Shown: positions 1 to 64,000 of the stretch, piece after piece
Layout of the letters: every line of letters starts with the position of its first letter
Position numbering within the stretch: the first letter of the stretch is position 1
From: an uncultured Gemmatimonadales bacterium
Lineage (GTDB): Bacteria > Gemmatimonadota > Gemmatimonadetes > Longimicrobiales > RSA9
Length of the DNA stretch: 64,000 nt
Direction of reading: 5' to 3'
Assembly: GCA_963741945.1 (NCBI GenBank)
Contig: CAVUKA010000007.1
Coordinates: 1 to 64,000 of the forward strand
The notes under the pieces: model-generated
Database searches by the model: none
What the model saw: only the letters and a program-made list of their open reading frames with translations
Told to the model about the DNA's origin: nothing
Made by a program: the position numbers and the translations under genes

Positions 1-34
1 AGTCCACTGCTCTGACCAACTGAGCTACGGGCCC
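1..34 (-). tRNA. tRNA, 5' half only (anticodon falls just outside the window; identity undetermined)
   Basis: Reverse complement reads GGGCCCG-TA-GCTC-AGTTGGTCA-GAGC-A-GTGGA-CT: acceptor 5' strand, D-arm, anticodon stem and the CT start of the anticodon loop. Confidence 0.9.
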
Positions 35-190
35 TCGCGTCTGCGCGATGGGCGGAAACATAGGCCTGCGGCGTGCGCCGAGGAAGGTGGGCACGGCAGC
101 TGGCGTGGGGATGAGGAAATCCGGTGCTTGCATGGCGGATTCCGGGGGCCGTATTCATGGTACCGATTGGCCACCCGATCCCGGACCACC

Positions 191-1933
191 GTGTTCGACT
201 ACTCGCTCGACTCCTGTTATCAGCTCCTCGAGCTGAGGCCCGGCGCCACGCCGGCCGAAGTGCGCGAAGCATACCGGGTGCAATCCCGGGTCTGGCACCC
301 GGACCGGTTCGCGGGCAACCCGGAGATGCAGGCGCGCGCCACGCGTCGTCAGCAACAGCTGAACGAGGCGTATCGGCGCCTTTCGGAACAGCATGCGACG
401 GATTCCCGTCCGGAGGGGCGTGCACCCACGGGCAGAAGGCGCCGCGCAGAAACCGCGGCCGAGGACGCAAGGCGGGATCGCGCGGATCCGGATGGCCATC
501 CTCGAGACGCCCGTACGCGTGCCGAACCGTTGCTCCCCGGTATGCTGCGGCGGCAGATCAAGGGGGCGCTGGCGTGGGCGTTCTTCTCCAGGGGCCGTGT
601 GGTGCTCGTAAGCGGTCTCTTGGTGTCCGGAACGGTGGCCGCGGCGGCAGCGCTGAGCGTGCTCGCCTCTGACGGGTCGCTCGTGCGTGATGGTGGGGGC
701 GACCCGATCGTCGCCACTGCGCTGGCGGCGGGCGGCGGGCAGGTGTGCTCCGCGGCCGGCCCGGAATTGACGTGCTGGGGCCGGAACGACGCCGGGCAGG
801 CCGGCGCAGATCCAGCCGGGGGCAGCTGGAGCAGCCCGAGTGCGCACTCACTTCCGGAGCCCGTCTCACAACTCGCGGCGGGGCTCGTCCATTCGTGTGC
901 GCTGCTCGCGGGCGGGCGGATCGAGTGCTGGGGCGCCAACTTCGCGGGCCAGCTCGGGGTGGGGGGCGTCGAGGACCGCGCCATGCCCACGCCGCTGGCC
1001 GCGGCGCGCGAGTACGCCGACGTCTCTTCCCTCGGGCGGCATACCTGCGCAGTGGCGCGTGATGGCGCGCTGTATTGCTGGGGTGACGACACGGACGGCC
1101 AGCTCGGGATCGGGCGCCCGGTGGCGGCGTGCCAGGTCGACGGCCTCCGGTTCTACTGCTCGGACCGCCCGGAGCGAGTCCGGCGGTCGACTGGCTGGGC
1201 AGAAGTGGCCGCGGGCGGTAGCCACACCTGCGGGGTCGACGGGGAGGGCGCCCTTCTATGCTGGGGCTCGAATCGGTACGGTCAGCTCGGCAGGGAGGCC
1301 GACGGGCGGTGTGAAGGGACGGGTGGCTCCTCCCCGTGCCTCCGCGCCCCCGCGCCCATCTCCCTCCCGGGGACACCCGGCCCCCTTCACGGCGTGGTGG
1401 CCGGCGCTTCTCATACATGTGCGCTGGACAGCCGCGACCGCGCGCTCTGCTGGGGGCTCAACAGCCGCCGACAGGCCGGAACGGGCACGGGTGACGTCGT
1501 CGCCGTGCCGACGCCGGTGTCCACCGCACTCCGGTTCACGTTCCTCTCGGCCGGCGCCTATCACACCTGCGGCGTGACTGCGGACAACGAGCTCTATTGC
1601 TGGGGCAGTGATGCAGCCGGCGAGATCGGCGGACGGGCCCCCGACCGGTGTGGCGGCGAGCGGTGCACGGCGGCGCCGATCCGCCTGGCGAAAACCGTCG
1701 CCGGCGTCGCCACCGGATTCGGGACCACCTGCGCAAGCGACGCGGCTACGCGGGTCCACTGCTGGGGGAGCGGCGCAGTGGAAACGGCAAGGCCCGGCGA
1801 GGCGCCGTCGACCATCGCGACGGCCTCGCCGGGCCATGTTAACCCGCTGGTGCGGGAGGTCCGCTGGCGCTTTCGCGCGCTCCGCAGCTTCTTCCACCGC
1901 GCGCTGCTGAACCCGCTCCGCCAGATCCTGTAG
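191..1933 (+). CDS. DnaJ (J-domain) - transmembrane - RCC1-repeat protein
   Basis: N-terminal YQLLEL...EVREAYR...WHPDRF (HPD motif); hydrophobic stretch VVLVSGLLVSGTVAAAAALSVLA; several RCC1-type repeats (AGxxHTC...CWGxNxxGQLG). GTG start at 191 is inferred; the ORF is open from 128. Confidence 0.85.
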   Translation: MFDYSLDSCYQLLELRPGATPAEVREAYRVQSRVWHPDRFAGNPEMQARATRRQQQLNEAYRRLSEQHATDSRPEGRAPTGRRRRAETAAEDARRDRADPDGHPRDARTRAEPLLPGMLRRQIKGALAWAFFSRGRVVLVSGLLVSGTVAAAAALSVLASDGSLVRDGGGDPIVATALAAGGGQVCSAAGPELTCWGRNDAGQAGADPAGGSWSSPSAHSLPEPVSQLAAGLVHSCALLAGGRIECWGANFAGQLGVGGVEDRAMPTPLAAAREYADVSSLGRHTCAVARDGALYCWGDDTDGQLGIGRPVAACQVDGLRFYCSDRPERVRRSTGWAEVAAGGSHTCGVDGEGALLCWGSNRYGQLGREADGRCEGTGGSSPCLRAPAPISLPGTPGPLHGVVAGASHTCALDSRDRALCWGLNSRRQAGTGTGDVVAVPTPVSTALRFTFLSAGAYHTCGVTADNELYCWGSDAAGEIGGRAPDRCGGERCTAAPIRLAKTVAGVATGFGTTCASDAATRVHCWGSGAVETARPGEAPSTIATASPGHVNPLVREVRWRFRALRSFFHRALLNPLRQIL

Positions 1934-1987
1934 ACGACGGGGGCGCTTCGAGACGCTCCGCCCCCCATCCGCCGGGACCGACGGCGG

Positions 1988-2653
1988 CTACCAGATCGAG
2001 TTGAACAGCCCGATCATCAAGCGCCAGTGCCCCTGGCCGCCGTCCGAGCCGCCCGCCTCCCGGCGGAAGGGCCGGTCGAAGACCTGCATGCGCGTAGCCT
2101 GGAGCCGGACGCCGGTGACCCGGTCCTCGCGCGTCAGAAACGTGAGGTCCACCCCCGCACCGCCCTGCAGCATGAGCTGCTCGGTCTTGTCAGTGTCCAG
2201 GATGATGTTGGTGTTCCGCAGCCGGATCGCGGGGCCGCCCAGGCCGTAGGTGATCAGCCCCGCCGAGCCGACCAGGTACGGGGTGATGGGCGCGGGCCCG
2301 AACGGGCGCACCATCGCGCCCGCGGACAGGGCGGAGACGTTCACGCCGTCGTATTGCCCGGGCACGGCCAGCTTCGGTCGGCCGTGGACGACGTCGCCAT
2401 GAACGGCGAGCCACGGGCTCAGCCAGTATTCCAGGAACAGCGAGCCGGCCAGGCCATCCTCCAGACGCGCCCCGCCACCCGCCGATCCAGCCTCGAGGAA
2501 CGGGCTGTACATCACCCAGTCTCCGCCGAACCCCACCGTGATCTTCGGCTGCTGCTGCCGCTGCTGCTGCGCGGCCACGCTGCCGGCCGTCAGCGCGCTC
2601 GTCAGGGCCACGGCCACCAGAATCCGCATCGATTTCCTCATGCGCTCGTGCAT
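1988..2653 (-). CDS. Outer-membrane beta-barrel protein with signal peptide
   Basis: C-terminal part of ORF 1988..3649: signal peptide MRILVAVALTSALTAGSVAA-Q, alternating beta-strands, PYLVGSAG motif, terminal aromatic residue, purine-rich RBS before the ATG at 2653. Confidence 0.75.
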   Translation of the reverse strand: MHERMRKSMRILVAVALTSALTAGSVAAQQQRQQQPKITVGFGGDWVMYSPFLEAGSAGGGARLEDGLAGSLFLEYWLSPWLAVHGDVVHGRPKLAVPGQYDGVNVSALSAGAMVRPFGPAPITPYLVGSAGLITYGLGGPAIRLRNTNIILDTDKTEQLMLQGGAGVDLTFLTREDRVTGVRLQATRMQVFDRPFRREAGGSDGGQGHWRLMIGLFNSIW

Positions 2654-2667
2654 GTCCGTTCCCCCCG

Positions 2668-4815
2668 TCACTGGATCGCCTGCTGCCAGACGGGCAGCGT
2701 CACCACGTTGCCGCTCGGCGTCACGCCGTGCAGCCGGACCACGAGGTCGGCCGGGTCCCCGGCCCTGGGAAGCGTCATCGTGAGCGGCCCGACCAGGCTT
2801 TCCACCAGCGGCAGCTCGGCCCGCACCCGGTAGTGCCCGGATGTCTCCAGCACCAGCACCGACCGGTCGTTGGTGGGCGCGAAGGCCAGGTCCAGCGTGG
2901 GGTGGCGGACGATCCCGCCCTCCCCGCCGAGGTTCGCGGGCAGCGTGGGAGCCGTGCAGCCGGAGGACGTCGTCGAAGTAGACGACGGAGTTTCCGCCTC
3001 TGGCAACGAACTGCCGTCCCGATTGATCGACATCGAGACCGCTCACACCAATGCCAGCGTTGTTAGTGAAGTCGTCGATCGACAGGTACCACGAGATCAG
3101 CCGGTGATCGTATCCCGGGTGTGCCCCGCTCGCGCCCCACAGCCAGACGCGGCTACCATCACCAAACGCGATGGTCGATGGATCGTCGCTAGTCCCGAAG
3201 CGGACATCGCCGCCGACATTCCAGTAGCCCGTGGCCCAGGTTCGGTCCTTCCGATAGAAAACGTCCGAACCCTTCTGCTTCAAGTCCGCGATCACGGACT
3301 CGAACTGATCTAGCGGCCCGTGAGCACTTATCATTTGGTTCGGATGACCGGCGACGTGGTCGTAGACGTACAGCGTGGGCACAAAGTCGGGCTCACAACG
3401 CCAGATCGCCTCGGGCTCAAGCGTCATCGTATCGACATAGGTCACAGCCCAATTCCCCGGAGCAGGGGGGAGGACGTCGCTCCAGAGCATGATGTACGCT
3501 TCTCGTGCTCTGGTAGTTCGGGTATGTTTCGACCATCCGGATCGGGCCCGCCGTGGTCGATCGAGTAGAAGATGATCCCGTCCTTGTCCTGCGACGACGC
3601 GCGGGGTCGGTCTCCCTAGTCCTCCACCAGTCATCGGCGCCGCCCGCATTGGGCAGGTAACGTTGTAGAGCGTCGCATTCGTGAGTTTCCAAACGCGGCA
3701 TCTTCTCGGTTCGCTGATTCAGGTCGACGAATGACAGGCTTACGCCGCCGGAATTCGCCACAATGAGCGTGTCGCCGGTACGGTCCACGGTGATGCCGAA
3801 TGGCTGGGATCCGACCAGGATATCCTTCTTCAGCGCCTGGTCGGGCGCGCCGACGAAGTCGAGCACCTCGACCTCGTTGCGGTCCGTGACGGACGCATAG
3901 AGGAGTCCGCGGTTTCTGGTCCGAGACCAGGTCTCCGATGGTGCCGCCCCAGTCGCGCTGGATGGTGGTGCTGGCCACCACCGTGACGTTCGCCGGTGCG
4001 GATTCCTCGGCGAGGAGGCGGGAGCCCACCGCCACGCACGGGAGACTGGCGAACGGCTCGCGCACGTTTGCGGCGCAGTTGCCGGCCGCGTCCACGGCGT
4101 AGCCGTGCACTTCGACCGTCACGTCGGTGGGGAGGTCCATGGTGCCGAAGCCCTGGATCGGCAGGACATCGTGGATCAGCGCCGTGTCGCGGGCCATGAC
4201 CGTGTCCGCGCGCGCCACCGTGACGGTGTCGCCGCCCGCCTGGTAGAACAGGACCGTGTATCCGCACCAGGCCAGCAGCCCGCCCTCGTTGGCATCGCGG
4301 CAGCGGATCGTGACATCGACGGAGTCATCCGCCTCGGAACGGTCCGGGAGCACGGAAGCCACCGAAACCTCCGGCGGCGTGGTGTCGGGAGCCAGGATGG
4401 TCACGACCGCCATGGCGGGGTCGCTCTTGAGGCCGGACGGCGATGAAGCCGTGGCCTTGAGCGTGACGGTGCCCGTCGCGGTGGGCGGGACCGAGATCGT
4501 GGTGTCCAGCGAAACGGTGAGCGGAGCGCCTTCGAAGACTCTCCGGAACGATCCGTTGAACGCGCCGGTCCACGACACGTCCATGGATTCGACACCGGAG
4601 CTGTTCCTCCCCTCGCCCCGTACCAGGACGCGGATGGCCGTCCCGGCGTTCACCTGCGTGCTGGTGGCCGTGCGGTCAATGAAGACATCCGGAGGGGCGT
4701 CCAGGACATCACCCTCCAGGAGCGTTCCACCCTCGCAGGCGACGAGGGATCCCCCGGCCAGGCAGGCCACGGCCAGGATCCCCGGCCAACGCGGAACCAT
4801 GCGGCGTCGCATCAT
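2668..4815 (-). pseudogene. Large surface lipoprotein (Ig-like domains plus beta-propeller), broken by several frameshifts (real or sequencing error)
   Basis: AGGAGA RBS and lipobox LVAC at the start. The reading continues across ORFs 3631..4941, 3417..3866, 1988..3649 and 2668..3033 if single bases are removed near 3913, 3684 and 2948, with further indels at ~3500-3640. YVTN-like motif VGSQPFGITVDRTGDTLIVANSGG. Confidence 0.7.
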
Positions 4816-4912
4816 CCAGTCTCCTCGGACAGAAAATGGCGGATATCCGGCGATCGCCCGGAAATTTCCCGCAAAGACGGAGGACCATGTGGCACGAGGC
4901 GGGCCACGCTGA

Positions 4913-4941
4913 ATCATGCTGCGCGGCGCGGCCTTTTTCAA
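4913..4941 (-). promoter_or_regulatory. Putative sigma70 promoter for the lipoprotein/OMP genes
   Basis: TTGAAA-17 nt-CATGAT on the minus strand, ~100 nt upstream of the ATG at 4815. Confidence 0.4.
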
Positions 4942-5040
4942 CCCGCACGGCCCCGTTCTGCCGCGCGATGCGACAACGGGCGTCGTACCGCGAGACAGCG
5001 ATCCTGCGTCCGCCGCCGCCGGTTGCCGGCCGCCGGACGG

Positions 5041-5688
5041 CTACTTGGTGCCGAAGAGTCGGTCGCCCGCGTCGCCGAGGCCGGGGAGGATGTAGCCGTA
5101 CTCGTCCAGCTCCCGGTCCAGCGCCGCGATGATCACCTGGACGTCCGGATGGTCCCGCTCCATGCGCTCGACGCCTTCCGGCGCGGCCACGAGGCCCATG
5201 AGCCGTACGGAAGCGGCCCCCTGCTGCTTGAGCTCGGCGATGGCCGCGGACGCGGAGCCGCCCGTGGCGAGCATGGGGTCGAGGACGATGAACTCGCGGG
5301 ACTCCGCGTCGCCCGGGATCTTGAAGTAGTAGTGCACGGGCTCGAGCGTGGCGTGGTCGCGGTAGAGGCCCACGTGTCCGACGCGCGCGGAAGGCATGAG
5401 TCGGAGGACGCCATCGACCATGCCGAGCCCGGCCCGGAGGATCGGGACCAGGGTCACCTTCTTCCCGGCCACCCGGAACGCCTCGGTCCGCTCGAGCGGG
5501 CTTTCGACCGTGACGGGCTCGAGGGGCAGCTCGCTGGTGGCCTCGTAGGCCAGGAGCATGCTGAGCTCCTCGACGAGCTCGCGGAAGATCTTCTTCGGCG
5601 TGGAGACATCGCGCAGCAGCCCCATCTTGTGCTGCACCAGCGGATGGTCCACCACCACCAGGTTTCGGTACTTCGAGTGTCTCGGCAT
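5041..5688 (-). CDS. upp: Uracil phosphoribosyltransferase
   Basis: [22 protein letters not shown] motif [27 protein letters not shown]. Confidence 0.97.
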
Positions 5689-5708
5689 CGGCTTTTGCCC
5701 CGCGTGCT

Positions 5709-8183
5709 CTAGATGGTCCCCGTGGCGCGGGCTTCCACCCACCCCTCTTCCCCGCCCCGCGTGCGCGCCCGGGCCCACTCGCCCTCCCGCCCGACCAGCT
5801 CCAGACCGTTGCCGGGCTCCAGCGGCCTCACCACTTCCCCGCGCAGGTTCGGTCCGGCGCGCAGCGTCGTCGGTTCCAGCACGATGAGCATTTCCGGCTC
5901 GCGGGTCGAGACCCATCCGGCCATCGCGCCGCTCGCGGCCAGTGCTCCGGCCACGCAGGCGACGACGACCGCCGCCCTCCTCCGTCGCAGCACCCACCAC
6001 GCCGCCGCTGCCGCGGCCACCCACCAGCCGATCGCCATCAGCAGCCAGCGCTCCTCCGACCTGAGGAAGAGCGGCGGCGTGGCACGCGCCACGAGCTCCG
6101 GGGCGACGCCGACGGCGCGGAGATTGTGGCGGGCGTCCCCGTCCCGAGGCTCGAGACGGACGGCTCGGAGCCAGGCCCACACCGCCGGTCCCCGCCGTCC
6201 CGCCCGCTCGAAGGCGGTCCCCAGGTCGTACCACCCGGTGGGGTCCCGGGGCGCCGCTTCCACGTAGTCGCGGAACGCTCCGGCCGCTTCCCCGTAGCGG
6301 CCCGAATCGAACAGCCGCACGCCCTGTTCGAAAGCCGCACGCGGCGGCATGGCCGGCCGCGGCTCAGCCTGCGCCCGGGCTCCGCCTCCGGGCAGGCCCA
6401 GCAGCAGGGGAACGAGCAGGACCGCCGCCGCCGGCCGCGCGGGTGCCCGCTGTGGCTCCGTTGCCTCGCCATCGATCTTCTCCAGGACACGGGAGAGCTG
6501 CCACAGGATGTCCGCCATGATTTCGGCATCGGGAGGGTCGGGGGCGTAGCGAGCGGCCGCGAGGCGGTCGAAGGCCAGCCGCAGCGCCGCGACCGCATCG
6601 GCGGAAACACCCGCGCTGGCGAGTCGGGGCCCCGAAAGCGGATCGCGGGGCTCGGTGCCGACCCTGCGATGCAGCCACGAGCGGACGAATGCATCGGCGT
6701 CCGCCAGGACCGTGACATCCCCGCCCGAGGCGCGGTCGGCGAAGTCACGCAGCCGGGACCGGCGCGCCTTCCGCAGCGTGCGCAGCGACACGCCGTTGCG
6801 ACCACGACGGCTTCGCACGCCGACCGCCGCGGCGAGGAGGAGAAGCGGAACCACCTGGATCGCGCGGAACCACCGCGCGCGGGTCCAGGCCAGCGGATCC
6901 GCGCCACGCGGCGCGGGCCGGATATAGCGGAGAGCCGGCTCGGCGTCCGCACCGGTGCCGGCCGCGGCGCCGGCAGCGCCGGGCCCGGCGGTGAGCGTGA
7001 GGGCGGGCGAGGTGGCCACGTGGTATTCCTCCGCGAGCGGGTCGAAATACGGGTACCGGATGGCCGGGACTTCCCGTGTTCCCGAGCGTCGCGGGATGAC
7101 GACCCAGCTGAAGCGCTTCGACCCTCCCACCGTGTCCCCCTGGACGCGGGTCTCCGACTCTTCCGTGGGCGGGTACACTTCCAGCCCGGGCATGTCCGGG
7201 AGTGCCGGGGCAGGGAGCGCCTTCGCGTTGCCCATGCCGCTGACTTCCAGCGTCAGGACCGCGGCCTCGCCCGCGGGAACGCTGTCGGGCTCGATCCAGC
7301 TCCGCGCCGTGTACCGCCCGACGGCCCCGTTGAAATCGTCGGGCCGCCCATGCTCCGGGAGCGGTCGAACGGTGACGGGGAGCGGATCGGTGGCCACGTG
7401 GCTGGCCTCTGGGGCGTACAGGAGGCCGCGGCGGATCTCGAAATCGAGCGTGGCCGGCGGGATCCGGAAATCGCCGGCCGTGAGCGGGAAGAATGCGCGC
7501 CGGAACGTCTGCACCTCGTAGATTTCGCCGCCCATGGCCTCGGAGCGCGTGGCGGTCGGGTCCGGCAGGTCGTGGACCCAGAAGCCGGAGGGCGTGGGCG
7601 GCTGGTACTCGGGGGAGCGCCGGAGCCGGAGGCGGGCGTCCTGCGAGAACATGACGTCCACGTCCAGGGTCACCTGCTGCCCCACGAACGCGTGGTCCTG
7701 CTCCAGCCGCGCACGCACCACCACGCCGTCGGCGCTGGAGCGGCTCGCCGGTCCGCCACCCGACCAGCGTCCGGTTCTCGCACCCGACGAAGGCGGCGTG
7801 CCCGCGGGATTCCCGGCGCTTCCCGTGACGGTGAGCAGCTCCGCCGCAGTGCTGTAGCGGCGGGTGCCCACGGTGACCCGGACCGCCGGCACGCGATAGC
7901 GCCCCGGCGCGCGGGCGCGCAGCACGAAGTCGCGCGTGATGAACCGCTGCGTGCCACCCGGGAGGCTGAACTGCCGCTGGTCGGACGCGCGGGTCCCCAG
8001 GAGGTCGAGCCCCGGCGGCAGCGACTCGAAATCCTCGATCCGGGCACGCGCGCCATCCGTGCGCACCTCCACGCGCAGCGTGGTGGTCTCCCCGACCTCC
8101 ACCTCGGGGGCGGTGAAACGGGCGCTCACGCGGACCGAGTCCTGGGCCGCCAGCGAGAGCGCGAGCAGAAGCCAGGGCGTCAT
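5709..8183 (-). CDS. batD: BatD-family protein fused to a BatE-like TPR/TM/SH3 module
   Basis: Signal peptide, BatD-type segments ([14 protein letters not shown]), TM helix, then TPR (WYDLGTA...DARHNL), TM pair and SH3b-like end (LRAGP...EGWV); last gene of the Bat operon. Confidence 0.8.
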
Positions 8184-8186
8184 CCG

Positions 8187-8891
8187 CTACCAGTCCCGGA
8201 CCGCCCGGGTCTGTTGGTGCCCCTTCCGGAGCTTGTCCTGGAAGACTTCTCGCTCGTTCTGCTCCACGGCGCTCAGGATCCGCTCCGCCTGCTCCCGGGT
8301 CAATGGCGACGGCGCCGCTCCCTCGCCACCGGCCGGCTGCGGCTGCTGCTCGCCCCGCGCCTGCCCGCCCCCGCCCTGTCCGCCCTGCTGCGGCTCCTGC
8401 TCCCTGTCCTGCTTCCCGCCGCCGCCTCCGCCCTGCTGCTGACGCTGCCGCTCCCGCTCCCGGAGCGCGAGCTCGTAGTTCCACTTGGCCGCAGCATCAC
8501 CGGGGGAGAGACGCAGCGCCTGCCGGTACGCCTCCACGGCCGCGTCGTAGAGCGGGCCCGCCGACTCCGCCTGCGGGCTCCGGCGCGCGTCCTCGAGAAA
8601 GCGGCTCCCGAGGTTGTAATAGACGTCCTCCCGCGTCGCCGGCTCGACGGCCTTGAGCGCGGCCCGGAGCTCCGCCTCGGCCTCATCGTATCGCCCGAGC
8701 CTGAGCAGCGCGGTGCCGAGATTGTAATGGAGCACCGGCGTGTCCGTGCCGTCCTCCAGCGCTGCGCGGTACGCCTGCACGGCCTCCTCGTACCGGCCAT
8801 CGCGGAACAGGCGGTTGCCGCGCTCGACACCGCCGAACGCCGCCGCGGTGGTGAAGAGCACCAGCCCCAGCAGAACCGCAAATCTACGCAT
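8187..8891 (-). CDS. batC: BatC-like TPR protein
   Basis: GNRLFRDGRYEEA, YNLG TPR motifs, AKWNYELAL, Q/G-rich linker, EQAERILSA...RDW end. Confidence 0.8.
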   Translation of the reverse strand: MRRFAVLLGLVLFTTAAAFGGVERGNRLFRDGRYEEAVQAYRAALEDGTDTPVLHYNLGTALLRLGRYDEAEAELRAALKAVEPATREDVYYNLGSRFLEDARRSPQAESAGPLYDAAVEAYRQALRLSPGDAAAKWNYELALRERERQRQQQGGGGGGKQDREQEPQQGGQGGGGQARGEQQPQPAGGEGAAPSPLTREQAERILSAVEQNEREVFQDKLRKGHQQTRAVRDW

Positions 8892-9942
8892 GCGACTCCT
8901 CCCTCACTCGCCCGCCGCCGCCGTTGCGGAGCGGGTCCCGCCGTGCCGCGATCAAGCCGTCCAGCAGCAGCAGCGCCAGGGCGAGGAGCAGGAACCACTC
9001 GTAGCGCTCCTTCTGTCGGACCCGGCTCTCCGCGGCCCCCTGCCTGCGCTCCAGCCCCCGCAGCGAGGCGACAATGGCGTCCGTGGAGCCCGGGGAGCCG
9101 AGCTCCACGTAGCGGCCGCCGGTGATCCCGGCCACCCGTCGCAGCAGCTCCTCGTTCCGGCGCGTGATCACGATCTCCCCTTCCGGCCCGCGCTTGTACC
9201 CCTCGATTCCGCCCGTATCCGTGGTCTCCGGGATCGGCGCGCCCTGCGCCGTGCCTACCCCCACGGTGTTGATGGTGATCCCGAAGCGCGCGGCACGCTG
9301 CGCCGCCTCCACCACCGCGCTCTCCTCCTCCAGTGCCTCCCCGTCCGTGACCAGCACCACCTCGCCCTTCCCGGAGCTCTCTTCCGGGCCGCGCGCGAGG
9401 TCGGTAGCCTGCCGGACGGCCGATGCCAGCGACGAGCCACCCTGGCTCACGATGTCCGGGTCGAGCGCATCCAGGTACAGCTGGAGCGCGCCATGGTCCA
9501 CGGTCATGGGCGAGAGGACGTACGCCCGTCCCGCGAACGCCACCAGACCGATCCGGTCACCGGGAAGATCCCGGAGCAGGCGGCGCGCCAGAACGCGCTC
9601 CCGCTCCAGCCGGCTGGGCTCCACGTCCCGCGCCAGCATGGAGCGGGAGACATCCAGCGCCAGCACGATGTCCGCCGCCGCGCTGCGCTCCTCCACGCTC
9701 TCCAGACCCCAGCGCGGTCCCGCCGACGCCAGCCCCAGCGCTGCCGCCGCCACCACCACCAGGAACAGGCGGACAGTCGGGAAGCGACGCAGGTTGCCGG
9801 CACCCAGACGGGCCAGGAGGTCGGCCGCGCCCAGCACGCGCGCGGCCCGGCGTCGCCTGCGCCCCCAGAACACGAAGCCCACGCCCACCACCAGCGGCAG
9901 CGCCACCGCCAGCCAGATCAGCTCCGGGCGCGCAAGGCTCAC
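8884..9942 (-). CDS. batB: BatB-like VWA domain membrane protein
   Basis: MIDAS DVSRSM, GLVAFAG, LVTDGE; GTG start overlapping the upstream stop. Confidence 0.85.
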   Translation of the reverse strand: MSLARPELIWLAVALPLVVGVGFVFWGRRRRRAARVLGAADLLARLGAGNLRRFPTVRLFLVVVAAAALGLASAGPRWGLESVEERSAAADIVLALDVSRSMLARDVEPSRLERERVLARRLLRDLPGDRIGLVAFAGRAYVLSPMTVDHGALQLYLDALDPDIVSQGGSSLASAVRQATDLARGPEESSGKGEVVLVTDGEALEEESAVVEAAQRAARFGITINTVGVGTAQGAPIPETTDTGGIEGYKRGPEGEIVITRRNEELLRRVAGITGGRYVELGSPGSTDAIVASLRGLERRQGAAESRVRQKERYEWFLLLALALLLLDGLIAARRDPLRNGGGGRVREESHA

Positions 9943-10925
9943 GGGATCCTCCCCCAGCGACTCCCGAGCAGGATCCACTCCAGCGCCAGGAACGCCGCGG
10001 CGAGCAGCACGAACGGCAGGTAGCGCGGCGTGTAGTCGGTGTAGCGCCGCACTTTCACCGTTGTCTTCTCCAGGTCGTTGATGCGGCCGTAGATGCTGTC
10101 CAGCGCGGCCTCGTTCGTCGCACGGAAATACTGCCCGTTCGTGATCCGCGCGATCTCGCCCAGCAGCTCCTCGTCGATGTGCACGGGCAGGTTCGCGTAC
10201 TGGTAGCCACCGAACATCCCGCGCGCGATCGGGATCGGCGCCACACCCTCGCTCCCCACCCCGATCGTGTAGATCCTGATCCCGTACGCCGCGGCCGCCC
10301 TGGCGGCCGTCACCGGGTCGATCTCCCCGCGGTTGTTCTCGCCGTCCGTCATGAGGATCATGACGCGGGACTGCCCGGGCGACCGGCGGAGGCGGTTGGC
10401 GGCGATGGCGATGGCCGTGCCGATGGCGGTCCCGTCCTCGAGCATCCCGGCCTGCAGCTGGTCGAGCGCGCGGTAGAGGACGTCGTAGTCGATGGTGAGC
10501 GGGACCTGCGTCAACGCTTCACCGGCGAACGCCACGAGTCCGACGCGGTCGTAGTGGCGCCCCTGGATGAAGCGGGCCACCTCGGTCTTGGCCACGGCCA
10601 GACGGTTCTGGGGGTGGAAGTCCTCCGCCAGCATGGACGTGGAGATGTCCACCACCAGCGCGATGCTGATCCCCTGCGCTTCGATTTCCGTGGCGGACAC
10701 GCCGGTCCGCGGACCGGCGGCGGCCACGATCAGGGCAATGAGCGCCACCAGTCGCAGCCATTCCGGGAGGCGGGCGACCCAGCGCACCATGGGCCCCGCG
10801 AGGCTGCCGGCGGCGCCCGCGCGTGAGAAGAGGATCGTGCGTCGGCGCCGGAGGCGGTAGACCTGCCAGGCGGGGACCACGAGGAGGAGCAGGAGCGCCC
10901 AGGGGTGAGCGAAGCCGAATGTCAC
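9939..10925 (-). CDS. batA: BatA-like VWA domain membrane protein
   Basis: FAHPWALLLL N-terminus, DISTSM, GTAIG, LMTDGENNRG, IYTIGVG; GTG start overlapping the upstream stop. Confidence 0.88.
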   Translation of the reverse strand: MTFGFAHPWALLLLLVVPAWQVYRLRRRRTILFSRAGAAGSLAGPMVRWVARLPEWLRLVALIALIVAAAGPRTGVSATEIEAQGISIALVVDISTSMLAEDFHPQNRLAVAKTEVARFIQGRHYDRVGLVAFAGEALTQVPLTIDYDVLYRALDQLQAGMLEDGTAIGTAIAIAANRLRRSPGQSRVMILMTDGENNRGEIDPVTAARAAAAYGIRIYTIGVGSEGVAPIPIARGMFGGYQYANLPVHIDEELLGEIARITNGQYFRATNEAALDSIYGRINDLEKTTVKVRRYTDYTPRYLPFVLLAAAFLALEWILLGSRWGRIP

Positions 10926-11896
10926 GCGGCGGCCTCCTCCCGGACCGGCTCCGGCTCGCGGCGGAATGCCACGACCCACGCCCTGGCCTCGGCCCACTCC
11001 TGGTGTGCCGTGGCCGGTTCCGGGCGACGGCGGGCGAACTTCACCTGGTCGGCTGCGCGCAGAATGCCTTCCAGCCCCCGCGCCTCCTCCGGATCGGCCA
11101 TGGCGCGGATGCGTGCCATGAGCTCCGTGGTCGTCAGCTCCTCGCCCCACGCGGGCTCCATGGCGGCGAGGAAGTGTCGGACGGCGACGGCGACGCGGAT
11201 GTAGAAGGCTTTCACCTCACCCCGCTCCAGCAGCCCGTCGGACCGGGCCGCATCCAGCGCGGCGAGCGCCCGCTCGCGCGCCGTCGGGGCGGGCGCGAGC
11301 GCCGGCTCCGGCCGTCGTTGGCGCCGCCGCCGGATCCACCAGCCCAGGAGCGCCGCCAGCAGGAGCACGGCGAGGGCAGTGAGGATGATGGGCCACCAGG
11401 ACCAGCTCCGCCCGATGACGCCTTTCGCCGGACGCGGCTCGATCCCGGCCGTGTCCGCCGGGAGGACCGACACCACCCGCAGCGTCGGCAGCTCCGCGGT
11501 CCGCGTTTCCGGCGTCTCGGCGCCGCCAATGACCTGGAACCGGGCTTCGCCGAGCGGCTGCTCCCCCGTGCGCCAGGGCGTCACCGCATACAGCGCCGTG
11601 ACCTGGAGCCGGCCGTCGTCCAGCGTGTCGACACGCTCGCGCACCCTGGCCGCGTTCTCGACGTCCGACTCCTCCGGCAGCGACAGCGTGTCCGGCCAGA
11701 TCGCGCGCTGCCCCGGGGGGAGGACGAGGCGAATCGCGACCGTGACGACGTCGCCCACTTCGGCAGAGTCGGGCACCACCGCCGTCCTGGCTCCCTGTGC
11801 CGTGAGCGCGCTGGCGGAGAGGCCCAGCAGCCAGGCGGCGAGCGCGGCCTCCCGCCTCCAGGGCATGCGGCCGTGGATGGCGCCGCCGGGGTTCAT
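10922..11896 (-). CDS. Bat-operon membrane-anchored protein (Ig-like domain, TM, cytoplasmic helical domain)
   Basis: Signal peptide, TM, ERALAALD...ELTTTEL...ADQVKFA motif; lies between DUF58 and batA. Confidence 0.75.
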   Translation of the reverse strand: MNPGGAIHGRMPWRREAALAAWLLGLSASALTAQGARTAVVPDSAEVGDVVTVAIRLVLPPGQRAIWPDTLSLPEESDVENAARVRERVDTLDDGRLQVTALYAVTPWRTGEQPLGEARFQVIGGAETPETRTAELPTLRVVSVLPADTAGIEPRPAKGVIGRSWSWWPIILTALAVLLLAALLGWWIRRRRQRRPEPALAPAPTARERALAALDAARSDGLLERGEVKAFYIRVAVAVRHFLAAMEPAWGEELTTTELMARIRAMADPEEARGLEGILRAADQVKFARRRPEPATAHQEWAEARAWVVAFRREPEPVREEAAA

Positions 11897-12911
11897 CGCG
11901 AGAGCTTCCTCTCGCGCGCGCGGAAGAACGCCATGAGTGGTCCGACGAAGGAGCCGTCGGTGTGGACTTCAATGGCGTCCACGGCGAGGCGCCGGAACGT
12001 GGTGCGCAGCGCCTGATCCTCGGCCTCGGAAAGTGCCGAATAGCGGCGGCGTAGCGAGCCGCGCCCCGTGTCCACCGCCACCTCTTCTCCCGTCTCGGGA
12101 TCGGTCAGGACGAGGATCCCGGCATCGGGGAGGGCCGCCTCCGCGGCATCCGTGACGCGAACGGCAATGACGTCGTGGCGATTGGCCACGAGGCGCAGCG
12201 TGCGCCGGAAGGCATCGAAGGCGGAATCGTCGCCTGCCTGAAAGTCGCTGAGCACGAACATGACCGAGCGGTGCGGGAGCATCCGCCCCGCGTAGTCGAG
12301 GGCCGCGGCCAGGTCCGTTCCCCGCCCCCGGGGGCGGAAGGCCAGCAGGTCGCGGATCAGGCGGAGCACGTGCCGCCGCCCCTTCTTGGGCGGCACGACG
12401 TGCTCCACGCGGTCGGTGAACAGGAGCATGCCGACCCGGTCGTTGTTCCGGATGGCGGACAGCGCGAGGACGGCCGCCAGCTCACCGGCCAGCTCCGCTT
12501 TCAGCCGCCCGCGCGTGCCGAAACGCTCCGACCCGGAGAAATCCACCAGCAGCATGACCGTGAGCTCCCGCTCCTCCACGTGCTTCTTCACGTAGGGGTG
12601 CCCCATCCGCGCCGTCACGTTCCAGTCGATGGTGCGGATGTCATCGCCAGGCTGGTACTCACGCACTTCCGCGAACTCCATCCCCTGCCCCTTGAACACG
12701 GAATGGTATTCGCCGCTGAACAGGGAGTTCACCCAGCCCCGTGTGCGCAGCTCGATCAGCCGCACCTGCCGCAGCACCTCCCGGGGCACACCACCCGGCG
12801 CCACCGGCTCGGCGGCGTCCGGGAGCGCCGCCGACGCGCGGGCCGGGGCGAAGAGCCGCGTCGCGGCAGTGCGCAGCCTGCCACCAGCCGCCTGCAGCCC
12901 GCGCTCCGACT

Positions 12912-12915
<4 letters not shown>
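11893..12915 (-). CDS. DUF58 domain protein
   Basis: GEYHSVFKGQGMEFAEVREYQPGDDIRTIDWNVTAR; TTG start overlapping the moxR stop (inferred). Confidence 0.92.
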
Positions 12916-13889
<974 letters not shown>

Positions 13890-13986
13890 TGCAACCTCCT
13901 CGCGTTCGGCAATGAATGCGCCGCCCTTCGCGTACGACGGGCGGCGCCTGAAAGATCCGGGCCGGGTGGCGCGTGCGACGCGGCCC

Positions 13987-15639
13987 CTACCGCTTGATCC
14001 GCTCCCCCGCGTCCTCGTGACGGAAGATCCACGCGGCGAGCCGGCCGGGCCGGACTTCGCGTCCCCGGTCATGGGGCTCGCGGTCCGCGCGCGAGCCGTC
14101 GCTGGCGCTCAGGCCGGTGTTCATCTCGTCGCGGATCGTGCGCAGCCGGTCGCGCCAGACCGCCCAGTTGGCGGGCCGCAGGTCGACCCAGCCGTTCTCG
14201 ACGAGGCGCGGATCGGACGGCGACTGGCCGGGCTCTGGCGCCACCTTCACCACTTCGCCGCGCAGCACCCGCTCGCCGTCCGGCAGCAGGATCGGCAGAC
14301 CAATGCTGACGATGCGGACGCGGAGCTCGCCGTCCTCCTCCAGCAGCGCCGCCGTCCTCCTCGCCGTCTCGTCCGGGTCGAGCTCCGCCGCATCATCGAC
14401 GCGGTCGAAGAGCCGGCGCAGCAGCGCCACTTCGAACAGGAGCTTCGAGAGGCGGGGAGGCCCCAGCATTTCGTAGGCGACGGACTCCACGCCATGCTCC
14501 CGCTCGAGCGCTTCCATCCTCGCCAGCGCCACCTCGCGGAGCACGCCGGCGCGGTAGGTGGGCCCGGAAGTGGACGCGTCCAGCGCCGCGATCACGTCGT
14601 GGCCGCTCGAATGGCCGCGGATCTCGCGCACCGCGTCCGCAGCGATCTCCTCGGGCGTGATGTACTCCATCAGCCCGAGTGACGTGAGCGTCTCGAACTC
14701 CCCGAGACTGAAGAGCCCGTTCTCCCCCGCGTCCAGGTAGACGCCCGCGAGGGGCTCGCCGGTGGCCCTGTACCCGGTCGACGCCTGCGCCCCGAACGCG
14801 TCCGCCAGTGGCAGCGCGGCCGTGGTCTCGCTCCGCGTGATCGCCTTCCCCCCCTTCCGCACCTCGCCGTAGCCGATCTTCTTCCAGCTGATCGCCGCCG
14901 TGGGCTTGATCTCCTTGACCGCCGGCGCGCCCGGCGTACGGGCCATCAAGTAGAGGAGGAGCGTGTGGGCGCCCGCGATGCTGGACTTGGCCAGCAGCAT
15001 CCGGCTCGGACGCTCCTCGGAGTGCGTGAACGGGATGTTCAGCCCCATTCCACCCGTGCCCGCCGTGCCGATCTTCAGGTAGAACTGCGTGCCCGCGCGG
15101 CTCATGGCCTCCAGGGCGATCTGCACGTGCCGGATCAGCTGCGGCAGGTAGAGCGTGGCCAGGTGCCGCTCCACGGTCTCACGACTGCACGGGCCGCTCC
15201 CCGCCTCCGCCCGCAGCGCGCTCGCGCTGGCGAAAACGTTCTGGTAGGCGAAAGCGGTTGCCGTGTTGACGCAGTCCACCACGATGTCGGGCCGGTGCCG
15301 CTCCAGAAGCGCGGCGAAATGGGAGCGGACCACAACATCGTCCGTCAGGTCGCCATAGAGGTCGTCGAGGAGCTGCGCCCGCGCATCGTCGTCCCCCAGC
15401 ACATCGTCGCGGCGTCGATCCTTCAACGAGGTGGGCAGGAACATGTCGCCCCACTCGGCCACGACGTCCGCGCCCCGGGCTTCGGCGCGCAGCTCTTCCG
15501 CCGCCGGGTCGACTTCCGCCCGGGTCAGCGCGGTGAGGACGATCTTTCGGGGCCCGTATGGCACGAGCGCGCGCGCCACGGCGAGGCCCACGAGCCCGGA
15601 GCCGCCCAGCAGCATGACTGTCTTGCCCTGTATGTCCAT
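13987..15639 (-). CDS. Uncharacterised long Rossmann-fold (SDR/KR-like) oxidoreductase
   Basis: N-terminal VMLLGGSGLVG dinucleotide-binding motif, DIVVDCVNTA; 550 aa. Confidence 0.7.
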   Translation of the reverse strand: MDIQGKTVMLLGGSGLVGLAVARALVPYGPRKIVLTALTRAEVDPAAEELRAEARGADVVAEWGDMFLPTSLKDRRRDDVLGDDDARAQLLDDLYGDLTDDVVVRSHFAALLERHRPDIVVDCVNTATAFAYQNVFASASALRAEAGSGPCSRETVERHLATLYLPQLIRHVQIALEAMSRAGTQFYLKIGTAGTGGMGLNIPFTHSEERPSRMLLAKSSIAGAHTLLLYLMARTPGAPAVKEIKPTAAISWKKIGYGEVRKGGKAITRSETTAALPLADAFGAQASTGYRATGEPLAGVYLDAGENGLFSLGEFETLTSLGLMEYITPEEIAADAVREIRGHSSGHDVIAALDASTSGPTYRAGVLREVALARMEALEREHGVESVAYEMLGPPRLSKLLFEVALLRRLFDRVDDAAELDPDETARRTAALLEEDGELRVRIVSIGLPILLPDGERVLRGEVVKVAPEPGQSPSDPRLVENGWVDLRPANWAVWRDRLRTIRDEMNTGLSASDGSRADREPHDRGREVRPGRLAAWIFRHEDAGERIKR

Positions 15640-15663
15640 GGAACCAGAACCCGGTGTTCAGAT

Positions 15664-16395
15664 TTAGCCACCCAGCGAACGGAGCGCCTCGGTCTCCTCC
15701 CGGGACAGCTCCCGCCACTCACCCGGCGGGAGCGCGCCGAGGGAAATCGGTCCCAGCCGCTCACGGATCAGCCGCCGGACCGGGTGCCCCAGCGCGTCGA
15801 AGATACGGCGAACTTCCCGCTTGCGCCCCTCCCGCATGACAACGCTCAGGCGCGTGTGGGGTTCCGAGCCCGCTCCGGCGCCCGCTTCCTTGCGCTCGAT
15901 GACCTCCACCCCGTGCACCCGGGCGGGGCCATCGGCCAGCTCGATTCCCCGGAGCAGCCGATCCAGCTCGACCCGCGAGACGTCGCCCACCACGTCCACC
16001 ACGTAAACCCGATCCACCTCGAAGCTGGGGTGCATGAGCCGGTTCGCCACGCCACCCTCGTTCGTCAGGAGCAGCAGTCCCTCACTGCCCAGGTCCAGGC
16101 GCCCGACGTGGAACAGCGCACCAAACCGCTCCGGGACGAGGTCGTACACCGTCGGCCGACCCTCCGGGTCGTCGCGCGTGGTCACGTACCCCTCCGGCTT
16201 GTGGACCAGCACCCAGACCGGCGACTCCGGCTCCACTGCCCGCCCGTCCACTTCCACCCGGTCCGACTCCGAAACCTTGATCCCCATCTCCGTGACGACC
16301 GCCCCGTTCACCCGCACGCGACCCGCACGGATCAGCTCCTCCGCGGCGCGCCTCGATGCGACGCCAGCCCGCGACAGGTACTTCTGCAGCCTCAA
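15664..16395 (-). CDS. rluB: rRNA pseudouridine synthase (RluB/RsuA family)
   Basis: S4 domain RLQKYLSRAGVASRR, catalytic VGRLD, EGRKREVRR; follows scpB. Confidence 0.9.
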   Translation of the reverse strand: MRLQKYLSRAGVASRRAAEELIRAGRVRVNGAVVTEMGIKVSESDRVEVDGRAVEPESPVWVLVHKPEGYVTTRDDPEGRPTVYDLVPERFGALFHVGRLDLGSEGLLLLTNEGGVANRLMHPSFEVDRVYVVDVVGDVSRVELDRLLRGIELADGPARVHGVEVIERKEAGAGAGSEPHTRLSVVMREGRKREVRRIFDALGHPVRRLIRERLGPISLGALPPGEWRELSREETEALRSLGG

Positions 16396-17135
16396 GGACC
16401 GACCTCCTCCCCGTCGACGTCCGCGTCGGGCCCGGACTCCGGACCGCGCTCGTCCCCGGAGCGTTCCTCCGACTCGATCCGCTCCTCCGATGCGGCGCGT
16501 TCCTGCGACTCCGCCCGTTCCTGCGACTCCGCGCCTTCCTCCGACGCGGCGCGCTCCTCCGACGCGGCGCCTTCCTCCGATCCGGTCGTGCGGCTCTCGC
16601 CAGGGCCGCGCCGCTCGGCCAGGACCACGGGGAGCTCGTCGGGCCTGGGGAGATCCTGAAGGGAAGCGAAGCCGAAGTGCTCGAGAAAGCGGGCGGTGGT
16701 GCCATAGAGCAGAGGCCGCCCCAGCCCTTCGCCCCGGCCGACCACCTCCACCAGTCCGACGTCGACGAGGGTGCGCAGGACGCCTGAGGAGCTCACACCG
16801 CGGATCTCCTCGACTTCCGCGCGGCCGATGGGCTGGCGGTAAACCACGATGGCCAGCGCCTCGAGCGCCGCGCCGCTCAGCCGGGCGTTGCGGGCAATGG
16901 TCTCGAAGCGCTCCAGGTGCGGCGCGTACTCGGGGCGCGTCAGGAGCTGGAAGCCACCCGCCAGCTCGTAGATCTGGAAAGCGCGGTCCTGGGCATTGTA
17001 CTCCCGCCGCAGCTGCTGGATGGCCTCGCGCACGGCATCGCCGTCGAGCCCTTCCTCCCCGCGGGCCAGGTCCTCGGGGCTGAGCGGTGCGTCACTGGCG
17101 AACAGCAGTGCTTCAATGATCTGCGTCGTCTGCAT
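16392..17135 (-). CDS. scpB: SMC-Scp complex subunit ScpB
   Basis: IEALLFAS, LSGAALEALAIV.YRQP, IRGV, GRPLLYGTT.RFLEHFG...DLP. Confidence 0.95.
   Translation of the reverse strand: MQTTQIIEALLFASDAPLSPEDLARGEEGLDGDAVREAIQQLRREYNAQDRAFQIYELAGGFQLLTRPEYAPHLERFETIARNARLSGAALEALAIVVYRQPIGRAEVEEIRGVSSSGVLRTLVDVGLVEVVGRGEGLGRPLLYGTTARFLEHFGFASLQDLPRPDELPVVLAERRGPGESRTTGSEEGAASEERAASEEGAESQERAESQERAASEERIESEERSGDERGPESGPDADVDGEEVGP
16465..16581. repeat. Imperfect 18-bp tandem repeat (~6.5 copies) in the scpB 3' end
   Basis: Units such as tcctccgacgcggcgcgc and tcctgcgactccgcccgt, encoding S(E/Q)E(R/G)A(A/E) hexapeptides. Confidence 0.85.
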
Positions 17136-17913
17136 CTGCGTCCTGTTCCTGTGGGCCCTGTTCGCCCTCGCGGCGATAGAGCCAGACCGGTGCGAACGGC
17201 CCGCCCTGCCGGATGGCGATGAGGCGCCGGCGCGCCAGCTCGAGCGCCGCCATGAGCGTGGTCACGGCATGGAGACGGTCGGGGTGGGCGCGCAGCAGCT
17301 CCTGGAACTCCACGCGGCTCATGCGGCCGAGCGTCTCCACGATCAGGTCCAGCTTCTCTTCCAGCGTCACCGTGCGAGGGTTGACGCGGTGGGCCTCCGG
17401 CGGTCGGGTCCGATCGATGAGCTCGTAGAGCGCGTCCCACACCTCGCCCCAGTCCACGTCCAGCTCCTGCTCGGTGGGGTCCGGCGGCGGCCGGGGCGGA
17501 ATGTAGCCCCGGCCGTAGTGACGGGCGCGGTCCGCCTCCGCCTCCTCCAGGCGATCCGCCGCATCACGGAAATGCTCGTATTCCAGGAGCCGGCGCACCA
17601 GCTCGGCTCGAGGGTCCTCCAGCTCTCCGCTCTCGACCAGCCGCCGCGGAAGCAGCATCTGCGACTTGATCCGGATCAGCGTGGCCGCCATTTCCAGGAA
17701 CTCGCCCGCGCGATCCAGCGGGAGCACCTCGATGCCCTCGATGGCCCGGAGGAACTGCTCCGTGATCCGCGCGATCGGGATATCGAAGATGTCGATATCC
17801 TGCTCGCGGATCAGGTGGAGCAGGAGGTCGAGCGGCCCTTCGAACCTGTCCAGCTCCACCACGAACGCGCCCTCGCCGGCCCGCTCCTGCCCGCCCTCCC
17901 TCAGACCAGCCAT
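17113..17913 (-). CDS. scpA: Segregation/condensation protein ScpA (kleisin)
   Basis: FEGPLDLLLHLI, DIFDIPIARIT, EFLEMAATLIRIKS.MLLP, LVRRLLEY. Confidence 0.95.
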   Translation of the reverse strand: MAGLREGGQERAGEGAFVVELDRFEGPLDLLLHLIREQDIDIFDIPIARITEQFLRAIEGIEVLPLDRAGEFLEMAATLIRIKSQMLLPRRLVESGELEDPRAELVRRLLEYEHFRDAADRLEEAEADRARHYGRGYIPPRPPPDPTEQELDVDWGEVWDALYELIDRTRPPEAHRVNPRTVTLEEKLDLIVETLGRMSRVEFQELLRAHPDRLHAVTTLMAALELARRRLIAIRQGGPFAPVWLYRREGEQGPQEQDADADDADH

Positions 17914-18566
17914 TGCACCAGCGAGAACGCGGCATCGCTCAACGCGTAGGCAGGCCAGAGCAGGATCGAGAAGACGCCGGGCACGAGGAAGATGGCCAGC
18001 ATCATGATCCCCAGCCCGTAGCGGCCGAGCTGCTGGTAACGACCGCGCACCGAGGCCGGCAACAGGTGGAAGAGCACGTGCGACCCGTCGAGCGGCGGCA
18101 GCGGTATCAGGTTGAAGAACGCCAGGATCAGGTTCAGCAGCACGCCGAGAGAGCTCATCCGCAGGACCACGGTGGCGGCGCCCTCGAGAGCCGGAACGCT
18201 CCGCCCCACGCCCAGCGCCACCGCCATGAGCACCGTGAACCCGACCGCCAGGAGCAGGTTCGTGGTGACACCGGCCAGGGAGACCAGGATGTCGCCCCGC
18301 CGATAGTCCCGGTAGTTCCGCGGATCCACCGGCACCGGTCTCGCCCACCCGAACAGCAGCCCGCCGGGCATCAGCAGCAGCGCGAGCGGGATCAGGAGGC
18401 TGCCGATCGGGTCGATGTGGGGCACGGGATTCAACGTCAGGCGGCCCGCCCGCAACGCCGTGTCGTCCCCCTGCTTCAGCGCCACCCAGCCGTGCGCCAC
18501 TTCATGGAGCACGATGGAGACCAGCAGCACGGGGAGGAAGATCAGGACTCGCTCGATCCGTTCCAT
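17901..18566 (-). CDS. Site-2 protease family (M50) membrane metalloprotease
   Basis: HEVAH, GRLTLNP..HIDP, FGWARPVP, FNLIPLPPLDG. Confidence 0.93.
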   Translation of the reverse strand: MERIERVLIFLPVLLVSIVLHEVAHGWVALKQGDDTALRAGRLTLNPVPHIDPIGSLLIPLALLLMPGGLLFGWARPVPVDPRNYRDYRRGDILVSLAGVTTNLLLAVGFTVLMAVALGVGRSVPALEGAATVVLRMSSLGVLLNLILAFFNLIPLPPLDGSHVLFHLLPASVRGRYQQLGRYGLGIMMLAIFLVPGVFSILLWPAYALSDAAFSLVQWLV

Positions 18567-18637
18567 GGGTGCGGAAGCTACGTTCGGGCGGGCCCGCACG
18601 CCACCGCACGCCATCCGCACCGCTGCGCCGCCAGACG

Positions 18638-18666
18638 TTGACAGCACCGCTCCGTCCGCCTAACCT
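18638..18666 (+). promoter_or_regulatory. sigma70 promoter of rpsT
   Basis: TTGACA-17 nt-TAACCT, 45 nt upstream of the rpsT start. Confidence 0.75.
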
Positions 18667-18711
18667 TACAGGCTTTCGGGACGCAGAACGACTACGCGGG
18701 AGACAGGCACG

Positions 18712-18975
18712 TTGGCGAACAGCAAGAGCGCATCCAAGCGGATCCGTCAGAACGAGCGGCGGCTGGAGCGGAACCGGCAGCAGCGGTCCAAGCTCAAGAC
18801 GGCCATCAAGAAAGTAATGACGGCCGACGACGGCGATACGGCCACGCAGGCGTTCAAGAGCGCCTCCGCGCTCCTGGACCGGTTCTCCACGCGCAACCTG
18901 GTGCACCGCAACAAGGCCGCGCGGAAGAAGTCGCAGCTCGCGAAGATCGTCGCCGCGAAGGGCGGGCAGGTCTGA
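18712..18975 (+). CDS. rpsT: 30S ribosomal protein S20
   Basis: MANSKSASKRIRQNERR...VHRNKAARKKSQLAK; TTG start. Confidence 0.97.
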   Translation: MANSKSASKRIRQNERRLERNRQQRSKLKTAIKKVMTADDGDTATQAFKSASALLDRFSTRNLVHRNKAARKKSQLAKIVAAKGGQV

Positions 18976-19007
18976 CGGCCTAGCCCACCGCGCTGCGCGG
19001 AACACCG

Positions 19008-19044
19008 GGGCCGCCGCCGTCATCAGGACGGGGGCGGCCCTTCT
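19008..19044 (+). terminator. Intrinsic terminator between convergent rpsT and yhaM
   Basis: GGGCCGCC-g-CCGTC atcag GACGG-g-GGCGGCCC hairpin followed by TTCT. Confidence 0.6.
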
Positions 19045-19058
19045 GTCGTCGGGGTCGC

Positions 19059-20138
19059 TCAATCGAAGAGCGAGAGCGTGTCCGGGTCCGGCTTGCCGGT
19101 GGGGTCGGCCGGGGGCTGGGCGGCGGGGTCGCGGGCGCCCTCGTGCTTGAGCAGCTCCCGACCGAAGGCGCGGGAGTACTCGGTCCAGCCGGACTCGCTC
19201 CCGCGCACGAGGTCGATGGCCTGCTGCATCTTCGCGTCCGTGTCGTCGGCGTGGTGCAGCAGCAGCGCCTCGAGCGTCAGCGGCTCGCGCGGGCTCTGCC
19301 ACTCGTAACGTCCCTGGTGCGCGGCGACCAGGTGCTGGACGAGCCGCAGGCGGTCGTCGGGGACGCCGGCGCGGCGGCCTGCCTCGTGGACCATCTCGAG
19401 ACCCAGGAGGATGTGCCCGAGCAGCTTGCCTTCCGTGGTGTAGGGGAACCCGGCCTCCGTGGCGATCTCTCGCACTTTCCCGATGTCGTGCAGGAGCGCG
19501 CCGGTGATCAGCAGGTCGCGGTCCACCACGGGCCCGTAGTGCACAGCCATGGCGTCGCAGAGGCGGGTGACGGAGATCGTGTGCTCGAGGAGTCCGCCGA
19601 CGTAGGCGTGGTGGTTGCGCATGGCCGCGGGGGCGCGACGGAACCACTGCCCCGTCTCCGTGTTCGGCCCCAGGAGGGCGCGCAGCAGCTTCCGCAACGG
19701 CGCTTCGCTCACCGAGCCCAGGAGCTCCATGAGCTCGTTGCCCATCTCGGTGAAGTCGCGGGGGCAGCGAGGCATGAAGAAGCCGAGGTCCTCGGGCTCG
19801 ACCTTCACCCGCTGGAGCTCATCGACATTGACCTGGCGCTCGCCCTTGAACACCTCGACCCGACCGCGGACACCCACGTAGATGCCCGGCCTGGCAATGG
19901 CGCCGAGCGCTTCGGCGCCATCCCACACGCGCGCTTCCACGGTGCCGTGCAGGTCGCTCAGCTGGAGTCGAAGATAGGGCTTGTCGTGCTTGGTCCGGGC
20001 CAGCGACGATCGCGTGATGCTGTAGCAGGCGACGATCCGGTCGCCGGAGTCCAGCTCCGCCGCCGGCGGCCACGGCAGCGGTGCGCCCGCGAGCCATTCC
20101 CGCATGGCCACGGCCGCGTCGCCGGCGCGCTCAGCCAT
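19059..20138 (-). CDS. yhaM: YhaM-like 3'-5' exoribonuclease (OB fold plus HD domain)
   Basis: KPYLRLQLSD.HG.VEARVWD OB fold; APAA..NHHAYVGGLLEHT, LLHDIGK, HHADDTDAK. Confidence 0.85.
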   Translation of the reverse strand: MAERAGDAAVAMREWLAGAPLPWPPAAELDSGDRIVACYSITRSSLARTKHDKPYLRLQLSDLHGTVEARVWDGAEALGAIARPGIYVGVRGRVEVFKGERQVNVDELQRVKVEPEDLGFFMPRCPRDFTEMGNELMELLGSVSEAPLRKLLRALLGPNTETGQWFRRAPAAMRNHHAYVGGLLEHTISVTRLCDAMAVHYGPVVDRDLLITGALLHDIGKVREIATEAGFPYTTEGKLLGHILLGLEMVHEAGRRAGVPDDRLRLVQHLVAAHQGRYEWQSPREPLTLEALLLHHADDTDAKMQQAIDLVRGSESGWTEYSRAFGRELLKHEGARDPAAQPPADPTGKPDPDTLSLFD

Positions 20139-21471
20139 GCCGCCGCGCCTGCTGCCGTGCGGCGGCCAGCCCCTGATCCGCACTCCACACGACTCGTCCG
20201 TCCACGATGGTCAGCCGGTTGCGCCCTTTGAGCGCGCGTCCGGCGAACGGTGTGTTGCGGCTCTTGGAGACGAACTCCGCCGGGTCCACCACCCATTCGT
20301 GGGCGGGATCGAAGACGGTGACGTCCGCGGGCGCGCCCCTGGCCAGCGTGCCGGCCGGGAGGTTGAACGCCCGGGCGGGCGACGTGCTCATGCGCTCGAC
20401 GAGGGTCATCAGGTCGATGACCCCGCCGTCCACCAGCTCGGTGAGGCCGAGCCCGAGCGCGGTCTCCAGACCCACCAACCCGAACGGCGCGTCCTCGAAC
20501 GCCTGCTCCTTCTCGTCGTAGTGGTGCGGCGCGTGATCCGTGGCGATGCAGTCCAGCGTGCCATCCCGAATGCCTTCCCGGACTGCCGCCACGTCCTGCG
20601 CGGTCCGGAGCGGCGGGTTCACTTTCGCTTCCGTCCGGTAACCGACCACGGCTTCATCCGTGAGCGTGAAATGGTGGGGCGTGCCTTCCGCGGTCACGCG
20701 CACGCCGCGCTCCTTGGCCATCCGGATGATCTCGACGCCGCGCCGCGTGGAGACGTGCTGGATGTGGATGTGCCCGCCCGTGAACTCGGCGAGGAAGAGG
20801 TCGCGGGCGATCATGACCTCTTCGGCCACTGCGGGGATCCCGGTGATGCCGAGTCGCGTGGAGACCACGCCCTCGTTCATCGAGCCGCCGCGGGAGAGCG
20901 TCCGGTCCTCGCAATGGTCCGCCACCGGGATGTCGAACGTGCGGACGTACTCCAGCGCGAGGCGCATGAGCCCGCTGTCGTAGACCGGCAAACCATCGTC
21001 GGTGATCCCCACCGCACCGGCTTCCACCATCTCGCCCACGAGCGTCAGCTGCTCGCCGCGCTGCCCTACGGAAATGGCGCCCAGCGGATAGACGCGCGCC
21101 GCCCCCGCGCGGCGCCCCTGCGCGAGGACGTAGCCCACGGCGGCGGGATCGTCCGTGGGCGGATCGGTGTTCGGCATCGAGCAGATGGAGGTGAAGCCAC
21201 CCACGGCCGCCGCCCAGGCGCCGGTGCCGATGGTCTCCTTGTGCTCGCCGCCCGGCTCCCGCAGGTGCACGTGGACGTCCACCAGCCCCGGCGCGACCAC
21301 GAGGCCGGATACATCGCGCACGTCCGCCCCGTCCGGCGTGCCCAGCCCCTTCCCCACTCCCGCCACCTTGCCCTCGTCCAGCAGGACGTCGACCACCTCG
21401 TCGATCCCCTGCGACGGGTCCACCACTCGTCCGCCCTTCAGCAGGATCGGTCGCTCAGCCATGACTCTCAT
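20131..21471 (-). CDS. pyrC: Dihydroorotase
   Basis: [42 protein letters not shown]. Confidence 0.95.
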
Positions 21472-22426
21472 CCCCCTTCGCCGCTTCCGCCCGCTCGGGC
21501 GCCCCGCCCGCCAGCAGGTAGAGCACCGCCATTCGCACGGCCACGCCGTTCGTCACCTGCTCCAGGATCACCGACTGCGGACCGTCCGCCACGTCACTGT
21601 CGATCTCCACGCCACGATTCATGGGGCCGGGGTGCAGGATCACGATCTTCCGCGGCGCAGCTTCCACCCGCTCCCGCGTCACGCCGAAGATCCGGTTGTA
21701 CTCCCGCAGGCTGGGCACGTACCCGCCCTGCATCCGCTCCAGCTGCAGGCGCAGCACGTTCAGCACGTCCGCCCACTCGATGGCCGCCTCGATGCGATCG
21801 AACACGGTCACGCCGAGCTCGGCGACACCGGCGGGGAGCAGCGTCCGGGGGCCGCAGACGGCCACTTCGGCCCCCAGCGTGCGCAGCCCGAAGATGTTGG
21901 AGCGGGCCACGCGTGAGTGGAGGATGTCGCCCACGATGCACACCTTCACGCCCTCGATCCGGCCGAGGTGGTCCCGGATCGTGAGCATGTCCAGCAAGCC
22001 CTGCGTGGGGTGCTCGTGGCGGCCGTCGCCCGCGTTGATGACGTTGGACGGGATCCGCTCGGCCAGGAAGTGGGCGGCGCCGGAGGAGCCGTGGCGCATG
22101 ACCACCATGTCGATGCGCATGGACTCCAGGTTCCTGGCCGTATCCACCAGCGTCTCGCCCTTCACCACGCTCGACCCGGAGCTGGCGATGTTCACCGTGT
22201 CGGCGCTCAGGCGCTTTTCCGCGAACTCGAACGAGACCCGCGTGCGCGTGGATGGCTCGAAGAAGAGATTGACGATCGTCTTCCCGCGCAGCACGGGGAC
22301 CTTCTTGATCTGCCGCTCGCTGATCTCCTTGAACGGCTCGGCCGTGTCAAGGATCCCACGGATCTGCGCGGCCGACAGCCCCTCGAGGCCGATCAGGTCC
22401 TTCCCCAGGTACGTAGCCGCGGTCAT
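21455..22426 (-). CDS. pyrB: Aspartate carbamoyltransferase catalytic subunit
   Basis: [44 protein letters not shown]. Confidence 0.97.
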
Positions 22427-22977
22427 GCCGCGGCTCCCGAGGGGGCGAGCTCGACGGCGAGGCGGCCATCCAGCTCGGGGACGAACACCTCCACGCGGCT
22501 GCCGTCCGGGACGTTCAGGTGGCGGCCCACGATGTCCGGCTGGATCGGCAGCTCCCGGCCGCCGCGGTCCACGAGCACGCACAGGAGGATCCGGCGGGGC
22601 CGGCCGAAGTCGGCCAGCTCGTCCATGGCGGCCCGTGCCGTGCGACCGGTGAAGGCCACGTCGTCGATGATGACCACGAGCCGGTCATCCACGCCGCCGT
22701 CAGGGAGCCGCGTCTCGCCGACCACCGGACGGGGTCCGACCACGCCCAGGTCATCGCGGTACAGGGTGATGTCCAGCGAGCCCACGGGCGGGCGCACGGC
22801 CTCCGCCCGCTCGATCTCGTCCGCGATCCGGTGCGCCAGCTGCACGCCACGACGGTGAATTCCTATGAGAGAGAGCCCTTCGGTCCCGGCGCTCTTCTCG
22901 ATGATTTCGCGCGCCATGCGCGCCAGGGCGCGCTCCACCGCGCGCTCGTCCAGGATCTGCTGTCGATCTGATGCCAT
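22423..22977 (-). CDS. pyrR: PyrR (pyrimidine regulator/UPRTase family)
   Basis: [35 protein letters not shown]. Confidence 0.95.
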
Positions 22978-23016
22978 TCCCAGCGCCCGCAGGGGTGTGT
23001 GTCGGAAGGTCGTGGC

Positions 23017-23045
23017 AAGGTACCGGCGGCCAAATCCGAGGTCAA
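23017..23045 (-). promoter_or_regulatory. sigma70 promoter of the pyrRBC operon
   Basis: TTGACC-17 nt-TACCTT on the minus strand, 39 nt upstream of the pyrR ATG. Confidence 0.6.
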
Positions 23046-23156
23046 CGCCGCGACCGTCGGATCACCACCGCCCCCGGCCCGGCGCGGTTTCGCGATCCGG
23101 CAGTTCTTCCTATCTTCGCCCGTCGCTCTCCTTCTTCCCCCCCCGGAATCGAACGC

Positions 23157-24851
23157 ATGGATGCCTCGGTGATCGACCCGGGCTGGCTCAGCCTGCTCCC
23201 GCCCATAGCCGCTATCATCATGGCCCTGGTGTTCCGGGAGGTGGTGATCTCCCTGTTCATGGGCGTTTGGCTCGGCGCGCTGTTCCTCGCGAACTTCAAC
23301 CCCGTGACGGCCACGCTGCGGAGCGTGGACCAGTACGTGGTCCAGGCGCTGGCCGGCGACTCGGCGCACGTGTCCATCGTCATGTTCAGCCTGCTGCTGG
23401 GCGGGATGGTGGGGGTGATGTCGAGGAGCGGCGGGACGCTGGGGATGGTGGAGGCAATGCGGGGGTCCGCGACCACGTCCCGGCGCGGCCAGTTCTACAC
23501 GTGGCTGGCGGGGATCGCGATCTTCTTCGACGACTACGCCAACACGCTCATTGTCGGCAACACGTTCCGTCCGGTGACGGACCGGCTGCGGGTGTCACGG
23601 GAGAAGCTGGCCTACATCGTGGACTCCACGGCGGCGCCCATGGCGTCCATCGCCCTCATCTCCACCTGGGTGGGTTTCGAGATCTCGCTCATCAGCGACA
23701 CGCTCCGCTCCGCGGCGAAGAACGTGACGGACCCGGCGCAGGCCGCGGAGCTGCTGGCGGGAGCGGACAGCCCGTTCGCCATCTTCCTCCATTCCATCCC
23801 GTACCTCTTCTACCCGATCCTGGCGCTCGTCTTCGTGCTGCTGATCGTCATCACGGGGCGGGATTTCGGGCCCATGCAGAAGGCGGAGGAGCGGGCGGCG
23901 AGCGGGGGCGGGCTGCACCGGGAAGGCGCATCGCTGGCGGTGGACTCGTCGGGCGGGCTCATGGAGCCGCCGGGGCACAAGCCGCACCGGTGGTGGAACG
24001 CGGCCATCCCCGTCGTCCTCACCGTGGCGGTGGCGCTGCTGGGCATCTACGCCACGGGCGTGCAGTCCGTGGGCACCGACGCGGGCATGCGGCAGATCAT
24101 CGGCGCGGGCGACGCGTTCAAGTCGCTCATGTGGGCATCGTTCGCGGGGTCGCTCACCGCCATTACCCTGGCCGTGGGGCAGCGGGTCCTGACACTGACC
24201 CAGGCCGTGGAAGCGTGGGTGAGCGGAATGCGCGCCATGATGCTGGGGATGATCATCCTCATCCTGGCGTGGTCGCTGGGCGGCGTGACGGAAGGGCTCG
24301 GCACGGGGCCCTACCTGGCCTCGCTGCTCCAGGACACCCTGCCCATCCACCTGCTCCCCGTCCTCGTCTTCATCACGGCCGCCGTCATTTCATTCGCCAC
24401 GGGGACGTCCTGGGGCACGATGTCGATCCTCTTCCCCGTGGTCATCCCGCTGGCCGTGGCCATGGGTGCGGGCGTGGGCTTCGAGTCGGAGGGGCACTAC
24501 ACGGTCCTGCTGGGCGTGGTCAGCTCCATCATGGCCGGGTCCATCTTCGGCGACCACTGCTCGCCCATCTCCGACACCACGGTCATGAGCTCCATGGCTT
24601 CCGCGTGCGACCACGTGGACCACGTCCGTACGCAGCTGCCCTACGCCCTCACGGTCGCCCTGGTGGGCATGGCCGTGGGTGACCTGCCCACCGCCTACGG
24701 CATGAGCCCGTTCATCTCGCTCCCGCTGGGCATCGCCATCCTCGCGCTGCTGCTCCGGTTCCTCGGTACCCCCACCGGCCCCGAAGTCTTCGACGCCGCG
24801 GCCGCCACCAGGCTCCGGGACCCCGAGCCGGTCACTGCCCGTAGCCCGTGA
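23157..24851 (+). CDS. Na+/H+ antiporter NhaC-family transporter
   Basis: Polytopic; IFFDDYAN, REKLAYIVDSTAAP, SFATGTSWG, GDHCSPISDTT. Confidence 0.9.
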   Translation: MDASVIDPGWLSLLPPIAAIIMALVFREVVISLFMGVWLGALFLANFNPVTATLRSVDQYVVQALAGDSAHVSIVMFSLLLGGMVGVMSRSGGTLGMVEAMRGSATTSRRGQFYTWLAGIAIFFDDYANTLIVGNTFRPVTDRLRVSREKLAYIVDSTAAPMASIALISTWVGFEISLISDTLRSAAKNVTDPAQAAELLAGADSPFAIFLHSIPYLFYPILALVFVLLIVITGRDFGPMQKAEERAASGGGLHREGASLAVDSSGGLMEPPGHKPHRWWNAAIPVVLTVAVALLGIYATGVQSVGTDAGMRQIIGAGDAFKSLMWASFAGSLTAITLAVGQRVLTLTQAVEAWVSGMRAMMLGMIILILAWSLGGVTEGLGTGPYLASLLQDTLPIHLLPVLVFITAAVISFATGTSWGTMSILFPVVIPLAVAMGAGVGFESEGHYTVLLGVVSSIMAGSIFGDHCSPISDTTVMSSMASACDHVDHVRTQLPYALTVALVGMAVGDLPTAYGMSPFISLPLGIAILALLLRFLGTPTGPEVFDAAAATRLRDPEPVTARSP

Positions 24852-26028
24852 GCTCCACGTAGCCCTGCCCCCGGACGGGACCACCCGACGCCGTCCCGTC
24901 CACCGTCACCGCACCCTCCCAGTACCGGAACGCCAGTTCCAGCTCCTGGTCCCGGAGCCGCGGCACGACCCGCACGTCCAGCCCGACCCCCGGGACGCGC
25001 ACGCGCCATCCGGACGGGTAGCGCACACCCGCCGCGCTCGTCCACTCACCGGTGGCCTCCAGCGCGAACGCTTCTGCGTCCAGGGGCGTGACGCTGCCGT
25101 CGGCGGCGACGAAGCTGCCGGCGCTGAACCGGTCCGTCCCACCATCGTTGCGGCGCAGCCGGTACAGCATGAGCTCCGAGCCATCATCGAGCTGAAGCGC
25201 GAGCCAGTCCCACCCCGCGAGCTCCGGCCCCAGGGCGCTCGTCCCCCACTCCCGGTCGAGCCACGCCTCGCCGCGCACCGCCACGGTGTCGCTCCCGCTC
25301 ACCACCGTGCCCCGGGCGCTCAGGCGCGGGATGGAATAGTAGTACGACGCGTTGCCCGGCTCGGGCCCTTTTCGGCTCAGCCCGCCATCCCCCTGCGGCA
25401 CGACGGGCGCCACCGGCCGGAGCACCAGGTCGATGGCCGCCCCGGTGTCCTTCGCCACCACGTGGAACGCCCCGATCCGGGCGGGACCCGGCGTCGCCCC
25501 CGCGTGCACCGCCGGGACGGCCGCTCCGGTGTCCGCGGAGGTGTCAGTGGCCTCGCCCGTGGCCGACCAGCCGTCCACCCAGATGCGCAACGGGGCCGTG
25601 GTGGCGCCGGCGAGCCCCAGGGCGGCCCGGTCGAAGCGCTGGAACGCGCGGAATCGGTCGGCCGACACATCGGTCAGCGCGAAATGCGCCATGTACGCCT
25701 GGCTCGTGGCCCACGCCGACTCCACCGCCGGCGGGCCGGGCCTGAGCGCGCTGCGGAAGAAGGTCAGCTGAAAGCCGAACGCCCTGCCGTCGCCGGCTTC
25801 CACGTTGCCGGTGAAGTACCACCATTCGTGCTTGAAATGCGGGTGCGGCCCGTGGTCTGCCGGGAAATTGAACGGCCGCGGCGAATCGGCGCGCAGGAAC
25901 CCGGCGGTGTCCGCGTCGGTCAGTGCGGCGGTGACCGAGAGCGTGGCCCGCGGCGGTGTCGGCCGCGAGCAGCCGGCCAGCACGATGGCGAGGGCCGCCA
26001 TCGCCATGCGGCGCGGGACCCGTTTCAT
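24832..26028 (-). CDS. AttH/CrtC-like lipocalin-domain lipoprotein
   Basis: Lipobox LAGC; FPADHGPH..FKHEWWYFTGN, ASYYYSIP, WLDREW, GWDW, YWEG.V, GYVELTGY. Confidence 0.88.
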   Translation of the reverse strand: MKRVPRRMAMAALAIVLAGCSRPTPPRATLSVTAALTDADTAGFLRADSPRPFNFPADHGPHPHFKHEWWYFTGNVEAGDGRAFGFQLTFFRSALRPGPPAVESAWATSQAYMAHFALTDVSADRFRAFQRFDRAALGLAGATTAPLRIWVDGWSATGEATDTSADTGAAVPAVHAGATPGPARIGAFHVVAKDTGAAIDLVLRPVAPVVPQGDGGLSRKGPEPGNASYYYSIPRLSARGTVVSGSDTVAVRGEAWLDREWGTSALGPELAGWDWLALQLDDGSELMLYRLRRNDGGTDRFSAGSFVAADGSVTPLDAEAFALEATGEWTSAAGVRYPSGWRVRVPGVGLDVRVVPRLRDQELELAFRYWEGAVTVDGTASGGPVRGQGYVELTGYGQ

Positions 26029-28539
26029 TCCGACCTCAGCGCTTCGGCCGGCGAGGTCCGCGCCATGCGCCACGACGGGTAGATCCCGGCGAGCAGCGAC
26101 GCGGCGACGGCCAGGACCACGGCCTGAAGCAGCACTCCCGGCGGCGCCGACAGCTCGATGGTCCAGCCGAAGGAACGCCGGTTGATGAACTCCACCATCA
26201 GCACGGAGAGCAGGAGTCCGAGCGGCACGGCCATGAGCCCCGCCGCGAATCCCATGATCCCGGTCTGCGACGCCACCATCGCCCACACCTGACCGGGCGT
26301 CAGCCCGTTCGCCCGCAGCACCCCCAACTCCCTCCCCCGCTCCAGCTGGAGGGCCATGAGCGCGCTGAGGACGCCCACGAAAGCGACGATCAGCGCCAGG
26401 AAACGGAGCACCTGGGTGATGGCGAACGTGCGGTCGAAGACCACGAGCGATGCGCGGGCCAGCGTGTGGTTGGAGCGGATGGTGAGCGCCTGGATTCCCG
26501 CCGTCGCTTCCCGCATCCGCCGGATCGTCGCATCGCGTTCGGCCCCCGGCTTCAGGATCAGCGCCAGCGTGGTCACCGTGGAGTCGCCCCACAGCCGGAC
26601 GTAGGCGGGGAAGCTGATCATCACGACGCCGCGGTCCGAGCCGTAGTCGCGGTACACGCCCGCGACCGGGAACGGAGCCAGTCCCTGCGGAGTGCGCAGC
26701 CGGATCGTGTCCCCCACGCCGATCCCGGTGTGATATGCGAACGGCTCCGAAACCATGAGCACGCGTCCGGCCACGAAGTCGTCCCAGAACTCGTCGACAC
26801 GACCGGCGAGGAACGTGAAATGATGACGCAGGCGGGAGTCGTCGCCGATGGCCATGAGGTCCACGGGGCCCCGGGCGGTGGCGACGTCGCCCCGCCGGTA
26901 GCGGCGAACTTCGGCCACTGCGGGGTCTCCCACGAGACGGGCCACCGCTTCTGGCGCGATCGGCCCGGGCGCGCTCCCGCTGGGCTGCACCGGCGCCACA
27001 TAGACGTCGGCCGACAGCGTCCGGTCGAGCCAGCGCACCACGCTCCCCCGGAAGCTTCCGATCATGACGGACACGCCAATGGTCACGGACACCGCGATCG
27101 TCAGAGCCGCCACGGCAGGACCCGTCCGGCTGAGCCCCGACACGACTCCGCCCGCCGCCATCCGCCCCAGCACTCCGAACGATGCCCCCGCCAGCGGCTT
27201 CAGGACGCGCATCAGGAGCACGGTGGCGAGCGGGGTCAGCAGCGAGATGCCGATGATCACGCCGAACAGGCCGACGAAGCTGGCATCGACGCCGCGCGAC
27301 AGCAGGAGGGCGAGCCCACCGGCGGCGGCGAGGGCGAGCCCGGCGGCGGATACGAGCGGGAGGCGGCGGCGCAGGCCGCTCTCGAGCTCCGACCTCAGCA
27401 GCGCTGATCGAGGGTGCGTCATGGCGGCTTCGTACGCCGGGGGGAGCGCGGCCAGGAGCGTGCCGCCGATACCCAGGGCGAGCGCTTTCACCACCGTCAC
27501 GGGTGCCACGATCAGCTCTCGCACCGTCACCACGAAATACAGGTCCTGGATCGTGCGGGTGACCAGGCGCAGCAGGACTTCCGCCAGCGCGAAGCCGAGG
27601 AGGCCGCCCAGCAGCACTCCGGCGATTGCGAGGACGGCGGCCTCCATCAGGACCAGGCGGAAGACCTGCCCGCGCGTGGCGCCGAGCGCGCGCAGGGTGC
27701 CGAGAAGCCGGCGGCGCTGCACCACCGAGAACGTCACACTGTTGTAGATCAGGAACAGCCCGAAAATGAGCGCCAGAAGGCTGAGTGCGCGGAGGTTCAG
27801 GTCGAACGCCCGCGTCATGTCGCGCAGCTCTCCCGCGGCCGCCCCCGCGGGCCGGAGCTCCGCCCCGGGCGGCAGCGCCGCCGAGACGCGCGCGGCCGCC
27901 GCGTCGCCCGCCAGGATCAGGTCCACCCGGTCAAGGCCGTGGCGGCCGAGCACGGCCTCCGCCGTCCCGACATCCAGCAGCAGCAGGTTCTCCAGCCCGA
28001 GTCGGCTCGCTTCGTCCGCCGGCTGGAGCAGCGCCGCCACCCGGACGCTGTCGCGGCGCCCGCCGACATCCAGCCGCAGCCAGTCGCCCTCCGACAGACC
28101 CAGCGTCGCCGCCGTCCCGCTGCTCAGCAGCCCCGCTCTCGCCCCGATGAGCAGCGGCGCCGCCGGACGCTCGGCGTCGCCCCCGCTGTACCGGCGGAAG
28201 GGCGCTTCCGAGAACGGATCGACAGCCGAGCACGCGCAACGCGGTACCGGAGGGGAGGGCGACCCCATCGCCTTCGACCACGGGCGCGGCCGCGCGAACT
28301 CCCGGCAGCCCGCGCAGCAGCGCGAACGCGCTGTCCGGCAATCCGCCGGGGCCACCCACGGCCTGGTGCGTGGCCCGCCCGGCCACGGTCTCGGCGGAAA
28401 GCGTGAAGCCGCGTCGCGCGCTGGAGACGGCCATGTCCACGGACAGCACCACCGCCACGCCGAGTCCCACGCCCAGCACGGAGAGCGCCGTCTGCCAGCG
28501 GTGACGCCAGAGGCTGCGCAGACTCGACAGACGCAGCAT
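26025..28539 (-). CDS. FtsX/MacB-type ABC permease (AttF/G-like), single frameshift near 28224
   Basis: N-part in ORF 27931..28620 ([16 protein letters not shown]) joins ORF 26025..28355 if one T is removed (CTC GGC [T] GTC GAT CCG); two FtsX-type TM blocks. Confidence 0.85.
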
Positions 28540-28552
28540 GCTCACGGGCGCC

Positions 28553-29221
28553 TCAGCGCTCCCGCAGGCGGCCGTCCCGGAGCACCAGCACGCGGTCGGC
28601 CAGTGGCACGGCTTCCTCACTGTGCGTCACGATCAGCACCGTCTTCCCCGCCGAGCGCGCCAGCCGCTCCATGAGCCCCAGCACCGTGCGGCCGGTCTCC
28701 CGGTCCAGGTTTCCCGTGGGCTCGTCCGCCAGGACCACCGCCGGCTCGTGCGACAGTGCCCGCGCCACTGCCACCCGCTGCTGCTCGCCGCCGGACAGCC
28801 GATCGGGGAACACGGCCGACCGATCGGCCAGGCCCACCCGGGAGAGCAGGTCGCGAGCCCGCGCATGATCACCGGGCGTGTCCCGACCGCTCAGCTCCAG
28901 CGGCAGGAGGAGATTTTCCTCCACGGTGAGGGTGGGTATCAGATTGAAGAACTGGAAGATGAACCCGATCCGGTCCCGTCTGAACAGCGTCCTTGCCCGC
29001 TCGCTTAGCGACGGCAGCGAGACACCATCGATCCGGACGTCCCCCGCCGTCGGGACGTCGATCCCGCTCACCACGTTCAGCAGCGTGGTCTTCCCGGAAC
29101 CGCTCGGGCCGAGCAGCACCACGATCTCACCGTCGTCCACCCGCATGCCGAGATCCCGGAACACCACGCGCTCCGTTCCCGCTTCCGGGTAGCTCTTCGT
29201 CAATCCTTCGATCTCGATCAT
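28553..29221 (-). CDS. ABC transporter ATP-binding protein (LolD/AttE-like)
   Basis: [36 protein letters not shown]. Confidence 0.95.
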
Positions 29222-29320
29222 CGCGGCGGGAAGATAATCGGTACGGGGGATGACCATAAGGCGGCGAACGGGTTCCCCCACTCGCCGCCTCGATGGCCCT
29301 GCCGTTCTTACCGCCGCTGC

Positions 29321-29524
29321 CTACGACGTCATCCGCTGCACCAGCAACGCGCCCACCGGCACCGCGATCAGCGCGCTCAACGCCAGTCCGCTACGCGTGG
29401 TCAGGAGCGCTTTCGCTCCCTTCGCCGCCACGAGCGCCTTCGCGCCCTTCACGGGATGACGCACCACGAACGTGGTTTTCGGAGCCTTCGTGTATCCGAT
29501 CAGGGTCGCCAGCTTGCCAATCAT
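29321..29524 (-). CDS. Small basic protein with C-terminal hydrophobic helix (67 aa)
   Basis: GGAGGA RBS before the ATG at 29524; MIGKLATLIGYTKAPK...LALSALIAVPVGALLV. Confidence 0.7.
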   Translation of the reverse strand: MIGKLATLIGYTKAPKTTFVVRHPVKGAKALVAAKGAKALLTTRSGLALSALIAVPVGALLVQRMTS

Positions 29525-29603
29525 GCACCCTCCTCCATTCGGGGGTCGATTCCAGCCTCGCTTCCCCCACACACAGTGCAAGCTTCATGCGAGGTCGAAG
29601 GGC

Positions 29604-30014
29604 CTAAAACCCCCACGCTCCACGCGTTATGAGCTCCAGGCTGTTCCCCTCCGGATCCCGGAAATACACCGAAGCGCCGCCACTCGGCCAGCTGTGCTCC
29701 TGCTCGATCTCCACGCCCGCCAGGCGCAGGTGGCGACGCCAGGCGTCGAGCGCATCCGCGTCCGGGACTTCGAGCGCCACGTGCCCGGGGCCCTCGGCGC
29801 CGTGCGGCGGGACATCGCCACCGGGCTCTGCCGTGGCGCGGGCATCGAACACCAGCAGCAGGTCGCGGCCGGCGCGGAAGAAGACATGACGGCCGGGCTT
29901 GCGGCCGATGAGCTGCAGGCCGAGCCGTCGCCAGAATCGCTCGGCGCGGGCCAGATCGTGGACGTACAGGGCGGCCTCGTGAATGCCGCCGAGCGGCGGA
30001 TGGATTTCTGCCAT
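29604..30014 (-). CDS. VOC/glyoxalase family protein
   Basis: IHEAALYVHDLARAERF, HVAL, SVYFRDPEGNSLELI. Confidence 0.9.
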   Translation of the reverse strand: MAEIHPPLGGIHEAALYVHDLARAERFWRRLGLQLIGRKPGRHVFFRAGRDLLLVFDARATAEPGGDVPPHGAEGPGHVALEVPDADALDAWRRHLRLAGVEIEQEHSWPSGGASVYFRDPEGNSLELITRGAWGF

Positions 30015-30015
30015 G

Positions 30016-30954
30016 CTAGGTCACGGGTGTGAGGAGCGGTTCTCCGCGAATGCCCCGGAGCAGGTTCTGCCAGGCGAGATCGAACATGGCCTGGCGCGTC
30101 TCGCAGGTGGCGCTGCCGAGGTGCGGGAGGAGGACCACGTTGTCGAGCCCCAGGAGATCGTCCGGAACGCGCGGCTCCTCGGCGTAGACGTCCAGCCCGG
30201 CGCGTAGGCGCCCCGCCACGAGCTCCCGCACCAGGGCCTTCTGGTCCACCACATCCCCGCGGGCGGTGTTGACGAGAATGGCGCCATCGCGCAGGGAAGC
30301 GAGCACCCCGGCGTCGATGATGCCCCGCGTGCCCGGCGTGGACGCCAGGGTCACGGCGAGCACGTCCGCCCGGGCGGCCAGCTCCCCGAGCTCCCCTGTC
30401 CGCTCCGCTCCGACCTCGCTCTCCCACGCCGTGTGGCGGCCGCGTCCCCAGTATGCGACGCGCATCCCGAACGCTCCCGCCCGACGTCCCACTTCCCGGC
30501 CGATCCGCCCGGCGCCGACCACTCCCAGCACCTTGCCGTCGAGCCCGGTCCCCATCAGCTGGGTGGGGGCCCACCCGGTCCACGCGCCACCGCGCACCAG
30601 GCGCTCGCCCTCGCCCACGCGCCGCGCCACGGCCAGGATGAGCGCCCACGTCAGCTCGGCCGTGGCGCCCGTGAGGACGTCCGGCGTATTGGACACGGCG
30701 ATCCCGCGGAGGCGAGCCGCATCGACCTCGACGTTGTCGTAGCCCACGGCCATGTTGGCGATCACCCGGAGCTGCGGCAGACGGTCCATCTCCGCGCCGC
30801 CGATCCGGCGGGTGAGGAGCGGGAGGATGCCGACGTGCGGTCCGCCGGCGGGGATTGCGTCCGCGGGATCCAGCAGGTCCACGGCCACGGAGTCGGGCGG
30901 CGAGTGCGCGTGCAGGAACTCCGCCACCTCGGACGAGACGAGGACCCGCATCAT
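30016..30954 (-). CDS. D-isomer 2-hydroxyacid (D-glycerate/glyoxylate) dehydrogenase
   Basis: AVGYDNV, SNTPDVLT.ATAEL, GAGRIG, NTARG, GLDVY..EP, PHLGSAT. Confidence 0.92.
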   Translation of the reverse strand: MMRVLVSSEVAEFLHAHSPPDSVAVDLLDPADAIPAGGPHVGILPLLTRRIGGAEMDRLPQLRVIANMAVGYDNVEVDAARLRGIAVSNTPDVLTGATAELTWALILAVARRVGEGERLVRGGAWTGWAPTQLMGTGLDGKVLGVVGAGRIGREVGRRAGAFGMRVAYWGRGRHTAWESEVGAERTGELGELAARADVLAVTLASTPGTRGIIDAGVLASLRDGAILVNTARGDVVDQKALVRELVAGRLRAGLDVYAEEPRVPDDLLGLDNVVLLPHLGSATCETRQAMFDLAWQNLLRGIRGEPLLTPVT

Positions 30955-31427
30955 CGCCGTGCCCGGAAGAAGTCGCGCAGGAGGTCACCTGCCTCGTCGG
31001 CGAGAACGCCCGGCGTGATCTCGATGCGGTGGTTCAGGCGGGGGTCCTGGGCGAGATTGGCGAGCGAGCCGGCCATGCCGGCCTTCGGATCAGACGCGGC
31101 GTAGACCAGCCGTGCGATGCGTGCCAGCACCATCGCGCCGGCGCACATGGCGCACGGCTCGAGCGTGACGTAGAGCGTGGCGTCATTGAGCCACCAGTGA
31201 CCCTGGCGCTCCGCGGCCATGCGGAGCGCCAGGATCTCCGCGTGCGCGGTCGGATCATTCAGGCCGCGAGGCCGGTTGTGCGCCTCGGCCACGACCCCGC
31301 CGCCGGTCACCACCACGGCGCCAACGGGGACTTCATCCAGCGCCGCCGCCATTCCGGCCTGCAGGAGAGCCTGCCGCATCCAGCGCTCATCGTCCGGGTG
31401 CGGCGGGCTCGGCTCGAGCGCGTCCAT
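30951..31427 (-). CDS. tadA: tRNA adenosine(34) deaminase
   Basis: EVPVGAV, DPTAHAE, TLEPCAMC, DPKAG, FFRARR. Confidence 0.93.
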   Translation of the reverse strand: MDALEPSPPHPDDERWMRQALLQAGMAAALDEVPVGAVVVTGGGVVAEAHNRPRGLNDPTAHAEILALRMAAERQGHWWLNDATLYVTLEPCAMCAGAMVLARIARLVYAASDPKAGMAGSLANLAQDPRLNHRIEITPGVLADEAGDLLRDFFRARR

Positions 31428-31428
31428 G

Positions 31429-32103
31429 TCAGCCGGCGATCGCGCCTTCCGGCGATCCCTGCTGCTGGGCCAGGCCGGCCCGGGTATCGGTCCGGAGACG
31501 CCGGATCACGGCGGTGACACGACCCAGAACATCCACGCCCGTCCGCCGATTGATGGCCACGGCAGCCGCCGAGTGTCCGGCCGTCGCGAGCATGGGATCC
31601 CCCGTCTGCTCCCGCTGGATCCGACAGACCGTCGTCTCACCGGCGAGTCGGGCCACCACGATCTCGTTGTCATCCAGGCTCTCGACCGTGGCCGGCTCCA
31701 CGAGCAGAAGGTCGCCATCCCAGATCCCGGCGCTGCGCAGAGAGTTCCCCACCATCGAGACCAGGAAGGCCGCCGAGGAGCCTGCCAGCTTGCGGTCGAG
31801 GGTCAGCTTCTCGAGCGGGTCCTTGATGGACGGCTCGCTCAGGTGGACGTCGATGTGGGGGACGGAAACCACGTCGGCACCCAGATCGAGGCCGAGGAGG
31901 CGGACGCCCCGGGAGCGGGAGGAATCCCGCTCGATCCAGCCTTTGTTGGCCAGCGACTGGAGGAGCTCCGACACCGACTTGGTGCTCTTGATGTCGAACG
32001 CCGCACCGATCTCGCGGACGGACGGCTGGTATGTATGGCTGCGAACGTAGTCCGCGAGGTAGTCGAGGACGTCGCGCTCGAGACTGCTCAGAGCATCCGG
32101 CAT
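31429..32103 (-). CDS. lexA: LexA-like repressor with degenerate autocleavage machinery
   Basis: LexA wHTH (YQPSVREIG..F.IKS...LANKGWIER...SRGVRL) and S24 domain (GNSL..AGIWDGDLLLV...IVVARL); no Ala-Gly site and Cys at the catalytic Lys position. Confidence 0.8.
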   Translation of the reverse strand: MPDALSSLERDVLDYLADYVRSHTYQPSVREIGAAFDIKSTKSVSELLQSLANKGWIERDSSRSRGVRLLGLDLGADVVSVPHIDVHLSEPSIKDPLEKLTLDRKLAGSSAAFLVSMVGNSLRSAGIWDGDLLLVEPATVESLDDNEIVVARLAGETTVCRIQREQTGDPMLATAGHSAAAVAINRRTGVDVLGRVTAVIRRLRTDTRAGLAQQQGSPEGAIAG

Positions 32104-32105
32104 AA

Positions 32106-32178
32106 TTGCCCCTCCTGGGATCGAACCAGGACTCTCCTGATCCAGAGTCAGGCGTGTTGCCAATTACACCAAGGGGCA
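32106..32178 (-). tRNA. tRNA-Gln(CTG), CCA not encoded
   Basis: TGCCCCT-TG-GTGT AATTGGCA ACAC-G-CCTGA CTCTGGA TCAGG-AGAGT-CCTGG TTCGATC CCAGG-AGGGGCA-A cloverleaf, 73 nt. Confidence 0.96.
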
Positions 32179-32218
32179 GAACACGCGCCCGGCTCCCATA
32201 ACCGAATCGCGGGATGGG

Positions 32219-32247
32219 ATCGTAGAGTTGGCCGGTCCGGGTGTCAA
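32219..32247 (-). promoter_or_regulatory. sigma70 promoter for tRNA-Gln-lexA-tadA
   Basis: TTGACA-17 nt-TACGAT; the -35 box overlaps the gltX stop codon. Confidence 0.75.
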
Positions 32248-33707
32248 CCGGCGGCGGCCAGCGCCAGCACGCGCTGGCGCGCCGCATCCAGGCGCGCCAG
32301 CGTCCGATCCCGTCCCATCACGACGAGGACTTCGAAAATGCCGGGAGACACGGCCGCTCCGGTCACGGCCACCCGCACCGGGTGGATCAGCTTCCCCGCC
32401 CCGACACCGAGCTCCTCCGCCAGTGCGCGCAGCGCATCCTCCAGCGGCTGCTCCTCCCAGGCGTCGATGTCGGAATAGACGTCCCGGATGCGGGCGAGGC
32501 GGTCGGCCACGTCGGCGGGCTGCCGGGCCCAGTGCTTCTCGACGGCGGCCTCCTCGTATTCCACCCGCTCCGCCAGGTACGGCTCCGCCTGCGAGATAAT
32601 GTCGTCCACCGTCCGCGCCCGCGGCTTCAGCAGGTCGATCAGGCGCAGCAGCCATGGCCGGCGCTGCGCGAGATCTGCCGGTGCGGCAAGGCCGGCGCTG
32701 ATGAGGCGGTCCACCACCAGCGGCTCGAGCCGCTCGGGCGCGGCCGCGCTCAGGTACTGGCCGTTCAGCCACGCCAGCTTGTCCGTGTCGAATACCGCGC
32801 TCTTCTTCCCGATTCCATCCAGAGAGAAGCGGCGGGTCAGCTCGGGGAGCGTCATGATCTCCGTGTCGTCGCCCGACGACCAGCCCAGCAGGGCGAGGAA
32901 GTTGACCATCGCTTCCGGCAGGATCCCTTCCTCCCGGTACTGCCCCACGGCAGTGGCGCCATGCCGCTTGCTCAGCCGCTTCCCATCACTCCCCAGGATC
33001 ATGGGGACGTGGGCGAACGTCGGCCGCTCCCATTCCAGTGCTTCGTACAGCAGGATCTGCTTGGGCGTGTTCGAGAGGTGGTCGTCGCCCCGGATGACGT
33101 GCGTGATGCCCATCTCCCGGTCGTCGCTCACCACGGCCATGTTGTAGACGGGCGTCCCGTCGCTGCGCAGGACGATGAAGTCCTCGATGTCCGCGTTGTC
33201 GAAGCGGGTGCGTCCGTGGACCGCGTCCTCCCACACGGTCTCCCCGCCGGGCACCGCGAACCGCACCGTGTACGCCTCCCCCGCCGCCGCACGCTGCTCG
33301 CCCTCCTCCGGCGAGACCGTGAGGCGGCAGTGGCGGTCGTAGCGGTAGCCTTCTCCCCTGGATTCCGCCGCCCTGCGCTTCTCATCCAGCGATTCCGGCG
33401 TGCAGAAGCAGCGGTACCCGTGCCCGGACGCCAGCAGTCGCAGCGCGTCCCGGCGGTGCCGGTCGAGCCCGTCCGCCTGGTGCACGGGCCCTTCGTCCCA
33501 GTCCAGACCGAGCCACTCCATGCCATCGAGGATCGCCTGCGTCATGGCGTCGCTCGACCGCTCACGGTCCGTGTCCTCGATGCGCAGGATGAACGTCCCG
33601 CCGTGATGCCGTGCGAACAGCCAGTTGAAAAGCGCCGTGCGCGCGCCACCCACGTGCAGGTACCCGGTTGGTGACGGCGCGAAGCGCACCCGAACCCTCT
33701 CGCTCAC
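32244..33707 (-). CDS. gltX: Glutamate--tRNA ligase
   Basis: RFAPSPTGYLHVGG, RIEDTD, IRGDDHLSNT, RLSKR, PVRVAVTG...SP. Confidence 0.97.
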   Translation of the reverse strand: MSERVRVRFAPSPTGYLHVGGARTALFNWLFARHHGGTFILRIEDTDRERSSDAMTQAILDGMEWLGLDWDEGPVHQADGLDRHRRDALRLLASGHGYRCFCTPESLDEKRRAAESRGEGYRYDRHCRLTVSPEEGEQRAAAGEAYTVRFAVPGGETVWEDAVHGRTRFDNADIEDFIVLRSDGTPVYNMAVVSDDREMGITHVIRGDDHLSNTPKQILLYEALEWERPTFAHVPMILGSDGKRLSKRHGATAVGQYREEGILPEAMVNFLALLGWSSGDDTEIMTLPELTRRFSLDGIGKKSAVFDTDKLAWLNGQYLSAAAPERLEPLVVDRLISAGLAAPADLAQRRPWLLRLIDLLKPRARTVDDIISQAEPYLAERVEYEEAAVEKHWARQPADVADRLARIRDVYSDIDAWEEQPLEDALRALAEELGVGAGKLIHPVRVAVTGAAVSPGIFEVLVVMGRDRTLARLDAARQRVLALAAAG

Positions 33708-33818
33708 TGCTCCTCCTCGACCCGTTCCCGCCGATGCTATCCCGTCACTACGGGGCCCCGGCCTCCCTGTCCCGCCGGCCATGGCCAGCTCCGAACACCT
33801 GCCGCGCTACCGGCCGCC

Positions 33819-34592
33819 CTACCAGCCGCCCCGGCGGCCGTGATGGCGGCCGCGCGGCCGCTCCGACCGCTCTTCAATGCGATCGAGGCGGCGCTGCATT
33901 CGCTGTTCCACCCTCGATCGCGCGTCACTTCCACGCTCGCCTCGATCCCTCACCTTGATCGAGACCCCGCCCATGAGCGCGAACCCCGTGACCCGGATGA
34001 CCGGCGCGTCCGGGGCCGGATCGACCTCGAGTTCGGATTCCTGGTCGAAGCCGCCCATCAGAGCGAATCCCTGCGTCTCCACGTGCACGTCGGGCGGCAC
34101 GGTGATGTCGACGCCGCCCCAGAAGGCGAAGCAGTTGATCTCGGTCACGCCCGACTTCAGGACCGCGTCGCGGAAATCCAGCTCCACGCCGCCCATGACG
34201 GCCACGGCCATCATCTGCGACGGCGGGGCCCACCGTCCGGCCCTTCGCGTTCCGCCCAGCACCGCGACCGCTACATGCCCGGCCTCGCGAAGGGAGCCCG
34301 ATGGCCGCTCGCCCCGGTCGCCGGCAGGTGCCGGTATACCACCCCGCGCCGCCGTCGATTCCGATCGTGCGACCGGGCGCGTGGCGGGCCGTCGGGCCGG
34401 AGGCGGGGCGGGTGCGGGCGCGCGCAGATCCGCCAGCAGCGCGTCCAGCTCGCCGCGATTCTGCGCGGCACGGGCGCGCTCCAGCCGCCGCTCGAGCTCG
34501 CCCATGGAGAGGGCGTCCTCGGCGAACTGACGGCAGAGCGCGTCGATGGTGTCCTCGCGCGCGTTCCGGAGCGTGATGGGGCGTTCGTCCAT
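33819..34592 (-). CDS. DUF1707 (SHOCT-like) plus LiaF-like domain protein
   Basis: REDTIDALCRQFAEDALS..ELERRLERA...LLADL; AVMGGVELDFRDA, GGVDITVP. Confidence 0.8.
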   Translation of the reverse strand: MDERPITLRNAREDTIDALCRQFAEDALSMGELERRLERARAAQNRGELDALLADLRAPAPAPPPARRPATRPVARSESTAARGGIPAPAGDRGERPSGSLREAGHVAVAVLGGTRRAGRWAPPSQMMAVAVMGGVELDFRDAVLKSGVTEINCFAFWGGVDITVPPDVHVETQGFALMGGFDQESELEVDPAPDAPVIRVTGFALMGGVSIKVRDRGERGSDARSRVEQRMQRRLDRIEERSERPRGRHHGRRGGW

Positions 34593-34641
34593 GGTTCGGC
34601 CCAACAACATATCCTGTCCCGCTCCATCCCGCTAAGCGGTT

Positions 34642-37600
34642 TCAGCCGCTGCGCCGCGCCGGCCCGCGCTCGACCAGGAAATAGAGGGCGGGCGTGACCG
34701 TGAGCACGAAGAGGGTGGAACTGGCCAGTCCACCGATGAGCACATAGGCGAGCGCGTTCCAGATGTTCTCATCGGCCGAGGCGCTGAACGCCACGAGCGG
34801 GAGGAGGCCGCCGATGCTGGTCGCGCTGGTCATCAGGATCGGGCGCACCCGCTCGATCGTTCCGCGCACGACCGCGGCCTCCAGGCCGATCCCGTCCGCG
34901 CGTCGGAGGTGAGTGATGTGAGCCACCAGGAGGATCGCGTTGTTCACCGCGATGCCGGCCATGAGGATCACGCCCACGTACGCTTCACGCGTGAAGCTGG
35001 CGCGCGTGAAGAAGAAGGCGAGGAAGACGCCGACCAGCGCCATCGGTACGGTCAGGAGGACCGCCGCCGGCTGGCGCAGCGATTCGAACAGCGAGGCGGT
35101 GACCATGAAGACCAGGGCAATGGAAAGGGCGAGGATGCCGTGAACCTGCCGTTGCTCCTCTTCGCTCCAGCGCCCCGCATCGCCGGCCTGCAGCGTGTAT
35201 CCGGGGGGCAGGAACGTGCTCGCGATCACGGCATCCCGCGTGCGATCGCCCAGCTTGCTCGAGCCCCGGAACTCGTAGGCGACCACCCGGTTGTAGCGCT
35301 GGTCCTCCCGCTCGATACGGCCGGGGGTGGTCCGCTCCTCGAACCCCGCCACCGCAGCCAGGCGAACGGCCGATCCGCTCCCGGTCGGCAGCCGCAGGTC
35401 CTGCAGCGCCTGGACCGCAGTCGCCCCGCCGCCCGCCAGCATCACCGAGACCCGCGCGTCCTCCCCCGCCACCCGCACGACCGCTTCGCTCGCGCCGCTC
35501 CCGGTGGCGGCGGCGACCTGTCCGACCAGGTCGCGCACGGTGAGGTCGTGGAGCGCCAGGCGCGCGCGGTCGATCCGCAGCACCATCTCCGTCTCCTTCT
35601 CGCGCAACCGGTGCCCGCTGGCGTTCGTGTCCACGTCCCGGATGCGGCTGAAGCGCGCAAGCCGCTGCCCCACGTCTTCGGCGATCTCCCGTACTTCCTC
35701 GTAGTCGTAGCCGAGGACGTGGATCGAGTAGGCTGGCGGAGCGCCGACGTCGCCGTAGAACGACGGCCCATAGCCGTACACGCGAACCTGGAGCCCGTCG
35801 AACTGGCGGCTGTAGCCCACCAGCCGCTCCTTCACGGCGGCCGGAATCCCCGTGCCCGCCAGCGAGTCGGCAAACGTCACGTGGATGGTGCCGAACGACG
35901 GCTGCACGCGGGTCACGAACCGGTCCACTCCCGGCACTTCCCGCAGCGTCGCTTCCAGCTGCCGTGTCAACGCATCCACGCGCTCCAGGTCGTCGCCGCG
36001 CGGCATCCTCACGTCGATCTCGACGTAGCTGTCTCGCCCCCACCAGTCCGCCCACACCACCCCGCGGTCCACGTGGCGGTCGAACAGGTGGTACGACCCG
36101 CCGAGAAGAGCGAGCGCCGCGCCAACGGTCAGAACCGGCCGCCGCAGAGTGAAGCCGATCAGCCGGGCATGGACCCGGGTGCACCGGGGCGGCCGCGAGT
36201 CCACGGGGGGCGTCCCACGTCCGTCCGCAGTCCTAATCCGGCACGCGTGCGCACGGGCGACACCGGGCAGCCCCGCAACCCTTCTCCGCGCCGGGATTCC
36301 CGCCATGAGCCGGCTCGCGGCCGCGGGGATGAACGTGAACGCCACGACGAGGCTGGCGAGAAGGCTGAGCCCTACGACCACGGCGAGGGGGACGTAATAG
36401 GCCTGGAGCTCGCCCTGGAGGTAGACGAACGGAGTCAGCACCACCACCGTGGTGAGCGTGGCGGCGAGGATCGGGAGGGCCACCTCGCGCGCGCCACGGG
36501 CGGCCGCCTCGGCCGGAGCATCTCCCAGCATGCGACGCCGGAATACGTTCTCCAGCACCACGATGGCATTGTCCACGATGAGACCGAAGCCCATGGCCAG
36601 GCCCATCAGCGTAAGGACGTTGAGCGTGAGGCCGGCGAAATAGGCGAGATTGACCGTGATCAGGACGCTGAACCCGACCGTTGCCAGGACGATCACGGCC
36701 GCAGCAATGGAGCCGAGAAAGAGGAGCAGGACAAGGAAGATCATGCCCACGGCCACGGCCGCCCTGGTACGCAGGTTTGAAAGCTGGGCACGCACGGCCT
36801 CACCCTCGTCCTCATCCAGGATCAGGCGGGCGTCCGGCGGGATGGACGGGGCCAGGGCCGCGAGCCGCGCCTTCACGGCGTCGCCCAACCGGACCGCGTT
36901 GCTCCCGGGCCTCTTGCGTACCGTGAAGCTGACCGCGGGCAGGCCGTCTACGCGGTAGCGGCTGCGTGCGTCCTCGAACGTGTCGTGGATCCGGGCAACG
37001 TCGCCGAGCCGCACCCCTTCTCCGCCCCGGCCCCCGAGGGGCAGCGACAGCAGCTCGATCACGGACTCAACGCCCTGGTGGATCGCCAGTGTACGTCGGA
37101 CGCCCGCCTCCTCGATCAGGCCCGCCTCCGTGGCGGGCGCAAGCGCCCGGACGCCCTGACGCACGGCCGACAGCGAGAGACCCCGCCCTTCCGCCCGCGC
37201 CGGGTCCACCTCGATCTTCAGCAGACGGTCCCGGCCACCGCGGACTTCGACATCACCCACGCCCTCGATCTGCGTGAGCGCGGGAACGATCACGTCCTGG
37301 ACGCTCGCCCGCAGAGCCTCCGGCGTGGACGGGCCGGTCAGGGTGTATTCCAGGAACGGCTTCCGCCGATCCTCGAGCTCCCGGGGCACGTATGGCAGCA
37401 CATCCGGCGCCACGCGGTCGGGGAGGTGGCGGCGCAACGCCGCAATCCGCTCCGAGAGCTCGAGCCGCGCGAAATCCATCTTCGTGGAGCGGGAGAAGTC
37501 CGCCCGGATCGTGGCTCGACCCGGCTCCGACGTGGAACGGACTTTCTCGACACCGGGCAGCTCCCGGACTGCGCCCTCGAGTGGCGAAGCGATGAGGGCC

Positions 37601-37773
37601 TCGACCGCTTCAGGCGACGATCCGGGCCATTCCGCTCGCACGGTGAGACGGGGCAGCTCCGTCTCGGGCAGAAGCTCCAGCGGCATGTTGCGCCATGCGA
37701 CGACCCCGAGCAGCGCCGTGGCCACGTACGCCATGGCAGTCGCCACGGGGCGCCGAATCGCGAGGCCGATCAC
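34642..37773 (-). CDS. RND efflux permease (second of a pair)
   Basis: 1043 aa; IRRPVATAM, GLIVDNAIVVLEN, GIAVNNAI, RVRPILMTS. Confidence 0.92.
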   Translation of the reverse strand: MIGLAIRRPVATAMAYVATALLGVVAWRNMPLELLPETELPRLTVRAEWPGSSPEAVEALIASPLEGAVRELPGVEKVRSTSEPGRATIRADFSRSTKMDFARLELSERIAALRRHLPDRVAPDVLPYVPRELEDRRKPFLEYTLTGPSTPEALRASVQDVIVPALTQIEGVGDVEVRGGRDRLLKIEVDPARAEGRGLSLSAVRQGVRALAPATEAGLIEEAGVRRTLAIHQGVESVIELLSLPLGGRGGEGVRLGDVARIHDTFEDARSRYRVDGLPAVSFTVRKRPGSNAVRLGDAVKARLAALAPSIPPDARLILDEDEGEAVRAQLSNLRTRAAVAVGMIFLVLLLFLGSIAAAVIVLATVGFSVLITVNLAYFAGLTLNVLTLMGLAMGFGLIVDNAIVVLENVFRRRMLGDAPAEAAARGAREVALPILAATLTTVVVLTPFVYLQGELQAYYVPLAVVVGLSLLASLVVAFTFIPAAASRLMAGIPARRRVAGLPGVARAHACRIRTADGRGTPPVDSRPPRCTRVHARLIGFTLRRPVLTVGAALALLGGSYHLFDRHVDRGVVWADWWGRDSYVEIDVRMPRGDDLERVDALTRQLEATLREVPGVDRFVTRVQPSFGTIHVTFADSLAGTGIPAAVKERLVGYSRQFDGLQVRVYGYGPSFYGDVGAPPAYSIHVLGYDYEEVREIAEDVGQRLARFSRIRDVDTNASGHRLREKETEMVLRIDRARLALHDLTVRDLVGQVAAATGSGASEAVVRVAGEDARVSVMLAGGGATAVQALQDLRLPTGSGSAVRLAAVAGFEERTTPGRIEREDQRYNRVVAYEFRGSSKLGDRTRDAVIASTFLPPGYTLQAGDAGRWSEEEQRQVHGILALSIALVFMVTASLFESLRQPAAVLLTVPMALVGVFLAFFFTRASFTREAYVGVILMAGIAVNNAILLVAHITHLRRADGIGLEAAVVRGTIERVRPILMTSATSIGGLLPLVAFSASADENIWNALAYVLIGGLASSTLFVLTVTPALYFLVERGPARRSG

Positions 37774-40700
37774 GCAACCTCCGCGCGCCGCCGTCCGCGC
37801 AGGCCCGCCACGAGGTCATAGGCCACGGGTATCACCACGAGAGTCAGGGCCGTGGCGGTGACCAGGCCGCCGATCACCGCGATCGCCAGCGGCGCGCGCA
37901 GATCCGCACCGCGCCCGAGCCCCAGCGCCATGGGCAGGAGCCCGAGGACGGTGGTCACTGTGGTCATCAGGATCGGGCGGAGCCGCGCACGACCCGCCTC
38001 CAGGATGGCGTCGCGGACGGACGCGCCGCGAGCGCGGGAGCGATTGATGAACTCCACCTTGATGATGGCATCGTTCACCGCGATCCCCACCAGGATCACC
38101 ATGCCGATCAGGCTCATGGCGTTCAGCCCGGCCCCCGTGAGCGCCAGCGCCCCGACGGCGCCGATCAGGGCCAGCGGCACGCTCAGCAGGATCGTCAGCG
38201 GGTGCAGGAACGACTCGAGCTGCGCGGCCAGGATCATGTAGACCAGGAGCAGCGCGAGGCCGAATGCGAAGCCCAGGTCCCGGAAGCTCTCGCGCATCTC
38301 CTCGTTCTCGCCCCCGATCTCCACGCGCACGCCACGAGGAACGGGCGCGGCGCTGGCGATCGCCAGCCGGATCGCCGCCACCGCAGAGCTCAGCCCACTC
38401 CCCGCGACGTCGGCATAAATGGGGACGACTCGGGTCTGGCGACGTCGCCGGATCTCGGTCGGTCCTGCCTCGTCCTTCACCCGGATCAGCTCCCGCAGGG
38501 GGACACCCTCCACCGTGAGATCGCGCAGGGTGCCGAGCGAATGCCGCTGCGATTCCGGGAGCCGGACGACGACCGGCGTCCTCCGATCGAACTCCAGGAG
38601 GTCGGTGGCCTGGTGGCCGAGCATGTAGCGCTCGACCGCCTCCGCCACGGTCCGCGCGTCGAGCCCGAACGCCGCGACGCGCTCGCGATTGATCTCGACC
38701 CGGGCTTCCGGCTGGCCCAGGTTCAGTCCAAGCCGGACGTTCGCCAGCGCTGGTGCCGAGGCCAGCGCGCGCGCCAGCACGCGCGCGTAACGGAGCACCC
38801 CGGCCGGGTCGTCGCCGCGTACCCGGACCGCGAGGTCCGCAACCCCTTCCCCCGTCAGCCACCCCACCGCCGCCGCCTGGCCGGCCTCCACGCTCGGTAC
38901 ACCCGCAGGCCACTGCTGCAGTGTCGGGCGCAGACGCGCCAGCGTAGTCGCGGTGGCGGCGCCGCGGGACAGCCGCACGTCGATGGCGGCCGTGTTGACC
39001 CCGCTCTCCCACCCACCCAACCCCGCAACGGCCGGTCCGCGCCCCACCAGGGTAAAGGTGGCCTCCACGCCCGGCGTCTCCCGGAGCACGGAGTCCAGCT
39101 TCGCCGTCGCTTCCGCCGTCCGGTCCAGCGATGCCCCCTCGGCCAGCGCGAGGCGGACCCGGAACCCACCCTGGTCTACCGGAGGCAGTACGCTGCGAGG
39201 AAGGACGCTCGCGAGCCCCATGGCCGCGAGGAAGAGCACACCCGTGATGGCCACCACCCGGCCCCGATGCCGGAGTGATGACACCAGCAGGCGGTGGTAG
39301 CACTCGGCGAACCGGCTGAAGCCGCGGTCGAACCCCGCGAACAGCGATTGGAGCCGCCGGGAGACCGCCGCAGCCAGACCGGCTCCCGAACGTGGCGGTC
39401 CCCGTCGCTCTGGGAGCGGGTGCTTCCCGCGATGGAGCCACCCGCCGGACTGCCAGCGAGCGGCCAGGGTGGGCAGGACCGTGAGCGCCACCAGCAAGCT
39501 TGCGAGCAGCGAGAAGGTCACCGCCAGCGACAGTGCGGTGAACAGCTGTCCGGCCACGCCTTTCACGTACGCAATGGGGCCGAAGACAGCCACGGTCGTG
39601 AGCGTGGACGCCGTGATCGCCCCCTGGACTTCCTCCGCGCCCACCACGGCGGACCCTGGAGTGGGCGATTCGAGCCCGGACGTCTGCAGCTCATGGTGAC
39701 GGGAGATGTTCTCGAGCACCACAATGCTGTTGTCCACCAGCATCCCCACACCGAGGGCCAGGCCGCCCAGGCTCATGATGTTGAGCGATACTCCGGCCAG
39801 GTCCAGGAGAGCGAGCGCAGCCAGGACCGAGAGCGGGATGGCCAGACCCACTGCCACCGGGTAGCGGGCGTCGCGCAGGAAGAGGAAGAGCACCAGGAAA
39901 GCCAGGATTCCGCCCAGGAGCAGCGCCTGGGTCACGCTGGAAACGGCATCGGCGATGAACCCCGCCTGGCTCGTGGCCAGGCGCAGGTGAATATCCGGGT
40001 GTTCCGCCCGGAGCCGCGCCACCACCCGGCCCACCTCTCGCGCCACCGCCACGGCGCTGGCATCGGGCTCGCGGTACAGCAGAAGTCCCACGGCGTCTTC
40101 CCCATTGTACCTGGCAATGGAAGTCGGCTCCGCGAAGCCATCCCGGATGGTGGCCAGGTCGCGCACCCTCACTTCGCCGCGATCGCCACCCTCCGCCGGG
40201 GACGCACGGGCCACCACCACGTCGCCGATCTGGGACGCGGCCTCGAGCTCGCCCATGGTGCGAAGGTGATAATTCAGCCGCCCCCGGGTCACCGTCCCGC
40301 CCGGGAGGGCCTGGCTGGACGCGGCCAGCGCTTCCGAGATGTGATCCAGCCCGATGCCGAACGATTCGGCGCGGCGTGAATCCACCTCCACCTGGACTTC
40401 GCGATGGAGGCCGCCAGTCACCGCCGCCCGCGCCACTCCGTCGACCTGCTCCAGGCGCCGCCGGAGGACCGTTTCGGCGAGCTCCCTCAACGCCAGCAGG
40501 TCCCCGGCCCCTGACACGGAGAGGGCCATGACCGGATCACTGCCCGGATCAGTGCGCAGAACGATGGGTCTGTCGGCCCGCTCCGGCAGAGCCTCGCCCA
40601 CGGCCTGGATCCGCTCACGCACGTTGAGCACGGCCACGTCCATGTCCGTCCCCCACGCGAACCAGATGGTGACCAGCGAGATCCCTTCCCGGCTGACGCT

Positions 40701-40943
40701 CTCCACGTCGCGGACTGCGGGGAGACCGGCCAGCTGCTGCTCCAGTGGCGCCGTGACGAAGCGCTCCACTTCGGCCGGTCCGGCACCCGGGTAGCCCGTG
40801 TGGACGAGCAGCTTCGGATAGGCGACGTCCGGCAGCAACTCAATGGGGAGACGACCGAAGGAGATCAGGCCCAGCAGCGCCACCGCCGCCGCCACCATGC
40901 TGACGCCCACCGGGCGCGTGACGGAGCGTCGCGGGAGGCTCAT
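37770..40943 (-). CDS. RND efflux permease (first of a pair)
   Basis: 1057 aa; NIMSLGGLALGVGMLVDNSIVVLEN, RLRPILMTTVTTVLGLLP. Confidence 0.93.
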   Translation of the reverse strand: MSLPRRSVTRPVGVSMVAAAVALLGLISFGRLPIELLPDVAYPKLLVHTGYPGAGPAEVERFVTAPLEQQLAGLPAVRDVESVSREGISLVTIWFAWGTDMDVAVLNVRERIQAVGEALPERADRPIVLRTDPGSDPVMALSVSGAGDLLALRELAETVLRRRLEQVDGVARAAVTGGLHREVQVEVDSRRAESFGIGLDHISEALAASSQALPGGTVTRGRLNYHLRTMGELEAASQIGDVVVARASPAEGGDRGEVRVRDLATIRDGFAEPTSIARYNGEDAVGLLLYREPDASAVAVAREVGRVVARLRAEHPDIHLRLATSQAGFIADAVSSVTQALLLGGILAFLVLFLFLRDARYPVAVGLAIPLSVLAALALLDLAGVSLNIMSLGGLALGVGMLVDNSIVVLENISRHHELQTSGLESPTPGSAVVGAEEVQGAITASTLTTVAVFGPIAYVKGVAGQLFTALSLAVTFSLLASLLVALTVLPTLAARWQSGGWLHRGKHPLPERRGPPRSGAGLAAAVSRRLQSLFAGFDRGFSRFAECYHRLLVSSLRHRGRVVAITGVLFLAAMGLASVLPRSVLPPVDQGGFRVRLALAEGASLDRTAEATAKLDSVLRETPGVEATFTLVGRGPAVAGLGGWESGVNTAAIDVRLSRGAATATTLARLRPTLQQWPAGVPSVEAGQAAAVGWLTGEGVADLAVRVRGDDPAGVLRYARVLARALASAPALANVRLGLNLGQPEARVEINRERVAAFGLDARTVAEAVERYMLGHQATDLLEFDRRTPVVVRLPESQRHSLGTLRDLTVEGVPLRELIRVKDEAGPTEIRRRRQTRVVPIYADVAGSGLSSAVAAIRLAIASAAPVPRGVRVEIGGENEEMRESFRDLGFAFGLALLLVYMILAAQLESFLHPLTILLSVPLALIGAVGALALTGAGLNAMSLIGMVILVGIAVNDAIIKVEFINRSRARGASVRDAILEAGRARLRPILMTTVTTVLGLLPMALGLGRGADLRAPLAIAVIGGLVTATALTLVVIPVAYDLVAGLRGRRRAEVA

Positions 40944-42373
40944 CCCCCGGTATCCGCCGAGCCGCGAAGCTGCTCCTCCACCTGCACCAGCGCGTCGGCG
41001 AGAGCGTAGCGCGCGCTCAGCAGCTGGCGTTCCGCGGTCGCCACCTGATCGCTGATCTGGCGCAGGAGGGTATAGTCCAGCGTTCCGAGGCGGTACAGCT
41101 CCTGTCCCTGCGCTAGCCGCTCGCGTGCGATTTCCGCAGACCGTTCAGCGAGCCGCACGGCCTCGCAGCCGTCTCGCAGATCGATGGCCGCGGAACGCGC
41201 CGCACGCTCCACCGCCAGCCGCGCCTCCCGGAGCGACGCCCGCGCGCTCTCGGCTGAGAGCTTCGCCGCTTCGACGGACGCGGACGCCTGGAGCCCGGGC
41301 AACAGCGGCACCGCCACGCGCAGGCCGAAACTCCAGCTCGAATTCTCCGGATGAAGCTCCCGGAACGCGGCGTACTCCCTCAGGTTCGCTCCCCGTCCCC
41401 AGCTGTATTCGAGGCTCAGCGACGGCAGCCTGCCCGCCCGGGCTGCCGAAACGCCGCGCTCCGCGGCCACCTTCCTGGCCTCCGCCTCGAGCACTGCGGG
41501 GCTCCGGCGCAGCGCCCACCGGGCCAGCGAATCCTCCGACAGCCGGTCCGGGTCGAAAGCAGTCGGAAGCGCGTCCATCAGCGCGAACGTGCGCCCCAGC
41601 GGCACACCCATGACTTCGTTGAGGATCAGCGCGGCCTTCCTCGCCTCCCCCCGCGCCCGTGACAGTGACTGCTCCGCCTGGGCGACCGACAGCTCCGCGC
41701 CCAGCACGTCCGTCGGCTGCCTCGCCGCTACCCGCAGAAGCGCGCGGATCGCCCACAGCTGGTCCTCGGCCGTGCGAAGGACACCTTCCTCGACGACGAT
41801 CAGCGCCTGGCGCTCTACCAGCTGGAAGTACGCCCGACCTACCCGCGTGCGCAGCGCCGCCACATCCCGCGCCCCGGCAGCCGCTTCCGCCCCGGTCAGG
41901 GCCCGGGCCGCGCCGTACGTTCGGATGGATGCCAGATCGAAGAGTGCGACGCGGCCGGCAAGACCCTGGGAAGTGCTGCTGGTGGTGCTCTTCTCGTACG
42001 ACGGTGCTTCGGTCGGCTGGCCGAAATCGTCGAAGGCCGTCTTCGTCCTGGCCGTGGTGCCGGTGAAGCTCAACCATGCCGACAGCGTCGGCAGCATCTC
42101 ACCGAGAGCCCGCCGCTCGTCGGACCGCACGACTGCGGCTCCGTTGACTGCCCGGGCGTGCGTGGGGCTGTGCTCGAGCGCGAGCGCGATGGCGGCCTCC
42201 AGCGAGAGCGGCTCGGGCACCCGCGAGCCGTCCCAGTCCGACGATCCCACATCCGGCCCTTCCTGCGCGCCCAGTGCGGCCGGTCCTGGTCCGGGGATCA
42301 CGAAACCGATCGCGACCGCAAACATCACCGCGACCGAGCGGGTGGATACGCCGACACGGTCGGACGCAGTCAG
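40940..42373 (-). CDS. TolC-family outer membrane factor (start uncertain: CTG at 42373 or GTG at 42328)
   Basis: LSLEAAIALALEHSP, two OEP repeats, YRLG; GGGAGG lies 5 nt before an in-frame CTG overlapping the upstream stop. Confidence 0.85.
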   Translation of the reverse strand: MTASDRVGVSTRSVAVMFAVAIGFVIPGPGPAALGAQEGPDVGSSDWDGSRVPEPLSLEAAIALALEHSPTHARAVNGAAVVRSDERRALGEMLPTLSAWLSFTGTTARTKTAFDDFGQPTEAPSYEKSTTSSTSQGLAGRVALFDLASIRTYGAARALTGAEAAAGARDVAALRTRVGRAYFQLVERQALIVVEEGVLRTAEDQLWAIRALLRVAARQPTDVLGAELSVAQAEQSLSRARGEARKAALILNEVMGVPLGRTFALMDALPTAFDPDRLSEDSLARWALRRSPAVLEAEARKVAAERGVSAARAGRLPSLSLEYSWGRGANLREYAAFRELHPENSSWSFGLRVAVPLLPGLQASASVEAAKLSAESARASLREARLAVERAARSAAIDLRDGCEAVRLAERSAEIARERLAQGQELYRLGTLDYTLLRQISDQVATAERQLLSARYALADALVQVEEQLRGSADTGG

Positions 42374-43551
42374 CGTGGCCTCCCTTCAGGAGCATCATCG
42401 AGGTGGTTGACCAGCCGGACCGCGGCGTTGTGGGTGAGTGTGAAATGCCCTGCCGTGAGCACGACCTCACCCGGCTCCACCACTTCCGTACCGCGGCCGG
42501 GGACCAGCTCGACGAGATCCGTCCCCTCTCTGCCGATCGTGATGAACCGCCACTTCGCGCGGCCGTTCTCGTACACGAACACCAGAGTGCGGCGGTCCCG
42601 CTCCAGAATGGCGGAACGGGGGATGAGGACGCGGTCGGGCAGGCGCTCCGACTCCAGCTCCACCCGCGCATACATCCCCGGGAGAATGCTGCCGTCGGCG
42701 TTGGACGCCACCACCGTCACCCGCGCCATTCGCGTCCGTTCATCCACGACCGGGTTGATGCTGCGGATCGTGCCGGTGTACGTCTCGTCCGGGAATGCGG
42801 CAAACTGGATTTCGGCCCTGCCACCCGGCACCAGGTGAGCCAGCTCTCCCTCCAACACGTCCACATGAACCAGGATCGGGTCCGCGGCCACCACCGTCAT
42901 GAGCTCCGCGCCCGCGGACACCTGCTCACCGGACACCACGCGGACAGAGGCCACCCGCCCCGAAAACGGGGCACGGGCTCGTGCCCGCTCCAGATCCAGC
43001 CGCACCTTCCGCAGCCGGATCTCCGCCCTGTCCAGACCGCTCCGAAGACGCGCGGCCAGCGCGCGCTCCCGCCGCACGGCGGGCATCAGCGAATCATCGA
43101 AGAGCAGCTGCTCGCGGTACCTCGCTTCCGCTTCGCGACGGGCGGCATCCGCATCCGCGACGGCCAGCCACAGGTCCGCCGTATCGGAGACCGCGAGGAG
43201 CCCGCCGACCGCCACCCGGTCTCCATCCTGCACCGGCACCGCCGTCAGGCGGCCGCCGATCTCCGCCAGGACCGCCGCCCGCTTCCATGCCGCGGCTTGA
43301 CCCGACGCGCCGACCGTGAGCACGAGTGTGTCCCGCAGCACCCGCACGCCTTCCACCGGCATCGCCGCTTCCCCCGAGAACGGGACCGAACCGAGGTCTT
43401 CCCCGGCCCCCGCTGCCGCGGTCCGCGTCAGGGCGCGACCGTCGGAGGGGTCGGACGTCCGTGCGCACGCCCGGGCACCGCCCGCCACAACCACGACCAC
43501 AACCACGAGAGCGCCGACCGCCGAGACAATGACTCGACTCGAGAACACCAT
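42370..43551 (-). CDS. RND periplasmic adaptor (MFP)
   Basis: N-terminal TM, RAPFSGRV lipoyl-like hairpin, INPVVDERTR, LPGMYARV. Confidence 0.9.
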   Translation of the reverse strand: MVFSSRVIVSAVGALVVVVVVVAGGARACARTSDPSDGRALTRTAAAGAGEDLGSVPFSGEAAMPVEGVRVLRDTLVLTVGASGQAAAWKRAAVLAEIGGRLTAVPVQDGDRVAVGGLLAVSDTADLWLAVADADAARREAEARYREQLLFDDSLMPAVRRERALAARLRSGLDRAEIRLRKVRLDLERARARAPFSGRVASVRVVSGEQVSAGAELMTVVAADPILVHVDVLEGELAHLVPGGRAEIQFAAFPDETYTGTIRSINPVVDERTRMARVTVVASNADGSILPGMYARVELESERLPDRVLIPRSAILERDRRTLVFVYENGRAKWRFITIGREGTDLVELVPGRGTEVVEPGEVVLTAGHFTLTHNAAVRLVNHLDDAPEGRPR

Positions 43552-43698
43552 GGCCGGACTGTGTCCACTGGTGTGAGAGAACAGAGCGATGGCCGGCCCG
43601 CAGCCGCGGGTCCAGCGCCGAGCGCCCCCATGGTAGTGGCCGTTTCGGGGCGTTCCAATGACGGAACGAGACAGGCGCTTCAGGTCAGCGCCCGGAGT

Positions 43699-43956
43699 TC
43701 AGCGTCCGGAGTCCCTGCGCTTCAGGAGGGCCTGACGGAGGCGCTCGACCGCAGTCTGCTCACGCGCGTGCTGCCTGAGCAGGATCGTGGCGGCTTCATC
43801 CCTGCCGTTCGCCTGAGCTTCGGCGATGAGCCTGCGGTAGCGGGCAAGCGCGTCGACGTGCTCGTCGAGCTCCCGCTCGAGTGGGTCCTGGGCGAGGTCG
43901 TGACGATCGGCCTGCTCCCAGAAAAGGTCCAGACCGGAATTCCGTGGCTGTTCCAT
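43699..43956 (-). CDS. Small helical hypothetical protein (85 aa)
   Basis: GGGGAG RBS before the ATG at 43956; amphipathic helices with GC-skewed third positions. Confidence 0.6.
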   Translation of the reverse strand: MEQPRNSGLDLFWEQADRHDLAQDPLERELDEHVDALARYRRLIAEAQANGRDEAATILLRQHAREQTAVERLRQALLKRRDSGR

Positions 43957-44039
43957 CTTGAGCTCCCCATGCCGGCGGAGAATGAATCGGACGGGTCGAG
44001 GCGCCGGAAGCCCGGTCGCCGCCGGTCGGGTTCCGGAGT

Positions 44040-44055
44040 TGCAAGGGGCATTCCT
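44040..44055 (-). promoter_or_regulatory. Possible sigma54 (-24/-12) promoter
   Basis: AGGAATG-CCCC-TTGCA (GG-N10-GC spacing), ~85 nt upstream of the ATG at 43956. Confidence 0.35.
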
Positions 44056-44237
44056 GCATTCTGCGAACGAGCGCACTCGTTGCGCCGGCGCCGGGGGAAG
44101 CCTAGCGTTCCGCCCGGGCACCACCACCAAACCAGGAGAGTGCGCGTGAAGCGGACACCCGCAAGCCACGCCGGCCTTCGGGCGACCGTGGCTCCCTTCC
44201 ACACCGCCCCGCCCATACCCGCCGGCGGCCTCGCCCC

Positions 44238-45308
44238 GTGATCCCCGCTCCGTTCGTCGCGGCCCCTGCCCGGGCGCTCGCCCAGGACTCGCTTCTCAGG
44301 AGCGTGCAGGAGGTCAGCGATTCGGCGGTGACCAGCCTGACCGGGGCGGTGTCCCAGTGGACGCACCTGGCGCCGGAAACGCAGTTCCAGGTGTTCCGCT
44401 CCCTGGTCCTCATCGCGCTCATTGTCCTGGTGCGAGCCATCGCCCTTCGCGTCATGCGGGCCCGCGTGCAGGACATCCGCTCGCGCTACAAGTGGCGGAA
44501 GACGCTGACGTACATCGCGGCCGCGGTCGGATTCCTCATGGTCGGCCGCATATGGTTCGAAGGGGTGCGCGACGTGGCCACCTTCCTCGGGCTCCTCTCG
44601 GCCGGCCTCGCCATCGCGCTGAAGGACCCGATCGTGAACATGGGCGGCTGGCTGTTCATCATCTGGCGCCGCCCGTTCGTGGTGGGCGATCGCATCCAGA
44701 TCGGTGACCATGCCGGCGATGTCATCGATCAGAGGATCTTCCAGATCATCCTGCTGGAGATCGGGAACTGGGTGGACGCCGACCAGAGCACCGGACGCCT
44801 GATCCACATCCCGAACGGCCTCATCTTCCGTGAGCCCCTGGCCAATTACACTCGCGGCATGCAGTACATCTGGAACGAAGTGGGCGTGCTGGTCACCTTC
44901 GAGAGTGACTGGCGGAAGGCCAAGAAGATCCTTTCGGAGACGGTCGAGCGCCACGCCCAGGAGGTGGTCGAGGAAGCCGAGCAGCAGATGCTGAAGGCCA
45001 GCCGACAGTTCATGATCTTCTACTCCACCCTGACCCCGACCGTCTACACGACCGTGAAGGAGAGCGGGATCCTTCTCACCATGCGATTCCTCTGTCATCC
45101 GCGCCGGAGGCGGGGGACCGAGCAGGCCATTTGGGAAGACGTACTTGCCGCGTTCGAGCGTGAGGACCAGATTGACTTCGCTTACCCCACCATTCGCACG
45201 TACCACAACGCGGTGGAAGGGAAGCCGGGGACCCGATCCCCGACCGATTCCGCACGCGGGGCATACGGCCCGCTGCCGCACCCCGACCGTGCGAATGAGA
45301 CTCCATGA
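44238..45308 (+). CDS. MscS-family mechanosensitive channel
   Basis: TM3 LGLLSAGLAIALKD, RPFVVGDRIQIG, IHIPNGLIF..P.ANY. Confidence 0.9.
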   Translation: MIPAPFVAAPARALAQDSLLRSVQEVSDSAVTSLTGAVSQWTHLAPETQFQVFRSLVLIALIVLVRAIALRVMRARVQDIRSRYKWRKTLTYIAAAVGFLMVGRIWFEGVRDVATFLGLLSAGLAIALKDPIVNMGGWLFIIWRRPFVVGDRIQIGDHAGDVIDQRIFQIILLEIGNWVDADQSTGRLIHIPNGLIFREPLANYTRGMQYIWNEVGVLVTFESDWRKAKKILSETVERHAQEVVEEAEQQMLKASRQFMIFYSTLTPTVYTTVKESGILLTMRFLCHPRRRRGTEQAIWEDVLAAFEREDQIDFAYPTIRTYHNAVEGKPGTRSPTDSARGAYGPLPHPDRANETP

Positions 45309-45321
45309 AAAGGATGAGCGC

Positions 45322-45543
45322 ATGAGCAAGAAGCTGCTGGCCCTCGGGATGATCATCGGTTTGGTCGCCGCTTGCGGCGGCAATGACAACGAGACGGAGA
45401 TGAACGAGGGCGCCGGAGTCGAAACGCCCGCCCCGGCCGTGATGCCCGCCGACACCATGAACATGGATACCATGGGCATGGACACCATGGGCATGGACAC
45501 CATGCCGGAGCCCATGACGGAGCAGGATTCCGCCGGCATGTAG
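45322..45543 (+). CDS. Small Met-rich lipoprotein (73 aa)
   Basis: MSKKLLALGMIIGLVAAC lipobox; DTMNM-DTMGM-DTMGM-DTM repeats. Confidence 0.8.
   Translation: MSKKLLALGMIIGLVAACGGNDNETEMNEGAGVETPAPAVMPADTMNMDTMGMDTMGMDTMPEPMTEQDSAGM
45451..45504 (+). repeat. 15-bp tandem repeat (~3.6 copies)
   Basis: gacaccatgaacatg / gataccatgggcatg / gacaccatgggcatg / gacaccatg. Confidence 0.85.
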
Positions 45544-45644
45544 GCACACGCGGCGTAGCGCGCATCCTCGCGCCGGGCTTCCCGCGGCAGCAGCCGGGAG
45601 CCCGGCGCGGCGTGCGCACGGCCACCGCGGCGCGACCGCGGTCG

Positions 45645-46334
45645 CTACCCGGGAAGGCCCCACTCCACCGGGGCACGCCCTCCCTCCCTCAGCAGCGCAT
45701 TCGCGCGCGAGAAGATCCGACTGCCGAAAAAGCCCCGGTGTGCGGACAGCGGCGACGGATGCGGGGCTTCGACAACGGCGTGTCGACCGCCATCCACCCT
45801 CTCCGCCTTCTTCTGCGCTTCGCCGCCCAGCAGGAGGAAGACCACGCGGCTTCGCTTGGCGTTCACGCGCTCGATCACCGCATCCGTGAACTGCTCCCAG
45901 CCATGCCCGGCATGCGACCCCGGACTCCCCTTCCGCACCGTCAGCACGGTATTGAGCAGCAGCACACCCCGGCGCGCCCACGGCACCAGAGAGCCGCCCG
46001 CGGGAGCGGGCACCCCCAGGTCCTCACGCAGCTCGCGAAGCAGGTTCCTCAAGGAGGGGGGCGGTGCCACACCAGGCGGCACCGAAAAGGCAAGGCCGTG
46101 TGCCTGCCCCGGGCCGTGGTACGGGTCCTGGCCGAGAAGCACCACGCGCACGGCCCGACACGGCGTGAGGACGAGGGCCTTGAAAACGTCCCCGGGCGGC
46201 GGATAGACCGCGCCCGCGATCCGCTCCCCCGCCACGAAATCCTCCAGCTCCCGGAAGTACGCCTTGTCCCGCTCCCCCGAGAGGCGAGGCCATCCTCGCG
46301 GAATCGGGGGGAACGGCGCAGGCGCTCCCGCCAT
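45645..46334 (-). CDS. ung: Uracil-DNA glycosylase (family 1)
   Basis: LGQDPYHG, GLAFSV, PPSLRN, GVLLLNTVLTV, HPSPLSA. Confidence 0.95.
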   Translation of the reverse strand: MAGAPAPFPPIPRGWPRLSGERDKAYFRELEDFVAGERIAGAVYPPPGDVFKALVLTPCRAVRVVLLGQDPYHGPGQAHGLAFSVPPGVAPPPSLRNLLRELREDLGVPAPAGGSLVPWARRGVLLLNTVLTVRKGSPGSHAGHGWEQFTDAVIERVNAKRSRVVFLLLGGEAQKKAERVDGGRHAVVEAPHPSPLSAHRGFFGSRIFSRANALLREGGRAPVEWGLPG

Positions 46335-46810
46335 CAACCGGAGCGTTCCAGGAATGTCGAGGGCATCGGGACGGCCACCACTTCGCCGCGCACCGTCAGT
46401 GTTCCACCGGCGCGGACTTCCACGCCCACCCGGATCTTTCGGTCGCTCACGTCCCGGGGCACGGCGCGCAGCTCCAGCTCGGGCCCCAGCGGGGTGGGCG
46501 CCAGGAAGTCCACGTGCAGCGCGGCCGTCACATAGCGAGGCGACGGCGAGACCCCGACCGCGCCGCCGGAACGCTCGAGCGCGATCGCGGCCGCCGTTCC
46601 GATTCCGTGACAGTCCACGAGCGAAGCGATCAGACCGCCGTAAACGTAGCCGGGAATGGCAATGTGGTGGGCGGACGGACGGAATCGGGCTTCCCCTGCA
46701 CCGTCCCGCCAGATCGTACGGACATGGAGCCCGTCCGCGTTCAGGCGGCCACAGCCGTAACAGTGGGCGACGTCGTCCGGATAGCGGTCCTGGACGGCAG
46801 CGTCCGCCAT
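46334..46810 (-). CDS. PaaI/hotdog-fold thioesterase
   Basis: HCYGCG..N..GL, GYVYGGLIASLVDCH, YVTAALHVDFLAPTP. Confidence 0.88.
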   Translation of the reverse strand: MADAAVQDRYPDDVAHCYGCGRLNADGLHVRTIWRDGAGEARFRPSAHHIAIPGYVYGGLIASLVDCHGIGTAAAIALERSGGAVGVSPSPRYVTAALHVDFLAPTPLGPELELRAVPRDVSDRKIRVGVEVRAGGTLTVRGEVVAVPMPSTFLERSG

Positions 46811-47436
46811 CACTCCGCCGCCACGTCCCGCTCCGCCGCGCCGCCGGCCCCCGCATGCTCGTCCGAGCGCTCGCCGTAGAGCTCGGCGGCCACAACGCAC
46901 TCCCGACCCAGCACGTCGCGCATCACGCACCCCGTGCGGAAATGAATTCCGCACCGGAGGCACCGCTCGTTCCCCGCGTCGCCCAGCGACAGGAGCCGAA
47001 CCGAGAGATCATCGAGAAGCGCGGCTGTCTCCCGCAGCCGCTCTTCCGGGAAATCCCCCAGCAGTCGCAGCAGCGCACGGTTCCGCGCCACCGAAAAGTC
47101 CGCCAGCAGGCGCTCGCTCGCCTCGGTGAGCTTCAGGTCCACGGCACGCCGGTCCTGCTTCGAAACGGTGCGGTCCACCAGACCCCGCTGCACCAGGCGG
47201 TCCACGGCACGACTCGCCGCGGCGTTCGTCACACCCAGGAAATCCGCAATGTCCGTAACCTTGAAGCGCTGACCCGGGCGCGAGATCAGCATCAGGAGCT
47301 TCACCTGCGACATCGCCAGCGACTCCTCCGTCGCTTCCCCCAGCGTCCCCTCCAGCAGCTCGCTCACCGCCGAGCAGAACACGTGCGACGCCCCCATGAC
47401 GTCGCGGATCAGTTCGATCTTTTCCCTCTCGTCCAT
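46810..47436 (-). CDS. MarR-family regulator with C-terminal four-Cys motif
   Basis: wHTH DIADFLGVTNAAASRAVDRLV.RGLV, DRRAV.LKLT; CLRC-x7-C-x9-C tail. Confidence 0.88.
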   Translation of the reverse strand: MDEREKIELIRDVMGASHVFCSAVSELLEGTLGEATEESLAMSQVKLLMLISRPGQRFKVTDIADFLGVTNAAASRAVDRLVQRGLVDRTVSKQDRRAVDLKLTEASERLLADFSVARNRALLRLLGDFPEERLRETAALLDDLSVRLLSLGDAGNERCLRCGIHFRTGCVMRDVLGRECVVAAELYGERSDEHAGAGGAAERDVAAE

Positions 47437-47561
47437 CGATCTCTTCGCTCGGGGAACCCTGCCCTTCCGGGCGGGCGGAACCGCCATTGCTTGCGCCCGT
47501 GAATAGTAAACGCGGCGCAGCGATCCTGCCAAGCGCCCTCTTCTTGCACAACTGATTGATC

Positions 47562-47579
47562 CGGGTTAACATTAACCCG
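47562..47579. promoter_or_regulatory. Palindromic operator candidate (probably for the MarR)
   Basis: CGGGTTAA-CA-TTAACCCG: perfect 8-bp inverted repeat in the AT-rich divergent intergenic region. Confidence 0.6.
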
Positions 47580-47616
47580 CGTAACACAGGCGTGGTCCGT
47601 CCCGGAGCCCGAAGCC

Positions 47617-47835
47617 ATGCGGAACAAGCCCGCACACCCCAGGAGAGCAGGCGAGCCGTGGGTCGCGGACGCCATGTGGGATGAGCTCTCGCACGCGCTC
47701 ATGGAGGCGCTCTACGAGCTCGAGATGGTGCCGGACGACCAGGACGCTGCCCTGGTGAGGCTATACGCTGTGATGGACGACCTGCAAGCCGCTCTCCGCC
47801 GTACGGAGGCGATGGACATGCTTCGCAGCGCCTAG
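47617..47835 (+). CDS. Small acidic helical hypothetical protein (start uncertain)
   Basis: Coding-like codon bias (WDELSHALMEALYELE...); divergent from marR; followed by a terminator. Confidence 0.55.
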   Translation: MRNKPAHPRRAGEPWVADAMWDELSHALMEALYELEMVPDDQDAALVRLYAVMDDLQAALRRTEAMDMLRSA

Positions 47836-47899
47836 GCGCGGGAGCATCCGGCGGAAGACTTGCGGGTACCGTGCCCTAGACCCCCGGGGCCGTCCGTCT

Positions 47900-47948
47900 A
47901 CGAGCCGGTGGAGGTTGGTCCCCCCAACCTGTGCCGGCTCGTTTCTTT
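47900..47948 (+). terminator. Intrinsic terminator
   Basis: ACGAGCCGG..AGGTTGG tccc CCAACCT..CCGGCTCGT hairpin followed by TTCTTT. Confidence 0.65.
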
Positions 47949-47990
47949 CCCACCGCCAGGCTCCTCCATGCGCGACCCGCGCCCCCGCGG

Positions 47991-48098
47991 CTCCGGCTGC
48001 CTCCGCCCTCGCATTTCCATTGGTTGTCATGTACATTATTTGACGGGGGTCACTGTTTACTGGCCTAACCAATGGGCGGGGGCGGCCGCGGCACGGAG
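47991..48098 (+). other. ~108-nt imperfect long hairpin (candidate cis-regulatory RNA or ncRNA)
   Basis: Nested pairings CTCCG/CGGAG, GCTGC/GCGGC, CCGCCCTCGC/GCGGGGGCGG, CCATTGGTT/AACCAATGG, GTCA/TGGC, TGAC/GTCA. Confidence 0.5.
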
Positions 48099-48113
48099 AA
48101 GAAGGAGGGAACG

Positions 48114-48224
48114 ATGGGATACGCACTGTGGCTGGTGCTGGTGATCGTCCTCCTGGGAGCCGAGCGGCTAATGCAGGCGCGGCGCGAGCACGCGCACGAT
48201 CGAGAAGCCACCCGGCGCTCATAG
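48114..48224 (+). CDS. 36-aa single-TM small protein (below the ORF-track cutoff)
   Basis: AAGGAGG RBS; MGYALWLVLVIVLLGAERLMQARREHAHDREATRRS. Confidence 0.6.
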   Translation: MGYALWLVLVIVLLGAERLMQARREHAHDREATRRS

Positions 48225-48545
48225 GAGCGACGCGGAGAGGACCCGATTGAAGGAGGCGGACTCGGGCGCCAGCAACGCCTGAGGTCCGGTTCTGGATAGA
48301 TCCGGCGGTCTCGTCCGGTGGCTCGGGCGAGACCGTCCGTGCATCGGGGCGGCTCCCTCGATTCGGCATGAAGAAGCCCCGCTCCGCCCCGCCTCGCCGC
48401 CCGGCATTCCACCACGCGCTCGTCGGTCCTCCATCGTCCTGGGCGTGGGCGTCGTCGCCATCGCTCGGCCATCGCTCACGTGGGAGCCCGGCCCGGCCCT
48501 TGCGCGTTCCGCCGCTGCAGCGCGCTCGGAGCCGGAGCGAGGAGA

Positions 48546-49499
48546 ATGGGGAAGAAGGATTCGGCAGGCAGCAGGGTGGTAGTCATCGCGGCGATGATCG
48601 CCAACGGGGTCATCGCGGTGGCGAAGTTCGGCGCGGCGATGCTGACAGGGAGCTCGGCGCTGATGTCGGAGGGGATGCACTCGGTGGCCGACACCGGCAA
48701 CGAGGCGCTCCTTCTCCTGGGACAGAAGCGGGCGAAAAGACCGCCGGACGACTCCCATCCCTTCGGATACGGTCAGGAGCTGTACTTCTGGAGCCTGATC
48801 GTGGCCGCGGTGCTGTTCGGTCTCGGAGGCGGGCTCAGCGTGTATGAAGGCATCCATGCCATCACGCACGTGGAGCCACTTCGGGATCCCATGTGGAACT
48901 ACATCGTGCTGGGCGTGGCGTTCGTGGCGGAGGGGACCTCGTGGACCGTGGCGCTGCGGCACTTCCGCCGTCGGCATCGCGGCGAGCCCTTCCTCCAGGC
49001 GTTCCGCGCCAGCAAGGACCCGGGACTCTACATCCCGCTGGCGGAGGACACGGCGGCGCTGGCCGGCATACTGGTGGCCACGACCGGGGTGCTCTTCTCA
49101 CACCTGTTCGGACTTCCCTTCCTGGATGGCGCCGCTTCCATCGTCATCGGAGTGATCCTGGGCAGTGTGGCGATGTTCCTGGCATGGGAAACGCGCGGGC
49201 TGCTGGTGGGTGAGGCAGCGGAGCCGGGCATCCGTCGAACCATCGAGCGAGTGCTGGAAGAGGAGCCGACGGTGCTCTCGGTCGAGCACGTCATGACCAT
49301 GTACCTCTCGCCCGATGAGATCCTCCTCAACCTGGGACTGCGCTTCCACGACGACGGAAACGGATCCAACGCCCGGGCGGATCGCGTCAACCGGATCGAG
49401 CGACGGCTGCGGGAGGCGGATCCCCGGATCAACCGCATCTTCGTGGAGCCGGAGGGGCCCGAAGAAGCGTCCAACCACTCGCTCGAGCCACCCGTTTGA
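48546..49499 (+). CDS. Cation diffusion facilitator family transporter
   Basis: SEGMHSVADTGNE, HPFGYGQE, AEDTAAL, DGAASI; C-terminal dimerisation domain. Confidence 0.92.
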   Translation: MGKKDSAGSRVVVIAAMIANGVIAVAKFGAAMLTGSSALMSEGMHSVADTGNEALLLLGQKRAKRPPDDSHPFGYGQELYFWSLIVAAVLFGLGGGLSVYEGIHAITHVEPLRDPMWNYIVLGVAFVAEGTSWTVALRHFRRRHRGEPFLQAFRASKDPGLYIPLAEDTAALAGILVATTGVLFSHLFGLPFLDGAASIVIGVILGSVAMFLAWETRGLLVGEAAEPGIRRTIERVLEEEPTVLSVEHVMTMYLSPDEILLNLGLRFHDDGNGSNARADRVNRIERRLREADPRINRIFVEPEGPEEASNHSLEPPV

Positions 49500-49630
49500 C
49501 ACGATCCGTTGGCATCCGGCATCGGAGCCCGCTCCCAGGACACCCATTGCGGGCCGCCTTCTTGCGTGACAGGTTGCGCTTTTCCCGCCCCGGCGCGGGA
49601 TCGGAGTCACACGTTCGCCGAGGTGAGTAG

Positions 49631-50269
49631 ATGATGACACGGAAGACGACGATCGCGGCAACGCTCCTGTTGGCATCGCTGGCCGCGACGGCCTGCGCCA
49701 CCAAGGGGGCGCTTCGCGATGCAGTGAGCCAGCAGCAGGCGGCGCTCGAGGCAGGGCTCCAGACAGAGCGCTCGGCGCGCATGGCCGCGGACCAGCAGCT
49801 GCAGAACGAGCTGGCACAGCTCCGGGCCGATCTGGAGTCGCTGCGTACCGACTTCAATGCCAAGATCGAGGCCGTTGCCCAGGGACTGCAGTTCGTGCTG
49901 CCCGTTCACTTCGCGTTCAACGAGGCGGAGGTTCGCCCGATGGACGACGCCGCGCTCGAGCGGTTCGCTTCCATCGTGAACAAGCACTATTCCGGCGCGA
50001 CGGTGACGGTCGAAGGCTTCACGGATCCCGCGGGCTCCGCCGCGTACAACAAGCGGCTGTCGCAGAAGCGTGCCGAAGCGGTGCGTGACCGGCTGATGCA
50101 GGGCGGAATCCAGGCGCAGTTGCGCGCCGTAGGCTATGGCGAGAACCGGCTGGTGGTGCCAGGGGCGACGAAGGACGAAGCGGGAGCCGAGCTGAACCGC
50201 CGCGTCGTCTTCGTGATCGAGACCCCGGGACAGGCCGGCTCCATGGCGGCCTCGCAGCCCGGGGGCTGA
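49631..50269 (+). CDS. OmpA-domain lipoprotein with coiled-coil linker
   Basis: Lipobox ATAC; VHFAFN, VEGFTD..GS..YN..LS..RA, GYGE, NRRV. Confidence 0.9.
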   Translation: MMTRKTTIAATLLLASLAATACATKGALRDAVSQQQAALEAGLQTERSARMAADQQLQNELAQLRADLESLRTDFNAKIEAVAQGLQFVLPVHFAFNEAEVRPMDDAALERFASIVNKHYSGATVTVEGFTDPAGSAAYNKRLSQKRAEAVRDRLMQGGIQAQLRAVGYGENRLVVPGATKDEAGAELNRRVVFVIETPGQAGSMAASQPGG

Positions 50270-50391
50270 TCCAGAGGGAAGAACTGCGACGGGGCTCCGG
50301 CGGCGGCCGGGGCCCCGTGCACCACTGCCGGCGCGGCGACCGCGCGCACGGACGATCCCATTTTCAGGCATGACCGGACAGGGCCCTGACC

Positions 50392-51588
50392 GTGCCGACT
50401 CCTCCGCTCGTTGACGCCCGACCGGCCGCCGGGGTCGTCACGCCCGGGGACGCGAGCCGGGGGGCCGGGCGGAACCGCTACGACCTTGCAGAGCTGGCCG
50501 GCGGATTCGGCGACCTCGGAACCCTGATCCCGTTCGTCGTTGGCTACATCGCCGTCCTGGGCATCGATCCGATCGGCATCCTCCTCATGTTCGGCCTCAG
50601 CCAGATGGCGGTGGGGCTGTACTACAAGACGCCGATTCCCGTTCAGCCCATGAAAGCGATTGCCGGTGCCGCCATTGCGTCCGGCGGCGCGATCACGGCC
50701 GGGATGGTGTTCGGCGCCGGGCTCTTCACCGGTCTCTTCTGGCTGGTGGCCGGAACCACCGGCCTCGTGAGCGTTGTCACCCGTCTCGCGACGAAGCCCG
50801 TGGTACGCGGCATCGTGCTGGCCCTGGGGCTGCTGTTCATGACGGAGGGCGTACGCATGATGCGCGTCACGCCATGGCTCGCGGGGGTCGGCGTGGTGCT
50901 CACGCTGGTCCTGCTCACACACCCGCGCTTCCCGGCGATGTTCGCGCTGCTCGTCCTGGGCGCAGTGGCGATCTGGATCCTGGAGCCGGCGTCGGCTTCC
51001 GCGCTTCTGCCCGCACGCCCGCACCTCCAGCTGCCAGCGCTGACGCTCGGCCGCATCGGCTGGAGCGACTTTCTCGCCGGAGTCGTGGTCCTCGCGATCC
51101 CTCAGCTGCCGCTCACCATGGGCAATGCCGTCATCGCCGTGCGGGCCGAGAACAACCAGCTCTTTCCTGACCGACCGGTCACGGACCGGACGCTCGCCAT
51201 TTCCCAGGGCCTCATGAACCTCGCCGCCGCCCCGTTCGGCGGAATCCCGCTCTGCCACGGCGCGGGCGGGATGGCCGGGCACGTCCGCTTCGGCGCCCGC
51301 ACCGGTGGCTCGCTCGTCATGCTCGGCGCCCTCGTCACCATGCTGGCCCTCTTCTTCAGCGGCTCCGTCGCGCTCCTCTTCCAGGTCTTCCCCCGTGCCA
51401 TCCTTGGGGTGATCCTCTTTTTCGCTGGCACCGAGCTCGCCATCACCACCCGTGACATCGGCGGCCGGAAGCAGGACGTCTACGTGATGGTCGTGGTTGC
51501 GGCCGTGGCCATGTGGAACATGGGCGCCGCTTTCCTCGTCGGAATCCTCCTGCACCAATCCATGCAGCGGGGCTGGGTCAGGATCTGA
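50392..51588 (+). CDS. Putative molybdate/sulfate transporter (MOT1 family)
   Basis: ELAGGFGDLGT, PIPVQPMKAI, PQLPLT.GNAVI, PLCHGAGGMAGH.RFGAR. Confidence 0.85.
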   Translation: MPTPPLVDARPAAGVVTPGDASRGAGRNRYDLAELAGGFGDLGTLIPFVVGYIAVLGIDPIGILLMFGLSQMAVGLYYKTPIPVQPMKAIAGAAIASGGAITAGMVFGAGLFTGLFWLVAGTTGLVSVVTRLATKPVVRGIVLALGLLFMTEGVRMMRVTPWLAGVGVVLTLVLLTHPRFPAMFALLVLGAVAIWILEPASASALLPARPHLQLPALTLGRIGWSDFLAGVVVLAIPQLPLTMGNAVIAVRAENNQLFPDRPVTDRTLAISQGLMNLAAAPFGGIPLCHGAGGMAGHVRFGARTGGSLVMLGALVTMLALFFSGSVALLFQVFPRAILGVILFFAGTELAITTRDIGGRKQDVYVMVVVAAVAMWNMGAAFLVGILLHQSMQRGWVRI

Positions 51589-51610
51589 GCCGTCATCGGA
51601 CGGCATCGAT

Positions 51611-54600
51611 TCAGCTTCCGGCGACCACTGGCACCTCCGCTCCCTGTTCCGCCGGCACGACTGCGGGCGCTTCGTCTTCTGCCCGCTTCAGCCCCCATTC
51701 CCGCCACAGCGAGTAGATGACCGGGATGACGAGCATGGTCAGCAGGGTGGCACTGATCATTCCGCCCACCATGGGCGCGGCGATGCGCTTCATGACGCTG
51801 GCGCCGGTGCCGTTCCCCCAGAGGATCGGGAGCAGGCCGCCGATGACGGCGGTGGCCGTCATGACCACGGGCCGCAGCCGCTGGCCGGCTCCCTCGCGCA
51901 CGGCCTGGAGGAGCTCGAGTCGGCCCCGCAGCCGTCCGCTCGCTCGCCGTTTCTCGTACGCCTGATCCAGGTAGACCAGCATGACCACGCCGATCTCCGA
52001 AGCCACGCCGGCGAGCGCGATGAAGCCGATGATGGAGGCCACGGACCAGTTGTAGCCGGCGAGCCACATGAGGAGCACCCCGCCCACCAGGGCGAAGGGG
52101 AGGCTCAGCATGACGATGAGCGTCTCGCCCACGCTGCCGAAGTTGAAATAGAGGAGCAGGAAGATGATGAGGAGCGTGGCGGGGACCACGAGCTGGAGCT
52201 TCTGCTTCGCCCGCTGCATGTACTCGTACTGTCCCGACCACTGCAGCGTGTAGCCAGCCGGCAGCGTGACCATGTCCTTCACCATGGCCTGCACGTCTTT
52301 CACGTAGCTGCCAATGTCGCGGTCGCCCACGTCGAGGAACACCCAGGCGGTGGGGAACGCGCCTTCGGTCTTGATCACCATGGGCCCGCTGGTCCGGCGG
52401 ATGGTGGCCACCTCACCCAGCGGCACCTGGGCGACGCCCGCGCTCGTCGTGGCGCCGGCTCCGCCCGCGCCCGCGGCACCAGCCATGTCCATGCCGGCCA
52501 TGGCGGCGGAGCCGCCGGCCGCCGTGCCGCCGCGCCGCGCGGCGACGGGGATGAGGAGGTCTGCGAGCTTCTCGGGCTGATCGCGCAGCTCCTGGGGGTA
52601 GCGGAGTCGCACACCATACCGCTCGCGCCCCTCGATGGTCTGGGTGATGGTCATGCCGCCCACGGCGGAGGCGAGGACCATCTGGATGTCCTGGACGTTG
52701 AGGCCATAGCGGGCGGCGGCCGCACGGTCGATGTCCACGTCCAGGTAGTAGCCGCTGACCGCGCGCTCGGCGAAGGCGCTGCGTGTGCCCGGCACCATCT
52801 TCGCCGCCTGCTCGACCTCCTTGCCGATGCGGGCGAGCTCGTTCAGGTCGGGCCCGAAGACCTTGACGCCGACGGGGGTGCGGATGCCGGTGGCGAGCAT
52901 GTCGATGCGACCCTTGATGGGCATGGTCCAGGAGTTGGTCACGCCCGGGAAGTCCAGCGCCCGGTCCATCTCACGGACGAGCTCGTCGTACGTCATCCCC
53001 TCCCGCCACTCGTCCTCCGGCTTGAGCACGATGGTGGTCTCGAACATGGCCAGCGGCGCCGGGTCCGTGGCCGTGGTGGCGCGTCCGGCCTTGCCGAACA
53101 CGCTCTTCACCTCGGGGAACGACTTGAGGATGCTGTCCTGCTTGATGAGCGTCTGACGCGCGGTGGCCACGCTCACGCCCGGCAGCGTGGTGGGCATGTA
53201 GAGGATGGTGCCCTCGTTCAGCGGCGGCATGAACTCGCTGCCGATTCGGCTGTAGGGGATGAACGTGAGCATCAGCACCGCCACGGCGCCGGCGATCACG
53301 GGCCAGCGCCGCATCAGGACCCAGTCCAGCGCCGGCCGGTAAAGGCGGCCGAGCACGCGGGAGATGGGGTTCTTCTCCTCCTTGTGGATCCGCCCGCGGA
53401 TGAACACCCCCATGGCCACGGGCACCAGCGTAACCGAAAGCAGGCTGGCGGCGGCCATGGACAGCGTCTTGGTCCACGCCAGCGGCTTGAACATCCGCCC
53501 TTCCTGCGCCTGCAGCGTGAACACGGGGAGGAAGCTCACCGTGATGATGAGCAGGCTGAAGAACAGTGCCGGCCCCACTTCCTTGGCCGACTCCACCACC
53601 ACCTGCCACCGCTCCTGCGTGGTCAGGATGCCGGTGTGAAGCCTGTCGCCGCCGGGGAGCGGGTGGCCATCCGCCGCGGCGCGCGCCCGCTTCTCCTCCA
53701 CCGCCCGCTCGAGGTGCTTGTGCATGTTCTCGATCATGACGATGGCCGCGTCGATCATGGCGCCGATGGCGATGGCGATCCCGCCCAGGCTCATGATGTC
53801 GGCACCGATCCCCAGCAGGTGCATGGCGATGAACGCCATGAGGATGCCCACGGGCAGCGTGATGATGGCCACCAGCGCGCTGCGGGCGTGGAAGAGGAAG
53901 AGGATGGAGACAAGCGCCACGATGAGCGACTCCTCCAGCAGCTTCTCCTTGAGCGTGCCGATGGCGTCCAGAATGAGGCCGGAGCGGTCGTAGACGGGGG
54001 TGATCGTCAGCCCGTCGGGGAGGCCGCCCTCGATCTCCGTGATCTTCTCCTTCACCCGCTCGATGGTGGCCAGCGCGTTCTCGCCGTAGCGCATGACCAC
54101 GATCCCGCCCACCACGTCGCCGCGCCCGTCCAGGTCGGCCACGCCCCGCCGAACGTCGGGGGCGAGGCCCACGGTGCCGATGTCGGCCACGCGGATGGGA
54201 GTGCCGCCGTCCGTGGCGCCCACCACCACGTTCTCGATGTCGTCGATGCCCTTCAGGTAGCCGAGGCCGCGGATCAGGAACTCCCGCTCACTGAGCTCCA
54301 TCATCATGGCGCCCACGTCCTGGTTGGAGGACTTCACGGCGCTCATGACCCGCGTCACGGGGATGCCGTAGCCCCGGAGCTTCACGGGGTCCACGGTGAT
54401 CTGGTACGTCTTCTCGAACCCGCCGATGCTCGCCACCTCGCTCACGCCCGGGAACGGCCGTGAGCTGATAGCGGAGGTACCAGTCCTGGTAAGCGCGGAG
54501 ATCGGCCAGCGAGCGCTTCCCCGTCTCGTCCTCCAGCACGTACTGGTAGACCCAGCCGAGGCCGGTGGCGTCGGGGCCGAGCTGCGAGTCGGCGCCGGCG

Positions 54601-54965
54601 GGCAGCTTGCCGCGGATCGCCGACAGGTACTCCAGCACGCGGCTGCGGGCCCAGTACAGGTCGGTCCTGTCGTTGAAGATGACGTAGACGAACGACGTGC
54701 CGAAGAACGAGTAGCCGCGCACCGTCTCCGCGCCCGGCACCTTCAGCATCTCCGACGCCACCGGGTAGGTGATCTGGTCCTCGATGATCTGCGGCGCCTG
54801 CCCGGCGTAGTCGGTGCGCACGATCACCTGCACGTCGCTCAGGTCCGGCAGCGCCTCCAGCGGCATGCTGCGCATGGCCAGGATCCCGCCCACCACCACG
54901 AAGGCGGTGAAGATGGCCAGGATGAACTTGTTCGCGACGGACCACTCGATGATTCGCTTCAGCAT
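51611..54965 (-). CDS. cusA: CusA/SilA-type heavy-metal RND permease, frameshift near 54450
   Basis: LPDLSDVQV, YWARSRVLEYL, LGPDATGLGW; Met sites LYMPT, PLAMFET, WTMPIKGRIDM; one extra base in the CCC/GGG run joins ORFs 54288..54971 and 51611..54445. Confidence 0.88.
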
Positions 54966-54967
54966 GG

Positions 54968-56191
54968 TCACTTGCCGCCCATGTCCATGGCCGGTGCGGC
55001 CGCGTCGTCGTCGCCAGGGGCGCCCATGTCCATGCCGGGCATGCTCCCCATGGACGCGCCCAGGTTGGACTCGGCGTCGATGAGGAAGCTGGCGGACGTG
55101 ACCACCTGCTGGCCTTCTTCGAGCCCGCTGACGATCTCAATGTCGTCGCCGGAGACGAGGCCGGTGATGACGTCGTGGGGCATGAGGGTGCCGTCGGGGT
55201 GGCGGACGAACGCCACGGCGCGCTGCCCGGTGAAGAGGACGGCCGTGCGGGGGACGGTGAGCGCCACGCGGGGGGATGCCACCTGGAGGCGGATGCCGGC
55301 GTACATGCCGGGCCGCAGGCGGAGCCCAGGGTTGTCCAGCACCACGCGCACCCGCCCGGTGCGCGACTGCATGGAAACCGACGGATAGACGTACGTGACC
55401 GTGCCCTGGAATGCCTCGCCCGGGTAGGCCTGGAACGTCACCGTGGCCGGCTGGCCCTCCGTCGCCAGCGACAGGTCCTTCTCGAAGACCTCCCCCTCCA
55501 CCCAGACGCGGGAGAGGTCCGCGATCTTGAAGACGTCCATGCCCGGCATGATCCGGGCGCCCTCCACCACGTTCTTCTCGACGACGATGCCGCTGGCGGG
55601 CGCCCGGAGCGTCAGCGTCTTCCGGGGCTCGCCCGCCTTCTCCACGGCCGCGATCTCGCTGGCCGGGATGTCCCAGTAGGCCAGGCGACGCCGGGCGGAG
55701 GCGAGCAGGTCGTCGGCGTTCTTCTTCGACCGACCGTCCGTGGCCCCGTCCGCCAGCTTCCGGGCCAGGATCAGCTCCTCCTGCGCGGCGACCAGCATGG
55801 GGCTGTAGACCTCCAGCATCGGCTGCCCCTTCCGCACGGGGGCGCCAGTGAAGTTCACGTTCAGCTTCTCCACCCATCCCTCGATCTTGGGGCTGAGGTT
55901 GGCGAGGCGGGTCTCGTCGTACTGGACGGTGCCCACCGTGCGGACCTCGGCCGCCAGCGGCTTCCGGGTCACGGGCGCGTACGTCACGCCGATGGTGCGC
56001 GCGGCCGTGGGCGTGATCGTCACCGGGTTGAGCTGGTCGCCTTCGCCACCGCCGGCCATGGCCGCGTGGTTGTGGCCCTCCATCCCGGCCGCCTGCTCCG
56101 GCGGGGCCGAACGGACGTGGTAGAAGCCCACCGCGCCCGCGGCCAGCACGAGCAGGAGGATCGAGTACAGGATCTGCTTCTTCGTGCTCAT
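54968..56191 (-). CDS. cusB: CusB-like RND periplasmic adaptor
   Basis: MEGHNHAAM and MGSMPGMDM Met/His tails; GWVEKL, YSP.L..AQEE, LRPGMYA, FLIDAESNL. Confidence 0.85.
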   Translation of the reverse strand: MSTKKQILYSILLLVLAAGAVGFYHVRSAPPEQAAGMEGHNHAAMAGGGEGDQLNPVTITPTAARTIGVTYAPVTRKPLAAEVRTVGTVQYDETRLANLSPKIEGWVEKLNVNFTGAPVRKGQPMLEVYSPMLVAAQEELILARKLADGATDGRSKKNADDLLASARRRLAYWDIPASEIAAVEKAGEPRKTLTLRAPASGIVVEKNVVEGARIMPGMDVFKIADLSRVWVEGEVFEKDLSLATEGQPATVTFQAYPGEAFQGTVTYVYPSVSMQSRTGRVRVVLDNPGLRLRPGMYAGIRLQVASPRVALTVPRTAVLFTGQRAVAFVRHPDGTLMPHDVITGLVSGDDIEIVSGLEEGQQVVTSASFLIDAESNLGASMGSMPGMDMGAPGDDDAAAPAMDMGGK

Positions 56192-57540
56192 CGGGCCTCC
56201 GCCATCAGGTTGGTGGCGGCGGGCAGCTCCCGCCCCACGGTCGTCTCCAGGCTCGCCACCGCGCGGCCATAGTCGGCCACCATGGTGTAGAGCTCCTGCT
56301 TGTAGCGGTTCGCGGTCATCTGCGCGTCCAGCAGCGTCATGAAGTCCACCGTTCCCACGCGGTAGGAGGAGAACGCGGACTCCATGTTCGCGTCCGCCTG
56401 GGGGAGCACTTCTGCGCGGTACAGGGCGACCAGCGTCCGGGCACGCTCCAGCTCCGCCAGCAGCTCCCCGATGCGCGCGTCCACCTGCGCCCGCGTGCTC
56501 GCCAGCTCCGCCTGCGCCATGGCTTCCATGGCGGCCGCCTCATCCCGCAGCCGCAGCTGCCGGCTCTTCGCGAATACCGGGATGCTGAAGCCGACCATGG
56601 CGCTCCCCATCCGCGCCGTGCCGCCGTCGGCCGCGTCCCGCTGACCGTACTGCACGCCCACGGTGAAGTCCGGCCAGATCTGCTTCCGCGCCAGGTCCTC
56701 GCGCGTGTTCGCCTGTTCCACACCAGTCTTCGAGCGCAGGAGCAGCGGGCGGGTCTCCTCGGCCCAGGCGCGGAGCGTCTCCTGGTCCGGGGTGGTGTCG
56801 GGGAGGGAGGGAAGCACGGTCGCCGGCACGGGTGTTTCGGCCGGGCGATCCAGCACCGCGTTCAGCTTTGCCGCCGCCACTTTCCGCACCGCCACCATCC
56901 GCTGGATCTCCGCGTCCATGCGGGCCACTTCCACGTTGGCACGGAGCACGTCGCTCTGCCGCCCCGTTCCCGCGCCGTACATCGCCTGCGCCACCTGCTG
57001 AAAGTCCTTCAGCAGCCCCAGCGTCTCCCGCATCACCGCGAGCTTGTTGTCCACCTCGTAGATGCCGAAGAAGGCGGTGGCCGCCATGGAGCGGACTTCC
57101 CACCACTTCTCCTCCGCCCCCGCCCGCGCCATGGACGTGCCCTGTCTCGCGATCTTCCCGTTCAGCCCGAGCTTCCCGGGGAACGGCAGCATCTGCATGG
57201 CCTGGATGCTCGGCGCCATCGTCGTCGGCATGTCGAGGCCGAAGCCCGGCAGCGAGAAGTTCATCACGCCCAGCTGGAGCACGGGGTCCGGCGGCAGCCC
57301 CGCCGACGACTCCCGCGTCGCCGTTGCGTCCGCCACCGCCGAAGCCGCCCGCAGCATCGGGTTTCGCTCCCGCGCCAGCGCATAGACGTCCGCCAGCGAG
57401 AGGTTGTCGACCGCACTGCCGGCCGGTGCTGGCTCCGCCGTCGGGGCACTCTGCGCCGCAGCGCGGCCCGGCCTCGCAGCCAGCGCCGGGCTGAGCACCA
57501 GGGCGGCCGTCAGCACCCACCTCCTCCGTCGTCCATTCAT
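56188..57540 (-). CDS. TolC/CusC-family outer membrane factor
   Basis: Signal peptide, ERNP.L, PDPVL, PFPGK, YRVGTVDF..LLDAQ; first gene of the cus-like operon. Confidence 0.88.
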   Translation of the reverse strand: MNGRRRRWVLTAALVLSPALAARPGRAAAQSAPTAEPAPAGSAVDNLSLADVYALARERNPMLRAASAVADATATRESSAGLPPDPVLQLGVMNFSLPGFGLDMPTTMAPSIQAMQMLPFPGKLGLNGKIARQGTSMARAGAEEKWWEVRSMAATAFFGIYEVDNKLAVMRETLGLLKDFQQVAQAMYGAGTGRQSDVLRANVEVARMDAEIQRMVAVRKVAAAKLNAVLDRPAETPVPATVLPSLPDTTPDQETLRAWAEETRPLLLRSKTGVEQANTREDLARKQIWPDFTVGVQYGQRDAADGGTARMGSAMVGFSIPVFAKSRQLRLRDEAAAMEAMAQAELASTRAQVDARIGELLAELERARTLVALYRAEVLPQADANMESAFSSYRVGTVDFMTLLDAQMTANRYKQELYTMVADYGRAVASLETTVGRELPAATNLMAEAR

Positions 57541-57600
57541 CCGGCCCGACTCTCCAGGTCACGGGGACTCGCGTATCGGAGGAATGTGTCGGGTAGTCGA

Positions 57601-57648
57601 ATGAAGGGAGGCTTAACCGCTCATGAAGAAGACTTCACGGAGCTTCAC
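57601..57648. promoter_or_regulatory. Direct-repeat regulatory site candidate between the divergent cus operon and the CxxC membrane gene
   Basis: CTTCAC-N4-CTTCAC (57633, 57643) and ATGAAG twice (57601, 57623). Confidence 0.35.
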
Positions 57649-57755
57649 CGACAGCGCGACGCCGTTCGTGCCGGTGAGGTCCTTGCCGCACCGCACGAAC
57701 GAGTGAATAGTCGTGTATTCTCGCCCGGACCCGCAGCCCCAACAGGATCGACACC

Positions 57756-58397
57756 ATGGTCGCACGTCCGACCGTCCCGGCCCGCCGACGGCGGGCTCTG
57801 CTGTTACTGGCGCTCGGTATCCTCCTCTTCGCCGCGGCCAGGCGGATCGGGATCTCCGACAATCTCCCGGGATTGATCCTGCTGCTCCTGGGCGTCGCCG
57901 TGCTGATGCTGGTGCCCATCCAGCAGTGGGGGATCCGGGGCGCCACGGCCGTGGTGGGCAGTGGTGTCGGTTTCCTGGTCGGCGCGCTTCCCGGCGTCAA
58001 GCTCGGGCTCGTCGCTGGGGTGCCGCCAGTCGCCTGCCCCGACTGCCGAGCCGACATGCAGTACATGTTGATCGGCGGCTTCCTGGGAATGGCGCTGCTC
58101 ACGCCACTCGCCGTCCATCTGCTGAGCCAGCAGCGGGTCGGCCGGGCCTCCGCGTACCTCCGGTCCATCGTCATCAGCGCCGTGGGGCTCGGCGTGCTCT
58201 TTCTGGGGATCGCAGCACAGCTTCCCTTTCTCCAGGGGATCGCTTTCCTGTTCACTCCGCTGGCGCTGGTGGCCAGCGCGGCCGGGCCGAGCCGGGCCCC
58301 GAACGATTCCGGGCTCGGTTCGCATGCCAGTGTCGGAGCCGATTCCGGGGCCGCCGGGCCGACGGCGTCCTCTCCTCGCGAAGCCCGGCTCCCGTGA
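57756..58397 (+). CDS. Hypothetical polytopic membrane protein with CPDC motif
   Basis: About 6 hydrophobic helices; loop VACPDCRADM. Confidence 0.65.
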   Translation: MVARPTVPARRRRALLLLALGILLFAAARRIGISDNLPGLILLLLGVAVLMLVPIQQWGIRGATAVVGSGVGFLVGALPGVKLGLVAGVPPVACPDCRADMQYMLIGGFLGMALLTPLAVHLLSQQRVGRASAYLRSIVISAVGLGVLFLGIAAQLPFLQGIAFLFTPLALVASAAGPSRAPNDSGLGSHASVGADSGAAGPTASSPREARLP

Positions 58398-58681
58398 AGA
58401 GGTGAAGCGCCCCCTGCAGCGCGTCGAAGGAGTGGCGGCTGGCCATGGACGCGCGGTCGTCCAGGATACGCCCATTCTCCCGCGCGGCCACGGCCACACG
58501 TCGCGAGATCGTTTCGTTCTGGCCCGTTGGCGCGCTCTCGTGGCGCGTCAACGTGCCAAAACCGTGCAATGGGCGGCATGCGGTGTGCCCACGGCTGGTG
58601 GTGCGGCCAAACGCTTCCGCGGCCGACGCGCGCGCAGCGCGAGACACTGCCCCGGCGGGAGCGTTCACGACGCCACAACCG

Positions 58682-59986
58682 ATGAAAGAAGTCCTGACGC
58701 GCCAGCGGTTCTTTCAGGCGAGCAGCCGGCTCACGGATCACTTCCCCCGATATGGTGCCCGAGCCCTGAACACCCTGGTCGGCGCCGCGGTCGGAAACCC
58801 CCTGCTGCTCGCCCACGAAGCGGCGGGCGCGCGCGCTGCGCTCCACCGGGCCGCTGCCCTGGACCGGCTGCTGGTGGTTGCCGACCTCAACATCGGCGAT
58901 GCCGTGATGATGCAGGCCGCCATCGCCGCGATCCGGGACTTCCTGCCCGACGCCGAGATCGACTACGCGATCTCGCGCCTCGCCCGACCGCTCATCCAGG
59001 GGGCCGCAGAGAACGCGACGCTCCGTCCCATCTTCGGCAGCGGACTGCCGGAGCCGCGGGATGCGCGCGCCGTGCGCCGGCTTGCCGAGGCCCGTGGCTA
59101 CGACGTGATCTTCAACTTCTGCCACTTCTTCAATCCGCGCGCGCTCGCTCCGACGGGAATGCCGGTCGTACCCGCCGACGCCCTGGCGCTGATGCTGATG
59201 CGGACCAGGCGATCATCGAACGCGGTGGCGCACATCACCTTTCAAGCGTACCGCTTCGTTCATCAGCTCCTTGGGGGCCTGCTCGCTCCGACGCGGACCG
59301 GACCATTTTCCGGCGTGGCCGTGCACCTCTCGACACGGGCGGCGGAGCGTGCGGCCGACTTCCTGGACAGGCGACACGGCGGTCCCGAGCCGCTGGTCAT
59401 GCTCAATCCCGATGCCTCCTCCCGCTTCACGCGTCCGCCTCTCGATCTTCAGGTCAGCCTGCTGAAGCGGCTGCTCAGTCTCCCGGTCACCGTGATACTG
59501 GGCGCCGGTCATACGTGGCCCGGAATCGAACAGCGCCTGTTGACATCGCTGCGGCCCACGCAGCGCGACAGGGTCCGGGTGCTCCCGGCCTCGATGCCGC
59601 TCGATGGTTACACCGCGCTGACCGATGCCTGCGACATCTTCATCACGGGCGACACGGGGCCCCTGCATCTCGCCGCCGCGCGCAAGGAGGGTGGAGGCCG
59701 CGCGGTGGCGTGGCGGAACCGGACGGCGATCGTTTCCATTTTTGGTGCGACTCCCGTCCGCGTCTATGGCTACGCGTCCGGACGGCCCGGGTTCCTTCCG
59801 GCCAACCAGCGGGCGCCGTCATTCGCGCACGTGGCCCCGAGTCCTTGTCGGAACCTGACCTGCATCCACAAGCACGCGAAACGCTGCCGCGCGGTCCGGT
59901 GCTTCGAGCACCTGGACGTGGAGAACGTGCTGGCGGACGTGCGGCGTGTGTTGAGCGGAGCGTCCTCGCCCGTGGACGCGGAATGA
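58682..59986 (+). CDS. Glycosyltransferase family 9 (heptosyltransferase-like)
   Basis: NIGDAVM, FITGDTGPLHLAAA, SIFGAT, C-terminal Cys motif CRNLTC...C; ATG at 58682 inferred. Confidence 0.82.
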   Translation: MKEVLTRQRFFQASSRLTDHFPRYGARALNTLVGAAVGNPLLLAHEAAGARAALHRAAALDRLLVVADLNIGDAVMMQAAIAAIRDFLPDAEIDYAISRLARPLIQGAAENATLRPIFGSGLPEPRDARAVRRLAEARGYDVIFNFCHFFNPRALAPTGMPVVPADALALMLMRTRRSSNAVAHITFQAYRFVHQLLGGLLAPTRTGPFSGVAVHLSTRAAERAADFLDRRHGGPEPLVMLNPDASSRFTRPPLDLQVSLLKRLLSLPVTVILGAGHTWPGIEQRLLTSLRPTQRDRVRVLPASMPLDGYTALTDACDIFITGDTGPLHLAAARKEGGGRAVAWRNRTAIVSIFGATPVRVYGYASGRPGFLPANQRAPSFAHVAPSPCRNLTCIHKHAKRCRAVRCFEHLDVENVLADVRRVLSGASSPVDAE

Positions 59987-59999
59987 CGTCGTCGCGCGT

Positions 60000-60989
60000 T
60001 CAGGCGCGCTCGCGTTCCCGTTTTCTGATCCGCTGCCAGAGCACCAGCGCGGGCGCTCCGAAGACGATGTCGCGGATGCGCTTGATGATGGCCACGCCCA
60101 CGCCGAGCGCGGAGCTCAGGCCGATGGCGCGGGCGCCGAGAAGATAGCCGCCCTCCGCGGCGCCGAGCGACGCCGGCAGGAAGAAGCCCGCGTTGTGAGC
60201 CGCCGCACCGATCGATTCGAAGATCCAGCCGTCCATCGGTCCGACCGAATGCCCCAGGATCCACAGGACCAGGACCATCTCCGCCCCGCCGTATACCCAG
60301 GCGGCGAAATGCCAGACAGCGCTCCGAAAAAAGGCTCGGCGGTTCTGGTAGACGCGTTGCAGCCGCTCACCCGCCTCTTCGGCCTGGCCGGCGAATTCAC
60401 GCCAATGGTCGCTGCGCGCCCACTTCCACAGCAGGTGCGCGATCTTCTGCAATCCCCCGTGCCGCTGAGCATAGTAGTACCCGCCGAGGAAGACGAAGAG
60501 CAGCAGGCTGGTCCCCCCCGCGATCAGCCACACGTGTGGCCGCCCACTGACCAGGAAGAGGATCATGCCAACGGACACGAACACGGCCAGCGACACCATG
60601 CGGGCAGTCAGGTCCACGATGATCACCGCGGCCGCCATGGGGCCGTCGACGTCGGTCTCCTTCGCCTGGAGATAGCCGCGCAGCACCTCTCCGTCCGCGG
60701 CGAGGAACGGAGTGAGCGCGTTCGCGGCATCGGCGATCCAGCGGAAGCGGAAGATCTCCCAGAATGGTGCATCGATCTCGACGCCCAGCAGCAGCGAGCG
60801 CCAGGCCCGCGTGAGCAAGTAGACGAAAACCGCGTGGACCAGGGCGAGGACCGGGATCCACCAGCCCGTGGTCAGGACGATGTGCCAGACCCTGGACGGA
60901 TTGGCGATCAGGAGCAGGCCCACGATCGCGCCCATTCCGGCCGCGGCCCCGACCACCAGGGCCAGATGACTGCGCAGCCACTGCTTCAT
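60000..60989 (-). CDS. Flippase-like lysylphosphatidylglycerol-synthase TM domain protein (HpnL-like)
   Basis: RWIADAANALTP...GE..R, FFLPASLGAAEGGY, IKRIRD; multiple TMs. Confidence 0.8.
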   Translation of the reverse strand: MKQWLRSHLALVVGAAAGMGAIVGLLLIANPSRVWHIVLTTGWWIPVLALVHAVFVYLLTRAWRSLLLGVEIDAPFWEIFRFRWIADAANALTPFLAADGEVLRGYLQAKETDVDGPMAAAVIIVDLTARMVSLAVFVSVGMILFLVSGRPHVWLIAGGTSLLLFVFLGGYYYAQRHGGLQKIAHLLWKWARSDHWREFAGQAEEAGERLQRVYQNRRAFFRSAVWHFAAWVYGGAEMVLVLWILGHSVGPMDGWIFESIGAAAHNAGFFLPASLGAAEGGYLLGARAIGLSSALGVGVAIIKRIRDIVFGAPALVLWQRIRKRERERA

Positions 60990-61459
60990 GACGGGCAGGC
61001 GGGGGCGAGAGGGCGCCCCCACGGCAGGCGTCCGCCGCTGTCACAGATCCGACCGTCCTCCATCGCGCATCACTCCAGGTGTCGGGCCATGGCATCGCGG
61101 GAGCGGCGCAGGCCACGGCCGCCCCACCCGCAACAGCCGCGCCCGCAGCTGCCTCCGGCCCCCCGCGCGTCCGGGAGCGCTGGCCGCCAGCGCGGGATGT
61201 CACGAGGAGGAGGAGGAGGAGGGTCCGGGTCGATTTCGGCGCGGCCGGCGCTGAGCGGAACGGCCGGCGGACTCAAGAGGCTGCCGTTGATTGACGCATG
61301 TTCTTGAGCCGCACCATGGGCGCCCGTAGCGGATGCTGAGAAGCTACCGGGCGCTTCGTCCGTCAGGCGGCGCACCGCGCGCAGGACGTACGCGCCATCG
61401 GCGGCCGCGGGTTGGCAATGTGGAGTGGTTGCCGGCTCGATTGCCGGACTCCCGGTCGT

Positions 61460-61707
61460 CAATCACGCTCCAAGTCATCCACGGGGCGGCCGACAGGCAC
61501 CTCTGGTCTCGGAGCTACCGGCGGCCGCTGCGAGACATCCTGAGCCTGCAGGCGGAGGTCGCCCGGGCCATCGCCAATGAAATAGGGGCCGCCCTCATTC
61601 CGGCGGCCCGGGGGCGCCTCACGGCGGCGCAACCGGTGGACCCGGCTCTACCCTTTTTCGCCGTGGCAGCGCTGGGCGTATGGGGCGTGGCGCGTCTGAC
61701 CCCGTGA
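61460..61707 (+). pseudogene. Fragment of a TolB-like/TPR signalling protein
   Basis: ITLQVIHGAADRHLWSRSY.RPL.DILSLQAEVARAIA.EI resembles the TolB-like linker of kinase/cyclase-TPR proteins; no N-terminal domain and no TPRs. Confidence 0.55.
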
Positions 61708-61744
61708 CGGGAGCAAGACACGTGACACTGGGTGAAGCTTGCCC

Positions 61745-62737
61745 TTATTCGGGGCCGTTGGAACCAGGTGCTGGAGCCGCCAGTCTGGTAAGCAGGTTGC
61801 GCAGGATTTCGACATGAGAGCGAGCTTCCCTCGCCCTCGCTATGAGGCTCTCTCCAGTGTGGCCCCGAACCATCTCCTCCAGCATGCCGCTTCTCTCCTG
61901 TAGTGCCCGTAGCGCGATCCAGAGTGCCTGCTCGACAGAGTCATCCTTCGCCTCCGCCAGTGCTTCCATGGTGTAAGCGTGGCCGACGAGGCAGCGAAAC
62001 CTCTGTACGTCCGGGTCCTCCAGCTCTCGTATCGGCCCGTCGCAATCGGGGCAGCTGAAATCGGTGGAGCGGCTGGGTAACTCTCTCCAGTCGTCGGACA
62101 TGGCACGCTCGTTCAAATGGGCTTCAATACGGAGGATCTCGGGGACGGGTGGTGGCTCGGGTGCTCCCTCCCGGCACAACCGACCGAGTAACGCTGACAT
62201 CTCTTCGAGGGAGACCACCTGCGCCTCGGCGGCAGCCGCGATGGCATTTAGAGGCATTTGAGGGTGGGCCGCCTCGTCTGGATCCTGCACTACTGCGATC
62301 CCGCCACATCGATGCACCGCAGAGAGGCCGGCCGCGCCGTCGCTCTGGAGGCCGCTCAGGATGACGCCGATCACACGGCTGCGATGATGAACCGCTGCGG
62401 TTCTGAAGAGCGGATCAATCGCCGGTCGAGCGCGGTTCTCCCGGGGTCCGAAGCGGACCCGCACTGCGTCAGGTGCCACGAGCATGTGCCGGTCGGGCGG
62501 GGCGACCAGTATCCCGCCTGGCTTCAGAGGATCTCCGTCAGCGGCCATGCGGGCAGGCAGGCCTCCCCTCCTGTCGAGGATCTGCGCGAGCTGCCCGCCG
62601 GAGGACGGAGAGGTGTGCTGGACGACCAGGACGGCGGCCGGAAGATCGGCCGGGAGACCGGCGACGAGTGCGGAAAGCGCCTCAACACCCCCAAGGGAGG
62701 CGCCGATCACGACCAGGTCTCTCGTATCGTTGCTCAT
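61745..62737 (-). CDS. cheB: Stand-alone CheB-type methylesterase with C-terminal Cys/His domain
   Basis: IGASLGG, VQH, RPAIDPLFRT, LSG..SDG triad motifs; CPDC...CLVGH tail; no receiver domain. Confidence 0.85.
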   Translation of the reverse strand: MSNDTRDLVVIGASLGGVEALSALVAGLPADLPAAVLVVQHTSPSSGGQLAQILDRRGGLPARMAADGDPLKPGGILVAPPDRHMLVAPDAVRVRFGPRENRARPAIDPLFRTAAVHHRSRVIGVILSGLQSDGAAGLSAVHRCGGIAVVQDPDEAAHPQMPLNAIAAAAEAQVVSLEEMSALLGRLCREGAPEPPPVPEILRIEAHLNERAMSDDWRELPSRSTDFSCPDCDGPIRELEDPDVQRFRCLVGHAYTMEALAEAKDDSVEQALWIALRALQERSGMLEEMVRGHTGESLIARAREARSHVEILRNLLTRLAAPAPGSNGPE

Positions 62738-62856
62738 CGCCACGGCCAGGGTACCAGGTTCGGGATCGGCTTCAGCGGTCTCTGCCGCTAGGGTTCTGCA
62801 TTACTGCCACGCAAGCTACGCTCCCACTGTCGCCCTGTTGCCCCCTCCCCGCTGGG

Positions 62857-63396
62857 TCAGCTCGAGCCGGCAGACGGTGTCCACCGCACGGGAGGACTCT
62901 CGTCGCGTGCGGCGGCTTGGAGCGGGGGGAGTACCATCGCCCGAACCCTCACAACCGCGTCACGAAATCGGCCCGGAGCCCCGTCGTGAGCTCTCGATCG
63001 TTCGAGAAAGGCGGACCATTGCCTCTGGGCATCCAGGTCGTCGGCGAACGCTTCGCCGAGTCCGGCCGGCACCCCGTCCGGCAGATCCGTCCCGCGGTGA
63101 GCGAACGTCTCGCGAATCTGCTCGAACAGGATAGATCCGTCGAATTGCCGCTCGCTCGCGAGTACCGTGAGATCGAAGTAGTCTTTGAAGCGGCTGGTGA
63201 CAATCCCGAAGCGGACAATCGCCTCGACCTTCTCCGCTACGGCGGTTTCGGCCGTGTAGGCGGCAAGGCAGGGAGCTGAGAAGCCCAGAAGCGAGGGAAG
63301 CTCGACCTCCTCCGGCTCGACCACGATCGCGTCGCCGTAGCCAATGTCCACCTGCGCAGTCACCCGTGCGCTACCCACCCGCGCCTCCACCCCCAT
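62857..63396 (-). pseudogene. N-terminally truncated AbiEii/AbiGii-family nucleotidyltransferase toxin
   Basis: QVDIGYGD, AY..ETAVAEK.EAI, SRFKDYFDL, TF.HRGT; the N-terminal catalytic region is missing. Confidence 0.75.
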
Positions 63397-63530
63397 CCAG
63401 GCTTCGGCCGTCAGGCGCCGCGCCGACGGTCAGGTGTCGCCAAGGAGTGGTAGCGGCTGAAGCTACTCCCCTATGATGGATTCACGGCCTGGTGAGGGCC
63501 CTTCACAATCAGAGACGACGGAGGCGAAGA

Positions 63531-63961
63531 ATGACCATGCGCAAGTACGAGATCCGCTTGGTCGACGGGCTGATCCACTTCCACGGACGAGAGCTCGCCC
63601 AGAAGCGCGGACGAGTGGCGGTGCCCGACGGAACGCCCGCTCGTATGACCGTCACCGTGTACAGTCGACAGAACGCGAAGGATTCATAAGGGAGGACATC
63701 CGACTGGGCGGTCGGACGTTCACCTTCGTACACCGGATCCATCCCGGCACATCCCTGTCCTGGAACGCGCCAGACTGGATGCCGGCTGGTCCCGATTTGC
63801 TGGGCGAAACGTGGGACATGGCCTGCCGGGTCGATGAGAGGCTCCGACCGGTCAGGAAATGGACCCCCACCGGTGACCACGAGGAATTCAGGGTCCCGAC
63901 CGGTGACGGGACCTATCTCGTGGTCCGCGCGGGGGCCATCCCTACGAACGGACCAGGCTGA
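63531..63961 (+). CDS. Hypothetical protein, probable frameshift near 63680
   Basis: GGAGG RBS before the ATG at 63531 (MTMRKYEIRL...); the frame continues in ORF 63473..63961 (GFIREDIRL...) if one G is added at gcgaaggattc. Confidence 0.4.
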
Positions 63962-64000
63962 GAACCCGTGGTGACCTGATCCGCCTCATGATGCCTGGCG

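Follow-up and report, generated by a model that had tools for sequence, protein, structure and literature searches.

The window analysed here (the whole stretch of 64,000 nucleotides) carries on its minus strand a tRNA-Gln gene that nearly touches the gene of a LexA-like repressor (Table 1). The 3' end of the tRNA reads ...CCC-AGGAGG-GGCAA and is followed by TT and the ATG of the LexA-like gene (32103..32101), giving a gap of 2 nt between the discriminator and the start codon. Three nucleotides from the end of the T-stem 3' strand and the three that open the acceptor 3' strand make up the AGGAGG, to which the 3' end of the 16S rRNA (...GGATCACCTCCTTTCT) is fully complementary. A sequence-only reading of this region had described the tRNA, its internal AGGAGG, the 7-nt and 2-nt distances, the promoter and the operon packing, all of which match the sequence. 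The placement of a Shine-Dalgarno (SD) sequence within the T-stem/acceptor stem is further borne out by the paired cloverleaf.

Table 1. Features of the tRNA-Gln/LexA-like locus, in order of position in the window.
Feature	Position	Strand	Evidence or remark
VOC/glyoxalase-family gene	29604..30014	minus	Pfam Glyoxalase 2.2e-15; end of the packed unit
D-2-hydroxyacid dehydrogenase family gene	30016..30954	minus	Pfam 2-Hacid_dh_C + 2-Hacid_dh
tadA (tRNA adenosine(34) deaminase)	30951..31427	minus	NF008113 186.5 bits, cut-off 150
LexA-like repressor gene, 224 aa	31429..32103	minus	wHTH + S24; PF01726 1.9e-16, PF00717 2e-11
TT dinucleotide	32104..32105	minus	Between discriminator and ATG
tRNA-Gln(CTG)	32106..32178	minus	ARAGORN; Rfam RF00005 64 bits, gathering score 29; CCA not encoded; discriminator A at 32106
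AGGAGG inside tRNA-Gln	32111..32116	minus	7 nt 5' of ATG; complementary to 16S 3' end
Putative pre-tRNA 5' leader, ~34 nt	32179..32212	minus	Assumes a transcription start 7 nt after the -10 hexamer
sigma-70-type promoter TTGACA-17-TACGAT	32219..32247	minus	10/12 consensus positions matched
gltX (glutamate--tRNA ligase)	32244..33782	minus	TIGR00464 523 bits, cut-off 290; Pfam tRNA-synt_1c + Anticodon_2

The genes behind the tRNA are tightly packed. A single nucleotide separates the LexA-like gene from tadA, tadA and the dehydrogenase gene overlap by 4 nt (ATGA), and 1 nt lies between the dehydrogenase and VOC genes, in line with the earlier statement that the four genes abut or overlap. Across the order, tadA lies downstream of the LexA-like gene in 30 of 32 loci. 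It is an essential gene, and a search of the genome itself returned no second copy above the cut-off. Since the gene next to the LexA-like gene is thus the only bona fide tadA, the unit is by implication expressed; a promoter internal to tadA may, if present, undo this argument from essentiality. The functional link to gltX and tadA that had also been proposed is weak, as a GlnRS is encoded in the genome and the substrate of TadA is tRNA-Arg(ACG). Charging of tRNA-Gln by GltX via transamidation was considered and dropped as a specific link, the GlnRS scoring 680 bits; gatB is also present.

The promoter upstream of the tRNA overlaps the end of gltX, whose TGA stop falls within the -35 hexamer. 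TTGACAC and TAC..T are invariant across all six genomes with the fusion or its remnant, and the region holds two promoter-like sites against 0.2 ± 0.5 in shuffled sequences. Under the same assumption on the transcription start as in Table 1, the five genomes with an intact fusion would have leaders of 32-34 nt; these have diverged and share no common sequence apart from the promoter hexamers. No terminator-like site was found within 29000..34500. Likewise, a scan for sigma-70-type consensus sites found no promoter-like site on the minus strand from 32219 to the ATG, tRNA included, and an internal promoter in the tRNA was rejected on this ground. The earlier claim of a promoter upstream of the tRNA, with no terminator before the ORF, therefore stands; the 2-nt gap leaves no room for a terminator or a second promoter. 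The locus has the features by which tufB-type co-transcription is recognized, namely a tRNA and an ORF on the same strand, a promoter 5' of the tRNA, and neither promoter nor terminator before the ORF. In a crude scan of genome G000, no other ATG start lies within 20 nt of a tRNA end, and GTG and TTG near-matches look spurious.

The ATG is the real start of the LexA-like gene: homology to LexA begins at residue 4 (residue 3 of E. coli LexA), the Pfam domain LexA_DNA_bind covers residues 5-66, and a later start would fall within this domain, the first one in frame being a GTG at codon 44. No alternative start codon occurs in frame before that GTG; an upstream TTG, at 32163, is inside the tRNA. 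The name 'lexA' given to the gene at first is, however, too strong. Against TIGR00498, the protein scores 109.9 bits, below the cut-off of 110.95. In an alignment to E. coli LexA, the Ala-Gly cleavage site reads L-S in G000 and the position of the catalytic Lys156 is occupied by Cys. The position of the catalytic Ser holds Ser in G000, but G, A or N elsewhere in the clade with the fusion. Orthologues of family f3 retain AAG, GDSM and VKRY. The wHTH domain of the LexA-like protein is well conserved.

The fused tRNA-Gln, to judge from its sequence, is still a functional tRNA, because its cloverleaf is fully paired, a compensatory change has occurred, and no other tRNA-Gln(CTG) was found in G087 (98% complete). 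Pairs were counted on an imposed canonical cloverleaf, which RNAalifold had not returned; on it, all 21 of 21 pairs are standard in the nine distinct sequences (189 cells) from 11 lexA-linked copies. Within the fused clade, one pair has changed in a compensatory way, from C27-G43 to U27-A43.

The CCA end is encoded in none of the 57 ARAGORN tRNA calls in G000 (0/51 of those of at most 92 nt). RNase Z is present (336.9 bits, cut-off 293), as is the CCA-adding enzyme family, which is consistent with the proposed release of the CCA-less tRNA by RNase Z. In 46 of 51 tRNAs of G000, the trailer opens with T or CT, giving a T at +1 or +2 after the discriminator, and no trailer starts with CC; the 2-nt spacer (TT or CT) fits this genome-wide trailer consensus. 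Bacterial RNase Z is described as cutting directly after the discriminator, with trailers starting with CC poorly cleaved (PMC7479834). Given the lack of an encoded CCA and the presence of RNase Z, maturation would have to cut 2 nt before the AUG, and the TT would then be both the 3' trailer of the tRNA and, once the tRNA is excised, the entire 5' leader of the mRNA.

The junction, searched as CCAGGAGGGGCAA-NN-ATGCC, occurs in 6 of 73 genomes of the family, in three genera, which is more than chance, a reversed control pattern having given one match. Among 401 sampled genomes of the phylum, only two have it, both of them members of the window's family and one being the window's genome. The tRNA is intact in five of the six junction genomes, and its spacing to the ATG is 2 nt in all five; the dinucleotide is TT in one and CT in four, and CC is confined to the tRNA-less sixth. 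The ORF is intact throughout the fused clade, with 62-80% identity to G000. The six LexA-like proteins form one clade (support 99/98), and by this phylogeny the fusion arose once, in the ancestor of the three genera. As all fused genomes derive from one event, the invariant spacing could be a frozen accident. The fused clade is a small group of soil-type bacteria. A scan of genomes of all species gave at least 117 matches; among those listed, three (L054, L156 and L098) are accompanied by a tRNA or by the fossil, and the others are chance matches or coding sequences starting MPVYD/MPIYD in Bacteroidota. The single match of a metagenome scan, read as chance, had neither a tRNA nor a LexA-like start in the matched stretch.

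In six related genera, the tRNA-Gln lies 45-128 nt upstream of the LexA-like gene. The spacing between tRNA and ATG is thus invariant at 2 nt in the five fused genomes and variable in these other genera; the earlier reading had named such variation in relatives as its own refutation, and outside the clade it is weakened accordingly. The unfused gene generally has its own signal: a GGAGG starts at -9 to -11 in 14 of the 22 unfused orthologues with an ATG start. The GGAGG of the fused genes, at -12, is 1-2 nt more distant from the ATG than the ancestral SD (-10 or -11). Loss of the spacer by recombination between the GGAGG of the tRNA and that of the gene was considered and rejected, the 3' end of the tRNA beyond the GGAGG being intact. 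The AGGAGG is present in all 11 lexA-linked copies of tRNA-Gln and in an unlinked array copy. Because it is found also where the tRNA is distant from the gene or unlinked to it, the sequence comparison indicates that it is intrinsic to tRNA-Gln, did not evolve for the gene, and was co-opted at most.

In the sixth genome of the clade, G021, most of the tRNA has been lost, and its last 17 nt, including the AGGAGG, are kept before the ATG of an intact ORF. An internal deletion would have destroyed the tRNA, and its surviving 3' end would now be a normal SD within a normal 5' UTR. On the best reading of the sequences, it was only with the loss of the tRNA in this genome that the AGGAGG turned into a true SD.

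In the precursor RNA, the predicted unpaired probability of the AGGAGG is 0.03-0.17, and the best reading of these folds is that it is masked in the folded precursor. Folding is not discriminating, as 8 of the 10 unfused orthologues tested also have mostly paired SDs, in a background of 70% GC. The genome may allow leaderless initiation: upstream of candidate ATG starts, TANNNT has maxima at -12 and -13 (70 and 51, respectively, vs. a background of ~15-20), and full promoters cluster 5-9 nt before ATGs. This signature is crude, obtained without a gene caller, and would concern no more than a few per cent of the genes, next to distinct SD peaks. In model bacteria that have been studied, leaderless translation or stability is lower with a leader of 2 nt and also with a 5'-monophosphate. 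For Caulobacter, a 2-nt leader is reported to retain about a quarter of the leaderless efficiency, with a fit of 0.45 x i^-0.91 (bioRxiv 10.1101/2020.05.06.081141).

The explanation that we favor, with slightly less than even confidence, is a tRNA-punctuated unit, in which excision of the tRNA leaves an mRNA with a 2-nt leader that is translated mainly as a near-leaderless message. An ancestral deletion would have removed the 45-128-nt spacer, together with the gene's own GGAGG. One promoter, possibly with read-through from gltX, would now produce a chimeric RNA composed of a ~34-nt leader, tRNA-Gln(CUG), UU, and the mRNA of the LexA-like, tadA, dehydrogenase and VOC genes. RNase P and RNase Z would excise the tRNA-Gln; this excision would be required since the tRNA is apparently still working and its gene lacks CCA. 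Cleavage by RNase Z after A73 would yield a UUAUG... mRNA with a 5'-monophosphate. Its near-leaderless translation would be inefficient, which may suit a repressor driven by a promoter of tRNA strength. The AGGAGG within the tRNA, albeit a competent SD at the right distance, would be usable only on the minority of transcripts that are unfolded or unprocessed. It is from the sequence that we infer the co-transcription, the cleavage site and the RNA species translated. As to the interpretation first put forward, the shared promoter-tRNA-ORF architecture and the embedded SD stand, whereas the AGGAGG is not specific to the gene and the spacing varies outside the clade. The dependence of repressor translation on tRNA folding or maturation, as first suggested, is a candidate mechanism.

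Against this explanation stand the cost of a 2-nt leader and a 5'-monophosphate in model bacteria, the match in GGAGG position, which is to be expected if the SD directs initiation on the precursor, and the fossil, which indicates that the same AGGAGG element can stand alone as a ribosome-binding site. The last two belong to a rather unlikely rival, namely that translation is led by the SD on the unprocessed precursor. Each transcript would then become either a tRNA or an mRNA, and the balance between the two would set the levels of the repressor and TadA. The perfect complementarity of the AGGAGG to the 16S 3' end speaks for it, as do its 7-nt distance from the ATG, which differs by 1-2 nt from where the ancestral SD of the gene family lay, and the retention of exactly this element before the intact ORF of the fossil genome. 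The promoter, moreover, may be strong, having to supply a tRNA, so that rare initiation could suffice. Nevertheless, all six nucleotides belong to the T and acceptor helices, the cloverleaf is fully paired, and their predicted accessibility is low, as given above. On established kinetics, local RNA helices would form far faster than the 30S subunit binds. Furthermore, copies of the tRNA that are remote from the gene or unlinked to it have the AGGAGG just as well, so it was not shaped for an SD role. Any close abutment of the tRNA-Gln puts it in the SD window, and the spacing match is thus not independent evidence.

An improbable alternative is that the juxtaposition is neutral. The operon would come mainly from another transcript, started at an unrecognised promoter in the tRNA or the LexA-like gene, tadA and the genes downstream would be driven internally, and the LexA-like gene would be weak or decaying. 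The loss of the cleavage site and catalytic Lys and the variable Ser position in the fused clade are compatible with such decay, and the promoter scan covers the sigma-70-type consensus only. However, the ORF is intact and conserved in the clade and its wHTH domain well kept, the scan found no promoter-like site on the minus strand between 32219 and the ATG, and only 1 nt separates the gene from tadA, which follows it in nearly all loci of the order. Finally, it is most improbable that the fossil, and possibly the tight junction too, arose as artefacts when genomes were assembled from metagenomes. The fossil comes from a single assembly (G021, 630 contigs, 92% complete) and one MAG record with the same junction (L098), but it lies mid-contig with a microhomology-deletion signature (leader-GCCCC|AGGAGGGGCAAC), unlike a contig join, and the intact junction recurs in five independent assemblies, G000 (8 contigs) and G001 (6 contigs) among them.

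Both tRNA-mRNA operons and tRNA punctuation are already known. A literature search, which is not proof of absence, returned no bacterial tRNA whose discriminator lies 2 nt before the start codon of a gene and whose own 3' strand holds the only SD of that gene. It is conceivable, at odds somewhat short of even, that bacteria use mitochondria-style punctuation, with RNase Z obligatory for the mRNA of the tadA operon and translation without an SD, and that the 3' end of a deleted tRNA has become a genuine ribosome-binding site in G021. If so, tRNA genes could in this way give rise to new translation signals. The locus also shows how one translation signal can replace another during genome streamlining, and the arrangement would couple tRNA supply to how strongly a repressor and the essential TadA are expressed. 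The three states (spacer with the gene's own SD, tRNA fused to the start codon, tRNA remnant as SD) form a natural series, suited to testing, in a bacterium that uses SDs, if initiation is prevented by a folded tRNA and if ribosomes translate the products of RNase Z as leaderless messages.

Like the tufB-type operons, the unit has a tRNA gene at the head of a protein-coding operon, apparently under one promoter. A tufB-type message retains, downstream of the tRNA, a 5' UTR and an SD of its own. The fused clade has no such UTR, and it is the six related genera, with their 45-128-nt spacers, that represent the tufB-like state. An SD locked in a stable helix is also a general feature of RNA thermometers and translational riboswitches. 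Here, on the contrary, the mask would be a functional tRNA that gets excised, and, to judge from the 5' leaders, which share only the promoter hexamers, no conserved alternative fold or ligand-sensing element was identified.

A tRNA abutting a coding sequence is typical of mitochondria and rare in bacteria; mitochondrial tRNA punctuation was reportedly described by Ojala, Montoya and Attardi in 1981. The likeness lies in this abutment and in the excision by RNase P and RNase Z, which would define the 5' end of a leaderless or near-leaderless mRNA. The differences are that the bacterium is free-living, with a canonical anti-SD and SD-using genes, that one junction is concerned instead of the whole genome, that a 2-nt leader would be left, and that a perfect SD lies inside the tRNA. 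Leaderless repressor mRNAs have been described for lambda cI from PRM and for Tn1721 tetR (PMC3848588). Similarly, a LexA/cI-type repressor would be translated here from an mRNA with essentially no leader. The 5' end of the lambda cI and tetR messages is set by initiation of transcription at the AUG, whereas the one proposed here would result from RNase Z cleavage, carrying a 5'-monophosphate and two extra nucleotides.

The fusion of tRNA-Gln(CTG) to a lexA-like gene is real and conserved. The layout described in the sequence-only reading was borne out in every detail: coordinates, promoter, AGGAGG, TT-ATG, packed genes and absence of a terminator. About 34 nt separate the promoter from the tRNA, and a scan of the region gave 2 promoter-like sites against 0.2 expected in shuffles. 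The position of the AGGAGG follows from the 3' portion of the tRNA, ...CCUGG-UUCGAUC-CCAGG-AGGGGCA-A, and the 16S rRNA 3' end of the genome is canonical (...CACCUCCUUUCU). The ATG is the true start, because similarity to E. coli LexA sets in at residue 4, the LexA DNA-binding domain spans residues 5-66, and the next in-frame start is a GTG at codon 44. Downstream, tadA follows after 1 nt, the 2-hydroxyacid dehydrogenase gene overlaps tadA by 4 nt, and the VOC gene begins 1 nt further. No terminator-like site was found by sequence scan in 29000..34500. The TGA stop of gltX sits within TTGACA, the -35 hexamer of the promoter that precedes the tRNA (32242-32247, minus strand); with its stop there and no terminator downstream, transcription from gltX could possibly read through into the tRNA and the operon.

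Features of the tRNA-Gln/lexA-like junction in the window
Feature	Position	Strand	Remarks
gltX	32244..33782	minus	TIGR00464, 523 bits
Promoter TTGACA-17-TACGAT	32247..32219	minus	10/12 consensus positions
tRNA-Gln(CTG)	32178..32106	minus	ARAGORN; Rfam, 64 bits
AGGAGG	32116..32111	minus	straddles T-stem and acceptor 3' strands
TT dinucleotide	32105..32104	minus	between tRNA-Gln and lexA-like ATG
LexA-like protein gene	31429-32103	minus	224 aa; ATG at 32103

The junction (tRNA 3' end, 2 nt, ATG) is present in 6 of 73 family genomes, the reversed control pattern giving 1 match. The six belong to three genera (G000, the genome of the window, with G001; G005 with G071; G087 with G021), and in five an intact tRNA lies exactly 2 nt before the ATG. 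In a phylum sample of 401 genomes, the junction occurs only in two members of the window's family, one being G000. Among the 117 matches listed for the collection of named species, 3 lie next to a tRNA or a fossil of one; both of those with a known title carry Gemmatimonadetes and Gemmatimonadaceae labels. The pattern also occurs in many Bacteroidota (L049, L051, L056 and about 30 more among the matches listed), inside a conserved coding sequence starting MPVYD/MPIYD...RHEQGA, which we take to resemble acetolactate synthase. These matches are coincidental and unrelated to a tRNA.

In a maximum-likelihood protein tree of 31 LexA-like proteins (midpoint-rooted, the truncated L028 left out), the six group together as a single clade (support 99/98). 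Identity to the G000 protein inside this clade is about 62-80%, and the pre-tRNA leaders have almost nothing in common beyond the promoter hexamers. Despite this divergence, tRNA, 2-nt spacer and ATG keep their register. The fusion is a derived, conserved state of single origin. None of the four unpublished genomes (G016, G017, G020, G026) is among the six: G017 (L021) and G026 (L017) supply 2 of the 31 tree rows and enter the tRNA-linkage, spacing, synteny, active-site and SD counts, G016 and G020 enter only the homologue-search and 73-genome junction tallies, and the key claims are independent of all four.

A search of 40 relatives of the same order and G000 with the LexA-like protein gave 30 loci, 9 of them with tRNA-Gln(CTG) directly upstream, all within the window's family. 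Together with two more fused genomes, all 11 lexA-linked copies end identically, CCCAGGAGGGGCAA, as does a second tRNA-Gln(CTG) of G000 in an unrelated tRNA array. In the 22 unfused orthologues whose ATG is well defined, a GGAGG belonging to the gene itself begins at -9 to -11 in 14, and a GGAG or GAGG core or better is present in 18. The SD-like hexamer belongs to the tRNA and did not evolve for the lexA-like gene, whose family normally relies on a strong SD of its own. The proposed comparison of synteny and spacing cut both ways: gene order is conserved and the distance is 2 nt in the five fused genomes, but it is 45, 53, 85, 112, 116 and 128 nt in six other, unfused genera. In the 128-nt spacer (L030, in G013), a hairpin rich in GC (GCGCGGAGGCA...TGCCTCCGCGC) with CTTTTCC behind it has the look of a terminator or attenuator; it ends only about 27 nt before the ATG.

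The fused tRNA-Gln remains a tRNA. When the canonical cloverleaf was imposed on the lexA-linked copies, standard pairs were counted in 189 of 189 pair cells, and variation is confined to loops except for one compensatory change inside the fused clade (C27-G43 to U27-A43). The fused copy is the sole tRNA-Gln(CTG) found in G087 (98% complete); G001 and G071 have two copies each and G005 three. The array in G000 (C1:1189526-1191883, outside the window) packs 19 tRNA genes into about 2.4 kb, and its tRNA-Gln(CTG) differs from the window copy at a few positions, including the compensatory 27-43 pair.

All 57 tRNA calls made by ARAGORN in G000 lack a gene-encoded CCA. Among the 51 that are no longer than 92 nt, 46 carry a T at +1 or +2 past the discriminator (trailer T in 21, CT in 25), and no trailer starts with CC. 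Six calls of 95-101 nt, such as C1:1139126-1139220 and C5:363416-363516, look doubtful and lie outside this count; one further long call, a tRNA-SeC (97 nt), is probably real. Genes for RNase Z (336.9 bits, cut-off 293) and for a CCA-adding-type nucleotidyltransferase are present in G000. Bacterial RNase Z is described as cleaving right after the discriminator and as inhibited by CC-initial trailers (PMC7479834). The junction dinucleotides of the five fused genomes (TT, CT, CT, CT, CT) match the genome-wide trailer pattern; CC occurs only in G021, with no tRNA left to process. Given CCA-less tRNAs, RNase Z and this pattern, maturation of the tRNA would have to sever the AGGAGG from the ORF, leaving a 5'-YUAUG mRNA.

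At the G021 lexA-like locus, no tRNA was found. Downstream of the shared TTGACAC-N17-TACGAT promoter, its sequence is ...gGCCCC/AGGAGGGGCAAcc-ATG. Here tRNA positions 2-6 run directly into positions 62-73, which fits a candidate deletion between the 5' acceptor-strand CCCC and the T-arm CCC. The ORF is intact (66% identity to G000), and the old tRNA 3' end would now be a plain SD in a 5' UTR some 36 nt long. The whole assembly (630 contigs, 92% complete) yielded no tRNA-Gln(CTG), which may reflect an assembly gap.

The lexA-like/tadA unit must presumably be expressed at a useful level, because tadA is the single copy above cut-off in G000, tRNA-Arg(ACG) is present, and tadA, 1 nt behind the lexA-like gene, shows no evident SD. 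Translation of the processed mRNA with its 2-nt leader is tentatively favoured, at somewhat less than an even chance. In a crude ORF set of G000, TANNNT peaks at -12 (70) and -13 (51) before candidate ATG starts, against about 15-20, and complete TTGNNN-N16-18-TANNNT promoters are concentrated 5-9 nt ahead of ATGs, which suggests that this 70% GC genome, which uses SDs, has a minority of leaderless genes. For Caulobacter, a 2-nt leader is described as keeping roughly a quarter of leaderless efficiency (bioRxiv 10.1101/2020.05.06.081141). Translation of the unprocessed precursor through the tRNA-embedded SD is the less probable route: the GGAGG begins at -12, no more than 1-2 nt away from the ancestral SD position, but all six AGGAGG bases are paired in the cloverleaf, with a predicted unpaired probability of 0.03-0.17. 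Folding energies do not separate the two, as pairing is likewise predicted for the SD in most unfused orthologues; the G021 fossil is compatible with both.

The order gltX, (tRNA-Gln), lexA-like, tadA is maintained across the order, with tadA following the lexA-like gene at 30 of 32 loci and gltX preceding it at 25 of 32. The functional tie to gltX hinted at earlier is weak, since G000 encodes GlnRS. The GlnRS match (680 bits; C6:220992-223253) shares one 1011-aa frame with a GatB C-terminal (YqeY-like) match, a fusion type that NCBIfam NF011291 lists as GlnRS/YqeY. The LexA-like gene is a second LexA paralogue; canonical LexA, 27-33% identical to it, also occurs in every genome searched. In the fused clade the cleavage site is gone and the Lys position is C, R, W or Q; "non-cleavable LexA-like repressor" is the name that suits the product best. 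Across loci L001-L039, the gltX-linked paralogue lacks the cleavage site, the Lys and often the Ser in two families, one of them that of the window. In one sister family, the gltX-linked copy retains the AAG site, the GDSM Ser and the VKRY Lys, and is a true LexA.

The fusion may be regulatory. The locus supplies an informative evolutionary series, and among bacteria the fusion would be a new form of tRNA-mRNA co-transcription and of tRNA punctuation.
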